Shown here one piece after another: positions 1 through 11,786 of a stretch of DNA of 11,786 nt. Source of the stretch: a virus (lineage: Duplodnaviria > Heunggongvirae > Uroviricota > Caudoviricetes). The stretch lies in the IMG/VR virus record IMGVR_UViG_2698536590_000002; one strand, 5' to 3'. Positions within the stretch are counted from its first letter, which is position 1. The number at the start of each line of letters is the position of its first letter. The translations under genes and the position numbers were made by a program. Below the pieces are notes generated by a model. The model ran no database searches and was not told where the DNA came from. It was given only the letters and a program-made list of their open reading frames with translations.

Positions 1-338
1 GTAAGTTGGCAGCATCACCAGCCTTCTTGAGGCTACCACCTGTTTTCAGGTGTCATTCAGACGTGATTTGCCCCAGATTGGGAAAGCACGCTTTTTTCTC
101 AGCTATCGTCCTCTTATTTTGCCGTTACATTTCTTTTTGCACTCTAATGATTAATTTACAATAATAATATCGGTAATTATTGAGTAATAATAAATTGATT
201 ATTGCAAATGTAATTTAATTCCATCTTCGCGTTATATTTCAATCTTTAATCTCCGCATGGAACAAGTTGCATGCGTGACTATATTAAGACAACTTATAAC
301 CACCAAAACATTTGCTTTGCAAGCAAAAACAGTGACCA

Positions 339-367
339 TTGACTCTAAGAAAATTCCGATCTATTGT
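339..367 (+). promoter_or_regulatory. candidate sigma70 promoter TTGACT-N17-TATTGT
   Basis: TTGACT at 339-344, exact 17-nt spacer, TATTGT at 362-367; a near-palindrome TTTGCTTTGCAAGCAAA (311-327) lies just upstream. Sequence pattern only. Confidence 0.25.
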
Positions 368-652
368 TAGGGTCATCAAAGTTACTTAACAGTATTCCGA
401 AATGAAAATACAAAGCAAGCTAATTGTCTTATTAAACATTATTATTGCATTTATATTATTTGAGCTTTTAGCTCAAAAATTTGGTTTGAGTACATTATTT
501 TAAAGCAAGATAAACAATATCGGGCACTCTAGTTTTTATAATTAACAATTAAACGTCCATGAAATGTTATTTACTTTTCTTCGCTATTGTCATATCTTAA
601 TATAGTGGCTTACGCCACTCTACTTTCATCACATTTTGTACGTTTATGTACT

Positions 653-682
653 CGCCATGAAGCTCTTTCATGGCGATTTTTT
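653..682 (+). terminator. intrinsic terminator-like hairpin plus T-tract
   Basis: 9-bp perfect stem CGCCATGAA / TTCATGGCG (653-661 / 667-675), 5-nt loop, then ATTTTTTATT. The T-run follows the hairpin only on the plus strand. Confidence 0.4.
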
Positions 683-768
683 ATTCTTAATCCAAGAACA
701 TACTCCCTACCTATAGCAAAATCACTTTTTTAACAAAAGAATAACGTATTTAGGTAATCATTACGAAT

Positions 769-1350
769 TTACCCTATAGGTGCTACTGGCCATTCAATAT
801 CCGGTGCAGTTAATGTATCAACACGGTTCAGCAACACCCGATACTTTTTCCAGGCTTCCAGCAACAAGGTTTCTTCCTCCGTTGCGATTTCCAGATCTAC
901 AGCATCCTGAAGTGGCGCAATATGCTCACTGGCTACCTGCATCAGGCTGTTTTTTGTTTCTTCTGCCTCCCGGATCCGGAACAGTTTTTCTGCTTCCGTA
1001 TCCTTCACCCAGGCTGTGCCGTTCCACTTCTGATATTCCCCTCCCGGCGACAACCAGGTAACATTTTCCGGTAACGGACCGAGTTCAGAAATAAATAACG
1101 CGTCGCCGGAAGCCACGTCATAAACCGTTTTACCCCGATGGTCTTCAACGAGATGCCACGATGCCTCATCACTGTTGAAAACAGCCACGAAGCCTGCCGG
1201 AATATCTGGTGGTGCAATATCGGTACTGTTTGCTGGCAGACCTGTATGAGGCGGAATATATGCGTCACCTTCACCAATAAATTCATTAGTTCCGGCCAGC
1301 AGATTATAAATTTTTATGGTCCGTGCTTGTTCACTCATTCTGAATGCCAT
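769..1350 (-). CDS. tfa: tail fibre assembly protein (lambda Tfa / T4 gp38-like chaperone family)
   Basis: 193-aa ORF starting [50 protein letters not shown], recognised as the conserved Tfa N-terminal domain of lambdoid prophages. ATG overlaps the stf stop (TAATG), indicating translational coupling. Confidence 0.85.
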
Positions 1351-4300
1351 TATGCAAGCCTCACAATATAGTTAAATGCGATGTTTTTGACGGTGTTTTC
1401 CGCGTTACCCGCAGCGTTAACGGTGATGGTGTGTCCATGTGAGCCAATCGCAACGGAGTGCGTATGAGCACCAATACCGACAGTATGTGCATGTGCGCCT
1501 GCGATTGCAGCAGTGCCGGACAGCGAGTGGGTATGAGCACCATCTGATGATGTCTTCCCTGCATTACGAGTCTGGCCACTACCGCTTGTTGTGCTCATAA
1601 TCCCCGCGCTTGGATTTGAAATCGCGGTATAACCATTAGGGAAAATGCTCGTGTTCGTGCCACCAAATGCACCGGAACTCTTGTGTTGGTGCGCGCCGGC
1701 ACTATTTGCGGTCCCGCTAATACTATGGGTATGCGCCCCGGTGTTATTCGTGGATTTGGTTCCGTAATCAAACGACGATGTGGTTTTCGTCCCCAAATCC
1801 GTACTGGATGCGCTGGCGCTGTGGGTGTGCGATTTAATGCCGTCCTGTTCCTGAGACAATACGGCGCGACCACTGGCAGGTTTGCCCTTAATCGTCCAGC
1901 CACGCATATCAGGGATCACGCCTGACGGATAAGCGGCTGCAAGTTTCGGGTATGCAGATTTGTCAAAAGTCTGCCCCTGCATCAGGGCATAACCAGACGG
2001 AACGGTATCTGATGGCCACGGGATTGGTGCGCCGACTGGGTAGCTTTCTGGTGGAAGATTTTTCGAGGTATAAACTTCTGCCCAGTCTTCCTCAAAACCA
2101 TAGCCATCTCTTGAGGAACGGTAGAACAGACCTCCATTTCTGTAATGTGCCTTCATCTGCAGGGTCCGGCAACTTCCGACTCCGGTATAGAAGTTAACCA
2201 GAATATAGCTGTCGCCAGAGCGGGTGACATTGTAAGCGCCTGATTCGGCATTCCATGGAACGCCCCCATCCGCATCGGCATATGTATCCGTTGCCCTTCT
2301 GGCAAAAGCAGCCACATGCGCGGCGGTTAAAGTAATATCTTTGGAACCATCAAACTCAACACCAGAAACCAGTCTTGGCGTTTGCAGCTTTGTTGCTGTT
2401 AATGCATTACCATTCAGACTTGCGGACAGTTTGGTTCCAATAATCAGTTCGCCGGTTGCGTTATCAATAGCAAACGGTCTTAATGTATTCCAGCCACCAT
2501 AAACATCACCTTGATTGGTAAGCAGCAGGTAAGTTTTAGCGCCATCATTACGCCATAATGCACCATACTCCCCACCTATCATTCGAATCTGATTACCACC
2601 ACGCGCTACAATTTCGTCTGTGGCAAAAAGTTTTTTGCACGACAAGTTATCGTTAACGATTAACGAATGAGACTCATAAAAACCACGCCCACTCTTAAAA
2701 TCAAGGATAACGTCCGCCGCGATACATTCAGTCGCCGGATTTGTTGCCCCAAACTTATAGGTCGTATCATTAACAACGAGATCAGCACCAGGTGCGGATA
2801 TTGACAGGCCATCTTCGATAAACGCAAAAACAGGGAAAGCAGCGCCATCAACATAGAACACAGAGCGCAAATCATCGCCCTTATTACTCATCATTATTGA
2901 GTGGATGGCTCGTTCATTGTTTTGATATTGCCAGAACATTCCATAAGCATAACGCCCCCTGTCAGTCCAGCCACCAGGCATAACAAATCCGTTAAACTCG
3001 CAGTTATTCATCGGATCGCCTGCGGTTCGCGTTGCCGTGGTGATAATGACCCTTGATGCCAGTTCGCTTACTGAGCCAGCAGAACGCATAACAACAACAG
3101 GGTAATATTTTCCAGATATTGCACCTGCAGGAGCGTTAACCCGCACATAACGCATACCACGCTTATCAGCAAAGTCTGTTTTACTGACCGCGTTAATGTT
3201 GTTCAGGAAGCGTCCCTTATCGGGTATATCAGCGCCGTTCTGGTCTTTCTGCAGACGTTTCTCTGCATTGTCATAGGCTGATTTTACTGCCTTTGGCGTT
3301 GCCGCCAGCGTTTCAGACGAACTGTTGGTCGCACTGCTGAGCTGTACTATCCCCTTTTTCGTCGTACTTGCATCCTCAAGCGCCACGGCGGATGCAATAT
3401 CCTCTGCCCGTTTAGCTGCTGTCTCGGCGCGCGTTGCTGCGGATTCTGCCGTATTCTTGCTCTGTGCTGCCGCCGTCGCACTGCCAGCAGCCTCTGTTGC
3501 CTTCGTGGATGCCGTCGTGGCGCTGCCTTTCGCTGCTGATGCCTGTCTGGTCGCCTCATCTTTTGAAGCAGACGCCGATGAGGCCGATGACGCCGCCGAA
3601 CTGGCGGACGATGCGGCAGCCGTTTTTGAGGATTCTGCGCTGGTTTCCGACGCTTTCGCGTTCGTTTCGGATGTCTTCGCTGCGGAAGCTGACCTCGCTG
3701 CTGCGTTGGCCTGTTCAGTGGCTTCGCCAGCCTTCGTTGTGGCTGTTGAAGCAGACGATGCGGCACTTTCTGCCGATTTTCCGGCGGCGGTGGCACTGGC
3801 TGAGGCCTGCCCGGCACTTGTTGACGCGGCGCTGGCAGACGACGCAGCCGCTGTTTTTGAGCCTGCCGCAGCTGAGGCACTCTGTCCCGCTGCCGTTTCA
3901 GAAGACTTAGCGTTCGTCTCGGACGTTTTGGCCGCCTTCGCAGAATTTGCTGTCGCCGTTGCCGAGGAAGCTGCGCTGCTGGCGCTCGAGGCTGCGCTCG
4001 TTTCTGATGATTTTGCCGCCTCTTTTGAAGCTGACGCATCCCGGGCTGAGGTGGCAGCTTCTGACGCTTTCGTGGTCGCGGTGGATGCAGAAGTGGCTGC
4101 TGATTGTTGTGACGCTGCCGCATTCGTTTCTGACGTTTTCGCCGCAGCGGCACTGGTGGCCGCCGCGCTTTTTGAGGACTCTGCAGCGGCAGCACTTTTT
4201 TCCGCTTCAGTGGCCTTTGTTGATGCCGTTCCTGCGCTGGAAGACGCTGACTGAGCCGACGACGCGGCCTGTCCGGCTGACGTGCTGGCTGCGCGTGCTG

Positions 4301-4757
4301 AGCCTGCAGCATCAGTCGCATGGGTTGCCGCCTCACGGGCTGATGTGCCGGCATCGCTGGCTGACTTCTTCGCGGCTGCCGTGTTCTGTGCCACCGCGGA
4401 CGCGTTACGCGCCACCTCTTCCACCATCAGCTCAAAACGGCGCAGTGCCTCCGGACGGGCATCATCCTCCGTCATGGCACCAAGAAAATCATTCAGCGTA
4501 CCCGGTTGTGAGTCTTCATACACGGTGATGGTCCCGGCATGCGATGGCGGGAAGCCTTCCACCAACAGAATAACGCTGTACTGACCGTACTCAACGTCCA
4601 TGCTGTAACGCCCGGCTTCATCCGGATTTTCTGAGGCCACCGTGTTCACCACCACCGTGGTGCTGTTACGTTTTGCTTTCAGCTGGATTGTGCAGTTCTG
4701 TACCGGTTTTCCTGTGCCGTCTTTCAGTACACCTGAAATCTTTACTGCCATATTCAC
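1350..4757 (-). CDS. stf: side tail fibre protein (lambda Stf / Rac StfR-like)
   Basis: 1135-codon ORF. The track start is GTG at 4755-4757; the first ATG is two codons in (4749-4751), preceded by GGGGTG, giving [26 protein letters not shown], the conserved Stf N-terminus, so the real start is probably 4751. Ala/Ser/Thr-rich repeat shaft, conserved [50 protein letters not shown] block, C-terminal tip with seven HxH motifs, ending [11 protein letters not shown]. Confidence 0.9.
3390..4409 (-). repeat. intragenic low-complexity Ala/Ser/Thr-rich tandem repeats in the stf shaft
   Basis: Stf residues ~117-456 are almost entirely A/S/T/K/E with the unit AAKTSETNA recurring three times at roughly 70-90-residue spacing. 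The GC-rich codons create long spurious ORFs in other frames and on the opposite strand. Confidence 0.7.
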
Positions 4758-4761
4758 CCCA

Positions 4762-4789
4762 CAAAAAAGCCCGCCTGAACCGGCGGGCT
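4762..4789 (-). terminator. rho-independent terminator downstream of lom
   Basis: Perfect 8-bp stem AGCCCGCC / GGCGGGCT (4768-4775 / 4782-4789) with a 6-nt loop; on the minus strand it is followed by a U-tract (plus-strand A-run 4763-4767). Lies between the lom stop (4816) and the stf start. Confidence 0.7.
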
Positions 4790-4815
4790 GTCATAACACT
4801 GTGTTACCTGGCTAA

Positions 4816-5415
4816 TCAGAACTTATAACCGACACCCACGATGAAACCGTCAGTGCGCCAGTCACCACTGCCGGAGCCTTCATAAGCAATATCAATGGCC
4901 ACGGATTCGGTCGGGTTAAACTGCACGCCAGCCCCCCACGCCAGAGACGTGTTGCTGTGGCGACCGTCATCACTTCCGGTCAGCACATCGTGCGTTTTCC
5001 CCTTGTTGTCAGTTACGCGGAGATAATCCCCGAAGAAAGTCGACACACGGCTGTAAGCCACACCCGCCATCGCATACGCGCTGAACCATTCATTCACGCG
5101 CACAGACGGCCCCGCCATCACGCTGAACCAGCGGTTACGCACGGAATCTTCATGCCAGCGGGTATCGCTGTAACGGGTAAGCTGGCGATTCTTGTCTCCT
5201 GCATAGCTGAATGACGTCATCAGCCCCAGTGTGTCCGTAAACTCATAACGGTATTTCACGTTAATCCCGTTCAGATTATCGCTGCCGGGAACGTTCGCCA
5301 AGGCATGAAGATACCCCGCGCTCAGCGTGGACTGATGTTCAGATGCCCATGCAGGCGCACCGGATACGGCCAGACAAATGGCTGCGGAAAAAATGGCGGC
5401 ATAAAGTTTACGCAT
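4816..5415 (-). CDS. lom: outer membrane beta-barrel protein Lom (Ail/Lom/PagC/Rck family)
   Basis: 199-aa ORF with signal peptide [24 protein letters not shown], alternating beta-strand pattern, and C-terminal GVGYKF aromatic terminus typical of outer membrane proteins. Position between J and stf matches lambda gene order. RBS GAGAGG upstream. Confidence 0.85.
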
Positions 5416-5438
5416 AATTACCTCTCGCTTTTCTGCAA

Positions 5439-5463
5439 TAAAAAAGGCACCATTTCTGGTGCC
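5439..5463 (-). terminator. rho-independent terminator between the J fragment and lom
   Basis: Stem GGCACCA / TGGTGCC (5446-5452 / 5457-5463) with 4-nt loop; on the minus strand it is followed by a U-tract (plus-strand A-run 5439-5445). Confidence 0.6.
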
Positions 5464-5484
5464 CTTATATGGGTTATAACAATT

Positions 5485-6126
5485 TCAACGAATACTGATG
5501 CCGGAAGCGGCTTTTTTGGTCACAATCACCGTACAGTCGGTGATATTACCTGCCCGCTGATTGCCTTTATGGAAAACCTTAAACTCCAGAGTGACGCTTC
5601 CCCTGCCACTCGGCATATCAATAACCGCACTGTAGCTACCGGGAATGGCCCCTTTAGTTTCTCTGGATGCGATTAATACACCGTTTTTGCGAACTTCAAA
5701 ACCATAACCCGTGTATCTTGTACCTCCCGGGTTATTACCACTTCCCGGATCGCTATACGCTATTCCGTTAAAGATAATGGGCGGAATAATGATTTGACGG
5801 TCAAAGTTATGATCATCGCTGATGGTGACTGTAACCGTCCCGTTTGGTGTTTCCGTATTACCCCACGTACCAGCCTGTTTCGGGAATGATTTGGATACAG
5901 CTTTAACGAAGTCACCTCTGACCTGAGTCGCCTCCAGCATGCCCTTAATCGTACAGTTTTCATTTACCGTGACATTGTTGAGCGTCCCGGCGTTCGCATT
6001 CACACTGCCACTGATATCCGCATTTTTAGCGGTCAGCTTTCCGTCCGGTGTCAGGGAAAATGCCGGTGGATTTCCACCGCTGGTAATGGTGGGGGCCGTC
6101 AGGCGTTTCAGGAACACGTCGTTCAT
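5485..6126 (-). CDS. C-terminal receptor-binding domain of host-specificity protein J (central tail fibre), present as a truncated stand-alone ORF
   Basis: 213-aa ORF; motifs [40 protein letters not shown] and DDH.FDRQI resemble the extreme C-terminus of lambda gpJ as I recall it. Its ATG overlaps the T stop (ATGA) exactly where H would normally start; the preceding sequence GAAGGGATCAGATATTC matches the lambda T/H junction. A full J is ~1100 aa, so roughly 900 codons plus H-I are absent. Confidence 0.6.
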
Positions 6127-6545
6127 GAATATCTGATCCCTTCTGATACTGTCATCAGCATTACGTCATCCTCCGTCATGTCCGCCACATCCGGGGAAGC
6201 GGGGATAACTTCATTCCCGTCCGGGCCAAAGCGGACACCTCCGGCAAGCCCTGCCGCTTTCTGCATCAGCACATCATCTTCAGGCTCTTCGTCAGCCTCG
6301 CGCCGGTTCAGCAGACTGAAATCCAGCGGATGCATATCCGGATCGCTGAAAAACAGGCTGAGCACGGTGTACGTCAGCCCGGAAAAGTGCATATCCAGCA
6401 GAACATCATGAAAATAATGGGTACTGTAAAAGCGGTGCCAGTCGGCATACTCCGTGGATGACATCCCGGCAAGCATGGCACGCCAGTCGGGTCGCCCCAT
6501 CTCACGCGCCAGTTTCAGGGCAAAACTCAGCTCACCGTCGAACAC
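6123..6545 (-). CDS. T: tail assembly chaperone T frame, expressed as a G-T fusion by -1 frameshift
   Basis: -1 frame relative to G with no independent ATG; reads (V)[39 protein letters not shown]...VSEGIRYS, matching lambda gpT. Confidence 0.8.
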
Positions 6546-6949
6546 TTTCCCGCAGAAACAGGCTCTGCGGGCCCGGCGTCCTCTGTCTGTTCAGGGGCAT
6601 TATTCACCACAAACTCATACATACCAGACAGCCGGTACACCACGTTTTCAGCATGAGAAATTGCCTCCGTGGGCCAGGTGGTAAGCACTTCCTGCTCAAT
6701 CTGTTTAACGGCTTCATTCATGGACGGCATCTGCGTCTTCTGCGGATGGTTATGCCACAGGGACATCGCCACCAGAAACGCGCCGGTTCTGATGGCGTCT
6801 TCCACAGTAAACTTCCGGTTGCTGTCTGACTCCGCCTGTTCTGCCTGCCGTTTCATCAGGGCGAGATGCTCAATGCGCTGCAGGGCTGACAGTTCAGAAA
6901 GCGTGACGGTCACACCGTTATGTTCAAATGATTCGGTTTTCAGGAACAT
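6527..6949 (-). CDS. G: tail assembly chaperone G
   Basis: 140-aa ORF MFLKTESFEHNGVTVTLSELSALQRIEHLALMKRQAEQ...[11 protein letters not shown], recognised as lambda gpG (same length). RBS GGAGAG upstream; sits between the V stop and the T frame. Confidence 0.85.
   Translation of the reverse strand: MFLKTESFEHNGVTVTLSELSALQRIEHLALMKRQAEQAESDSNRKFTVEDAIRTGAFLVAMSLWHNHPQKTQMPSMNEAVKQIEQEVLTTWPTEAISHAENVVYRLSGMYEFVVNNAPEQTEDAGPAEPVSAGKCSTVS
6545..6551 (-). other. programmed -1 ribosomal frameshift slippery heptamer G GGA AAG (G to G-T)
   Basis: Plus-strand CTTTCCC at 6545-6551 is GGGAAAG on the coding strand, in G frame as G_GGA_AAG (codons A-G-K of ...SAGKCSTVS). This is the canonical lambda G/T slip site, and the T frame opens exactly here. 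Confidence 0.8.
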
Positions 6950-6964
6950 CGCTGACTCTCCGGA

Positions 6965-7375
6965 TTAACTGGCGGTGACGGTAATTTCTGCAACCGCAGC
7001 AAACTCACCATTACCGGATACAACCGGAATGTTGACCTTGCCTGCAGCAACGCCGTTCACGGTGATGGTCATACCACTGACCGACACGGTGGCTTTTGTT
7101 TTATCCGCAGACACCGCACGAAAGCTCTTGTCGGTTACGCCCTCCGGCTGGAAGGCCACGGTCAGCGTGGTGCTCTGCCCTTTCACCACCGAGGTGCTGG
7201 CAGGCGTCACGGTCATGCCGGTTGCCGCTGTTACCGTGCTGCGATCTTCTGCCATCGACGGACGTCCCACATTGGTGACTTTCACCGTGCGGGTGATCAC
7301 TTCCTTCGCCGTCACCGCCTTACCGATACTGCTGACCCAGCCACGGAACACATCGATCGTGCCGTTCGGGAACCG
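6965..7375 (-). pseudogene. V: major tail protein V, C-terminal half only (includes the Ig-like domain); N-terminal ~115 codons deleted
   Basis: Frame reads [47 protein letters not shown]...AEITVTAS, matching lambda gpV from about residue 115 to its end. An in-frame TAG sits immediately upstream (7379-7381); there is no ATG or credible RBS, only an internal GTG at 7349-7351. Confidence 0.8.
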
Positions 7376-7434
7376 GCACTACCTGCTGAGGTGCCATAGG
7401 CGACACCCGTTGTTAACTTATCCATGGATTTCAT
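7372..7434 (-). pseudogene. N-terminal remnant (~21 codons) of a phage-21-type pinholin (S21 / EssD-like), fused out of frame to V
   Basis: Strong RBS GAGGTGGGG then ATG at 7434, encoding [21 protein letters not shown]. This matches the dual-start (MKSM) N-terminus of the phage 21 pinholin as I recall it ([26 protein letters not shown]...). Similarity stops after SAG (~7372) and the frame runs into V sequence out of frame. Confidence 0.55.
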
Positions 7435-8024
7435 AACCCCACCTCGCAGACAAAGCGGGTGTAAATTGAGGGAATACAACGTATCGCAAAAAAGCAGAAA
7501 CGTAACAGACTCGGAGTCAGTGAATAACTCAGGTATTGAGTTATCAGCTAATATCGAGACTCAAAAAATGGAAAAACCAGCTCGACGGCGGGTTTAAGCT
7601 GTGTGACGAAGTAACCACTCTTAACAGCATAACCAATTTTTTACGTACGTAAACCACTGAATGATATTTATGAGAATGCTACCGAGTGTTCAAAACACCA
7701 CCACAAATACATAAGAAAACCTCAACAAATAACCAATAAATAATTTCCGGCGTTATTTTTAGTTAATTTAAATTAAACCATCGAATTATAGACCCCCCCC
7801 ATAAATAACAGCCATTAATATAAATTAGCTAATAGGTTTATTTTTGTTCAAATAAGAGCCATAAATAGGTTTCGATAGAAAAAGTTCAGATAAAAATAGA
7901 GATCTACTTCACAAATTAAATGAGAAACTAAAACTTACATCTTGAAATAATCACATTGATTAGATGAATATTTATCGCGCAGTGACATCATTTTTTAATA
8001 ATAGTTCAAAAAAAAGGGCTCACG

Positions 8025-9107
8025 ATGAAAAAATTAACAGTGGCAATTTCTGCTGTAGCTGCATCAGTACTGATGGCGATGTCTGCTCAGGCAGCTGAAA
8101 TTTATAATAAAGACAGTAACAAGCTGGATCTGTACGGGAAAGTTAATGCTAAGCACTACTTCTCCTCTAATGATGCAGATGATGGTGATACTACTTATGC
8201 CCGTCTTGGCTTCAAAGGTGAAACCCAAATCAACGATCAACTGACTGGTTTCGGTCAGTGGGAATATGAATTCAAAGGCAACCGCGCTGAATCTCAAGGT
8301 TCCTCCAAAGATAAAACCCGTCTTGCCTTCGCTGGCCTGAAATTCGGTGACTACGGCTCCATCGATTACGGCCGTAACTACGGTGTAGCATACGACATCG
8401 GTGCGTGGACTGACGTCCTGCCAGAATTCGGTGGTGACACTTGGACTCAAACAGATGTGTTCATGACTGGTCGCACCACTGGTGTTGCAACTTATCGTAA
8501 CAACGACTTCTTTGGTCTGGTTGATGGTCTGAACTTTGCTGCTCAGTATCAGGGTAAAAATGACCGCACTGACGTAACTGAAGCTAATGGTGATGGTTTC
8601 GGTTTCTCCACTACTTATGAGTATGAAGGATTCGGTGTAGGTGCAACCTATGCTAAATCTGATCGCACTAATAATCAGGTTATCTACGGTAACAACGGTC
8701 TGAATGCTTCTGGTCAAAATGCTGAAGTATGGGCAGCTGGTCTGAAATATGATGCGAACAACATCTATCTGGCCACCACCTATTCTGAAACCCAGAACAT
8801 GACTGTTTTTGGTAATAACCATATTGCCAACAAAGCACAAAACTTCGAAGCTGTTGCACAATATCAGTTCGACTTCGGCCTGCGTCCATCCGTTGCTTAC
8901 CTGCATTCTAAAGGAAAAGACTTGGGTGTTTGGGGTGATCAGGACCTGGTTGAATATGTTGATGTAGGTGCAACCTATTACTTCAACAAAAATATGTCCA
9001 CTTTTGTTGACTACAAAATCAACCTGATTGATAAGAGCGATTTCACGAAAGCATCTGGCGTTGCTACCGATGATATCGTTGCTGTAGGTATGGTTTACCA
9101 GTTCTAA
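8025..9107 (+). CDS. nmpC: phage-borne general porin of the OmpC/OmpF/PhoE family (NmpC / Lc type)
   Basis: 360-aa ORF with signal peptide [23 protein letters not shown], mature N-terminus [17 protein letters not shown], porin hallmarks ([43 protein letters not shown]) and C-terminal VYQF. Matches what I recall of NmpC/Lc. Divergent from and adjacent to Q, as in DLP12. Confidence 0.9.
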
Positions 9108-9243
9108 TTTGATTACTAAAAGATATGTTGTGGGAGGCTTTGCCTCCCCAACATATAAGTGGCTCCCTCAAGCCACTTCCTTTAGAAGCACAACCTTGCT
9201 TCTAACTATATAAACCTTCTGTTATATATTACCCTTTATTTTT

Positions 9244-9270
9244 GGGGGCGTTGCAACGCCCCATTTTTAA
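9244..9270 (+). terminator. rho-independent terminator downstream of nmpC
   Basis: Perfect palindrome GGGGCGTTGCAACGCCCC (9245-9262) followed by ATTTTTAATAATTTTT. Three further strong hairpins lie between the nmpC stop and this site (9132-9148, 9157-9178, 9183-9204). Confidence 0.65.
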
Positions 9271-9295
9271 TAATTTTTAGTAAACAACTGGCATA

Positions 9296-9679
9296 TTAAT
9301 TAGAGTTATTAACAACGATATCCATCTCTAACCGGATATCTAATGCCATTAACATCCCTTCAATTATGCCCTCAGCCTTCTGTAACCTTTTCCCGATATA
9401 ACCATCAGAGCAGCAATGCTTACCTGCCAGTGACATGAATGTCATACCGACTACATAATAATCTACTAATAAATCGTGCAAATCGCTGTTGTTCTTTTTC
9501 AGACGGGCCATGCACCCGCAAATAATCATCGCGTCATCGTCACAACATTGCGGGCGAGATTTTACTTTTGAAGTAATTAATCCCTTAAAACCGGCGGCAA
9601 TGGACGACCAGGTCACATCTTCATGATTATTAGCCGCCCACGCTCCCCAACGCTCAAGAACCATCTGAATATCACGCAT
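9296..9679 (-). CDS. quuD: late-gene antitermination protein Q (phage 82 / DLP12 QuuD-like)
   Basis: 127 aa from ATG at 9677-9679 (RBS GGAG; the track ORF extends upstream from a TTG). Reads [64 protein letters not shown]..., recognised as the 82-type Q family with its Cys-rich zinc motif. Gene order rusA-ylcG-Q-nmpC matches DLP12. Confidence 0.8.
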
Positions 9680-9764
9680 CAACTTACTCCACAAAAATCA
9701 GACCAGAACGCCAATTACAAGCAAAAATCAACAAAACAGTATTAGTTGATTGTTATCTCTGACT

Positions 9765-9905
9765 TCATACTCCTGCTCCTGTCAGGGTTTTGGCGTAATT
9801 CTTCAGTATTCGGTAATCGGTCAAAACAGAACCGGGGAAACGATATAAGCGCAGATGCCCCCAGCGGTGGCGAAGAAGTTCTGCCATATAAAACTCAAAC
9901 ATCAT
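9765..9905 (-). CDS. ylcG: small DLP12 YlcG-like protein (46-47 aa), not in the ORF track
   Basis: Hand translation of the minus strand between rusA and Q gives [46 protein letters not shown] with stop at 9765-9767. The ATG overlaps the rusA stop (ATGATG over TGA at 9902-9904). Matches my recollection of YlcG. Confidence 0.55.
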
Positions 9906-10264
9906 TCATTCCCAATTTCGGTGATGGTCAGTTCCAGCCTCCCACCTTTGGTAACAGGCATCTTCACAACGCGGTAATCAACGACCTGAGCATCATCCAG
10001 CCAGAAACCTGCTTTAGTGAGTGCGTCAAAAGCGGCTTTTTGCAGATTATCCAGGTCACGGCGACGGCGATCCGGCATGTGGCACTCAATGCGGATTTTC
10101 ACAGGCATAGCCAGGCCGATATCCAGCATTGCGTTTTTAATGATTCGGGCGACGTTATCGCGGTATGCCTGCCCCTCTGCGCTGACGTGCGTGCGCCCGC
10201 GATTATGGCGGTAATAGCGATTATTGCTCGGAGGCCAGGGTAATGTGATGCTGTAGGTATTCAC
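9902..10264 (-). CDS. rusA: crossover junction endodeoxyribonuclease RusA (Holliday junction resolvase)
   Basis: 120-aa ORF (GTG start with RBS AAGAGGGGG) reading [119 protein letters not shown], essentially the E. coli RusA sequence as I recall it. Confidence 0.85.
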
Positions 10265-10386
10265 GCCTTAATAACCCCCTCTTTCAGCCAGATAACCTGT
10301 GTTCTCGCCATACCTTCCAGCGCGCATTCTTTTGCATATGCAGCATCGACTTGCTTGGCATGCCCTTTAGGCGCGATCACTTTCGT
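10261..10386 (-). pseudogene. ybcO: 3' remnant of ybcO-like (DUF1364) gene; last ~41 codons only
   Basis: Minus-strand frame ending in TGA overlapping the rusA GTG (GTGA) reads [41 protein letters not shown]; the last ~28 residues match the YbcO C-terminus as I recall it. An in-frame TAG lies at 10387-10389 and no start or matching N-terminal sequence lies upstream. Confidence 0.5.
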
Positions 10387-10494
10387 CTACTCCGTTACAA
10401 AGCGAGGCTGGGTATTTCCCGGCCTTTCCGTTACCCGAAATCCCCTGAAAGCACAGCGGCTGGCTGAGGAGATAAATAATAAACGGGGAGCTGT

Positions 10495-10686
10495 ATGCAC
10501 AAAGCATCTCCTGTTGAGTTAAGAACGAGCATTGAGATGGCACATAGCCTCGCTCAAATTGGAGTCAGGTTTGTGCCAATACCAGTAGAAACAGACGAAG
10601 AATTTCATACGTTAGCCGCATCCCTTTCACAAAAGCTGGAAATGATGGTGGCGAAAGCAGAAGCAGATGAGAGAGACCAGGTATGA
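10495..10686 (+). CDS. 63-aa phage early-region protein of unknown function (possibly lambda orf63-like)
   Basis: ORF MHKASPVELRTSIEMAHSLAQIGVRFVPIPVETDEEFHTLAASLSQKLEMMVAKAEADERDQV with good RBS GGGGAG 4 nt before the ATG; its stop overlaps the next start (ATGA). The lambda orf63 assignment rests on size and position only. Confidence 0.6.
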   Translation: MHKASPVELRTSIEMAHSLAQIGVRFVPIPVETDEEFHTLAASLSQKLEMMVAKAEADERDQV

Positions 10687-10766
10687 CAACCACTGAATGC
10701 ATTTTTCTGGCAGCGGGCTTCATATTCTGTGTGCTTATGCTTGCCGACATGGGACTTGTTCAATGA
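10683..10766 (+). CDS. 27-codon hydrophobic micro-ORF (single predicted transmembrane helix), not in the ORF track
   Basis: ATG at 10683 overlaps the upstream stop (ATGA) and its own TGA overlaps the next ATG (ATGA at 10763-10766). Encodes MTTTECIFLAAGFIFCVLMLADMGLVQ. Supported only by the double translational-coupling geometry and hydrophobicity. Confidence 0.3.
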   Translation: MTTTECIFLAAGFIFCVLMLADMGLVQ

Positions 10767-10978
10767 CACCTCAGCAGGAAAACGCCCTTCGCAGCATTGC
10801 CCGTCAGGCTAATTCTGAAATCAAAAAAGCCAGACAGCAGTTTCCGGATAAAAACGTCGATGACATTTGCCGTAGCGTACTGAAGAAGCACCGCGAAACG
10901 GTAACGCTGATGGGATTCACACCGACTCATTTAAGCCTGGCGATCGGCATGTTAAACGGCGTCTTTAAGGAACGGTGA
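10763..10978 (+). CDS. 71-aa phage early-region protein of unknown function
   Basis: Reading from the ATG at 10763: MTPQQENALRSIARQANSEIKKARQQFPDKNVDDICRSVLKKHRETVTLMGFTPTHLSLAIGMLNGVFKER. The track ORF (from 10697) has a longer N-terminal extension, but 10763 is the coupled start. Confidence 0.55.
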   Translation: MTPQQENALRSIARQANSEIKKARQQFPDKNVDDICRSVLKKHRETVTLMGFTPTHLSLAIGMLNGVFKER

Positions 10979-11000
10979 GCATGAAAAACAAAATCATCAT

Positions 11001-11021
11001 GGAGCTACAGGCTCCTTTTTT
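11001..11021 (+). terminator. weak terminator-like hairpin plus T-tract
   Basis: GGAGC TACAG GCTCC followed by TTTTTTATT. Only a 5-bp stem. It lies inside a possible 29-codon ORF (10981-11070), which I therefore consider less likely to be real. Confidence 0.3.
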
Positions 11022-11076
11022 ATTATTCGCATTCACCCTCAAGCGTATTAACCAACAATTCAGGGATTAATGAAAG

Positions 11077-11298
11077 ATGGCAGACATCATTGATTCAGCA
11101 TCAGAAATTGAAGAATTACAGCGCAACACAGCAATAAAAATGCGCCGCCTGAACCACCAGGCTATATCTGCCACTCATTGTTGTTAGTGTGGCGATCCGA
11201 TAGATGAACGAAGACGCCTGGTCGTTCAGGGTTGTCGGACTTGTGCAAGTTGCCAGGAGGATCTGGAACTTATCAGTAAACAGAGAGGTTCGAAGTGA
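11077..11298 (+). pseudogene. TraR/DksA-family C4 zinc-finger protein gene (lambda Orf73-like) interrupted by an in-frame amber codon
   Basis: Frame reads MADIIDSASEIEELQRNTAIKMRRLNHQAISATHCC then TAG (11185-11187), then CGDPIDERRRLVVQGCRTCASCQEDLELISKQRGSK and stop. Across the TAG this aligns with the TraR motif C-x-x-C-G-N-P-I-P-E-A-R-R...C-x-x-C as I recall it, with the TAG at the second x of the first CxxC. Confidence 0.6.
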
Positions 11299-11783
11299 GC
11301 GAAATTAACTCTCAGGCACTGCGTGAAGCGGCAGAGCAGGCAATGCATGACGACTGGGGATTTGACGCAGACCTTTTCCATGAATTGGTAACACCATCGA
11401 TTGTGCTGGAACTGCTGGATGAACGGGAAAGAAACCAGCAATACATCAAACGCCGCGACCAGGAGAACGAGGATATTGCGCTAACAGTAGGGAAACTGCG
11501 TGTTGAGCTTGAAACAGCAAAATCAAAACTCAACGAGCAGCGTGAGTATTACGAAGGTGTTATCTCGGATGGGAGTAAGCGTATTGCTAAACTGGAAAGC
11601 AACGAAGTCCGTGAAGACGGAAACCAGTTTCTTGTTGTTCGCCATCCTGGGAAGACTCCTGTTATCAAGCACTGCACTGGTGACCTGGAAGAGTTTCTGC
11701 GGCAGTTAATCGAACAAGACCCGTTAGTAACTATCGACATCACTACGCATCGCTATTACGGGGTTGGTAGACTGGCCCCCTGA
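11295..11783 (+). CDS. Ea22-like early-region protein with predicted coiled coil
   Basis: 162-aa ORF; GTG start overlaps the upstream TGA (GTGA), with RBS AGAGG 8 nt upstream. MSEINSQALREAAEQAMHDDWGFDADLFHELVTPSIVLELLDERERNQQYIKRRDQENEDIALTVGKLRVELETAKSKLNEQ has heptad-like character. The Ea22 assignment is from memory of prophage proteins carrying that label and is tentative. Confidence 0.5.
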   Translation: MSEINSQALREAAEQAMHDDWGFDADLFHELVTPSIVLELLDERERNQQYIKRRDQENEDIALTVGKLRVELETAKSKLNEQREYYEGVISDGSKRIAKLESNEVREDGNQFLVVRHPGKTPVIKHCTGDLEEFLRQLIEQDPLVTIDITTHRYYGVGRLAP

Positions 11784-11786
11784 ATC

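What the first reader, a model, noticed from the sequence alone, without database searches (positions are those of the whole stretch)
311..682. Left-hand AT-rich island carries a promoter-like element, a 33-codon hydrophobic ORF and a plus-strand terminator
No ORF of 60 codons or more exists in 1-768, yet the plus strand has a near-consensus promoter (339-367) just downstream of a 17-bp near-palindrome (311-327), then ATG at 402 encoding MKIQSKLIVLLNIIIAFILFELLAQKFGLSTLF (stop 501-503), then a strong terminator (653-682). The geometry fits a ~300-nt small transcript encoding a membrane peptide or acting as an sRNA. There is no recognisable Shine-Dalgarno before the ATG, which lowers confidence but is not unusual for type I toxin-like genes.
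Basis: inference. Interest (0 to 1): 0.45.

Follow-up and report, generated by a model that had tools for sequence, protein, structure and literature searches.

The report
Unannotated prophage copy of yncL
The 33-codon ORF is very likely a real but never-annotated gene: a phage-carried relative of the E. coli stress membrane peptide YncL, with its own conserved promoter-like site, a conserved structured 3' tail and a terminator, present in about 15% of complete E. coli genomes.

Summary
On their own the promoter match and the ORF length are no better than chance in this AT-rich DNA. Comparison with diverged copies changes the picture.

- **The module.** Window ~191-768 lies just downstream of the tail-fibre assembly gene in 828 of 5426 complete E. 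coli genomes and in phages mEp332, ev099 and PhiR70_1.
- **The ORF evolves as a protein.** Against a 79%-identical copy it has 17 nt changes but only 5 amino-acid changes (permutation P = 4.5e-4). It is 33 codons and intact in 79 of 80 copies.
- **It is a YncL relative.** It shares 39% identity with K-12 YncL over 28 ungapped residues. Its alignment score of 60 compares with 20 ± 4 for shuffles. It scores 25 bits on NCBIfam YncL, below the 35-bit cut-off, which is probably why annotation pipelines miss it.
- **Regulatory signals.** The -35/-10 spacing and the terminator are conserved, including in E. albertii.
- **The 3' tail.** Positions 601-675 are the most conserved block (93-97%), so they may have an RNA function of their own. 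This is untested.

A type I toxin-antitoxin pair, a MicC-like sRNA and the 311-327 palindrome are not supported. Verdict: a phage add-on gene (moron) encoding a YncL-family small membrane protein, a new member of a known kind.

The parts
1..19 (.). Context: end of an IS1 element (terminal inverted repeat). The conserved module starts well to its right.
   Evidence: In identical loci an IS1A transposase gene ends about 36 bp to the left of the match. Phage copies without IS1 align only from window 20. The identity of the repeat sequence is from my own knowledge of IS1.
196..300 (.). Conserved block A upstream of the promoter. It is noncoding and its function is unknown.
   Evidence: It is 83-90% identical in the 79% copy. 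All six frames contain stops, and the start codons of the ORFs at 257 and 271 are lost in other copies.
311..327 (.). Probably incidental.
   Evidence: The sequence is. It lies in a 60%-identity trough, is destroyed in the VTB-type copy and has a point change in PhiR70_1-type copies.
339..367 (+). Promoter-like site: -35 TTGACT (339-344), 17-nt spacer, -10 TATTGT (362-367). The predicted start is about 375 (inferred).
   Evidence: Found by the scan. The -35 is identical in all E. coli copies. The -10 is TATCGT in the 79% copy, with the same spacing. E. albertii has TTGAAT-17-TATCGT (read by eye).
402..503 (+). 33-codon gene for a YncL-family single-pass membrane peptide. There is no Shine-Dalgarno sequence, and the 27-nt leader is A/U-rich.
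   Evidence: The hydrophobic core is residues 7-24. The leader has a predicted unpaired probability of 0.63.
459..477 (+). Hairpin inside the ORF that the scan flagged as terminator-like. Incidental.
   Evidence: Flagged. The stem is broken by the E21K change (GAG to AAG) in the VTB allele and by the A24D change (GCT to GAT) in the R12 allele.
537..542 (+). TATAAT hexamer, a possible internal -10 for a separate ~130-nt RNA. Weak candidate.
   Evidence: It is TACAAT in the 79% copy. There is no usable -35, the scan did not call it, and it lies in a 60-67% identity trough.
604..619 (+). Conserved stem-loop SL1 (6 bp, loop UUAC).
   Evidence: Folded. 95.8% of cells are paired across 12 distinct sequences. 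The only stem changes are to G-U wobble pairs, while the loop varies (UUAU, AUAU).
620..651 (+). Conserved, mostly single-stranded linker (CUCUACUUUCAUCA...). It is a candidate seed or Hfq-binding region. Alternatively, 631-646 pairs with 550-567.
   Evidence: GCCACTCTACTTTCATCA is exact in nearly all copies, including E. albertii; one copy (L111) has a single A-to-G change. Predicted unpaired probability is 0.61. The long-range helix has weak covariation.
652..686 (+). Intrinsic terminator, plus strand only: 10-11 bp stem followed by UUUUUUAUUC.
   Evidence: Nine of 10 stem pairs are invariant while the loop varies. The minus-strand RNA has no U-run after the hairpin.
769..1350 (-). Context: tail fibre assembly gene (tfa), convergent with the module.
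   Evidence: ORF.

Best explanation
Window ~191-768 is a self-contained add-on gene of lambdoid (pro)phages, a 'moron', lying after the tail-fibre assembly gene.

Proposed mechanism:
1. A host-type promoter (339-367) starts a ~310-nt plus-strand RNA at about 375.
2. After a 27-nt A/U-rich leader without a Shine-Dalgarno sequence, the RNA encodes a 33-residue peptide (402-503).
3. The peptide is a diverged homologue of the E. coli small stress membrane protein YncL. It has two N-terminal lysines, an 18-residue hydrophobic helix and a short QKFG-containing tail.
4. The RNA continues through a ~180-nt 3' region whose last 80 nt are highly conserved (stem-loop 604-619 and a single-stranded linker), and ends at an intrinsic terminator (652-686).

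[quoted passage not shown] There it either lowers membrane potential and metabolic activity, as reported for overproduced YncL, or has been re-purposed to interfere with incoming phage at the inner membrane, as happened with the phage-captured YebO homologue gp15 of HK97.

Shown here: homology to YncL, the protein-coding mode of evolution, conservation of the promoter hexamers, their spacing and the terminator, and the distribution of the module.

Inferred only: transcription, translation without a Shine-Dalgarno sequence, membrane insertion and the physiological effect.
For: Distribution:
- The region is in 828 of 5426 complete E. coli genomes (942 places, none on plasmids) and 4 records of three named lambdoid phages (ev099 is held under two accessions). 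It is always just downstream of tfa, at different prophage sites (bio/lambda att, sitD, ydfJ).

Coding signature:
- Against the 79% copy there are 17 nt differences at codon positions 7/1/9, giving 5 amino-acid changes. Random placement gives 10.8 (P = 4.5e-4).
- Against the R12 allele there are 6 differences and 1 amino-acid change (P = 0.018).
- The two alternative same-strand frames give 9-13 amino-acid changes.
- 79 of 80 copies have an intact 33-codon ORF.
- Among closely related alleles the ORF has about 2 variable sites in 102 nt, against about 12 in the 99-nt spacer. This is a hand count.

Homology to YncL:
- BLASTP gives 11/28 identities, ungapped from Met1.
- The Smith-Waterman score is 60 against 20.3 +/- 4.1 (maximum 45) for 20,000 shuffles, and at most 31 against 15 other small membrane proteins.
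- Three alleles hit NCBIfam NF000537 (YncL) at E = 1e-5 to 7e-5.

Moron features:
- GC is 28-30% against about 50% in the tail genes.
- The promoter hexamers and 17-nt spacing are conserved.
- The terminator is conserved.

Literature:
- YncL production depolarises the membrane and condenses the nucleoid (PMC12542507).
- Salmonella yncL is the sigma-S-dependent 'sRNA' STnc1110 (PMC5437024).
- HK97 gp15 is a diverged homologue of the host protein YebO, carried on a moron, that excludes superinfecting phage (PMC3594210).
Against: - There is no Shine-Dalgarno sequence, whereas K-12 yncL has one, AAGGTGG.
- The score is below NCBIfam's curated cut-off (25 against 35 bits).
- The ORF is essentially never called as a gene: there are 2 gene calls for these sequences among 15 billion proteins.
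- No expression data could be consulted.
- The promoter match alone is at chance frequency.
- The E. albertii copy has lost the start codon, carries a 10-nt deletion and has lost the stop. One metagenome copy has ATG changed to ATA. The gene is therefore dispensable in some backgrounds.
- Diversity is low: four sequence classes, all in Escherichia. The statistics therefore rest on few independent lineages, and recombination between classes is evident.
Confidence: 0.7

Rival explanations
1. Noncoding sRNA. The transcript, or a shorter RNA covering ~550-686, acts only as a regulatory RNA, and the 33-codon ORF is not translated.
For: - There is no Shine-Dalgarno sequence.
- The most conserved block is the untranslated 601-675 (93-97% in the 79% copy; 81% in E. 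albertii).
- The architecture is typical of an sRNA: stem-loop, U-rich single strand, terminator. The fold z-score is -6.3.
- There are weak, sub-threshold resemblances to the Hfq sRNAs MicC, Aar and Esr41.
- Salmonella yncL itself was first catalogued as an sRNA (PMC5437024).
Against: - The codon-position pattern and the deficit of amino-acid changes are hard to explain without translation.
- The homology to YncL runs colinearly from Met1.
- No Rfam family reaches its threshold.
- The candidate internal promoter is weak.
- The U-tail is interrupted (UUUCUU) in the R12 and VTB alleles.
Confidence: 0.1
2. Type I toxin-antitoxin locus. The peptide is a membrane toxin kept in check by an antisense RNA or by the co-located conserved RNA block.
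For: - The peptide is small and hydrophobic.
- The mRNA is structured (z = -3.3) and its minimum-energy fold pairs the start region with 631-650.
- Overproduced YncL lowers viability and membrane potential (PMC12542507).
- A minus-strand promoter-like site at 593->564 could give an antisense RNA across the ORF.
Against: - Complementarity between 550-651 and the start region is no better than shuffles (P = 0.37), and no equivalent duplex appears in the VTB copy.
- The 5'-3' pairing is absent from the centroid structure.
- Minus-strand promoter-like sites are at chance frequency, and the -35 of the 593->564 site is degraded in the VTB copy.
- There is no match in PADLOC, Pfam or PHROGs.
Confidence: 0.07
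3. Decaying relic. A captured yncL copy is no longer expressed and is carried along by linkage to the tail-fibre genes, with its apparent conservation reflecting young age and recombination.
For: - There is no Shine-Dalgarno sequence.
- The family is narrow: Escherichia only, four classes.
- The Q5-type copy is mosaic, with a crossover inside the conserved block.
- The E. albertii copy is degenerate.
- The window's prophage is itself heavily deleted.
Against: - The excess of synonymous change between the oldest alleles requires past purifying selection on the protein.
- The ORF is intact in 79 of 80 copies, although the flanking spacers have accumulated 30-40% divergence and indels.
- The module is present in plaque-forming phages.
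Confidence: 0.1

Closest known systems
YncL (E. coli b4598, 31 aa; NCBIfam NF000537; Salmonella STnc1110/STM14_1932)
   Same: - The size is similar (33 against 31 aa) and the layout is the same: a short basic N-terminus, one hydrophobic helix with a conserved Asn12, and an (R/K)FG motif near the C-terminus.
- Identity is 39% over 28 ungapped residues, far above shuffles.
- Both are carried on a short autonomous transcript.
   Different: - It is on prophages, not at the patD-ortT locus.
- It scores below the family cut-off, 25 against 35 bits.
- It has no Shine-Dalgarno sequence, whereas yncL has one.
- It has an unrelated and much longer conserved 3' region. The K-12 yncL 3' end is a different hairpin.
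HK97 gp15 moron (a phage-captured homologue of host YebO, giving superinfection exclusion)
   Same: - It is a small inner-membrane protein gene of host origin sitting in or next to the tail genes of a lambdoid phage.
- It has its own promoter and terminator and a deviant base composition (PMC3594210).
   Different: - The protein family is different (YebO against YncL).
- gp15 lies between the tail chaperone and tape-measure genes, whereas this module is after tfa.
- An exclusion function has not been tested here.
Type I toxins (Hok, TisB, ZorO, Ibs, Ldr)
   Same: It is a short hydrophobic peptide on a structured ~300-nt mRNA, and its homologue YncL depolarises the membrane when overproduced.
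   Different: No cognate antisense or pairing RNA was found, and there is no family match.
Dual-function or 3'UTR-derived Hfq sRNAs (SgrS/SgrT and CpxQ-type; MicC as the best but insignificant Rfam match)
   Same: It has a small ORF followed by a conserved stem-loop, a U-rich single strand and a terminator.
   Different: - MicC scores 22.8 bits against a gathering score of 90, E = 0.82.
- In a crude duplex-energy ranking, the ompC start region ranked in the weaker half of 44 start regions.
- No processing or Hfq data are available.
EHEC prophage anti-sRNAs (AgvB, AsxR)
   Same: They are short RNAs encoded at moron insertion sites of lambdoid prophages (PMC4104026).
   Different: They lie downstream of PR'/Q, are 51-60 nt long and are noncoding. 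There is no sequence or Rfam match here.

Membership tests
YncL family (NCBIfam NF000537, equivalog) | Score at or above the curated cut-off of 35 bits | tested here: not met
   Three alleles score 25.0, 23.5 and 22.5 bits (E = 1.3e-5 to 7.5e-5). K-12 YncL scores 68.6 bits. The ORF is therefore a paralogue, not an equivalog.
YncL family (homology in the broad sense) | Significant colinear sequence similarity to YncL that composition cannot explain | tested here: met
   BLASTP gives 39% identity over residues 1-28 without gaps. The score is 60 against 20.3 +/- 4.1 for shuffles, with 0 of 20,000 reaching it, and at most 31 against other small membrane proteins.
YncL family | About 30 aa with a single transmembrane helix | tested here: met
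   The peptide is 33 aa. The best 18-residue Kyte-Doolittle mean is 2.87 at residues 7-24, against 2.31 at residues 8-25 for YncL.
YncL family | Sigma-S or stress-dependent expression and inner-membrane location | not testable with these tools
   Literature only, for YncL itself (PMC5437024, PMC12542507). The -10 CTATTGT with C at -13 resembles sigma-S promoters, but this is inference only.
Phage moron | Own promoter and terminator flanking the gene | tested here: met
   The promoter-like site 339-367 and the terminator 652-686 are both conserved across diverged copies. Function was not shown.
Phage moron | Base composition different from neighbouring phage genes | tested here: met
   GC is 0.28-0.30 across 151-750, against 0.46-0.63 in tfa/stf.
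Phage moron | Expressed from the repressed prophage | not testable with these tools
   No transcript data are held.
Type I toxin-antitoxin | Cognate RNA antitoxin with complementarity to the toxin mRNA | tested here: not met
   The duplex of 550-651 with 375-440 is -15.4 kcal/mol against -14.5 +/- 3.2 for shuffles. The minus-strand promoter-like sites in 1-900, one of which (593->564) would read antisense to the ORF, are no more frequent than chance. An unrecognised antisense RNA cannot be excluded.
Type I toxin-antitoxin | Peptide toxic on expression | not testable with these tools
   Only the homologue YncL has been tested (PMC12542507).
Hfq-dependent sRNA (3'UTR-derived or independent) | Intrinsic terminator with a long U-tail, preceded by a conserved single-stranded seed | tested here: inconclusive
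   The main alleles have 5-6 U's, while the R12 and VTB alleles have UUUCUU. The conserved linker 620-651 is predicted to be unpaired. No target or Hfq data exist.
MicC (Rfam RF00121) | Score at or above the gathering threshold of 90 bits | tested here: not met
   22.8 bits, E = 0.82. In a crude duplex-energy ranking ompC is not a favoured target.

The most novel reading that the evidence does not exclude
The module may be a dual-function phage RNA. On this reading the mRNA makes a YncL-like membrane peptide. Its highly conserved 3' end (604-686) would then be released or separately transcribed as an Hfq-type sRNA that regulates host genes. Peptide and sRNA together would reprogramme the lysogen's envelope, for example to exclude superinfecting phage. 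The evidence does not exclude this: block 601-675 is more conserved than the coding region in two independent diverged lineages. Nothing shows it either.
Probability: 0.2. Interest if true: 0.6.

Novelty: new member of a known kind. Interest (0 to 1): 0.4.

Why it matters
- **Annotation gap.** A conserved small-protein gene in roughly one in seven complete E. coli genomes, and in culturable lambdoid phages, is absent from the RefSeq and GenBank records examined here. It falls just under the curated YncL threshold and lacks a ribosome-binding site.
- **A second host-to-phage capture.** After YebO/gp15 of HK97, this would be another host small membrane protein captured by lambdoid phages as a moron.
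- **A route to YncL function.** YncL has no established physiological role. A phage that keeps a copy suggests a selectable membrane-level effect that can be tested with existing phages (mEp332, ev099, PhiR70_1).
- **A separate lead.** The conserved 3' RNA block is a cheap thing to test on its own.

Tried and rejected
**Ideas tested and rejected**
- MicC-like sRNA acting on ompC. The Rfam hit is at chance level (E = 0.82). In a crude duplex-energy ranking, the ompC start region ranked in the weaker half of 44 start regions. duplexfold on long sequences is a poor method, so this says only that nothing stands out.
- The conserved 3' block pairing with the ORF start, as an antitoxin or fold-back element. 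It is no better than shuffles.
- Other ORFs as the real gene.
  - The 257-370 and 271-342 ORFs lose their ATG in other copies.
  - The 232-339 minus-strand ORF is frameshifted.
  - The 587-733 ORF gets an immediate stop in the R12 allele.
  - In the minus-strand 597-671 ORF, all 3 changes are nonsynonymous (partly by hand).
- The palindrome 311-327 as an operator or terminator. It is not conserved.
- The E. albertii 113-125 aa ORF as the ancestral full-length gene. It is unlikely. YncL itself is 31 aa and colinear with the 33-aa form. The E. albertii N-terminus shifts frame with the length of an A-run, and the ORF reads through the terminator hairpin.

**Searches that found nothing or were not informative**
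- Pfam, PHROGs and PADLOC gave nothing for the peptide.
- tblastn against the phage collection found nothing, even for known positives, presumably because of the low-complexity filter. It is therefore uninformative.
- The degenerate ORF pattern scan of viral contigs gave mostly chance hits.
- The metagenome and species-representative scans gave no new sequence class.
- A literature search for the peptide sequence found nothing.
- Covariation: SL1 and the terminator show only conservation and wobble-compatible changes. The long-range helix 550-567/631-646 has a few two-sided changes but is only 9/16 paired in E. albertii, so it remains tentative.

Full report
**Context**

The window is the tail end of a deleted lambdoid prophage of E. 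coli. On the minus strand lie lom (4816-5415), a 1135-aa side tail fibre gene (1350-4757) and the tail fibre assembly gene tfa (769-1350). Positions 1-19 are the end of an IS1 element. The finding sits in the 28-30% GC spacer downstream of tfa and is convergent with it.

**Checking the observation**

Taken alone they are weak.
- The promoter match is 9/12. Such sites occur at chance frequency in this DNA: 4 found against 4.0 +/- 2.2 expected.
- Six ORFs of 33 codons or more occur in 1-768.
- AT-rich DNA yields hydrophobic peptides by default.
- Only the terminator is unusual, with 2 terminator-like sites against 0.5 expected. Its hairpin is -15.2 kcal/mol.

**Distribution**

Region 300-700 is found in 828 of 5426 complete E. 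coli genomes (942 places, up to 4 per genome, none on plasmids). No feature is annotated under it. It is also in phages mEp332, PhiR70_1 and ev099.

It always follows tfa but sits in prophages at different chromosomal sites: next to bio, sitD and ydfJ. Homology to other contexts begins at 191 or 223 and ends at the tfa stop. The module is therefore about 191-768.

Scans of species-representative genomes, viral contigs and metagenomes found only four sequence classes, all in Escherichia:
- the main type (96-100% identical);
- an R12 type (~94%);
- a VTB type (79%);
- a strongly diverged E. albertii copy.

**The ORF is a gene**

- Against the VTB allele the 102-nt ORF has 17 substitutions at codon positions 7/1/9. 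They cause only 5 amino-acid changes (V9I, I15F, F17L, E21K, S30Y). Start, stop and length are kept.
- Placing the same substitutions at random gives 10.8 changes on average, and 5 or fewer in 0.045% of trials.
- The R12 allele has 6 substitutions and 1 amino-acid change (P = 0.018).
- The two alternative same-strand frames give 9-13 changes.
- Of 80 copies in hand, 79 have an intact 33-codon ORF. One low-coverage metagenome contig has ATG changed to ATA.

**What the peptide is**

- NCBIfam's YncL model (NF000537) matches residues 1-28 of three alleles at E = 1e-5 to 7e-5. The scores of 22.5-25 bits are below the 35-bit cut-off.
- BLASTP against K-12 YncL gives 11/28 identities without gaps, starting from Met1.
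- The alignment score of 60 was never reached by 20,000 composition-preserving shuffles (mean 20.3, sd 4.1, maximum 45). It is about twice the best score against 15 other small membrane proteins.
- The peptide is therefore a YncL paralogue. It has a KxxxK N-terminus, an 18-residue hydrophobic core and a QKFG tail.
- K-12 yncL has a Shine-Dalgarno sequence and an unrelated 3' end. The prophage gene has neither a Shine-Dalgarno sequence nor an upstream in-frame start. Its 27-nt leader is A/U-rich and predicted to be open.
- Pfam, PHROGs and PADLOC give nothing.
- The exact peptide has only two gene calls among about 15 billion proteins. The phage records annotate other, non-conserved ORFs instead.

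**Signals around the ORF**

- The -35 TTGACT is identical in all E. coli copies. The -10 is TATTGT or TATCGT, always 17 nt away. By eye, E. albertii has TTGAAT-17-TATCGT with much of the spacer conserved.
- The palindrome 311-327 lies in a 60%-identity trough and is lost in the VTB copy.
- The hairpin inside the ORF (459-477) is broken in two alleles.

**The 3' region**

- The conservation profile against the VTB copy has three peaks: 241-300 (90%), the ORF (80-87%), and 601-675 (93-97%). Troughs of 60-70% lie between them.
- The last block is also the best-conserved part in E. albertii, at 81%.
- It folds into stem-loop 604-619, a single-stranded linker whose core CUCUACUUUCAUCA is invariant in every copy in hand, and the terminator. 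The z-score is -6.3.
- Across 12 distinct sequences, the stems change only to G-U pairs while the loops vary.
- A long-range helix, 550-567 with 631-646, shows one clear G-C to G-U to A-U series. It is only 9/16 paired in E. albertii, so it is tentative.
- No ORF in this block behaves as coding.
- The terminator works only on the plus strand, because the minus-strand RNA has no U-run.
- Recombination occurs inside this block: the Q5-type copy is R12-like on the left and VTB-like on the right. Part of its conservation could therefore be gene conversion. The independent E. albertii evidence argues for real constraint.

**Ideas tested and dropped**

- The weak MicC resemblance (22.8 bits, E = 0.82) and an ompC-targeting idea found no support.
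- The 3' block does not pair with the ORF's start region better than shuffles do.
- Minus-strand promoter-like sites are at chance frequency. The type I toxin-antitoxin model therefore fails its defining test, as far as it can be tested here.

**Interpretation**

The best-supported reading is a moron: an autonomous promoter-gene-terminator unit of deviant composition at the end of the tail operon. It encodes a YncL-family small inner-membrane protein.

- From the literature, YncL production depolarises the membrane, condenses the nucleoid and sensitises cells to pore-forming peptides (PMC12542507).
- Salmonella yncL is the sigma-S-dependent transcript STnc1110 (PMC5437024).
- The closest precedent is HK97 gp15, a diverged copy of the host small membrane protein YebO carried on a moron, which blocks DNA entry of superinfecting phage (PMC3594210).

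By analogy, I propose that the peptide acts in the lysogen's inner membrane. It would either act as a YncL-like damper of membrane energetics or as an exclusion factor. This step is inference. The conserved 3' block may stabilise the mRNA or act as an sRNA, and I give the dual-function reading about 20%.

**Novelty**

This is a new, unannotated member of a known small-protein family in a known kind of genetic element (a moron). It is of moderate interest because of its prevalence, the annotation gap and the handle it gives on YncL function.

Noticed in passing
window 809-1007 (-): The Rfam family IS009 ('sRNA' candidate) matches at 227.9 bits, entirely inside the tfa coding sequence. The family probably models the conserved C-terminal coding part of prophage tfa genes rather than an RNA gene.
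   Followed up: no
window 5485-7351 (-): The tail genes are truncated and juxtaposed: a 213-aa fragment holding only the C-terminal receptor-binding domain of J, then T, G and the C-terminal part of the tail tube protein V. The prophage is heavily deleted and defective, unlike otherwise identical loci, which carry a full-length J.
   Followed up: partly
window 7500-9700: A second AT-rich island carries a 360-aa general porin gene (Porin_1, E = 3e-152; 8025-9107, +) next to an antiterminator Q gene (9296-9694, -). From memory, the arrangement resembles nmpC/lc in DLP12 and PA-2. The region downstream of the porin, where the IpeX RNA lies in DLP12, was not examined.
   Followed up: no
window 196-300: A noncoding block upstream of the promoter is 83-90% conserved in the 79% copy, although 301-338 between it and the -35 is only 60% conserved. 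It contains the inverted repeat AAGTTG...CAACTT (264-295). It has no conserved ORF, no Rfam hit and no known function.
   Followed up: partly
L015 1490-1900 (E. albertii NBRC 107761): A diverged copy lies between uspF and ttcA, the region where (from memory) Rac integrates in K-12. There is no prophage around it. The ATG and the stop of the YncL-like ORF are lost, so a 113-125 aa ORF runs through the terminator hairpin. This ORF is annotated as a hypothetical protein in E. albertii, and its N-terminus changes frame with the length of an A-run.
   Followed up: partly
L006 2744-3607; L008/L059: In the VTB-type locus the module is flanked on both sides by 3' fragments of tfa. The Q5-type copy is a recombinant: R12-like on the left and VTB-like on the right, with the crossover inside the conserved 3' block at about 632-662. 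Modules seem to be exchanged by homologous recombination at these conserved stretches.
   Followed up: partly
window 1-20; L003-L005: In mEp332, ev099 and PhiR70_1 the sequence to the left of window 20 continues for about 750 bp to a divergently oriented AraC-family regulator gene, followed by IS2-like fragments. In the window an IS1 insertion separates the module from that regulator. Whether the regulator controls the module is unknown.
   Followed up: no
PMC8175672 (literature): RIL-seq-based work lists host yncL as a target of KilS, an sRNA from the Rac prophage kilR region. That is another link between prophages and YncL.
   Followed up: no

Follow-up and report, generated by a model that had tools for sequence, protein, structure and literature searches.

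Seven HxH motifs in the side tail fibre of a defective E. coli prophage align with those of the T4 gp37 receptor-binding tip

Introduction

The side tail fibre protein (Stf) encoded by the prophage analyzed here ends in a histidine-rich stretch, raising the question of whether this stretch is a metal-pinned, receptor-binding needle of the T4 gp37 kind or merely a compositional trait of a repetitive sequence. The DNA analyzed, hereafter the window, is 11,786 nt in length (IMGVR_UViG_2698536590_000002). A preliminary description, made from its letters alone, had counted seven HxH motifs toward the Stf C terminus, equated this number with that of T4 gp37, and predicted a metal-stabilized needle with the adjacent, coupled tfa as its chaperone.

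In T4, three intertwined gp37 chains form a six-stranded antiparallel needle (PMC6957217, PMC9659904) along which seven iron atoms are found (PMC6957217), one of these sites being formed by H929 of the three chains (PMC6957217, PMC9659904). Substitutions H929A and H931A, whose equivalents are in HxH 3 of the window Stf, abolish plaque formation (PMC6957217), and apical residues of the needle contact LPS and OmpC (PMC6957217, PMC9659904). The lambda Stf tip is homologous to that of gp37 and binds OmpC (PMC12617516, PMC9659904). Lambda Tfa and T4 gp38 are each needed for trimerization of the cognate tip (PMC6957217, PMC12617516, PMC9659904), and lambda Tfa is able to replace T4 gp38 (PMC12617516, PMC9659904).

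Results

Domain architecture of Stf

The genes stf and tfa adjoin on the minus strand, and the cassette comprises the following features:

769-1350, minus strand: tfa, 193-aa tail fibre assembly protein (Pfam Caudo_TAP PF02413, E = 3.9e-42)
1350-4757, minus strand: stf, 1135-aa side tail fibre, GTG start, TAA stop (ORF list)
1353-2048, minus strand: predicted receptor-binding tip, Stf 904-1135, homologous to the crystallized T4 gp37 tip (phmmer against PDB)
1536-1682, minus strand: apical hypervariable segment, Stf 1026-1074, 49 aa, with low identity to T4 and lambda
1890-2033, minus strand: phage tail collar domain, Stf 909-956 (Pfam PF07484, E = 6.8e-12)

The N terminus of Stf carried a prophage tail fibre domain (phage_tail_N, PF08400, E = 1.9e-72) and, as a first likeness to lambda, an N-terminal collar domain whose residues 3-96 matched the lambda-type collar on the tail (PDB 9E7M/9MGH, E = 2.6e-52). 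A T4 gp34-type trimerization domain (Gp34_trimer) was also recovered by Pfam (E = 3.4e-27), and matches to solved structures along the protein comprised 9E7M/9MGH, 5YVQ, 8JU3, 4UXE, and 2XGF. Mu fibre S (5YVQ, 8JU3) matched residues 442-523 and 815-909 only, and the HxH needle (904-1135) was without a Mu match. The collar segment also aligned to the T4 gp37 collar and to the short tail fibre 9CUY (E = 4.6e-9). Judged by these matches, Stf is a mosaic: its N-terminal collar is of the lambda type, its shaft is rich in Ala, Ser, and Thr, further segments resemble Mu S and T4 gp34, and its tip is of the T4 gp37 type.

The shaft, spanning residues ~110-480 (window ~3318-4430), is of low complexity, rich in Ala, Ser, and Thr, and has a GC content of 0.61-0.63. 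Long spurious ORFs arise in this region at 3325-4254 (plus strand, 309 aa) and 3347-4354 (minus strand, 335 aa), and part of the shaft is covered by the Mu fibre S match at Stf 442-523 (5YVQ).

Number and position of the HxH motifs

Translation of the minus-strand ORF placed exactly seven HxH motifs in the last 160 residues of Stf, within window positions 1431-1829. Number, span, and Gly/Ser/Ala surroundings were all as the preliminary description had them. No HxH was found elsewhere in Stf, and 14 of the protein's 20 His sit in these seven motifs, which are arranged as follows:

1821-1829, minus strand: HxH 1, H977-T-H979 (SHTHS), aligned with T4 H883-S-H885
1725-1733, minus strand: HxH 2, H1009-T-H1011 (AHTHS), aligned with T4 H915-T-H917
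1683-1691, minus strand: HxH 3, H1023-Q-H1025 (AHQHK), aligned with T4 H929-S-H931
1527-1535, minus strand: HxH 4, H1075-T-H1077 (AHTHS), aligned with T4 H966-S-H968
1485-1493, minus strand: HxH 5, H1089-A-H1091 (AHAHT), aligned with T4 H980-S-H982
1458-1466, minus strand: HxH 6, H1098-T-H1100 (AHTHS), aligned with T4 H989-T-H991
1431-1439, minus strand: HxH 7, H1107-G-H1109 (SHGHT), aligned with T4 H998-G-H1000

For comparison with chance, 20,000 composition-preserving shuffles were made for each of three sequences: whole Stf, its last 230 aa, and its last 170 aa. These gave means of 0.34, 0.78, and 1.06 HxH motifs and maxima of 4, 6, and 5, respectively, and seven motifs were reached in 0 of 20,000 shuffles in every case. 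Chance does not account for the cluster of seven. When the tip DNA was searched for direct repeats, those detected were all of 14-18 nt and encoded GAHTHS units, with no sign of recent duplication. A weak match to the Pfam Phage_fiber repeat (PF03335) covered Stf 1004-1017, over HxH 2.

Register with the T4 gp37 tip

All PDB sequences were searched (phmmer) with the last 350 residues of Stf. The best match among solved structures was the T4 gp37 tip, 2XGF (E = 7.4e-83), pairing Stf 904-1135 with gp37 811-1026; this structure is reportedly that of Bartual et al. 2010. The preliminary description had allowed that the region might align better to a non-gp37 fold. No such competing fold covered the HxH needle in the PDB search, the other matches falling ahead of the needle (Mu fibre S) or in the collar (short tail fibre).

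The sequences of T4 gp37 and gp38 and of lambda orf-314 and orf-194 were taken from annotated records, and the tips were aligned three ways. The window tip shared 69% identity with T4 gp37 over 232 aa and 77% with lambda orf-314, and all 14 HxH His were invariant across the three proteins. Within the crystallized part of T4 gp37, HxH motifs start at residues 883, 915, 929, 966, 980, 989, and 998, so that seven stand against seven and are aligned one for one. The alignment that had been proposed as a check on the gp37 comparison thus put every motif in its T4 column. The offset from T4 to the window Stf was +94 for motifs 1-3 and +109 for motifs 4-7, with spacings within the arms the same as in T4 (32 and 14 outward; 14, 9, and 9 on return). 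From the last HxH to the C terminus there are 28 residues in both proteins, and a C-terminal stretch of 12 residues is identical.

The sole length difference from the T4 tip therefore lies at the apex, where the stretch between motifs 3 and 4 is 15 residues longer (49 aa here compared with 34 aa in T4). Identity was likewise lowest in this segment, at 26% to T4 and 30% to lambda, in contrast to the collar and outward arm (80% and 88%, respectively) and the return arm (75% and 90%). Given this divergence from T4 in both sequence and length, the receptor may differ.

By sequence, the likeness to T4 extends to the overall layout of collar, needle, and apex and to the presence of a downstream assembly gene of the gp38/Tfa type. 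Unlike the tip, the remainder of Stf is unrelated to gp37 save for mosaic segments. The tip is carried here by a lambdoid prophage, whereas T4 is a virulent myovirus.

Conservation across related tips

A database search returned 1843 relatives at E <= 1e-5, and 111 of the 120 listed kept the whole tip. Seven HxH motifs were present in 108 of these 111, with six in two and five in one. The His columns were 98-100% His across 84 distinct aligned tips, T4 and lambda included, whereas across the same tips the majority-residue frequency at the apex (1026-1074) was just 0.2-0.6; as the listed relatives were mostly 76-100% identical, conservation of the flanks by itself means little, and it is the contrast between flanks and apex that is informative.

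We also considered whether the agreement in number might be fortuitous. This was ruled out, the motifs being positionally homologous to those of T4 and 108 of 111 related tips also having seven.

An identical tip is already public (cluster P0001, 100% identical, 333 members), and phage ev099, like several hundred E. coli sequences, carries a tip of 99% identity. At the DNA level, stf-tfa is 98-98.5% identical in many E. coli genomes, where it is annotated as of the stfR/tfaR type, and at least 80% of it was covered in 1227 of 5426 genomes. The sequenced phage genome of ev099 (LR597635) has the same J-lom-stf-tfa order, its tip being 99.1% identical. Compared with ev099 and other E. coli prophages, the surrounding prophage here has been stripped of most tail genes.

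In lambda, Stf (orf-401/orf-314) and Tfa (orf-194) likewise sit after J and lom. The lambda Stf, at 774 aa, is shorter than the 1135-aa Stf of the window, and its tip contains eight HxH motifs (NC_001416-derived piece 2370-3071 compared with window 1353-2057). The lambda tip owes its eighth motif to an inserted 9-aa unit, IGAHQHPVV, before motif 6, and further differs from that of the window by a 10-aa duplication, SFDYGTKTTG, after motif 1. The count of seven fits T4 and most E. coli prophage tips, not lambda. If folded like that of T4, the lambda needle would be one metal site longer than those of T4 and the prophage.

A side tail fibre tip of 68% identity was also found in MW057783.1, 'Campylobacter phage CJLB-4' (48,361 bp). 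Its host label looks doubtful, as the genome is of lambda size and the fibre of the coliphage type.

The adjacent tfa gene

The preliminary description had taken the adjacent gene to be a coupled tfa of the gp38/Tfa kind, and its sequence agrees. The stf stop and the tfa ATG overlap by one base (TAATG at 1348-1352), the product is a Caudo_TAP protein, and it shares 94% identity with lambda Tfa and 30% with T4 gp38. Its C-terminal third also matched Mu Tfa U (5YVQ chain B, E = 3.9e-9). In every feature that sequence can test, Stf agrees with the gp37-type tip and lambda-type Stf families, and its partner with the Caudo_TAP (Tfa) family.

According to the T4 record, gp38 is an assembly catalyst, to which the gp38 adhesin of the T2 type is unrelated. 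That Tfa might act as an adhesin of the T2 type was considered and ruled out, since it is a member of the family of lambda Tfa and T4 gp38.

The sole Rfam match in the window, to IS009 (RF02111, 227.9 bits, full length), was at 809-1007 on the minus strand, wholly inside tfa. This Rfam 'gene' may be no more than a conserved part of the tfa reading frame. Downstream of tfa, window positions 1-768 are AT-rich (GC ~0.33) with few ORFs, among them a 33-codon hydrophobic ORF at 403-504 on the plus strand, MKIQSKLIVLLNIIIAFILFELLAQKFGLSTLF, seen by eye.

Prophage context

The gene order J (fragment)-lom-stf-tfa, all on the minus strand, is that of lambda, and beyond the tail remnant lie a porin gene, Q, rusA, and an ea22-like gene. 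Features upstream of stf include:

4816-5415, minus strand: lom (ORF list)
5485-6126, minus strand: C-terminal fragment of J, last 213 aa with the receptor-binding domain
6123-6545, minus strand: T, with an ATGA overlap with the J fragment at 6123-6126
6527-6949, minus strand: G
6965-7351, minus strand: C-terminal fragment of the tail tube gene V
8025-9107, plus strand: complete porin, 360 aa (Porin_1, E = 3e-152)
9296-9694, minus strand: Q antiterminator

None of H, M, L, K, I, or the head and lysis genes was found in the window, and most of J (~900 aa) is missing. The locus is a defective E. coli prophage. As H, M, L, K, I, and most of J are missing, it cannot build a tail, and with most tail genes lost this copy of Stf may never reach a virion. 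No complete E. coli genome held at least 80% of the window in one place.

The porin gene lies between Q and the tail remnant, and its counterparts in related genomes are labelled ompC or porin. A prophage-borne porin beside the fibre could matter for superinfection, since tips of the gp37/Stf type use OmpC.

Discussion

Homology to a solved structure makes it highly probable, at roughly 0.9, that the last 232 residues of Stf make up a receptor-binding tip of the T4 gp37 type, namely a metal-pinned trimeric needle with a variable apex and Tfa as its chaperone. We infer the trimer geometry, metal, and receptor of this tip by homology, and because the window Stf keeps every ligand and the exact register, the same construction as in T4 would be expected. 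Three chains would leave the collar (~909-956) and run outward as strands bearing HxH 1-3, form a small apical head (1026-1074) that presumably contacts the receptor, and return as three more strands bearing HxH 4-7, producing a six-stranded intertwined needle. On seven successive levels along the three-fold axis, the HxH motifs of the three chains would supply six imidazole ligands, in octahedral arrangement, to one metal ion per level, which is Fe2+ in T4, thereby pinning the needle; seven ions with six ligands each would fit the 14 His per chain. The hypervariable apex would determine which receptor is bound (OmpC and/or LPS in T4 and Ur-lambda), and the translationally coupled Tfa would act as the gp38-type chaperone required for the trimer to fold. 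An AF2 model of the tip (36-sequence alignment) as a monomer gave a mean pLDDT of 44.5 and a pTM of 0.17, values too low for use, as would be expected of a single chain from an obligate intertwined trimer.

Two alternatives concern the motifs themselves. It is conceivable that HxH is a compositional trait of a Gly/Ser/Ala/Thr/His-rich repeat with no role in metal binding, and the short DNA repeats encoding GAHTHS and the weak PF03335 match over motif 2 point in that direction. However, the motifs are column-aligned to crystallographic iron ligands, their His are 98-100% kept while neighbouring residues vary, and Ala at the equivalent T4 His is lethal (PMC6957217), leaving this alternative extremely improbable. 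The other would retain the same fold and sites and exchange the ion, with a metal other than iron, such as zinc, bound along the needle. Sequence cannot tell metals apart, the collar region matches the short tail fibre 9CUY (E = 4.6e-9), and the short tail fibre of T4, gp12, coordinates zinc with a comparable His motif. We nevertheless consider such a substitution unlikely, given that by far the closest homologue (69% identity, all ligands kept) is reported to bind iron (PMC6957217).

Two further alternatives concern the partner protein and the use of the genes. Rather than serving merely as a chaperone, Tfa might stay on the finished tip and contribute to receptor binding, as does the Mu tail fibre assembly protein, which stays bound to its tip and aids receptor binding. 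The match between the C-terminal third of Tfa and Mu Tfa U, crystallized with fibre S in the same entry (5YVQ), is in keeping with this, but the overall protein is 94% identical to lambda Tfa, a gp38 substitute, and the T4 record has gp38 as an assembly catalyst; a lasting role on the tip thus seems rather doubtful. A stronger case can be made that stf is an unexpressed relic, whose needle is never built in this host and whose cassette persists solely as recombination material for lambdoid phages. The tail block is reduced to the V fragment, G, T, and 213 C-terminal residues of J, and no complete E. coli genome holds the window at 80% or more in one place. Moreover, Rac and Qin are defective prophages too, and lambda recombines with their stf/tfa regions (PMC3945230). 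Yet both ORFs are intact (1135 and 193 codons) and translationally coupled, with 98-98.5% DNA identity to the copies in other genomes, and on balance we lean somewhat against a pure relic while regarding it as quite possible. A relic would in any case bear on gene use, not on the identity of the motifs, and is compatible with the gp37-type needle. Even if silent here, the cassette could donate stf and tfa to incoming lambdoid phages.

The gp37-type tip proposed here is an ordinary receptor-binding needle, and the tip family, its seven metal sites, and its chaperone are already known and have been published for years. What the comparison provides is the placement of a common E. coli prophage Stf in the family of the solved T4 gp37 tip, with the metal-site register kept to the residue. 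The alignment also fixes the boundary between scaffold and apex (1026-1074), a boundary of practical use when the host range of lambda-derived delivery particles is engineered or the receptor specificity of prophage fibres is predicted. More tentatively, the longer and divergent 49-residue apex may confer a range of receptors or OmpC alleles unlike those of the T4 and lambda tips. If so, this tip, widespread among E. coli prophages, would amount to a distinct specificity cassette that can be swapped while the seven-metal scaffold stays otherwise invariant.

Follow-up and report, generated by a model that had tools for sequence, protein, structure and literature searches.

Holins of the phage 21 type, described for S21 68/71, are translated from an MKSM dual start that gives rise to holin and antiholin forms and adopt a two-helix topology, two transmembrane helices being required of a class II holin (PMC9636201). 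The cryptic lambdoid prophages DLP12, Rac, and Qin of E. coli K-12, and “grounded” prophages generally, became fixed in the chromosome by internal deletions of lysis, packaging, and structural genes, with accessory genes persisting. The stretch of DNA analyzed here (the window; 11,786 nucleotides) is the whole of contig LOOJ01000065.1 (GCA_001575515.1), reversed, from a draft short-read assembly of E. coli, and it carries a prophage remnant of the same kind, with porin, lom, rusA, Q, and tail-fibre genes retained and a late-control module of the DLP12 type (quuD, porin, essD). It differs from DLP12, Rac, and Qin in lying at ybhC/ybhB-bioA as opposed to argU, ttcA, or ydfJ, and in that its set of three deletion joints occurs in one near-clonal group of draft assemblies and in none of 5,426 complete E. 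coli genomes. At the first of these joints, the start of an essD-type holin gene runs directly into the interior of the major tail gene V. The features of the window, with the joints numbered 1 to 3, are as follows.

1–19: IS1 end.
769–1350: tfa.
1350–4757: stf.
4816–5415: lom.
5485–6138, minus strand: tail tip gene J, C-terminal ∼212 codons (receptor-binding end); Pfam Ig_GpJ_C.
6123–6545, minus strand: T gene, truncated at lambda 10525 and continuing for 4 codons into J DNA.
6135–6138: joint 2 (T′/′J), lambda 18268 joined to 10525 at a GATC microhomology.
6527–6949, minus strand: tail assembly chaperone gene G, intact, by lambda identity; Pfam Phage_TAC_2, E = 9e-62.
6965–7372, minus strand: 3′ part of major tail gene V, codons ∼112–246 and stop, 99.8% to lambda 9284–9695.
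7312–7434, minus strand: chimeric 40-codon ORF, 21 holin residues and 19 out-of-frame V residues, ending in TGA.
7371–7376, minus strand: joint 1 (holin/V), where the BLAST homologies overlap in CCGGTT; placed by three-way alignment.
7371–7434, minus strand: essD (phage 21-type class II holin) remnant, dual start MKSM, codons 1–21, and first base of codon 22.
7379–7381, minus strand: TAG in the V reading frame, within holin-derived DNA, closing the V frame upstream of the joint; read directly.
7435–7445, minus strand: ribosome-binding region of the holin gene, GAGG at 7445–7442, 7 nt 5′ of the ATG; read directly.
7435–10369, minus strand: late-control module retained 5′ of the holin start, 94% to Turner 38235–41228 and 97% to att-lambda remnants; Pfam.
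8025–9107, plus strand: OmpC/Lc-type porin gene; Pfam.
9296–9694: Q antiterminator, within the late-control module; Pfam.
9902–10264: rusA, within the late-control module; Pfam.
10368–10369, plus strand: joint 3 (nin/orf60a), nin (...GCATGCCCTT TA) joined to orf60a/DUF1317 at codon ∼9 (GGCGCGATC...).
10368–11767: orf60a′, orf63, orf61-like gene, TraR-like gene, and ea22, matching lambda 31323–29923 at 98.4%.

On the holin side of joint 1, the start signals that the original prediction had read from the letters (a ribosome-binding site and an MKSM dual start at 7434) are present, with the first ATG at 7434–7432 on the minus strand and a second in-frame ATG at codon 4 (7425–7423). The region 5′ of this start is identical to that of essD in phage Turner, E. 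coli JKHS016, and strain 52F4. Residues 1–21 match EssD of Turner and JKHS016 exactly and EssD of 52F4 at all but one position, in agreement with the ∼21 residues of a phage 21-type holin N terminus that had been proposed. At the DNA level, positions 7371–7800 match essD loci annotated in many complete E. coli genomes at 99–100% identity, and the essD-side DNA is 94–99% identical to the holin regions of lambdoid phages, PA-2 included. The Pfam profile PF04971 (Phage_holin_2_1, “Bacteriophage P21 holin S”) aligns with residues 5–22 at profile positions 1–18 of 64 (E = 7e-4), its score of 19.9 bits lying below the gathering cut-off of 26, as expected of a fragment. Identity to EssD stops after residue 21 of 71. 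As compared to S21 68/71 and EssD, the window thus keeps an identical ribosome-binding site and dual start and residues 1–21 of the 71, but the second transmembrane helix and apparently most of the first are lost and the cognate SAR endolysin and spanins are deleted, leaving a gene fragment and no holin. V DNA lies directly 3′ of the fragment, without SAR endolysin or spanin genes at this locus, whereas rrrD and rzpD are kept in the relatives 52F4 and JKHS016.

On the other side, window positions 6135–7376 (minus strand) match lambda 10525–9284 at 99.84% identity, a block that covers V codons ∼111–246, G, and most of T with two mismatches, one of them at joint 1 itself. Lambda 9284 is the third base of V codon 110, and the V frame starts at R111 (partial) or F112 (full). 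The direct fusion into V and the difference in frame between the two parts were therefore correctly predicted, while the entry point, given as about V residue 115, is corrected to residue 111/112. The TAG at 7379–7381 was likewise predicted. Mapping against lambda detected no V homology 5′ of 7376, and so none upstream of 7380. The V fragment comprises the last part of the tube domain and the Ig-like domain at the C terminus (Pfam Phage_TTP_12, PF16461, positions 103–135 of 135; Big_2, PF02368), and it has no start of its own except an internal GTG at 7351; it thus has neither the complete tube domain nor the proper start of a lambda-type V. Relative to lambda V, codons 112–246 are retained at 99.8% DNA identity and are followed by an intact G, as in lambda, but the N-terminal 110 residues, the start codon, the ribosome-binding site, and the upstream genes U and Z are gone. 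Such a fragment is predicted to be incapable of forming a tail tube. In annotation, 7312–7434 is best recorded as an essD fragment and 6965–7372 as a V fragment, neither to be called a gene.

The two homologies abut. The holin match runs as far as 7371 and the V match begins at 7376, giving an overlap of 7371–7376 with zero unassigned bases. In a three-way alignment the holin parent reads GTGCCGGTT/ACTGG, the lambda V parent reads AATCCGCTT/CCCGAACGG, and the window reads GTGCCGGTTCCCGAACGG. Lambda V and Turner V both have CCGCTT at the overlap as compared to CCGGTT in the window, a match of five of six bases, and the strictly shared bases are TT (7372–7371) alone, G7373 being holin-derived and C7370 V-derived. 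Alignment to essD and lambda V (2–6 bp of overlap) is consistent with the predicted position of the joint within 7370–7376 and with the predicted lack of intervening sequence, but the CCGG tetranucleotide cannot be assigned equally well to both parents, as had been suggested, since G7373 is specific to the holin with respect to lambda-type V. A V allele with CGG at Arg111, which would supply the full 6-bp microhomology, exists, but it belongs to a V gene 79% identical and is an unlikely parent. The three-way alignment contains no IS end, IS remnant, target duplication, or filler at joint 1; the parents abut at a few shared bases, as in a microhomology-type illegitimate deletion. With both flanks near-identical to annotated genes over hundreds of bases, the assignment of the two parents is, as judged from these alignments, far beyond chance.

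The loss of genes in the remnant extends further than the original prediction, which described the missing holin–V block and overlooked two additional deletion joints. Joint 2 marks the loss of H, M, L, K, and I together with ∼920 codons at the 5′ end of J; window positions 5929–6135 match lambda 18474–18268 within the J fragment, and colinear J reaches 6138 in other genomes. At joint 3, exo through N, cI, cro, O, P, and part of nin are lost, that is, the immunity and replication genes. The three joints together remove exo–nin, S′–′V, and T′–′J. Genes still intact are int, xis, Q, rusA, the porin gene, G, lom, stf, and tfa, and the late-control module also holds ylcG and a DUF1364 gene fragment. 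Judged by this gene content, the element has lost the capacity for replication, cell lysis, DNA packaging, and virion assembly.

Longer contigs from sibling assemblies place the element in the chromosome. One (L005) carries ybhJ, ybhC, int, and xis on one side, and another (L006) carries tfa, ybhB, and bioA on the other, so that the element occupies the lambda attachment site (attB-lambda) between ybhC and ybhB-bioA; two relatives (L003 and L004) have the same ybhC and ybhB-bioA flanks. In the complete genome of strain 52F4, a prophage at the same site shares the Q-porin-essD module and, 3′ of it, keeps essD-rrrD-rzpD-bor-ybcV-ybcW-ylcI-nohD-A′; the terminase A segment (the 5′ part of the gene) is 98–99% identical to lambda and is joined to the 3′ end of J. 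In the complete genome of JKHS016, again at the same site, essD through ybcW are kept and the sequence then jumps to stfR. V-G-T is absent from both. Relatives with different deletions at one locus indicate that the missing block once existed in this prophage family, as the original prediction had assumed. In the intact phage Turner, which is colinear, the holin and V points stand in the same order and orientation 11,467 bp apart, and a composite of 52F4 (3.2 kb from joint to cos) and lambda 1–9283 gives a deletion of ∼12.5 kb. The comparison, made at the level of sequence, points to independent decay in different att-lambda lineages, with the holin/V deletion specific to the lineage of the window.

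The identical 28-bp joint 1 occurs in six independent draft E. coli assemblies (that of the window and five more, which were found only via exact-protein look-up of the chimeric T′J′ ORF), and the lineage-specific chimeric T′J′ protein is listed in 32 blocks of the gene collection. The sibling assemblies are 99.87–99.98% identical to the window over the aligned part (all or most of its length), and by this measure the six are one near-clonal lineage. None of joints 1, 2, or 3 has an unbroken span in the 5,426 complete E. coli genomes, nor does a single region in any of them cover as much as 80% of the window. The 28-bp joint 1 is also absent from species-representative genomes, IMG/VR viral contigs, and JGI metagenome contigs, and none of the PLSDB plasmid records spans it.

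Taken together, an internal illegitimate deletion of ∼11.5–12.5 kb in a single att-lambda prophage very probably made the holin/V joint. The ancestor would have had a lambda-type segment from int through orf60a followed by exo through nin, a DLP12/PA-2-type late-control and lysis module (Q-porin-S21-R21-Rz), and a lambda-type late region (bor-cos-nu1...U-V-G-T-H...J-lom-stf-tfa). This ancestor is a composite of relatives 94–99% identical, no intact direct ancestor having been found, and it was presumably a mosaic, as the V-G-T block is 99.8% identical to lambda as compared to 87–91% for the neighboring J′, lom, and stf. A homology-independent deletion would then have joined holin codon 21/22 to V codon 111/112 with nothing inserted. 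The deleted DNA would have held what remained of the holin gene, the SAR endolysin and spanin genes, bor and cos, the genes for both subunits of the terminase and for the portal, protease/scaffold, decoration, and capsid proteins, FI, FII, Z, and U, and V codons 1–110. The mechanism may have been replication slippage or end-joining; since cos lies within the deleted segment, a break there, resected and then end-joined, would be equally possible. The T′/′J and nin/orf60a deletions would have completed the decay. As in short-homology illegitimate deletions in E. coli (slipped mispairing, microhomology end-joining, palindrome-assisted), the parents of joint 1 have 2–6 bp in common, filler and a mobile-element end are lacking, and an inverted repeat flanks the joint; the difference here is a span of ∼12 kb, which is large for slippage. 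We infer a single event for joint 1 on grounds of parsimony; given the mosaic ancestor, recombination with a second prophage might conceivably have played some part. Since all six assemblies carry all three joints, they do not fix the number or order of events. On this reading, joint 1 is a base-pair record of the disabling of one lambda-type prophage at the lambda attachment site and a clean example of parallel prophage decay with porin, lom, Q, rusA, and tail-fibre genes retained; in itself it is ordinary prophage decay and matters little.

The joint 1 product is a quasi-palindrome, GTGCCG-GTTCCCGAA-CGGCAC, and a 6-nt inverted run so near a joint has p ∼0.02 in random endpoint pairs, a hint that the endpoints may have been picked by DNA secondary structure or by a sequence-directed process and not purely at random. 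This bears on a separate observation in the same element: the orf60a breakpoint used by joint 3 (lambda ∼31323; window 10368–10369) is strikingly recurrent. The intact sequence there reads ...ATATCCGGG TA GGCGCGATC.... In an unbiased sample of 119 IMG/VR contigs with the right-hand flank, exo–orf60a homology breaks within 1.5 kb upstream in only ten; four of these breaks fall on the boundary between exo and bet, five fall at the orf60a site (four base-exact, one with a 7-bp imperfect overlap), and the last is due to an IS3-family element inserted 9 bp away. Across all sources there are at least 13 distinct joints of the form partner...TA/GGCGCG; the remnants that carry them lie at att-lambda, the DLP12 site (intD/argU), and other loci. 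Each of the 10 partners that could be placed on the lambda/Turner map is colinear (10/10), in O, ren, the N6-methyltransferase gene, other nin positions, the lysozyme/Rz region, or stf, and two more partners, a tail-fibre-like gene and a baseplate-V-like gene, are on the expected strand. Two joints run in the opposite direction (...CCGGGTA/CC...), ending in or just before int.

Every joint at the orf60a site has the TA, and in none does the following base come from the partner, which confines the crossover to TA. Intact partner sites have the form T-TA-CC, with CC following TA in 6 of 9 (8% expected; p = 2e-5) and T preceding it in 10 of 13 (30% expected; p = 7e-4), and one of the two reciprocal products would accordingly read GG-TA-CC. 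JKHS016 also uses the nin endpoint of joint 3, there joined to an ea22 site that reads ...GG TA. The deletions that dismantled this prophage family may be sequence-directed, usually through a 2-bp TA crossover between inverted GG-TA sites that gives a GG-TA-CC quasi-palindrome, with the holin/V joint (CGGG-AA-CCGG) as a possible further product; we regard this as tentative and on balance doubtful. The agent would be a putative recombinase, or a transposase-like or structure-specific activity.

One candidate for comparison is IS621 (IS110), whose bridge-RNA target is the 11-nt ATC(A/G)GGCCTAC with crossover in the CT core (PMC11208160). The bottom strand at the orf60a site, ATCGCGCCTAC, agrees with the bridge-RNA-encoded target of IS621, ATCGGGCCTAC, at 10 of 11 positions, but the crossover confined to TA is one base off the CT core. 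No IS is found at the orf60a joints. The partner sites, moreover, are unlike what we take to be the IS621 donor sequence. To our knowledge, none of the lambda Int core, Din-family invertases, Tn3/gamma-delta res site I, or the integron GTTRRRY core fits these joints, and neither do the IS5 YTAR targets, IS608 TTAC, the cleavage preferences of RuvC or RusA, the 4-bp stagger of gyrase, KpnI/Csp6I-type cuts, or Vsr. Palindrome-assisted slippage (the model attributed to Glickman and Ripley) would fit the geometry seen here, but the frequent use of this one site is not obviously explained by it. The recurrent breakpoint has more potential than joint 1; if an enzyme or DNA structure does direct it, this would bear on how prophages are dismantled and on the origin of lambdoid mosaic boundaries.

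Whether the endpoints of joint 1 were set by the process behind the orf60a breakpoint (a 2-bp crossover at inverted microhomology with a GG-WA-CC product) can be weighed on these data, and an affirmative answer seems unlikely. The plus strand at joint 1, TTCGGG-AA-CCGGCAC, is a quasi-palindrome of the form seen in joint 3, with its at least 13 sibling orf60a joints, and in the JKHS016 nin/ea22 joint, all of which join ...GG TA on one parent to TA CC... on the other. However, the central dinucleotide of joint 1 is AA/TT and not TA, joint 2 is a plain GATC microhomology, no enzyme has been found, and one joint at p = 0.02 is weak. Nor is either endpoint of joint 1 reused with other partners: apart from one intact V carrying an additional T, the searches gave nothing beyond chance matches.

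Formation of joint 1 in several steps, either by successive smaller deletions or by an IS-mediated deletion and later loss of the IS, is quite unlikely. Repeated deletion did occur in the lineage, as the two other joints attest, and IS1 stands at the contig end, with relatives carrying IS1, IS3, and IS5 in or beside the prophage. Against this, the clean alignment described above shows no trace of an IS, target duplication, or filler, the endpoints do not recur elsewhere, and the 5,426 complete genomes contain no relative in an intermediate state, an absence that is no proof.

The chimeric 40-codon ORF behind the intact holin ribosome-binding site is almost certainly inert, as 21 of 71 holin residues are too short for even the first of the two membrane helices; the V fragment downstream is promoterless and has no proper start. 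It is very improbable that the ORF is instead a new small protein under selection, such as a membrane peptide or antiholin-like inhibitor made under control of the Q-dependent late promoter. The ribosome-binding site, dual start, and upstream Q gene are intact and the ORF is identical in all six assemblies, but conservation among near-clonal assemblies (≥99.87%) is uninformative, the holin part ends at residue 21 with the other 19 residues being out-of-frame V, and gene callers did not call the ORF. An exact look-up of its product in the gene collection returned no record.

An assembly artefact, in which essD reads of a DLP12-type prophage were mis-joined to V reads of a lambda-type one, might be suspected of an 11.8-kb short-read draft contig with one end inside an IS1 repeat, in a species where several lambdoid prophages per genome are common (median of two essD-region matches per genome with any), but it is effectively refuted by the presence of the identical joint in six assemblies with different accessions, internal to contigs of up to 45 kb that reach single-copy host genes on both sides. 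Scans for promoters and terminators around joint 1 gave nothing above the shuffled expectation, and the sole Rfam match was IS009, inside tfa.

The breakpoint within orf60a/DUF1317, at which the third deletion joint of the prophage (nin to orf60a) is formed, was examined together with its uninterrupted counterpart in the complete genome of E. coli 52F4 and with the nin-side endpoint of the same joint.

Window 10368-10369 (lambda ~31323): joint 3, breakpoint in orf60a/DUF1317
52F4, 19354-19357: the same breakpoint in uninterrupted form, reading ...CCGGG TA GGCGCGATC...
Window 10351-10369; JKHS016, 16415-16433; 52F4, 18701-18719: nin-side endpoint of joint 3

The orf60a breakpoint is base-precise and recurrent, with at least 13 different truncated partners joined there, among them O, ren, nin genes, lysozyme, and stf, in remnants located at att-lambda, at the site of DLP12 (a cryptic lambdoid prophage of E. 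coli K-12), and elsewhere; two more joints have the reverse orientation. The dinucleotide TA is the sole crossover position, and partner sites conform to T-TA-CC (p = 2e-5 for CC after TA; p = 7e-4 for T before TA). When the IS621 target was compared with the bottom strand at this breakpoint, 10 of 11 positions were identical, with the crossover one base off relative to that target, and the joints themselves were found without any IS. In one IMG/VR viral contig (L076), an IS3-family insertion lies 9 bp upstream of the breakpoint, a proximity that may be coincidence. The nin-side endpoint in its intact form reads ...GCATGCCCTT TA/CCGGCAATC (slash, endpoint) and is present as such in ML35 and 52F4. 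JKHS016, a complete E. coli genome with a related remnant, uses this endpoint again with a different partner, located in ea22 (CAGG TA/TAGCC).

The same remnant carries a second deletion joint between genes T and J.

Window 6135-6138: joint 2, with GATC microhomology

Here lambda 10525, in the truncated T, meets lambda 18268, in J; the remnant lacks H, M, L, K, I, and ~920 codons of J, and the chimeric T'J' ORF of 140 aa provides a handy marker for the lineage of the window. The related att-lambda remnants of JKHS016 and 52F4 each bear a different deletion, ybcW/stfR with GTTA microhomology in the former and terminase A'/'J in the latter. Q, the porin gene, rusA, stf, and tfa are retained in all of these remnants, which represent parallel decay with a retained set in common.

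Window 8025-9107, + strand: intact OmpC/Lc-type porin gene, 360 aa

Q and the holin remnant flank this porin gene and are on the opposite strand, an arrangement shared with PA-2 and DLP12 (nmpC); the porin gene is followed by a strong terminator-like hairpin (9245-9262). Between essD, the phage-21-type holin gene, and the porin gene, a run of C (7790-7800) is two bases longer in the window than in all five sibling assemblies; homopolymer slippage or sequencing error could account for the extra bases.

Features at the tfa end and in a TraR/DksA-type gene are as follows.

Window 1-19: contig start, GTAAGTTGGCAGCATCACC
Window 809-1007, - strand: Rfam family IS009 (RF02111) match within the tail fibre assembly gene tfa, 227.9 bits
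Window 11077-11298, + strand: TraR/DksA-type zinc-finger gene, SNP at 11185

The contig-start sequence is the IS1 terminal inverted repeat, and in JKHS016 the equivalent location is occupied by an IS1A copy. An IS1 copy adjoining the tfa end of the prophage is probably where the assembly broke. The TraR/DksA-type gene of the window stops early, at codon 37 (...HCC*CGD...). Position 11185 is T in the window versus G in all three siblings with alignment covering it, each of which has a TraR/DksA-type gene of 73 aa called at the equivalent site.

Follow-up and report, generated by a model that had tools for sequence, protein, structure and literature searches.

The window, by which we mean the whole 11,786-bp stretch of DNA analyzed here, holds at positions 10261–10494 the single joint of an early-region deletion in an att-lambda prophage, seamless and with a 2-nt TA overlap, that was probably made in a non-random manner at a recurrent TA dinucleotide in orf60a, with site-preferring cleavage or strand exchange as the likeliest mechanism and with selection fixing the product. 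Taken alone, the deletion scar at positions 10261–10494 is routine prophage decay, and the window as a whole, a DLP12-like cryptic lambdoid prophage without immunity and replication genes, is a familiar kind of object. Comparison with other prophages suggests that the deletion is not a random illegitimate event and that the orf60a TA is a recurrent break or exchange point across many independent prophage lineages, the partners of which appear to be chosen at TA dinucleotides with an enrichment of CC/GG.

A defective lambdoid prophage and its setting

The window corresponds to the entire contig LOOJ01000065.1 of E. coli assembly GCA_001575515.1 (locus L168) and is a heavily eroded, defective lambda-like prophage. 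The gene order is lambdoid and in native relative orientation on either side of the joint, with both blocks collinear with phage ev243 and with lambda; taken together with the absence of early genes and with chromosomal integration, this marks the element as a defective (cryptic) lambdoid prophage with an immunity/replication deletion. Integration at att-lambda, adjoining ybhC, is indicated by contigs of other strains that harbor an identical joint (L165 and L166) and run rightwards via ea8.5, xis and int into ybhC; the window itself stops in IS2, before int. The features of the window are as follows.

Minus strand: tfa, the side tail fiber gene, lom, the C-terminus of J, T, G and part of V
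Plus strand: intact porin gene of the ompC/nmpC type
9296–9694, minus strand: Q-type antiterminator, quuD-like (Pfam Phage_antitermQ, E 4e-53; annotated as quuD in collinear loci)
9765–9905, minus strand: ylcG (46-aa ORF; YlcG annotated at the equivalent place in ML35, ET776 and L165)
9902–10264, minus strand: intact rusA, Holliday-junction resolvase gene (Pfam RusA, E 7e-23, profile positions 1–123 of 124)
10261–10350, minus strand: 3′ stump of ybcO (DUF1364), 29 codons plus stop (end of BLAST homology; Pfam YbcO positions 62–92 of 92)
10351–10367: nin-region spacer, 17 nt; intact relatives read on ...TA|CCGGCAATC... towards ninX (alignment with ML35 and ev243)
10368–10369: TA dinucleotide common to both parents, the deletion joint (right parent, lambda 31323/31322)
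10370–10522, plus strand: orf60a/DUF1317, codons 11–60 plus stop (Pfam DUF1317, positions 10–60 of 60, E 2e-31)
10495–10686, plus strand: orf63/DUF1382 (Pfam DUF1382, full length, E 3e-31)
10763–10978, plus strand: conserved gene of the exo-xis region, 71-aa ORF without a Pfam family (counterpart annotated as hypothetical protein in all collinear loci)
11077–11298, plus strand: TraR/DksA zinc-finger gene, inactivated by an in-frame TAG at 11185–11187 (Pfam zf-dskA_traR, E 5e-8 on the read-through product; intact in relatives, e.g. L165)
11295–11767, plus strand: Ea22-like gene interrupted by IS2 (Pfam Ead_Ea22, E 7e-29; product of 162 aa, versus 182 aa in L165)
11768–11786, plus strand: left end of IS2 (TAGACTGGCCCCCTGAATC), which is also the contig end and is identical to ends adjoining annotated IS2-family transposase genes in PK8566 and ML35

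An Rfam search found no RNA family in the region.

The deletion joint

We used ev243 (NC_049955), an intact, isolated phage, as the reference for the missing DNA. Window positions 9246–10369 match ev243 41500–40377 with 98.5% identity and positions 10368–11272 match ev243 29520–28616 with 96.6% identity; the two alignments overlap by the TA at 10368–10369, and 10,856 bp of ev243 is missing between them. The nucleotide comparison with lambda that the initial annotation had proposed pairs window 10368–11767 with lambda 31323–29923 at 98.4% identity and returns the same overlap, which extends to 10367–10369 when ML35 is used (BLAST). The missing stretch of ev243 encompasses codons 1–10 of orf60a (DUF1317), exo, a bet-type annealing protein gene, gam, kil, an ea10-like gene, ral, sieB, N, rexB, rexA, cI, cro, cII, O, P, ren, ninB, a dam-type methylase gene, ninE and ninX, the loss of which leaves the prophage unable to repress, replicate or read through into flanking operons.

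This comparison agrees with the initial reading of the region as a nin-region block that abuts a distal PL block, the immunity, replication and Red regions being gone, and every gene then listed as absent (N, cI, cro, cII, O, P, exo, bet and gam) is annotated within the missing stretch. Neither the list of open reading frames nor Pfam reveals a hidden repressor or replication gene in 10264–10494. The scar most probably arose by loss, in a single piece, of this DNA from an ev243-like ancestor, with a left end at the TA in the nin spacer between the ybcO stump and ninX (...GCCCTT-TA-CCGGCAAT...), a right end at the TA in orf60a codon 10, just downstream of exo (...ATATCCGGG-TA-GGCGCG...), and one TA retained.

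The ybcO stump and the orf60a remnant

The left break of the deletion is located 17–19 nt past the ybcO stump (10367–10369), in the spacer ...GCATGCCCTT-TA-ccggcaatc.... The initial annotation had placed the breakpoint where similarity to ybcO is lost, near 10350. BLAST against loci with full ybcO indeed ends at 10350, but this boundary is the older of the two: in the viable phages ev207, ev017, PhiR57_1, PhiR63_2, 2G7b and ev243, the stump and the spacer that follows it continue into ninX with 99.3–99.6% identity, and the same arrangement is found in strains ML35 and 52F4, where the stump is annotated as partial DUF1364. The stump is thus an older mosaic scar of a working nin region, and not a product of the deletion. 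The minus-strand frame is open for 41 codons (10264–10386), as first described, and the in-frame TAG at 10387–10389 that closes it is present; the likeness to ybcO, initially extended over all 41, is confined to the last 29 codons plus stop. Residues 8–38 align to positions 62–92 of the 92-position YbcO profile (Pfam, E 0.003) with 17.9 bits, under the curated cut-off of 29.9 bits, and the full-length domain is lacking; the interval accordingly contains no intact ybcO with a start codon, and positions 62–92 are all that is present of the profile. The stump peptide is identical to K-12 YbcO from VDA(G/A)YAKECAL... to the C-terminus.

On the right side, the switch of strand and the PL-type block had been thought to begin at 10495, which is the start of orf63; the block actually starts at 10368/10370, inside orf60a. 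The start-less plus-strand frame at 10244–10522 is open and preceded by TAA, as reported, but it is not the 3′ end of exo or of another fully deleted upstream early gene: it is orf60a/DUF1317 from codon 11 onwards, and left of 10368 the frame simply runs through rusA/ybcO in antisense and is meaningless. The native N-terminus of orf60a, MTHPHDNIRV, is replaced and the first 10 codons are gone, which makes this gene a truncated member of the family with an incomplete profile match. A chance TTG at 10355 opens a 55-aa ORF that NCBI annotation calls a DUF1317 family protein, and a protein 100% identical to this product (P0001) is found on 25 contigs.

One right breakpoint in many prophages

The right breakpoint, lambda 31322/31323 (...CCGGG-TA-GGCGCG), is common to the nucleotide to at least 16 distinct left partners that we checked at the DNA level. 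The first retained base is identical in these joints (X|TAGGCGCRATCAC), and all 16 read X|TAGGCGC(G/A)ATCAC. In the few complete E. coli genomes with both flanks close together, the partners are dam′ (ML35), ybcO′ at about codon 45 (ET776), ren′ (BS74R-D) and ybcN′ (LR-64-1, in a DLP12-type prophage at argU); the partner in the window is the ybcO spacer. Additional partners came from scanning IMG/VR and metagenome contigs for the pattern, from looking up variant DUF1317 proteins and from other genomes; they are points upstream of full ybcO, in a replication-type gene, in a Mu/P2-like baseplate gene, in a tail-fiber gene, at a second place in ybcN, upstream of ybcN, in P′, in Q′, upstream of dam, in a myovirus tail gene and in rusA′. 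About 10 more partners come from a census of DUF1317 proteins with N-termini unrelated to the native one, in which the switch at the protein level falls exactly at x(L/I/V)|GAITF, which is xTA|GGC in DNA. The sequence strings tied to the hot spot are TAGGCGCRATCAC and GATAATATCCGGGTA.

Prophages with hot-spot joints sit at att-lambda/ybhC, at argU/fimZ, beside proA and at other sites, and their right flanks (620 nt) differ at up to 29 positions. Diverged flanks and different chromosomal sites mark these as separate events and not as one inherited or copied scar. Among 5,426 complete genomes, the site is present in 3,559, with at least one intact copy in 3,187, and partial matches to the intact site in this collection stop precisely at the TA, from either side. 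The reciprocal joint also exists. In K-12 DLP12, the end of exoD′ and the first ten codons of orf60a read ...CCGGGTA|CCTCAC..., that is, they are joined to CCTCACAAC... upstream of xisD′, and in a relative ...CCGGGTA is joined inside intD. In the literature searched, we found no description of the recurrent breakpoint, of its reciprocal form in K-12 or of the TA plus CC/GG signature described below, an absence that is not proof. A deletion by Int at a secondary site was considered as a cause and set aside, as prophages that differ in their integrase or attachment site, of which there are at least three kinds, break at the identical point.

A fixed end with a variable far end is the classic sign of an IS-promoted adjacent deletion, and the lambda crg derivatives are cryptic lysogens formed by IS2-promoted deletion with loss of the immunity region. 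The hot spot shares with such deletions (lambda crg IS2, and IS629/IEE in O157) its one nucleotide-fixed end and its variable far end, which are seen here in both directions. An IS might once have been located at the orf60a TA, made adjacent deletions and then been lost cleanly, for example with the help of IEE, the IS-excision enhancer, or, in the case of an IS630-type element that duplicates TA, through precise excision; we regard this history as improbable. It is in keeping with the activity of IS2 and IS5 in these prophages and with two IS629 insertions near the site, one lying 7 nt upstream (contig L060) and the other ~17 nt downstream (protein fusion P0022); IEE is reported to remove IS3-family elements and to induce deletions, which in the O157 case with IS629 also remove a prophage immunity region. 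Both IS629 insertions, however, are at other nucleotides, no IS occupies the TA itself in ~170 loci, and the left partner abuts TAGGCGCG directly in 16 of 16 joint types, with no IS at the fixed end. IUPAC scans of IMG/VR, metagenome and genome collections for a non-wild-type base beside the TA returned only joints, single-base variants and chance 18-mers in unrelated MAGs. Moreover, a clean loss would be needed in each of more than 25 lineages, and the flanks of the lineages that use the point are diverged, so there was no single ancestral insertion.

A TA signature at the partner sites

We recovered the unbroken sequence of 26 partner sites from homologous loci. TA lies at the break in 24 of them, against a background of 5.3% per position (p 6e-29). 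TACC is found in 11 of the 26, against 7% of TA sites in the background (p 5e-7), a further 4 have GGTA, and about 20 fit when one spacer base is allowed (TAnCC or GGnTA). The enrichment of CC/GG is partial, covering about half of the sites, and partner sites resemble each other over just ~5 nt, with TA plus CC/GG as the common element; the hot spot itself reads CCGGG-TA-GGCGCG. The joints are seamless, with no extra or missing bases, and the TA common to both parents gives them a 2-bp overlap. The exoD′/peaD′ joint of K-12 likewise has a TA overlap, with TACC/TAACC, the joint in 52F4 ends ...CTGGTA|, and the left site CCCTT-TA-CCGG of the window recurs in FG92-1, where it is joined to another right partner. 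GGTA/TACC occurs ~1.5 times per kb on each strand, a frequency at which the motif alone cannot account for the dominance of this particular TA. Intact phages contain no long inverted or direct copy of the site, the best candidate having 19 of 33 matches. A second scar in the window, the J′|T′ joint at 6135, has a 1-nt G overlap and no TA, and the signature thus belongs to early-region deletions and not to every scar.

These observations make it very improbable that the deletions stem from random illegitimate recombination by microhomology-mediated end joining, with the coincidence of endpoints due to chance or common descent. A joint overlap of 2–3 nt and loss of the intervening DNA are what RecA-independent end joining in E. 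coli produces, and the 1-nt overlap of J′|T′ and a 6-nt TACCGG direct repeat in FG92-1 are of the same kind. The endpoints at the hot spot, in contrast, are not scattered: at least 16 partners meet on one nucleotide of one dinucleotide, and the overlap is nearly always TA and not any short or GC-rich match, with the p value given above. Diverged flanks and differing chromosomal sites likewise speak against this explanation.

The ML35 joint (dam-methylase′|TA-orf60a′) lies at the same TA as that of the window, and the flanks of the two show 0 differences (470 nt to the left, 634 nt to the right); ML35 retains 968 bp that are missing from the window. An ML35-type joint could therefore have formed first, and a later 968-bp deletion with its ends at CCCTT-TA-CCGG and GGCT-TA-GGCG could then have removed dam′, ninE and ninX and ended on the old joint. 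Re-use of a joint has possible parallels elsewhere, in that the left site CAGCCAGA-TA is joined to three right partners, namely the hot spot in the P0018-type joint, which is known from its protein alone, and two other TAs in PK8566 and A10, with progressively more lost rightwards; likewise, ...CCGGGTA is the left end of both the intD type (a) and the K-12 type (b). We nevertheless find this two-step history rather unlikely. The late regions of ML35 and the window have different, non-nested deletions, which points to a far more complete common ancestor; two further pairs also represent independent events, namely L006 and L126, which look nested but have 20 mismatches over 620 flank positions, and PK8566 and A10, between which left-flank divergence is 3.3%. 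A second deletion on the same 2 nt would, in addition, still require a hot-spot mechanism. We favor an independent origin of the window and ML35 joints from an intact ancestor.

Candidate mechanisms

The process that we favor as a possible origin of these joints is a break, or an exchange of strands, at a preferred site, with TA as the 2-nt overlap. Candidates would be a serine- or IS110-type recombinase acting on pseudo-sites, a nuclease that leaves TA ends which are then rejoined, or TA-specific transposase chemistry acting on pseudo-ends, and selection for cells rid of lethal early genes would then fix the deletion product. A broader proposition, which we advance tentatively as possible but short of probable, is that a candidate enzyme (2-nt recombinase, TA transposase or RusA-like nuclease) breaks or exchanges the site in orf60a codon 10 and joins it to TA(CC) or (GG)TA sites, such that the immunity, replication and killing genes would be excised in one step and the decay of lambdoid prophages in E. 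coli, that of DLP12 included, would be largely channeled or programmed.

Serine recombinases on quasi- or pseudo-sites (Cin on quasi-cix, phiC31 on pseudo-att) and IS110 bridge recombinases combine a preferred site with weakly similar partners, need the same 2-bp central dinucleotide, yield seamless joints and can generate both reciprocal products. The hot spot resembles these systems in its one site with many partners, its common dinucleotide and its seamless joints. It differs in that partner similarity is limited to ~5 nt and in that no cognate full site was found, nor a recombinase, transposase or nuclease linked to the site. Joints of the reciprocal type, in which the left side of the hot spot is kept, are seen in K-12 and relatives. 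Inversion joints that use the site were not seen in our pattern scans, although a palindromic TA-overlap recombinase should make them.

The RusA resolvase is encoded adjoining the joint, cuts at the point of crossover on the 5′ side of a CC dinucleotide and does not cut plain duplex DNA (PMC1636454). During abortive induction, prophage RusA might cut 5′ of CC at branched DNA, whereupon 3′ TA ends would pair and be ligated. The largest class of joints shows a pattern in line with this: CC comes directly after TA on the left parent's top strand and on the right parent's bottom strand, and it is precisely these two strands that contribute the retained 3′ ends. We consider this route doubtful even so: plain duplex is not a substrate, the rule fails for the reciprocal K-12 type and for roughly half of the partner sites, one prophage with a hot-spot joint (L018) has ninG/rap and no visible rusA, and the dominance of a single site is left unaccounted for. 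By our reasoning, moreover, a Holliday junction between inverted TACC motifs would be resolved by RusA into an inversion and not a deletion; that form of the idea was rejected, and RusA is kept as the nick-and-join variant just described.

Returning to the favored site-preferring process, several other causes were weighed and discarded. Selection alone gives neither single-nucleotide precision nor a TA/CC signature on the side that is lost; the precision must have another source, though selection surely helps otherwise. A gyrase-type 4-nt stagger predicts GTAG or nTAC heteroduplex products, whereas nTA-G is observed. Local folding is weak and not convincing as a cause, the top strand pairing GGGTAG...CTACTCC with a z of −2.25 and the bottom strand having a z of −1.1. 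Finally, GTAGGCGCGAT resembles GTAGGCCGGAT, the head of a REP element, but there is no REP palindrome after it and strands cross over at TA instead of a CT/AG core, at odds with a REP/RAYT or IS621-type target.

Relation to DLP12 and implications

DLP12 of K-12 is, like the window, a lambdoid prophage with the module rusA-ylcG-quuD-porin in which immunity and replication genes are deleted and PL-distal and PR-distal remnants abut, and in its exoD′/xisD′ joint the same orf60a TA recurs as the reciprocal product. Unlike the window, DLP12 occupies the argU site and has a different integrase. Pieces of exo and of P, both missing from the window, survive in DLP12; it has lost orf60a through the xis-proximal genes, which the window retains; and it has full ybcN-ninE-ybcO where the window has just the ybcO stump.

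Taken alone, the joint documents the disarming of a lambda-like prophage in one E. coli strain, where the porin, tail-fiber, lom and exo-xis genes survive. That the deletions of independent prophages end on one TA, with a signature on the partner side, suggests that prophage domestication in E. coli is at least partly channeled by a specific molecular process. If this is true, an active prophage would become a harmless, fixed remnant in one step, and the structure of the textbook element DLP12 would be accounted for. Such a process could reveal a new activity on phage DNA, be it a host defense, a self-acting phage nuclease or a stray recombinase, and the joint would offer a practical marker for dating and classifying cryptic prophages. 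As to what is lost, the deletions remove kil, N, O and P, and the longer ones take lysis genes too.

Recurrent TA joints in the orf60a region

A second recurrent TA dinucleotide, in the context CTGGG-TA-TTTCCC, lies at window position 10413, 45 nt downstream of the hot spot in codon 10 of orf60a (L003, P0067, and P0077). This TA forms the joint in the E. coli locus PK8566 and in two DUF1317 protein variants, the left partners of which are also found fused to the main hot spot. Both TA sites read GGGTA where the copy is intact. Both early-region joints of the cryptic prophage DLP12 likewise match the TA pattern (E. coli K-12 MG1655, 566,0xx-566,4xx). The exoD'/xisD' joint corresponds to the orf60a TA (...CCGGGTA/CCTCAC), and at the exoD'/peaD' joint ...CTCG-TA-AACC (P) and ...GTT-TA-CCTCCCGGG (exo) overlap by TA. 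The 18-mer CACGATAATATCCGGGTA was found by chance in MAGs from many unrelated phyla (L146-L161); in the 596-Gb genome collection, scans with short patterns require more than 18 specified bases.

Two further features neighbor the hot spot in other loci. In IMGVR_UViG_651053023_000002 (L060, about 11,190), the hot spot is preceded at a distance of 7 nt by an IS629/IS1203-type element inserted between exo and orf60a (...GGTTCA/ATCCGGG TAGG). The GenBank record of lambda (J02459.1) carries an unlabeled misc_recomb feature at 31266..31267, within orf60a and 56 nt from the hot spot, which probably marks where a classical deletion or substitution ends.

Other deletion joints of the window

A second deletion joint, at window position 6135, connects T' (lambda 10525) to J' (lambda 18268) with an overlap of only 1 nt (G). 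The adjoining V'-G-T segment (6135-7376) shares 99.8% identity with lambda itself, whereas identity in the tail-fibre region is much lower (77-95%). Within the tail-fibre assembly gene, the minus strand at 809-1007 matches Rfam IS009 (RF02111) with 228 bits. At the V' joint (lambda 9284; window 7376-8024), from which the head and lysis genes are all absent, the right side consists of unassigned sequence 5' of a porin gene:

8025-9107, ompC/nmpC-type porin gene, intact

Right end of the window

Two features mark the right end:

11077-11298, TraR/DksA zinc-finger gene with an in-frame TAG at 11185-11187
11768-11786, IS2 left end (TAGACTGGCCCCCTGAATC), at the contig terminus

The IS2 end interrupts an Ea22-like gene, which encodes 162 aa here versus 182 aa in relatives, and probably accounts for the assembly break at this point. 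The TAG in the TraR/DksA gene falls between its two Cys pairs; relatives that share the window's orf60a joint (L165) carry this gene uninterrupted.

Follow-up and report, generated by a model that had tools for sequence, protein, structure and literature searches.

A 27-codon micro-ORF between orf63 and orf61 of the lambdoid exo-xis region is probably a selected gene for a small membrane peptide

Whether an open reading frame of only 27 codons, wedged between two small phage genes, is a gene in its own right, a means of passing ribosomes to the gene behind it or an accident of overlapping frames is the question raised by positions 10683-10766 of the phage DNA analysed here (11,786 nucleotides in all, referred to as the window). 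Here ATGA links three consecutive ORFs (63, 27 and 71 codons) at 10683-10686 and again at 10763-10766, with zero intergenic nucleotides at both junctions. This chain of stop-start overlaps had been described in the sequence-only reading of the window and was confirmed. The features of the block are as follows.

10495..10686, plus strand: orf63 (DUF1382), 63 aa; Pfam PF07131, E=3e-31; 'DUF1382 family protein' in PGAP.
10683..10686, plus strand: ATGA overlap, orf63 stop (TGA) and micro-ORF start (ATG).
ATG 10683 to TGA 10764-10766, plus strand: micro-ORF, 27 codons plus stop, peptide MTTTECIFLAAGFIFCVLMLADMGLVQ.
10697..10762, plus strand: frame-2 'N-terminal extension' of the 93-aa Orf61, judged non-conserved as coding sequence.
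10763..10766, plus strand: ATGA overlap, micro-ORF stop (TGA) and orf61 start (ATG).
ATG 10763 to TGA 10976-10978, plus strand: orf61 homologue in its true, 71-aa form; PGAP WP_000188870.1.
10975..11070, plus strand: 31-codon ORF, the next link of the chain; overlaps the orf61 stop and holds the t2 terminator hairpin.

The overlap between the orf61 stop and the 31-codon ORF is GTGA in the window and ATGA in lambda, and the chain extends further, with an orf60a/orf63 overlap, the orf63-micro-ORF-orf61-orf31 series and an orf73-ea22 overlap. The window and lambda are 97-98% identical here, in the exo-xis block of the PL operon, and the micro-ORF has its lambda counterpart at J02459 complement(30925..31008). 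By this similarity the prophage is lambdoid, and the block, with orf63/DUF1382, the micro-ORF and the orf61 homologue, is its PL early (exo-xis) region, in keeping with the earlier view that this is a phage early region. 'Early gene' is nevertheless a label of ancestry and not necessarily of present expression in the window, where orf60a is 5'-truncated, orf73 carries a nonsense codon and a consensus scan found no promoter-like site upstream of the block. The prophage is rearranged and decaying here and, given this decay, the micro-gene is probably silent in the window. The anatomy of the ORF is by itself suggestive and not decisive: a doubly overlapping ORF arose in ∼5% of random-sequence trials with the 76-nt spacer fixed, and hand arithmetic gives a chance of ∼2% with the spacer length left free. 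The case for more than chance rests on related loci.

The micro-ORF had been taken to be unannotated, and this holds for the reference records, since it is missing from RefSeq/PGAP, lambda J02459, the CPT lambda imm21 record, mEp332, P27 and ev058, and PGAP shows a 76-nt 'gap' where it sits. It does not hold overall, as a hypothetical protein is recorded at this place in a small number of GenBank entries and in UniRef: the exact peptide is catalogued as 'hypothetical protein BE964_26140 [Escherichia coli]' and belongs to a UniRef cluster that has A0A0A2SGE8_ECOLX as its representative, and the micro-ORF has been gene-called on ∼981 contigs. A literature search found the peptide sequence in no paper; it is absent from the Sakai Ribo-seq supplements, and the exo-xis papers examined do not mention the micro-ORF. 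PMC8614690, in its account of lambda ribosome profiling, describes the addition of 7- and 31-aa ORFs in the region, not one of 27 aa; the reported 31-aa ORF counts as evidence for the 31-codon link at 10975..11070. The 701-bp block that includes the micro-ORF was matched in 3369/5426 complete E. coli genomes; the micro-gene is therefore present in more than half of them.

Conservation of the micro-ORF and of its overlaps in related phages had been proposed as a check on its significance, and both overlaps and the frame between them are kept in homologous phages and prophages. With tblastn the micro-ORF was found in 175 phage records, identically in 138. Among 375 ungapped loci drawn from phages, genomes and gut metagenomes, the ATG and the open frame are present in every one (375/375) and the peptide is identical in 327. 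Neither frameshifts nor in-frame indels occur in these 375 loci and the length is invariant, apart from a stop that comes one codon early in two of them; indels are confined to the error-ridden assemblies L004 and L005 and to L325. IS insertions do occur within the micro-ORF. The ratio piN/piS is 0.045 in the micro-ORF frame (frame 0; piS 0.10 versus piN 0.0045, with variation concentrated at third positions), whereas reading the same nucleotides in frames 2 and 1 gives 3.5 and 3.1, respectively; orf61 has 0.032 and orf63 0.30. By counts of mutational events, frame 0 has 13 synonymous and 11 non-synonymous changes in 231 loci (P=0.003; 6:1 among common variants), and 14 and 17, respectively, in ∼390 aligned loci, the test weakening to P=0.016 once metagenome singletons are added. 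Because carriers are 92-100% identical here, the selection signal amounts to 31 mutational events in one shallow clade. The pattern nonetheless indicates that purifying selection acts on the micro-ORF frame as strongly as it does on orf61, and that it does not act on the overlapping frame of the orf61 extension.

Several apparent relatives were set aside. Two apparent diverged homologues with ∼51% identity (P0115 and P0121) come from contigs full of frameshifts, attributable to sequencing or assembly errors, and were left out of the statistics. When viral and metagenome contigs were scanned for the locus of P0124, a homologue with 65% identity, E. coli-type loci alone came up, and these were added as population samples. 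Matches in Shewanella, Pseudomonas, Bacillus-type and other such genomes were taken as lambda contamination and not as host range; they cover 214 bases, as expected of the lambda frameshift allele, and several lie on contigs of ∼48 kb.

The gene upstream of the micro-ORF is a phage N6-adenine methyltransferase in 41 loci, where homology begins exactly at the micro-ORF ATG and the ATGA overlap is retained. Hence, the micro-ORF is portable: the gene that precedes it can be either of two unrelated ones, and the ATGA overlap is found at its start in all contexts. Klebsiella phages have the order methyltransferase-ATGA-orf61-TraR without the micro-ORF, and the motif ACGGAGGCNGCATGAC that lies 5' of orf61 in these phages lies 5' of the micro-ORF in Escherichia loci that have the methyltransferase upstream and also in L090 (Escherichia sp. 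E1V33), a locus in which the micro-ORF start is fused in frame to orf61 with loss of the N-terminus. In L394-396 and in all distant homologues orf61 is present without the micro-ORF, which is dispensable for orf61, given that some Escherichia loci and all distant homologues do without it. Since the distant phages lack it, the micro-gene is a young insert of ∼80 nt restricted to Escherichia. We infer that the insertion took place immediately after the ancestral orf61 start and captured the translation initiation region of that start (the ACGGAGGCNGC-ATGAC motif).

The peptide has a GRAVY of 1.62 and a Kyte-Doolittle mean of 1.76-2.44 in every 17-residue window; only 2% of 89 short ORFs in the window are equally hydrophobic. 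Residues 6-21 form an uninterrupted apolar run and residues 6-26 are apolar except for Asp22, a stretch long enough by hydropathy to span a bilayer, and the single hydrophobic helix seen by the sequence-only reading is thus borne out. The peptide contains no Lys, Arg or His, so that a positively charged flank is absent, its net charge is about -2, and E5K is found as a rare variant only. The lack of basic residues is atypical of stably oriented membrane proteins. Searches of Pfam, NCBIfam, PHROGs, PADLOC and the PDB gave no homologue of the peptide. PADLOC, the profiles of which are insensitive at 27 aa, gave no match for the micro-peptide, Orf61 or Orf63. The host-takeover or exclusion role suggested earlier is therefore pure conjecture, with no match in family, defence or structure libraries. 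Shine-Dalgarno (SD) pairing at the micro-ORF start is -10.3 kcal/mol in the methyltransferase context and -5.6 kcal/mol in the orf63 context of the window, while the orf61 start has -3.9 kcal/mol versus -7.3 kcal/mol for orf63. A structured RNA element or sRNA was also considered and rejected, as the sequence folds worse than its shuffled counterparts (MFE -29.3 kcal/mol versus a shuffle mean of -37.4 kcal/mol, z=+2.2).

[quoted passage not shown] Ribosomes that finish the upstream gene would reinitiate at the ATGA at 10683 or, in the methyltransferase context, could alternatively initiate from the strong GGGAGG Shine-Dalgarno site. The 27-residue peptide with its single hydrophobic helix would partition into the inner membrane, and termination at 10764-10766 would place ribosomes exactly on the orf61 start, the own Shine-Dalgarno site of which is weak, so that translation of orf61 would depend on that of the micro-ORF. 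Since it is the amino-acid sequence itself that is conserved, the peptide would most likely have its own activity early in lytic growth. The best guess is a membrane peptide that also hands ribosomes to orf61.

A competing reading assigns this DNA to a long Orf61 (93 aa from 10697, or starting at the lambda-type ATG at 10667), the 27-codon frame being open by chance, and a 10697 start had been named at the outset as the finding that would reduce the micro-ORF to a leader. The 93-aa form is used in many phage records, in PHROG 303 and in the exo-xis literature, frame 2 is open throughout, and in L090 the ATG that corresponds to 10697 has a strong SD and is part of an ATGA overlap. However, frame 2 (the 10697 extension) is unconstrained, with 7 synonymous and 18 non-synonymous changes, and natural variants carry other residues at its Cys and His positions (C>F, H>Y, C>Y, together with G>R), for which reason a zinc-knuckle interpretation (Pfam Viral_DNA_Zn_bi, a weak E=0.008) was discarded. 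The in-frame codon upstream varies among phages (TGA, GGA or AGA), the ATG at 10667 is ACG in 37 loci and 10697 has a weak SD, with pairing of -3.8 kcal/mol. AlphaFold2 gives a pLDDT of 40-52 to residues 1-20 of the 93-aa Orf61, a low confidence that agrees with PMC8614690. The extension is missing from the distant Orf61 homologues (five loci, from Klebsiella, Vibrio and Erwinia phages), which are 55-73 aa long, align from residue 1 and start with MTP... at the position of 10763; library representatives are 69-75 aa long, and their alignment likewise begins with the first residue of the 71-aa form, the one that PGAP picks. The start codon at 10763 reads ATG in 352 loci, and in 23 it has become GTG, a change that is CAA>CAG in the micro-ORF and hence synonymous there, with the TGA stop retained. 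The Cys/Ser-rich character of frame 2 would be expected from a shifted reading of xTx hydrophobic codons. What is conserved of Orf61 is the 71-aa helical domain; the name 'ZapA' that some NCBI records give it was not adopted (Pfam E=0.017, missing the cut-off). Because the distant homologues begin at the position of 10763, orf61 itself starts there and the frame-2 extension is an annotation artefact, and we consider a long Orf61 in place of the micro-gene very improbable.

A less drastic alternative, in which the micro-ORF is a relay only, its translation delivering ribosomes to the weak orf61 start and the peptide being a degraded by-product, is unlikely rather than improbable. It would account for the overlaps at both ends and the weak orf61 SD, for a peptide without basic residues or homologues and for an insert that captured the ancestral initiation region of orf61, and an orf61 with its own SD manages without the micro-ORF in L394-396, the Klebsiella phages and L090. 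Yet a relay needs just an open frame of the right length, whereas the peptide is kept at a piN/piS of 0.045 and is identical in 327/375 loci in spite of a piS of 0.10; its invariant length, with no in-frame indel in 375 loci, also speaks against a mere relay. That the 80 nt are a non-functional spacer, conserved through recent shared ancestry with a purposeless ORF, can be set at the same very low level as the long Orf61. The clade is shallow (92-100% identity), the ORF geometry has the ∼2-5% chance given above, and distant relatives are without the micro-ORF. Nevertheless, a spacer would not be expected to show the frame-0 pattern of piS 0.10 versus piN 0.0045, which is that of the adjacent bona fide gene and is opposite in the other two frames, nor a mosaic joint that coincides precisely with the ATG, together with the strong SD seen in the second context. 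Least probable of all is a type I toxin-like locus, that is, a small hydrophobic membrane-damaging toxin checked by an antisense RNA. The size and computed hydrophobicity of the peptide resemble those of DinQ, ShoB and Ibs. However, a consensus scan, which cannot exclude such a site, gave no minus-strand promoter-like site near 10683-10766, and type I toxin mRNAs are highly structured, while this mRNA is less structured than shuffled sequence. Furthermore, the gene is one link of a polycistronic chain instead of a stand-alone locus, and its peptide has no basic residues.

The micro-gene proposed here bears on published orf61 genetics. Overlap with the micro-ORF is complete both for orf61 as annotated in lambda (30839-31024) and for the opening 22 codons of the 93-aa Orf61 of Phi24B, and the polypeptide that lambda orf61 encodes is a by-product of two changes, an A6>A7 frameshift and TGA>GGA. 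In PMC4195576 the primer used to construct the 'orf61' frameshift mutant lacks the C equivalent to window position 10734, in micro-ORF codon 18, and this mutant thus also destroys the micro-gene. In the orf61 deletions of PMC6213356 the whole annotated ORF is replaced and, as the micro-ORF lies inside it, these mutants by inference also remove the micro-gene. Given that the 71-aa gene is already broken in lambda, the mutant phenotypes are not confidently assignable to orf61, and the micro-peptide may be responsible for some of the mild pro-lytic phenotypes ascribed to that gene, especially in lambda with its frameshifted 71-aa gene. A more far-reaching version, which we offer tentatively and as a rather doubtful extension, is that the 27-residue peptide is the real effector of part of the 'orf61' phenotypes of lambda and Stx phages, an orphan gene of Escherichia lambdoid phages that arose by an insertion of ∼80 nt capturing the orf61 ribosome binding site, and that it would act at the inner membrane in the first minutes of lytic growth while gating Orf61 translation.

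Few genomes have been annotated as closely as that of lambda, and its exo-xis region has been studied for its influence on the lysis-lysogeny decision and on Shiga-toxin prophage induction. On the present reading, the orf61 coordinates in the literature are nevertheless wrong: the conserved protein is the 71-aa form, the N-terminus of the 93-aa (Phi24B) form is a wrong-frame translation, the 61-aa lambda form is a laboratory-strain frameshift product, and a second, selected gene apparently sits inside the 'orf61' stretch. The micro-gene also appears to be a clean case of recent gene birth, by insertion at a translationally coupled junction. The practical value lies in a concrete re-annotation, with no new mechanism.

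Among known systems, bacteria have single-helix small membrane proteins of ≤30 residues, such as KdpF, PmrR and YohP. The micro-peptide is like these in having 27 residues with one hydrophobic helix by hydropathy and no cleavable signal, in sharing an operon with genes that overlap or adjoin its own, in being routinely missed by annotation pipelines, and in its amino-acid-level conservation within a clade. Unlike them, it has no flanking Lys or Arg and a negative net charge, is phage-borne and restricted to Escherichia lambdoid phages, and is known here from sequence alone. Type I toxins (DinQ, ShoB, Ibs and TisB) are similar in length and hydrophobicity, but the micro-ORF showed no antisense promoter signal in the consensus scan and does not share their structured mRNA, stand-alone locus or basic residues. 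It lies on the same DNA as the 'orf61' of lambda and Stx phages (PHROG 303 and PHROG 26061), although in a different reading frame and with a different product. Translational coupling through ATGA or TGATG overlaps operates by termination-reinitiation, and the locus resembles such coupled chains in its overlaps at both ends, its weak downstream SD and the continuation of the chain; it differs from them in that the relay is a 27-codon ORF with a peptide sequence that appears to be selected.

The 63-, 27- and 71-aa ORFs lie head to tail, joined by ATGA junctions at 10683-10686 and 10763-10766, and the chain of two overlaps described in the sequence-only reading is exact to the base. The features are:

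10495-10686, + strand, orf63, an ORF of 63 aa
10683-10766, + strand, the micro-ORF, 27 aa, MTTTECIFLAAGFIFCVLMLADMGLVQ
10763-10978, + strand, orf61 homologue, an ORF of 71 aa
10975-11070, + strand, a small ORF of 31 aa, in GTGA overlap with the stop of the 71-aa ORF
11077-11298, + strand, TraR/DksA-type gene (orf73), 6 nt after the 31-aa ORF

An Ea22-like gene follows next. The overlap between orf61 and the 31-aa ORF is GTGA in the window versus ATGA in lambda, and the 31-aa ORF, whose window allele has three residues unlike most relatives, holds a terminator-like hairpin (11001-11015) with a T-run, the 't2' of Bloch et al. 2014 (PMC4195576). Lambda ribosome profiling, as cited in PMC8614690, gave a 31-aa ORF that is probably this one.

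Over 10400-11100 the window shares 97-100% identity with thousands of E. coli prophages, with matches in 3369 of 5426 complete E. coli genomes and in ∼180 phage records, including lambda, 434, HK630, 933W, Phi24B and other Stx phages. The block is the exo-xis part of the PL early operon, whose gene order is orf60a (DUF1317), orf63 (DUF1382; Pfam E=3e-31 here), 'orf61', orf73 (TraR/DksA) and ea22. In the window it belongs to a decayed, rearranged prophage. At a joint at 10367-10369, a 5'-truncated orf60a without its first 28 nt meets an inverted DLP12-like block (minus strand, 9765-10380: ylcG, rusA and a DUF1364 remnant), and a further 965 bp are missing relative to strain ML35 (NinX, NinE and a methyltransferase remnant). 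Since a promoter scan found no promoter-like site upstream on the + strand, the block is probably silent here. The orf73 gene is a pseudogene in the window, with an in-frame TAG at 11185-11187 (codon 37) that falls in the first CxxC (HCC*CGDP versus HCCECGDP in relatives). Just downstream of the joint, a hairpin in the orf60a remnant (10393-10420, GCGAGGCTGGGTATTTCCCGGCCTTTC) matches the stem-loop that PMC4195576 predicts as terminator 't1', beyond which the window reads CGTTACCC versus CTGTTATCC in that paper. Elsewhere, at two loci (L111, E. coli EC13, and L006), IS3-family elements interrupt the micro-ORF, past the base matching 10726, in one strain and orf61 in the second; in resident prophages the region is still decaying.

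The micro-ORF is a real feature. Conservation in related loci, one of the checks proposed for it, was assessed in 399 loci from IMG/VR, GTDB genomes, RefSeq E. coli, phage records and gut metagenomes. The ATG and open frame are present in all 375 loci with an ungapped copy (the last codon, and nothing else, is lost in 2), and the peptide is identical in 327. Many phage records and the exo-xis papers (PMC8614690) place a 93-aa Orf61 across the same stretch, read in frame 2 from the ATG at the position of 10697. Counts of mutational events in the interval from one overlap to the other make it very improbable that this long Orf61 is the real coding frame there. Among 231 loci, frame 0 (the micro-ORF) has 13 synonymous and 11 non-synonymous events (P=0.003; 6 and 1 for common variants only), while frame 2 has 2 and 16. 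Across ∼390 aligned loci the counts are 14 and 17 (P=0.016) in frame 0 and 7 and 18 (P=0.6) in frame 2, the added non-synonymous changes being singletons. Frequency-weighted diversity is clearer than event counts, with the micro-ORF signal drawn from a shallow clade:

Frequency-weighted diversity (piN/piS)
micro-ORF, frame 0: 0.045
micro-ORF stretch, frame 2: 3.5
micro-ORF stretch, frame 1: 3.1
orf61 (71 aa): 0.032
orf63: 0.30
31-aa ORF: 0.22 (weak constraint)

Also against the long Orf61, naturally occurring alleles substitute the Cys/His residues of its frame-2 extension (G>R, H>Y, C>F, C>Y), the codon preceding 10697 varies among phages (TGA, GGA or AGA), and the ATG of a possible start at 10667 is lost in 37 loci. 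Separately, orf63, for which an NMR structure has been solved and phenotypes reported, shows little purifying selection in the sample (10495-10682: 19 synonymous, 37 non-synonymous), its piN/piS comparing with 0.03-0.05 in its two downstream neighbours.

The sequence-only reading had allowed that the 71-aa gene might start at 10697, with the micro-ORF frame merely its leader. The evidence points to 10763 instead. With tblastn and an all-against-library HMMER search, distant homologues (29-48% identity) turned up in Klebsiella, Vibrio, Yersinia, Enterobacter and Erwinia phages. The five aligned phage homologues have 55-73 aa and library representatives mostly 69-75 aa; their alignment to the 71-aa form starts at its residue 1, and enterobacterial members begin MTPE..ENALR. 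The start is GTG rather than ATG in 23 Escherichia loci, a change that is silent for the micro-ORF (CAA>CAG), whose TGA stays intact. In agreement with PMC8614690, AlphaFold2 gives the 93-aa form pLDDT values of 40-52 over residues 1-20 versus 73-91 in the helical core. The true orf61 start is therefore 10763. Many NCBI records name the 71-aa protein (WP_000188870.1) and relatives 'cell division protein ZapA', a name that looks unsupported (Pfam E=0.017; 15.9 bits against a cut-off of 23.8).

The claim that the micro-ORF is unannotated stands for PGAP/RefSeq, which has orf63 and the 71-aa 'hypothetical protein' separated by a 76-nt gap, for phage records with the 93-aa Orf61 and for GenBank lambda (J02459). 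It does not stand for a few GenBank E. coli entries and a UniRef cluster in a large protein collection, which carry the exact peptide as 'hypothetical protein'; it is gene-called on ∼981 contigs, and its sequence did not occur in the literature searched. In J02459, orf61 has 61 aa (30839-31024). Aligned with the window, laboratory lambda has an extra A in the A6 run at 10823-10828 (A7), which shifts the frame of the 71-aa orf61 and leaves a 29-aa remnant, and TGA>GGA at 10694. Lambda 'orf61' is a frame-2 read-through with an early stop; that lambda Orf61 looks truncated and unfolded was already noted (PMC8614690). The A7 allele also marks lambda-contaminated contigs in assemblies of unrelated bacteria, among them Shewanella, Pseudomonas and Bradyrhizobium.

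Hydropathy bears out the proposed single hydrophobic helix. The peptide has no basic residue, which is unusual for an oriented membrane protein, and no match in Pfam, NCBIfam, PHROGs, PADLOC or PDB. It would partition into the inner membrane and probably acts there, because residues and not length alone are conserved. Ribosomes would pass from orf63 (or a methyltransferase gene) into the micro-ORF, and then into orf61, by termination-reinitiation. Shine-Dalgarno (SD) pairing is weak at the orf61 start (−3.9 kcal/mol) and at 10697 (−3.8 kcal/mol), and folding detected no stable RNA structure over the micro-ORF region (z=+2.2).

The overlaps also persist in relatives: ATGA joins the micro-ORF to orf63 at 335 loci and to a phage N6-adenine methyltransferase gene at 41, where homology begins exactly at the micro-ORF ATG and GGGAGG lies 4 nt upstream (−10.3 kcal/mol). 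At three gut-metagenome loci (L394-396) with another upstream gene, orf61 carries a GAGG of its own and the micro-ORF is absent. At one (L090, Escherichia sp. E1V33), behind a DGQHR-domain gene, the ATG corresponding to 10697 bears a strong SD and an ATGA; the N-terminal part of the micro-ORF is gone and the rest is joined in frame to orf61. Given these differing contexts, the micro-ORF is a portable unit that travels with orf61 but is not indispensable to it. Klebsiella phages have methyltransferase-ATGA-orf61-TraR without it. Three unrelated upstream genes (Klebsiella methyltransferases, an Escherichia methyltransferase and the DGQHR gene; L235-L237, L112, L090) share the end ..(T/R)EAA*, encoded by ACGGAGGCNGC-ATGA (ACGGAGGCNGCATGA), which argues that the last codons of the upstream gene are a portable initiation region; in mosaic exchange, the SD within them seems to be carried along with the downstream gene. 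This region drives orf61 in Klebsiella (ATGACGCCA...) and the micro-ORF in Escherichia (ATGACAACC...), with the orf61 start 80 nt further on (ATGACACCT). The simplest reading is that ∼80 nt were inserted directly behind the ancestral orf61 start, which would have created a new ORF that took over the initiation region, with orf61 thereafter relying on reinitiation. By tblastn the peptide has no match outside this locus and is an orphan.

Published 'orf61' mutants are affected. The frameshift allele of PMC4195576 deletes C in CTTCATATTCTGTGTG[C]TTATG, which is window 10734 (lambda 30957), where micro-ORF codon 18 begins. With this allele the micro-ORF encodes a 42-aa product and the frame-2 product is cut short; the 29-aa remnant of the real orf61 frame, already frameshifted, is untouched. 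The deletions of Dydecka et al. 2018 (PMC6213356), which replace the whole annotated ORF, should remove the micro-ORF too, because that ORF contains it. At present, then, the phenotypes attributed to orf61 cannot be told apart from effects of losing the micro-gene.

We conclude that the micro-ORF is most probably a true micro-gene of recent birth, with its translation coupled to that of both neighbours. Its interest is that it has gone unrecognised in lambda and in the actively studied Stx-phage region, that the orf61 gene model has to be corrected for it, and that it confounds the orf61 mutants now in use. As a type it is not unusual, since both small hydrophobic proteins and coupled overlaps are familiar.

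Follow-up and report, generated by a model that had tools for sequence, protein, structure and literature searches.

The prophage remnant and its surroundings

The window, a stretch of 11,786 nucleotides, is the complete contig LOOJ01000065.1 of the E. coli draft assembly GCA_001575515.1, and it carries the decayed remnant of a lambdoid prophage. The remnant comprises a tail-fibre assembly gene, a tail fibre gene, Lom, a C-terminal fragment of J, the tail-chaperone genes T and G, an OmpC-like porin gene, a Q-type antiterminator gene, ylcG and rusA. Divergent from the rusA side lie a 5'-truncated orf60a, orf63, orf61, orf73 and ea22. The features relevant to the present analysis are as follows.

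5485-6126, minus strand: 213-aa C-terminal J fragment abutting T, a deletion scar
10355-10522, plus strand: orf60a, 5'-truncated (DUF1317), from gene call and Pfam
10495-10686, plus strand: orf63 (DUF1382), from gene call and Pfam
10763-10978, plus strand: orf61 homologue, from gene call
10994-11026, plus strand: predicted equivalents of terminator t2 and promoter p1, with a hairpin at 11001-11015 followed by the T-run TTTTTTATTA (to 11024)
11077-11298, plus strand: orthologue of lambda orf73 (TraR family), a pseudogene as written, with 73 codons broken at codon 37
11077-11187, plus strand: residual 36-codon open reading frame, from the N-terminal DxxDxA helix to C35-C36, from translation
11185-11187, plus strand: TAG replacing GAG (Glu37) through G to T at 11185, from alignment to lambda, strain ML35 and sister contigs
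11295-11783, plus strand: ea22 (Ead/Ea22 family, Pfam PF13935), the start of lambda ea22 corresponding to 11295
11768-11786, plus strand: left end of IS2, its first 19 bases, reaching the contig end, with the junction at 11767/11768

Only 90 bases separate rusA, on the minus strand, from the truncated orf60a, and the deletion junction to the rusA side is situated at about 10367-10369. Nothing remains of the stretch that runs from pL and N by way of cI to O and P, and the native promoter and antitermination system of the operon are therefore gone. Assemblies with the same rusA/orf60a deletion junction, found by way of the 55-aa truncated Orf60a, are referred to here as sisters. Their contigs continue past ea22 into ea8.5, xis and int and then into the host genes ybhC and ybhJ, which places the prophage at att-lambda. 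The J fragment and the truncated orf60a recur as deletion scars in some two dozen further E. coli assemblies. The former abuts T, the latter sits next to rusA as the second scar, and the two together mark one widespread lineage of cryptic att-lambda prophage.

Several other elements of the remnant can be recorded. An Rfam scan gave a full-length match to family IS009 (RF02111; 228 bits) at 809-1007 on the minus strand, a stretch that falls within the tail-fibre assembly gene (769-1350, minus strand). Where the G-like (6527-6949) and T-like (6123-6545) tail-chaperone reading frames overlap, a GGGAAAG heptamer is present at 6545-6551 on the minus strand; this looks like the -1 frameshift site of lambda G/GT, kept though most other tail genes between G/T and the J fragment have been lost. 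A poly-C tract at 7793-7800, situated some 225 bases upstream of the gene for the OmpC-like porin (8025-9107), counts eight residues in the window and six in all six sister contigs that cover it. The longer tract could have arisen by strand slippage close to the promoter of the porin gene, or it could be a sequencing error of the homopolymer type.

The spacer upstream of orf73 corresponds to the region of lambda, between orf61 and orf73, in which a terminator (t2) and a promoter (p1, by BPROM) have been predicted (PMC4195576). The hairpin in the window scored as terminator-like and is overlapped by the hexamers TCATCA and TTTTATTAT, which match the published table of these elements, both of them predictions (PMC4195576). 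A sigma-70 consensus scan of 9800-11786 returned no plus-strand site, and its number of hits was not above that of shuffled sequence; the sequence of the BPROM-predicted p1 is present yet falls below the criteria of that scan. The spacer is also filled by a 31-codon open reading frame with a GTG start (10975-11070, plus strand), read by hand as MKNKIIMELQAPFLLFAFTLKRINQQFRD, which crosses the predicted t2 hairpin.

Downstream, ea22 is truncated after base 11767 by IS2, such that a 162-aa Ea22-IS2 fusion is encoded instead of the 182-aa protein. Similarity to lambda and to the sister contigs ends at this base, and TAGACTGGCCCCCTGAATC reads on without mismatch into the IS2 element carried by plasmid F, at a point 37 bases upstream of the transposase gene of that element.

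Identity of the interrupted gene

Translation of 11077-11298 on the plus strand yields MADIIDSASEIEELQRNTAIKMRRLNHQAISATHCC*CGDPIDERRRLVVQGCRTCASCQEDLELISKQRGSK*, in which the TAG at 11185-11187 is the single internal stop. The earlier note on this DNA had described one amber codon in an otherwise well-formed 73-codon frame of TraR/DksA-like character, and both parts of this description are borne out; the gene can further be named as the orthologue of lambda orf73 itself. Positions 10950-11767 align with phage lambda 30740-29923 at 99.0% identity, the plus strand of the window being the leftward strand of lambda, and by this collinearity the frame falls between lambda orf61 (30839-31024) and ea22 (29847-30395). 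In a 271-base alignment across orf73 three bases differ from lambda, among them the one that opens codon 37. The gene order orf60a-orf63-orf61-orf73-ea22, as established from gene calls, Pfam families and the collinearity with lambda, is that of the conserved exo-xis block (PMC8614690).

Profile searches and sequence comparison with solved chains agree with this assignment. With Glu restored at position 37, the repaired protein matches Pfam PF01258 (zf-dskA_traR) at 34.8 bits and E=1.6e-8, against a cut-off of 24.9 bits. The C-terminal half by itself also scores above this cut-off, and the 36-residue N-terminal fragment alone has no match in a Pfam search. The NCBIfam model TIGR02419 (TraR family) gives E=1e-14 at 54.7 bits, slightly below its cut-off of 59.7, and the repaired protein further matches the solved chains of F-plasmid TraR (5w1s_M, E=2e-5; also 6n57 and related entries). 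The copies of the gene in strains ML35 and 52F4 are annotated as "TraR/DksA family transcriptional regulator".

The motifs of the family are likewise in place. The N-terminal DxxDxA motif is present as D3-I-I-D6-S-A8, and the zinc motif CxxC-x17-CxxC as C35-C36-[37]-C38, 17 residues, and C56-A-S-C59, with the same spacing as that quoted for the family (PMC9239242). The expected spacing of both cysteine pairs (C35/C38 and C56/C59), also claimed in the earlier note, was thereby found, and the stop indeed occupies a variable position of the first CxxC, namely its second "x", codon 37. The coupling to a downstream gene proved correct as well: the end of orf73, with its TGA stop at 11296-11298, shares four bases (GTGA) with ea22, which starts with GTG at 11295. 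The match to orf73 is one of homology to a known gene and not a chance pattern. A full, uninterrupted reading frame with all three elements that contact RNA polymerase is not encoded here, owing to the TAG at codon 37. The window orf73 is accordingly a member of the TraR/Orf73 subfamily by descent, as a pseudogene, and not a functional member as encoded.

Distribution of the amber codon

The amber codon is private to the window. The T at 11185, where strain ML35 has G, is the sole mismatch between the two in 1401 bases. Over 11,415 bases aligned with the sister contigs L024 and L026, both of which have all of its deletion scars as well as complete 73-aa and 182-aa genes, position 11185 (G in these) is again the only substitution, and the other difference is the C-tract at 7793-7800 (C8 in the window versus C6). 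Three changes thus set the window apart from its sister assemblies: the G to T change at 11185, the C8 tract and the IS2 insertion in ea22, the last being absent from all sister contigs examined. In every sister contig that reaches orf73 the 73-aa frame is intact, as is the 182-aa frame of Ea22 in those spanning ea22. Compared with one another over these 11 kb, the sister contigs show 0-2 substitutions.

Wider searches gave the same result. A query of 63 bases centred on the TAG was aligned at 3334 places, distributed over 2400 of the 5426 complete E. coli genomes, with no exact match among them, the best reaching 98.4% identity (one mismatch). Exact-pattern scans for the TAG allele returned none in the GTDB species representatives and none in viral contigs. 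A 20-mer scan of metagenome contigs produced two matches, both rejected as chance occurrences with unrelated flanks. In the alignment to homologues that the earlier note had proposed, residue 37 is Glu in 77 of 94 full-length family cluster representatives, Asp in nine, Lys in six and Ala in two. Because Glu prevails in this manner and the remainder are Asp, Lys or Ala, Glu37 is taken as ancestral, and from an ancestral GAG the TAG is a single G to T transversion.

An exact look-up of the 36-aa fragment, a search able to find only contigs that end at codon 37, listed it in 55 blocks of a public collection. These matches were rejected as TAG alleles and put down to the look-up itself, as all ten of the places examined are ordinary orf73 genes cut at codon 37 by a contig end. 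These ten, in draft or Logan assemblies (L004-L013), end at the equivalent of 11184-11187, in ...TGTTGT, ...TGTTGTG or ...TGTTGTGA. Contig breaks within codon 37 fit the presence of co-resident lambdoid prophages that differ at this polymorphic codon (E/K/D/A) and so generate branch points during assembly.

Consequences for the encoded protein

Three elements that contact RNA polymerase have been described: a helix at each end of the protein and, between them, the C4 globular domain, which meets the rim helices through R48 and beta' Si3 through R49 (PMC9239242). The 36-residue fragment retains one zinc ligand of four (C35) and is without C38, C56 and C59. Also absent are the C-terminal helix and R46/R47, the residues of the window copy that correspond to TraR R48/R49. 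With a single zinc ligand left and both the arginine pair and the C-terminal helix gone, the peptide is unlikely to act on RNA polymerase still, as far as its sequence can tell.

Routes to the missing half of the protein were also considered. The sequence between the TAG and the terminal stop contains no in-frame ATG, GTG or TTG; the C-terminal half therefore cannot be made separately, and re-initiation was rejected as its source. A tRNA scan of the window found no tRNA gene, and an Rfam scan found nothing at the orf73 locus. Insertion of selenocysteine or pyrrolysine at the TAG was rejected: the selenocysteine codon is UGA, and E. coli is not known to have a pyl system. The features that would mark a programmed or suppressed amber codon, its recurrence in other copies or a tRNA gene in the window, were not found.

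Origin of the amber codon

Three origins had been offered in the earlier note: a recent nonsense mutation, a sequencing error and a suppressible amber. The first two stand, the T being private and the sisters carrying G; the third finds no support, the stop being unconserved and the window holding no tRNA. We favour a real, very recent and private loss-of-function G to T nonsense change in a decaying prophage, with a confidence of about 0.68. A transversion in one lineage would have turned Glu37 (GAG) into an amber codon, and translation would stop after Cys36 to leave only a 36-residue fragment with the DxxDxA helix kept. This fragment, with its one zinc ligand and without the RNA-polymerase-binding arginines, would leave orf73 inactivated because it lacks three zinc ligands and all downstream sequence. 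The early stop would in addition uncouple the translation of ea22, a gene already destroyed by IS2. The product is thus probably non-functional, and the change may represent neutral decay or may have been mildly favoured, the latter because expression of Orf73 slows host growth.

A sequencing or assembly error is the main alternative, a rather unlikely one albeit with several observations in its favour. On this view orf73 would be intact in the strain, with GAG at codon 37, and the T would have been miscalled in the consensus of a draft assembly of 2016 vintage; it occurs in this single draft contig and in no other sequence searched, and the same contig has the private C8 versus C6 homopolymer difference, a classic type of error. 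Co-resident prophage copies differ at codon 37, assemblies often break there, and the region is repeated in many genomes. The collapse of two real copies, however, would not provide a T in the first base, as the natural alleles give Glu, Asp, Lys and Ala. Moreover, one private SNP is to be expected in the window, because the sister contigs show 0-2 true substitutions over 11 kb, a rate that exceeds typical consensus substitution error rates, and the contig bears an unambiguous real private event in the IS2 insertion. A tolerated amber, either with suppressor read-through to full-length Orf73 or with an active 36-residue DxxDxA peptide, is most improbable. The acceptance of Glu, Asp, Lys and Ala at position 37 among homologues suggests that the product of suppression would be likely to fold, the remnant keeps the D3 and D6 required for Orf73 activity (PMC9239242), and a promoter is predicted just upstream (PMC4195576). 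Against these points, the window is without a tRNA gene, the allele was found in no other lineage, and the fragment, down to one zinc ligand of four, has neither the arginines that reach the rim helices and Si3 nor the C-terminal helix; pL and N are lost and a terminator-like hairpin lies directly upstream. Strong amber suppressors are, furthermore, rare in natural isolates of E. coli. That a free 36-residue helix peptide or a read-through protein, made from the upstream promoter, would still modulate RNA polymerase is hardly credible.

The locus is a known gene, lambda orf73, with an ordinary private base change or a base-call error, and represents no new kind of feature. It adds at most another case of cryptic-prophage decay, here in a gene that slows host growth when expressed. 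The useful outcome is a negative one, in that the amber codon stems from one private base change and is not a recoding signal, and a caution for annotation follows from the gene calls of the contig, which skip the orf73 locus. Were the remnant both made and active, it would constitute a natural minimal secondary-channel effector.

Comparison with TraR, lambda Orf73 and related prophages

F-plasmid TraR (PDB 5w1s, 6n57, 6pst) shares the 73-residue architecture of the window gene, with its DxxDxA helix, CxxC-x17-CxxC motif and C-terminal helix. The two are distantly related (E about 1e-5) and can be aligned over residues 1-64, and Orf73 carries two cysteines beyond those of TraR, C36 and C53. 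Unlike TraR, Orf73 shows weak or no activation of the host promoters tested (PMC9239242). The window copy is interrupted, whereas F-plasmid TraR is not.

Lambda Orf73, a TraR-type protein that binds in the secondary channel of RNA polymerase, has the same length, six cysteines and DxxDxA motif as the window copy, with about 99% nucleotide identity between the genes. Experiments on it have shown binding to RNA polymerase and inhibition of rrnB P1 (without ppGpp) and rpsT P2, with D3 and D6 being needed for its activity; phage yield increases three- to four-fold through it, and its expression slows the growth of the host (PMC9239242). The neighbours of the gene are also the same, with orf60a, orf63 and orf61 upstream and ea22 downstream across the 4-base GTGA overlap. 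The two differ in that codon 37 is GAG in lambda and TAG in the window, and the window copy, unlike that of lambda, belongs to a cryptic prophage that has lost pL and N, and is followed by an ea22 cut by IS2.

Intact copies of orf73 are found in the cryptic att-lambda prophages of, among others, ML35, 52F4, GCA_040964115.1 and GCA_002535575.1. All share the prophage architecture of the window beside ybhC. In ML35 and 52F4 ea22 is annotated as partial, and the sister drafts GCA_040964115.1 and GCA_002535575.1 are base-identical to the window over 11.4 kb bar the three private changes. All four encode the uninterrupted 73-aa protein.
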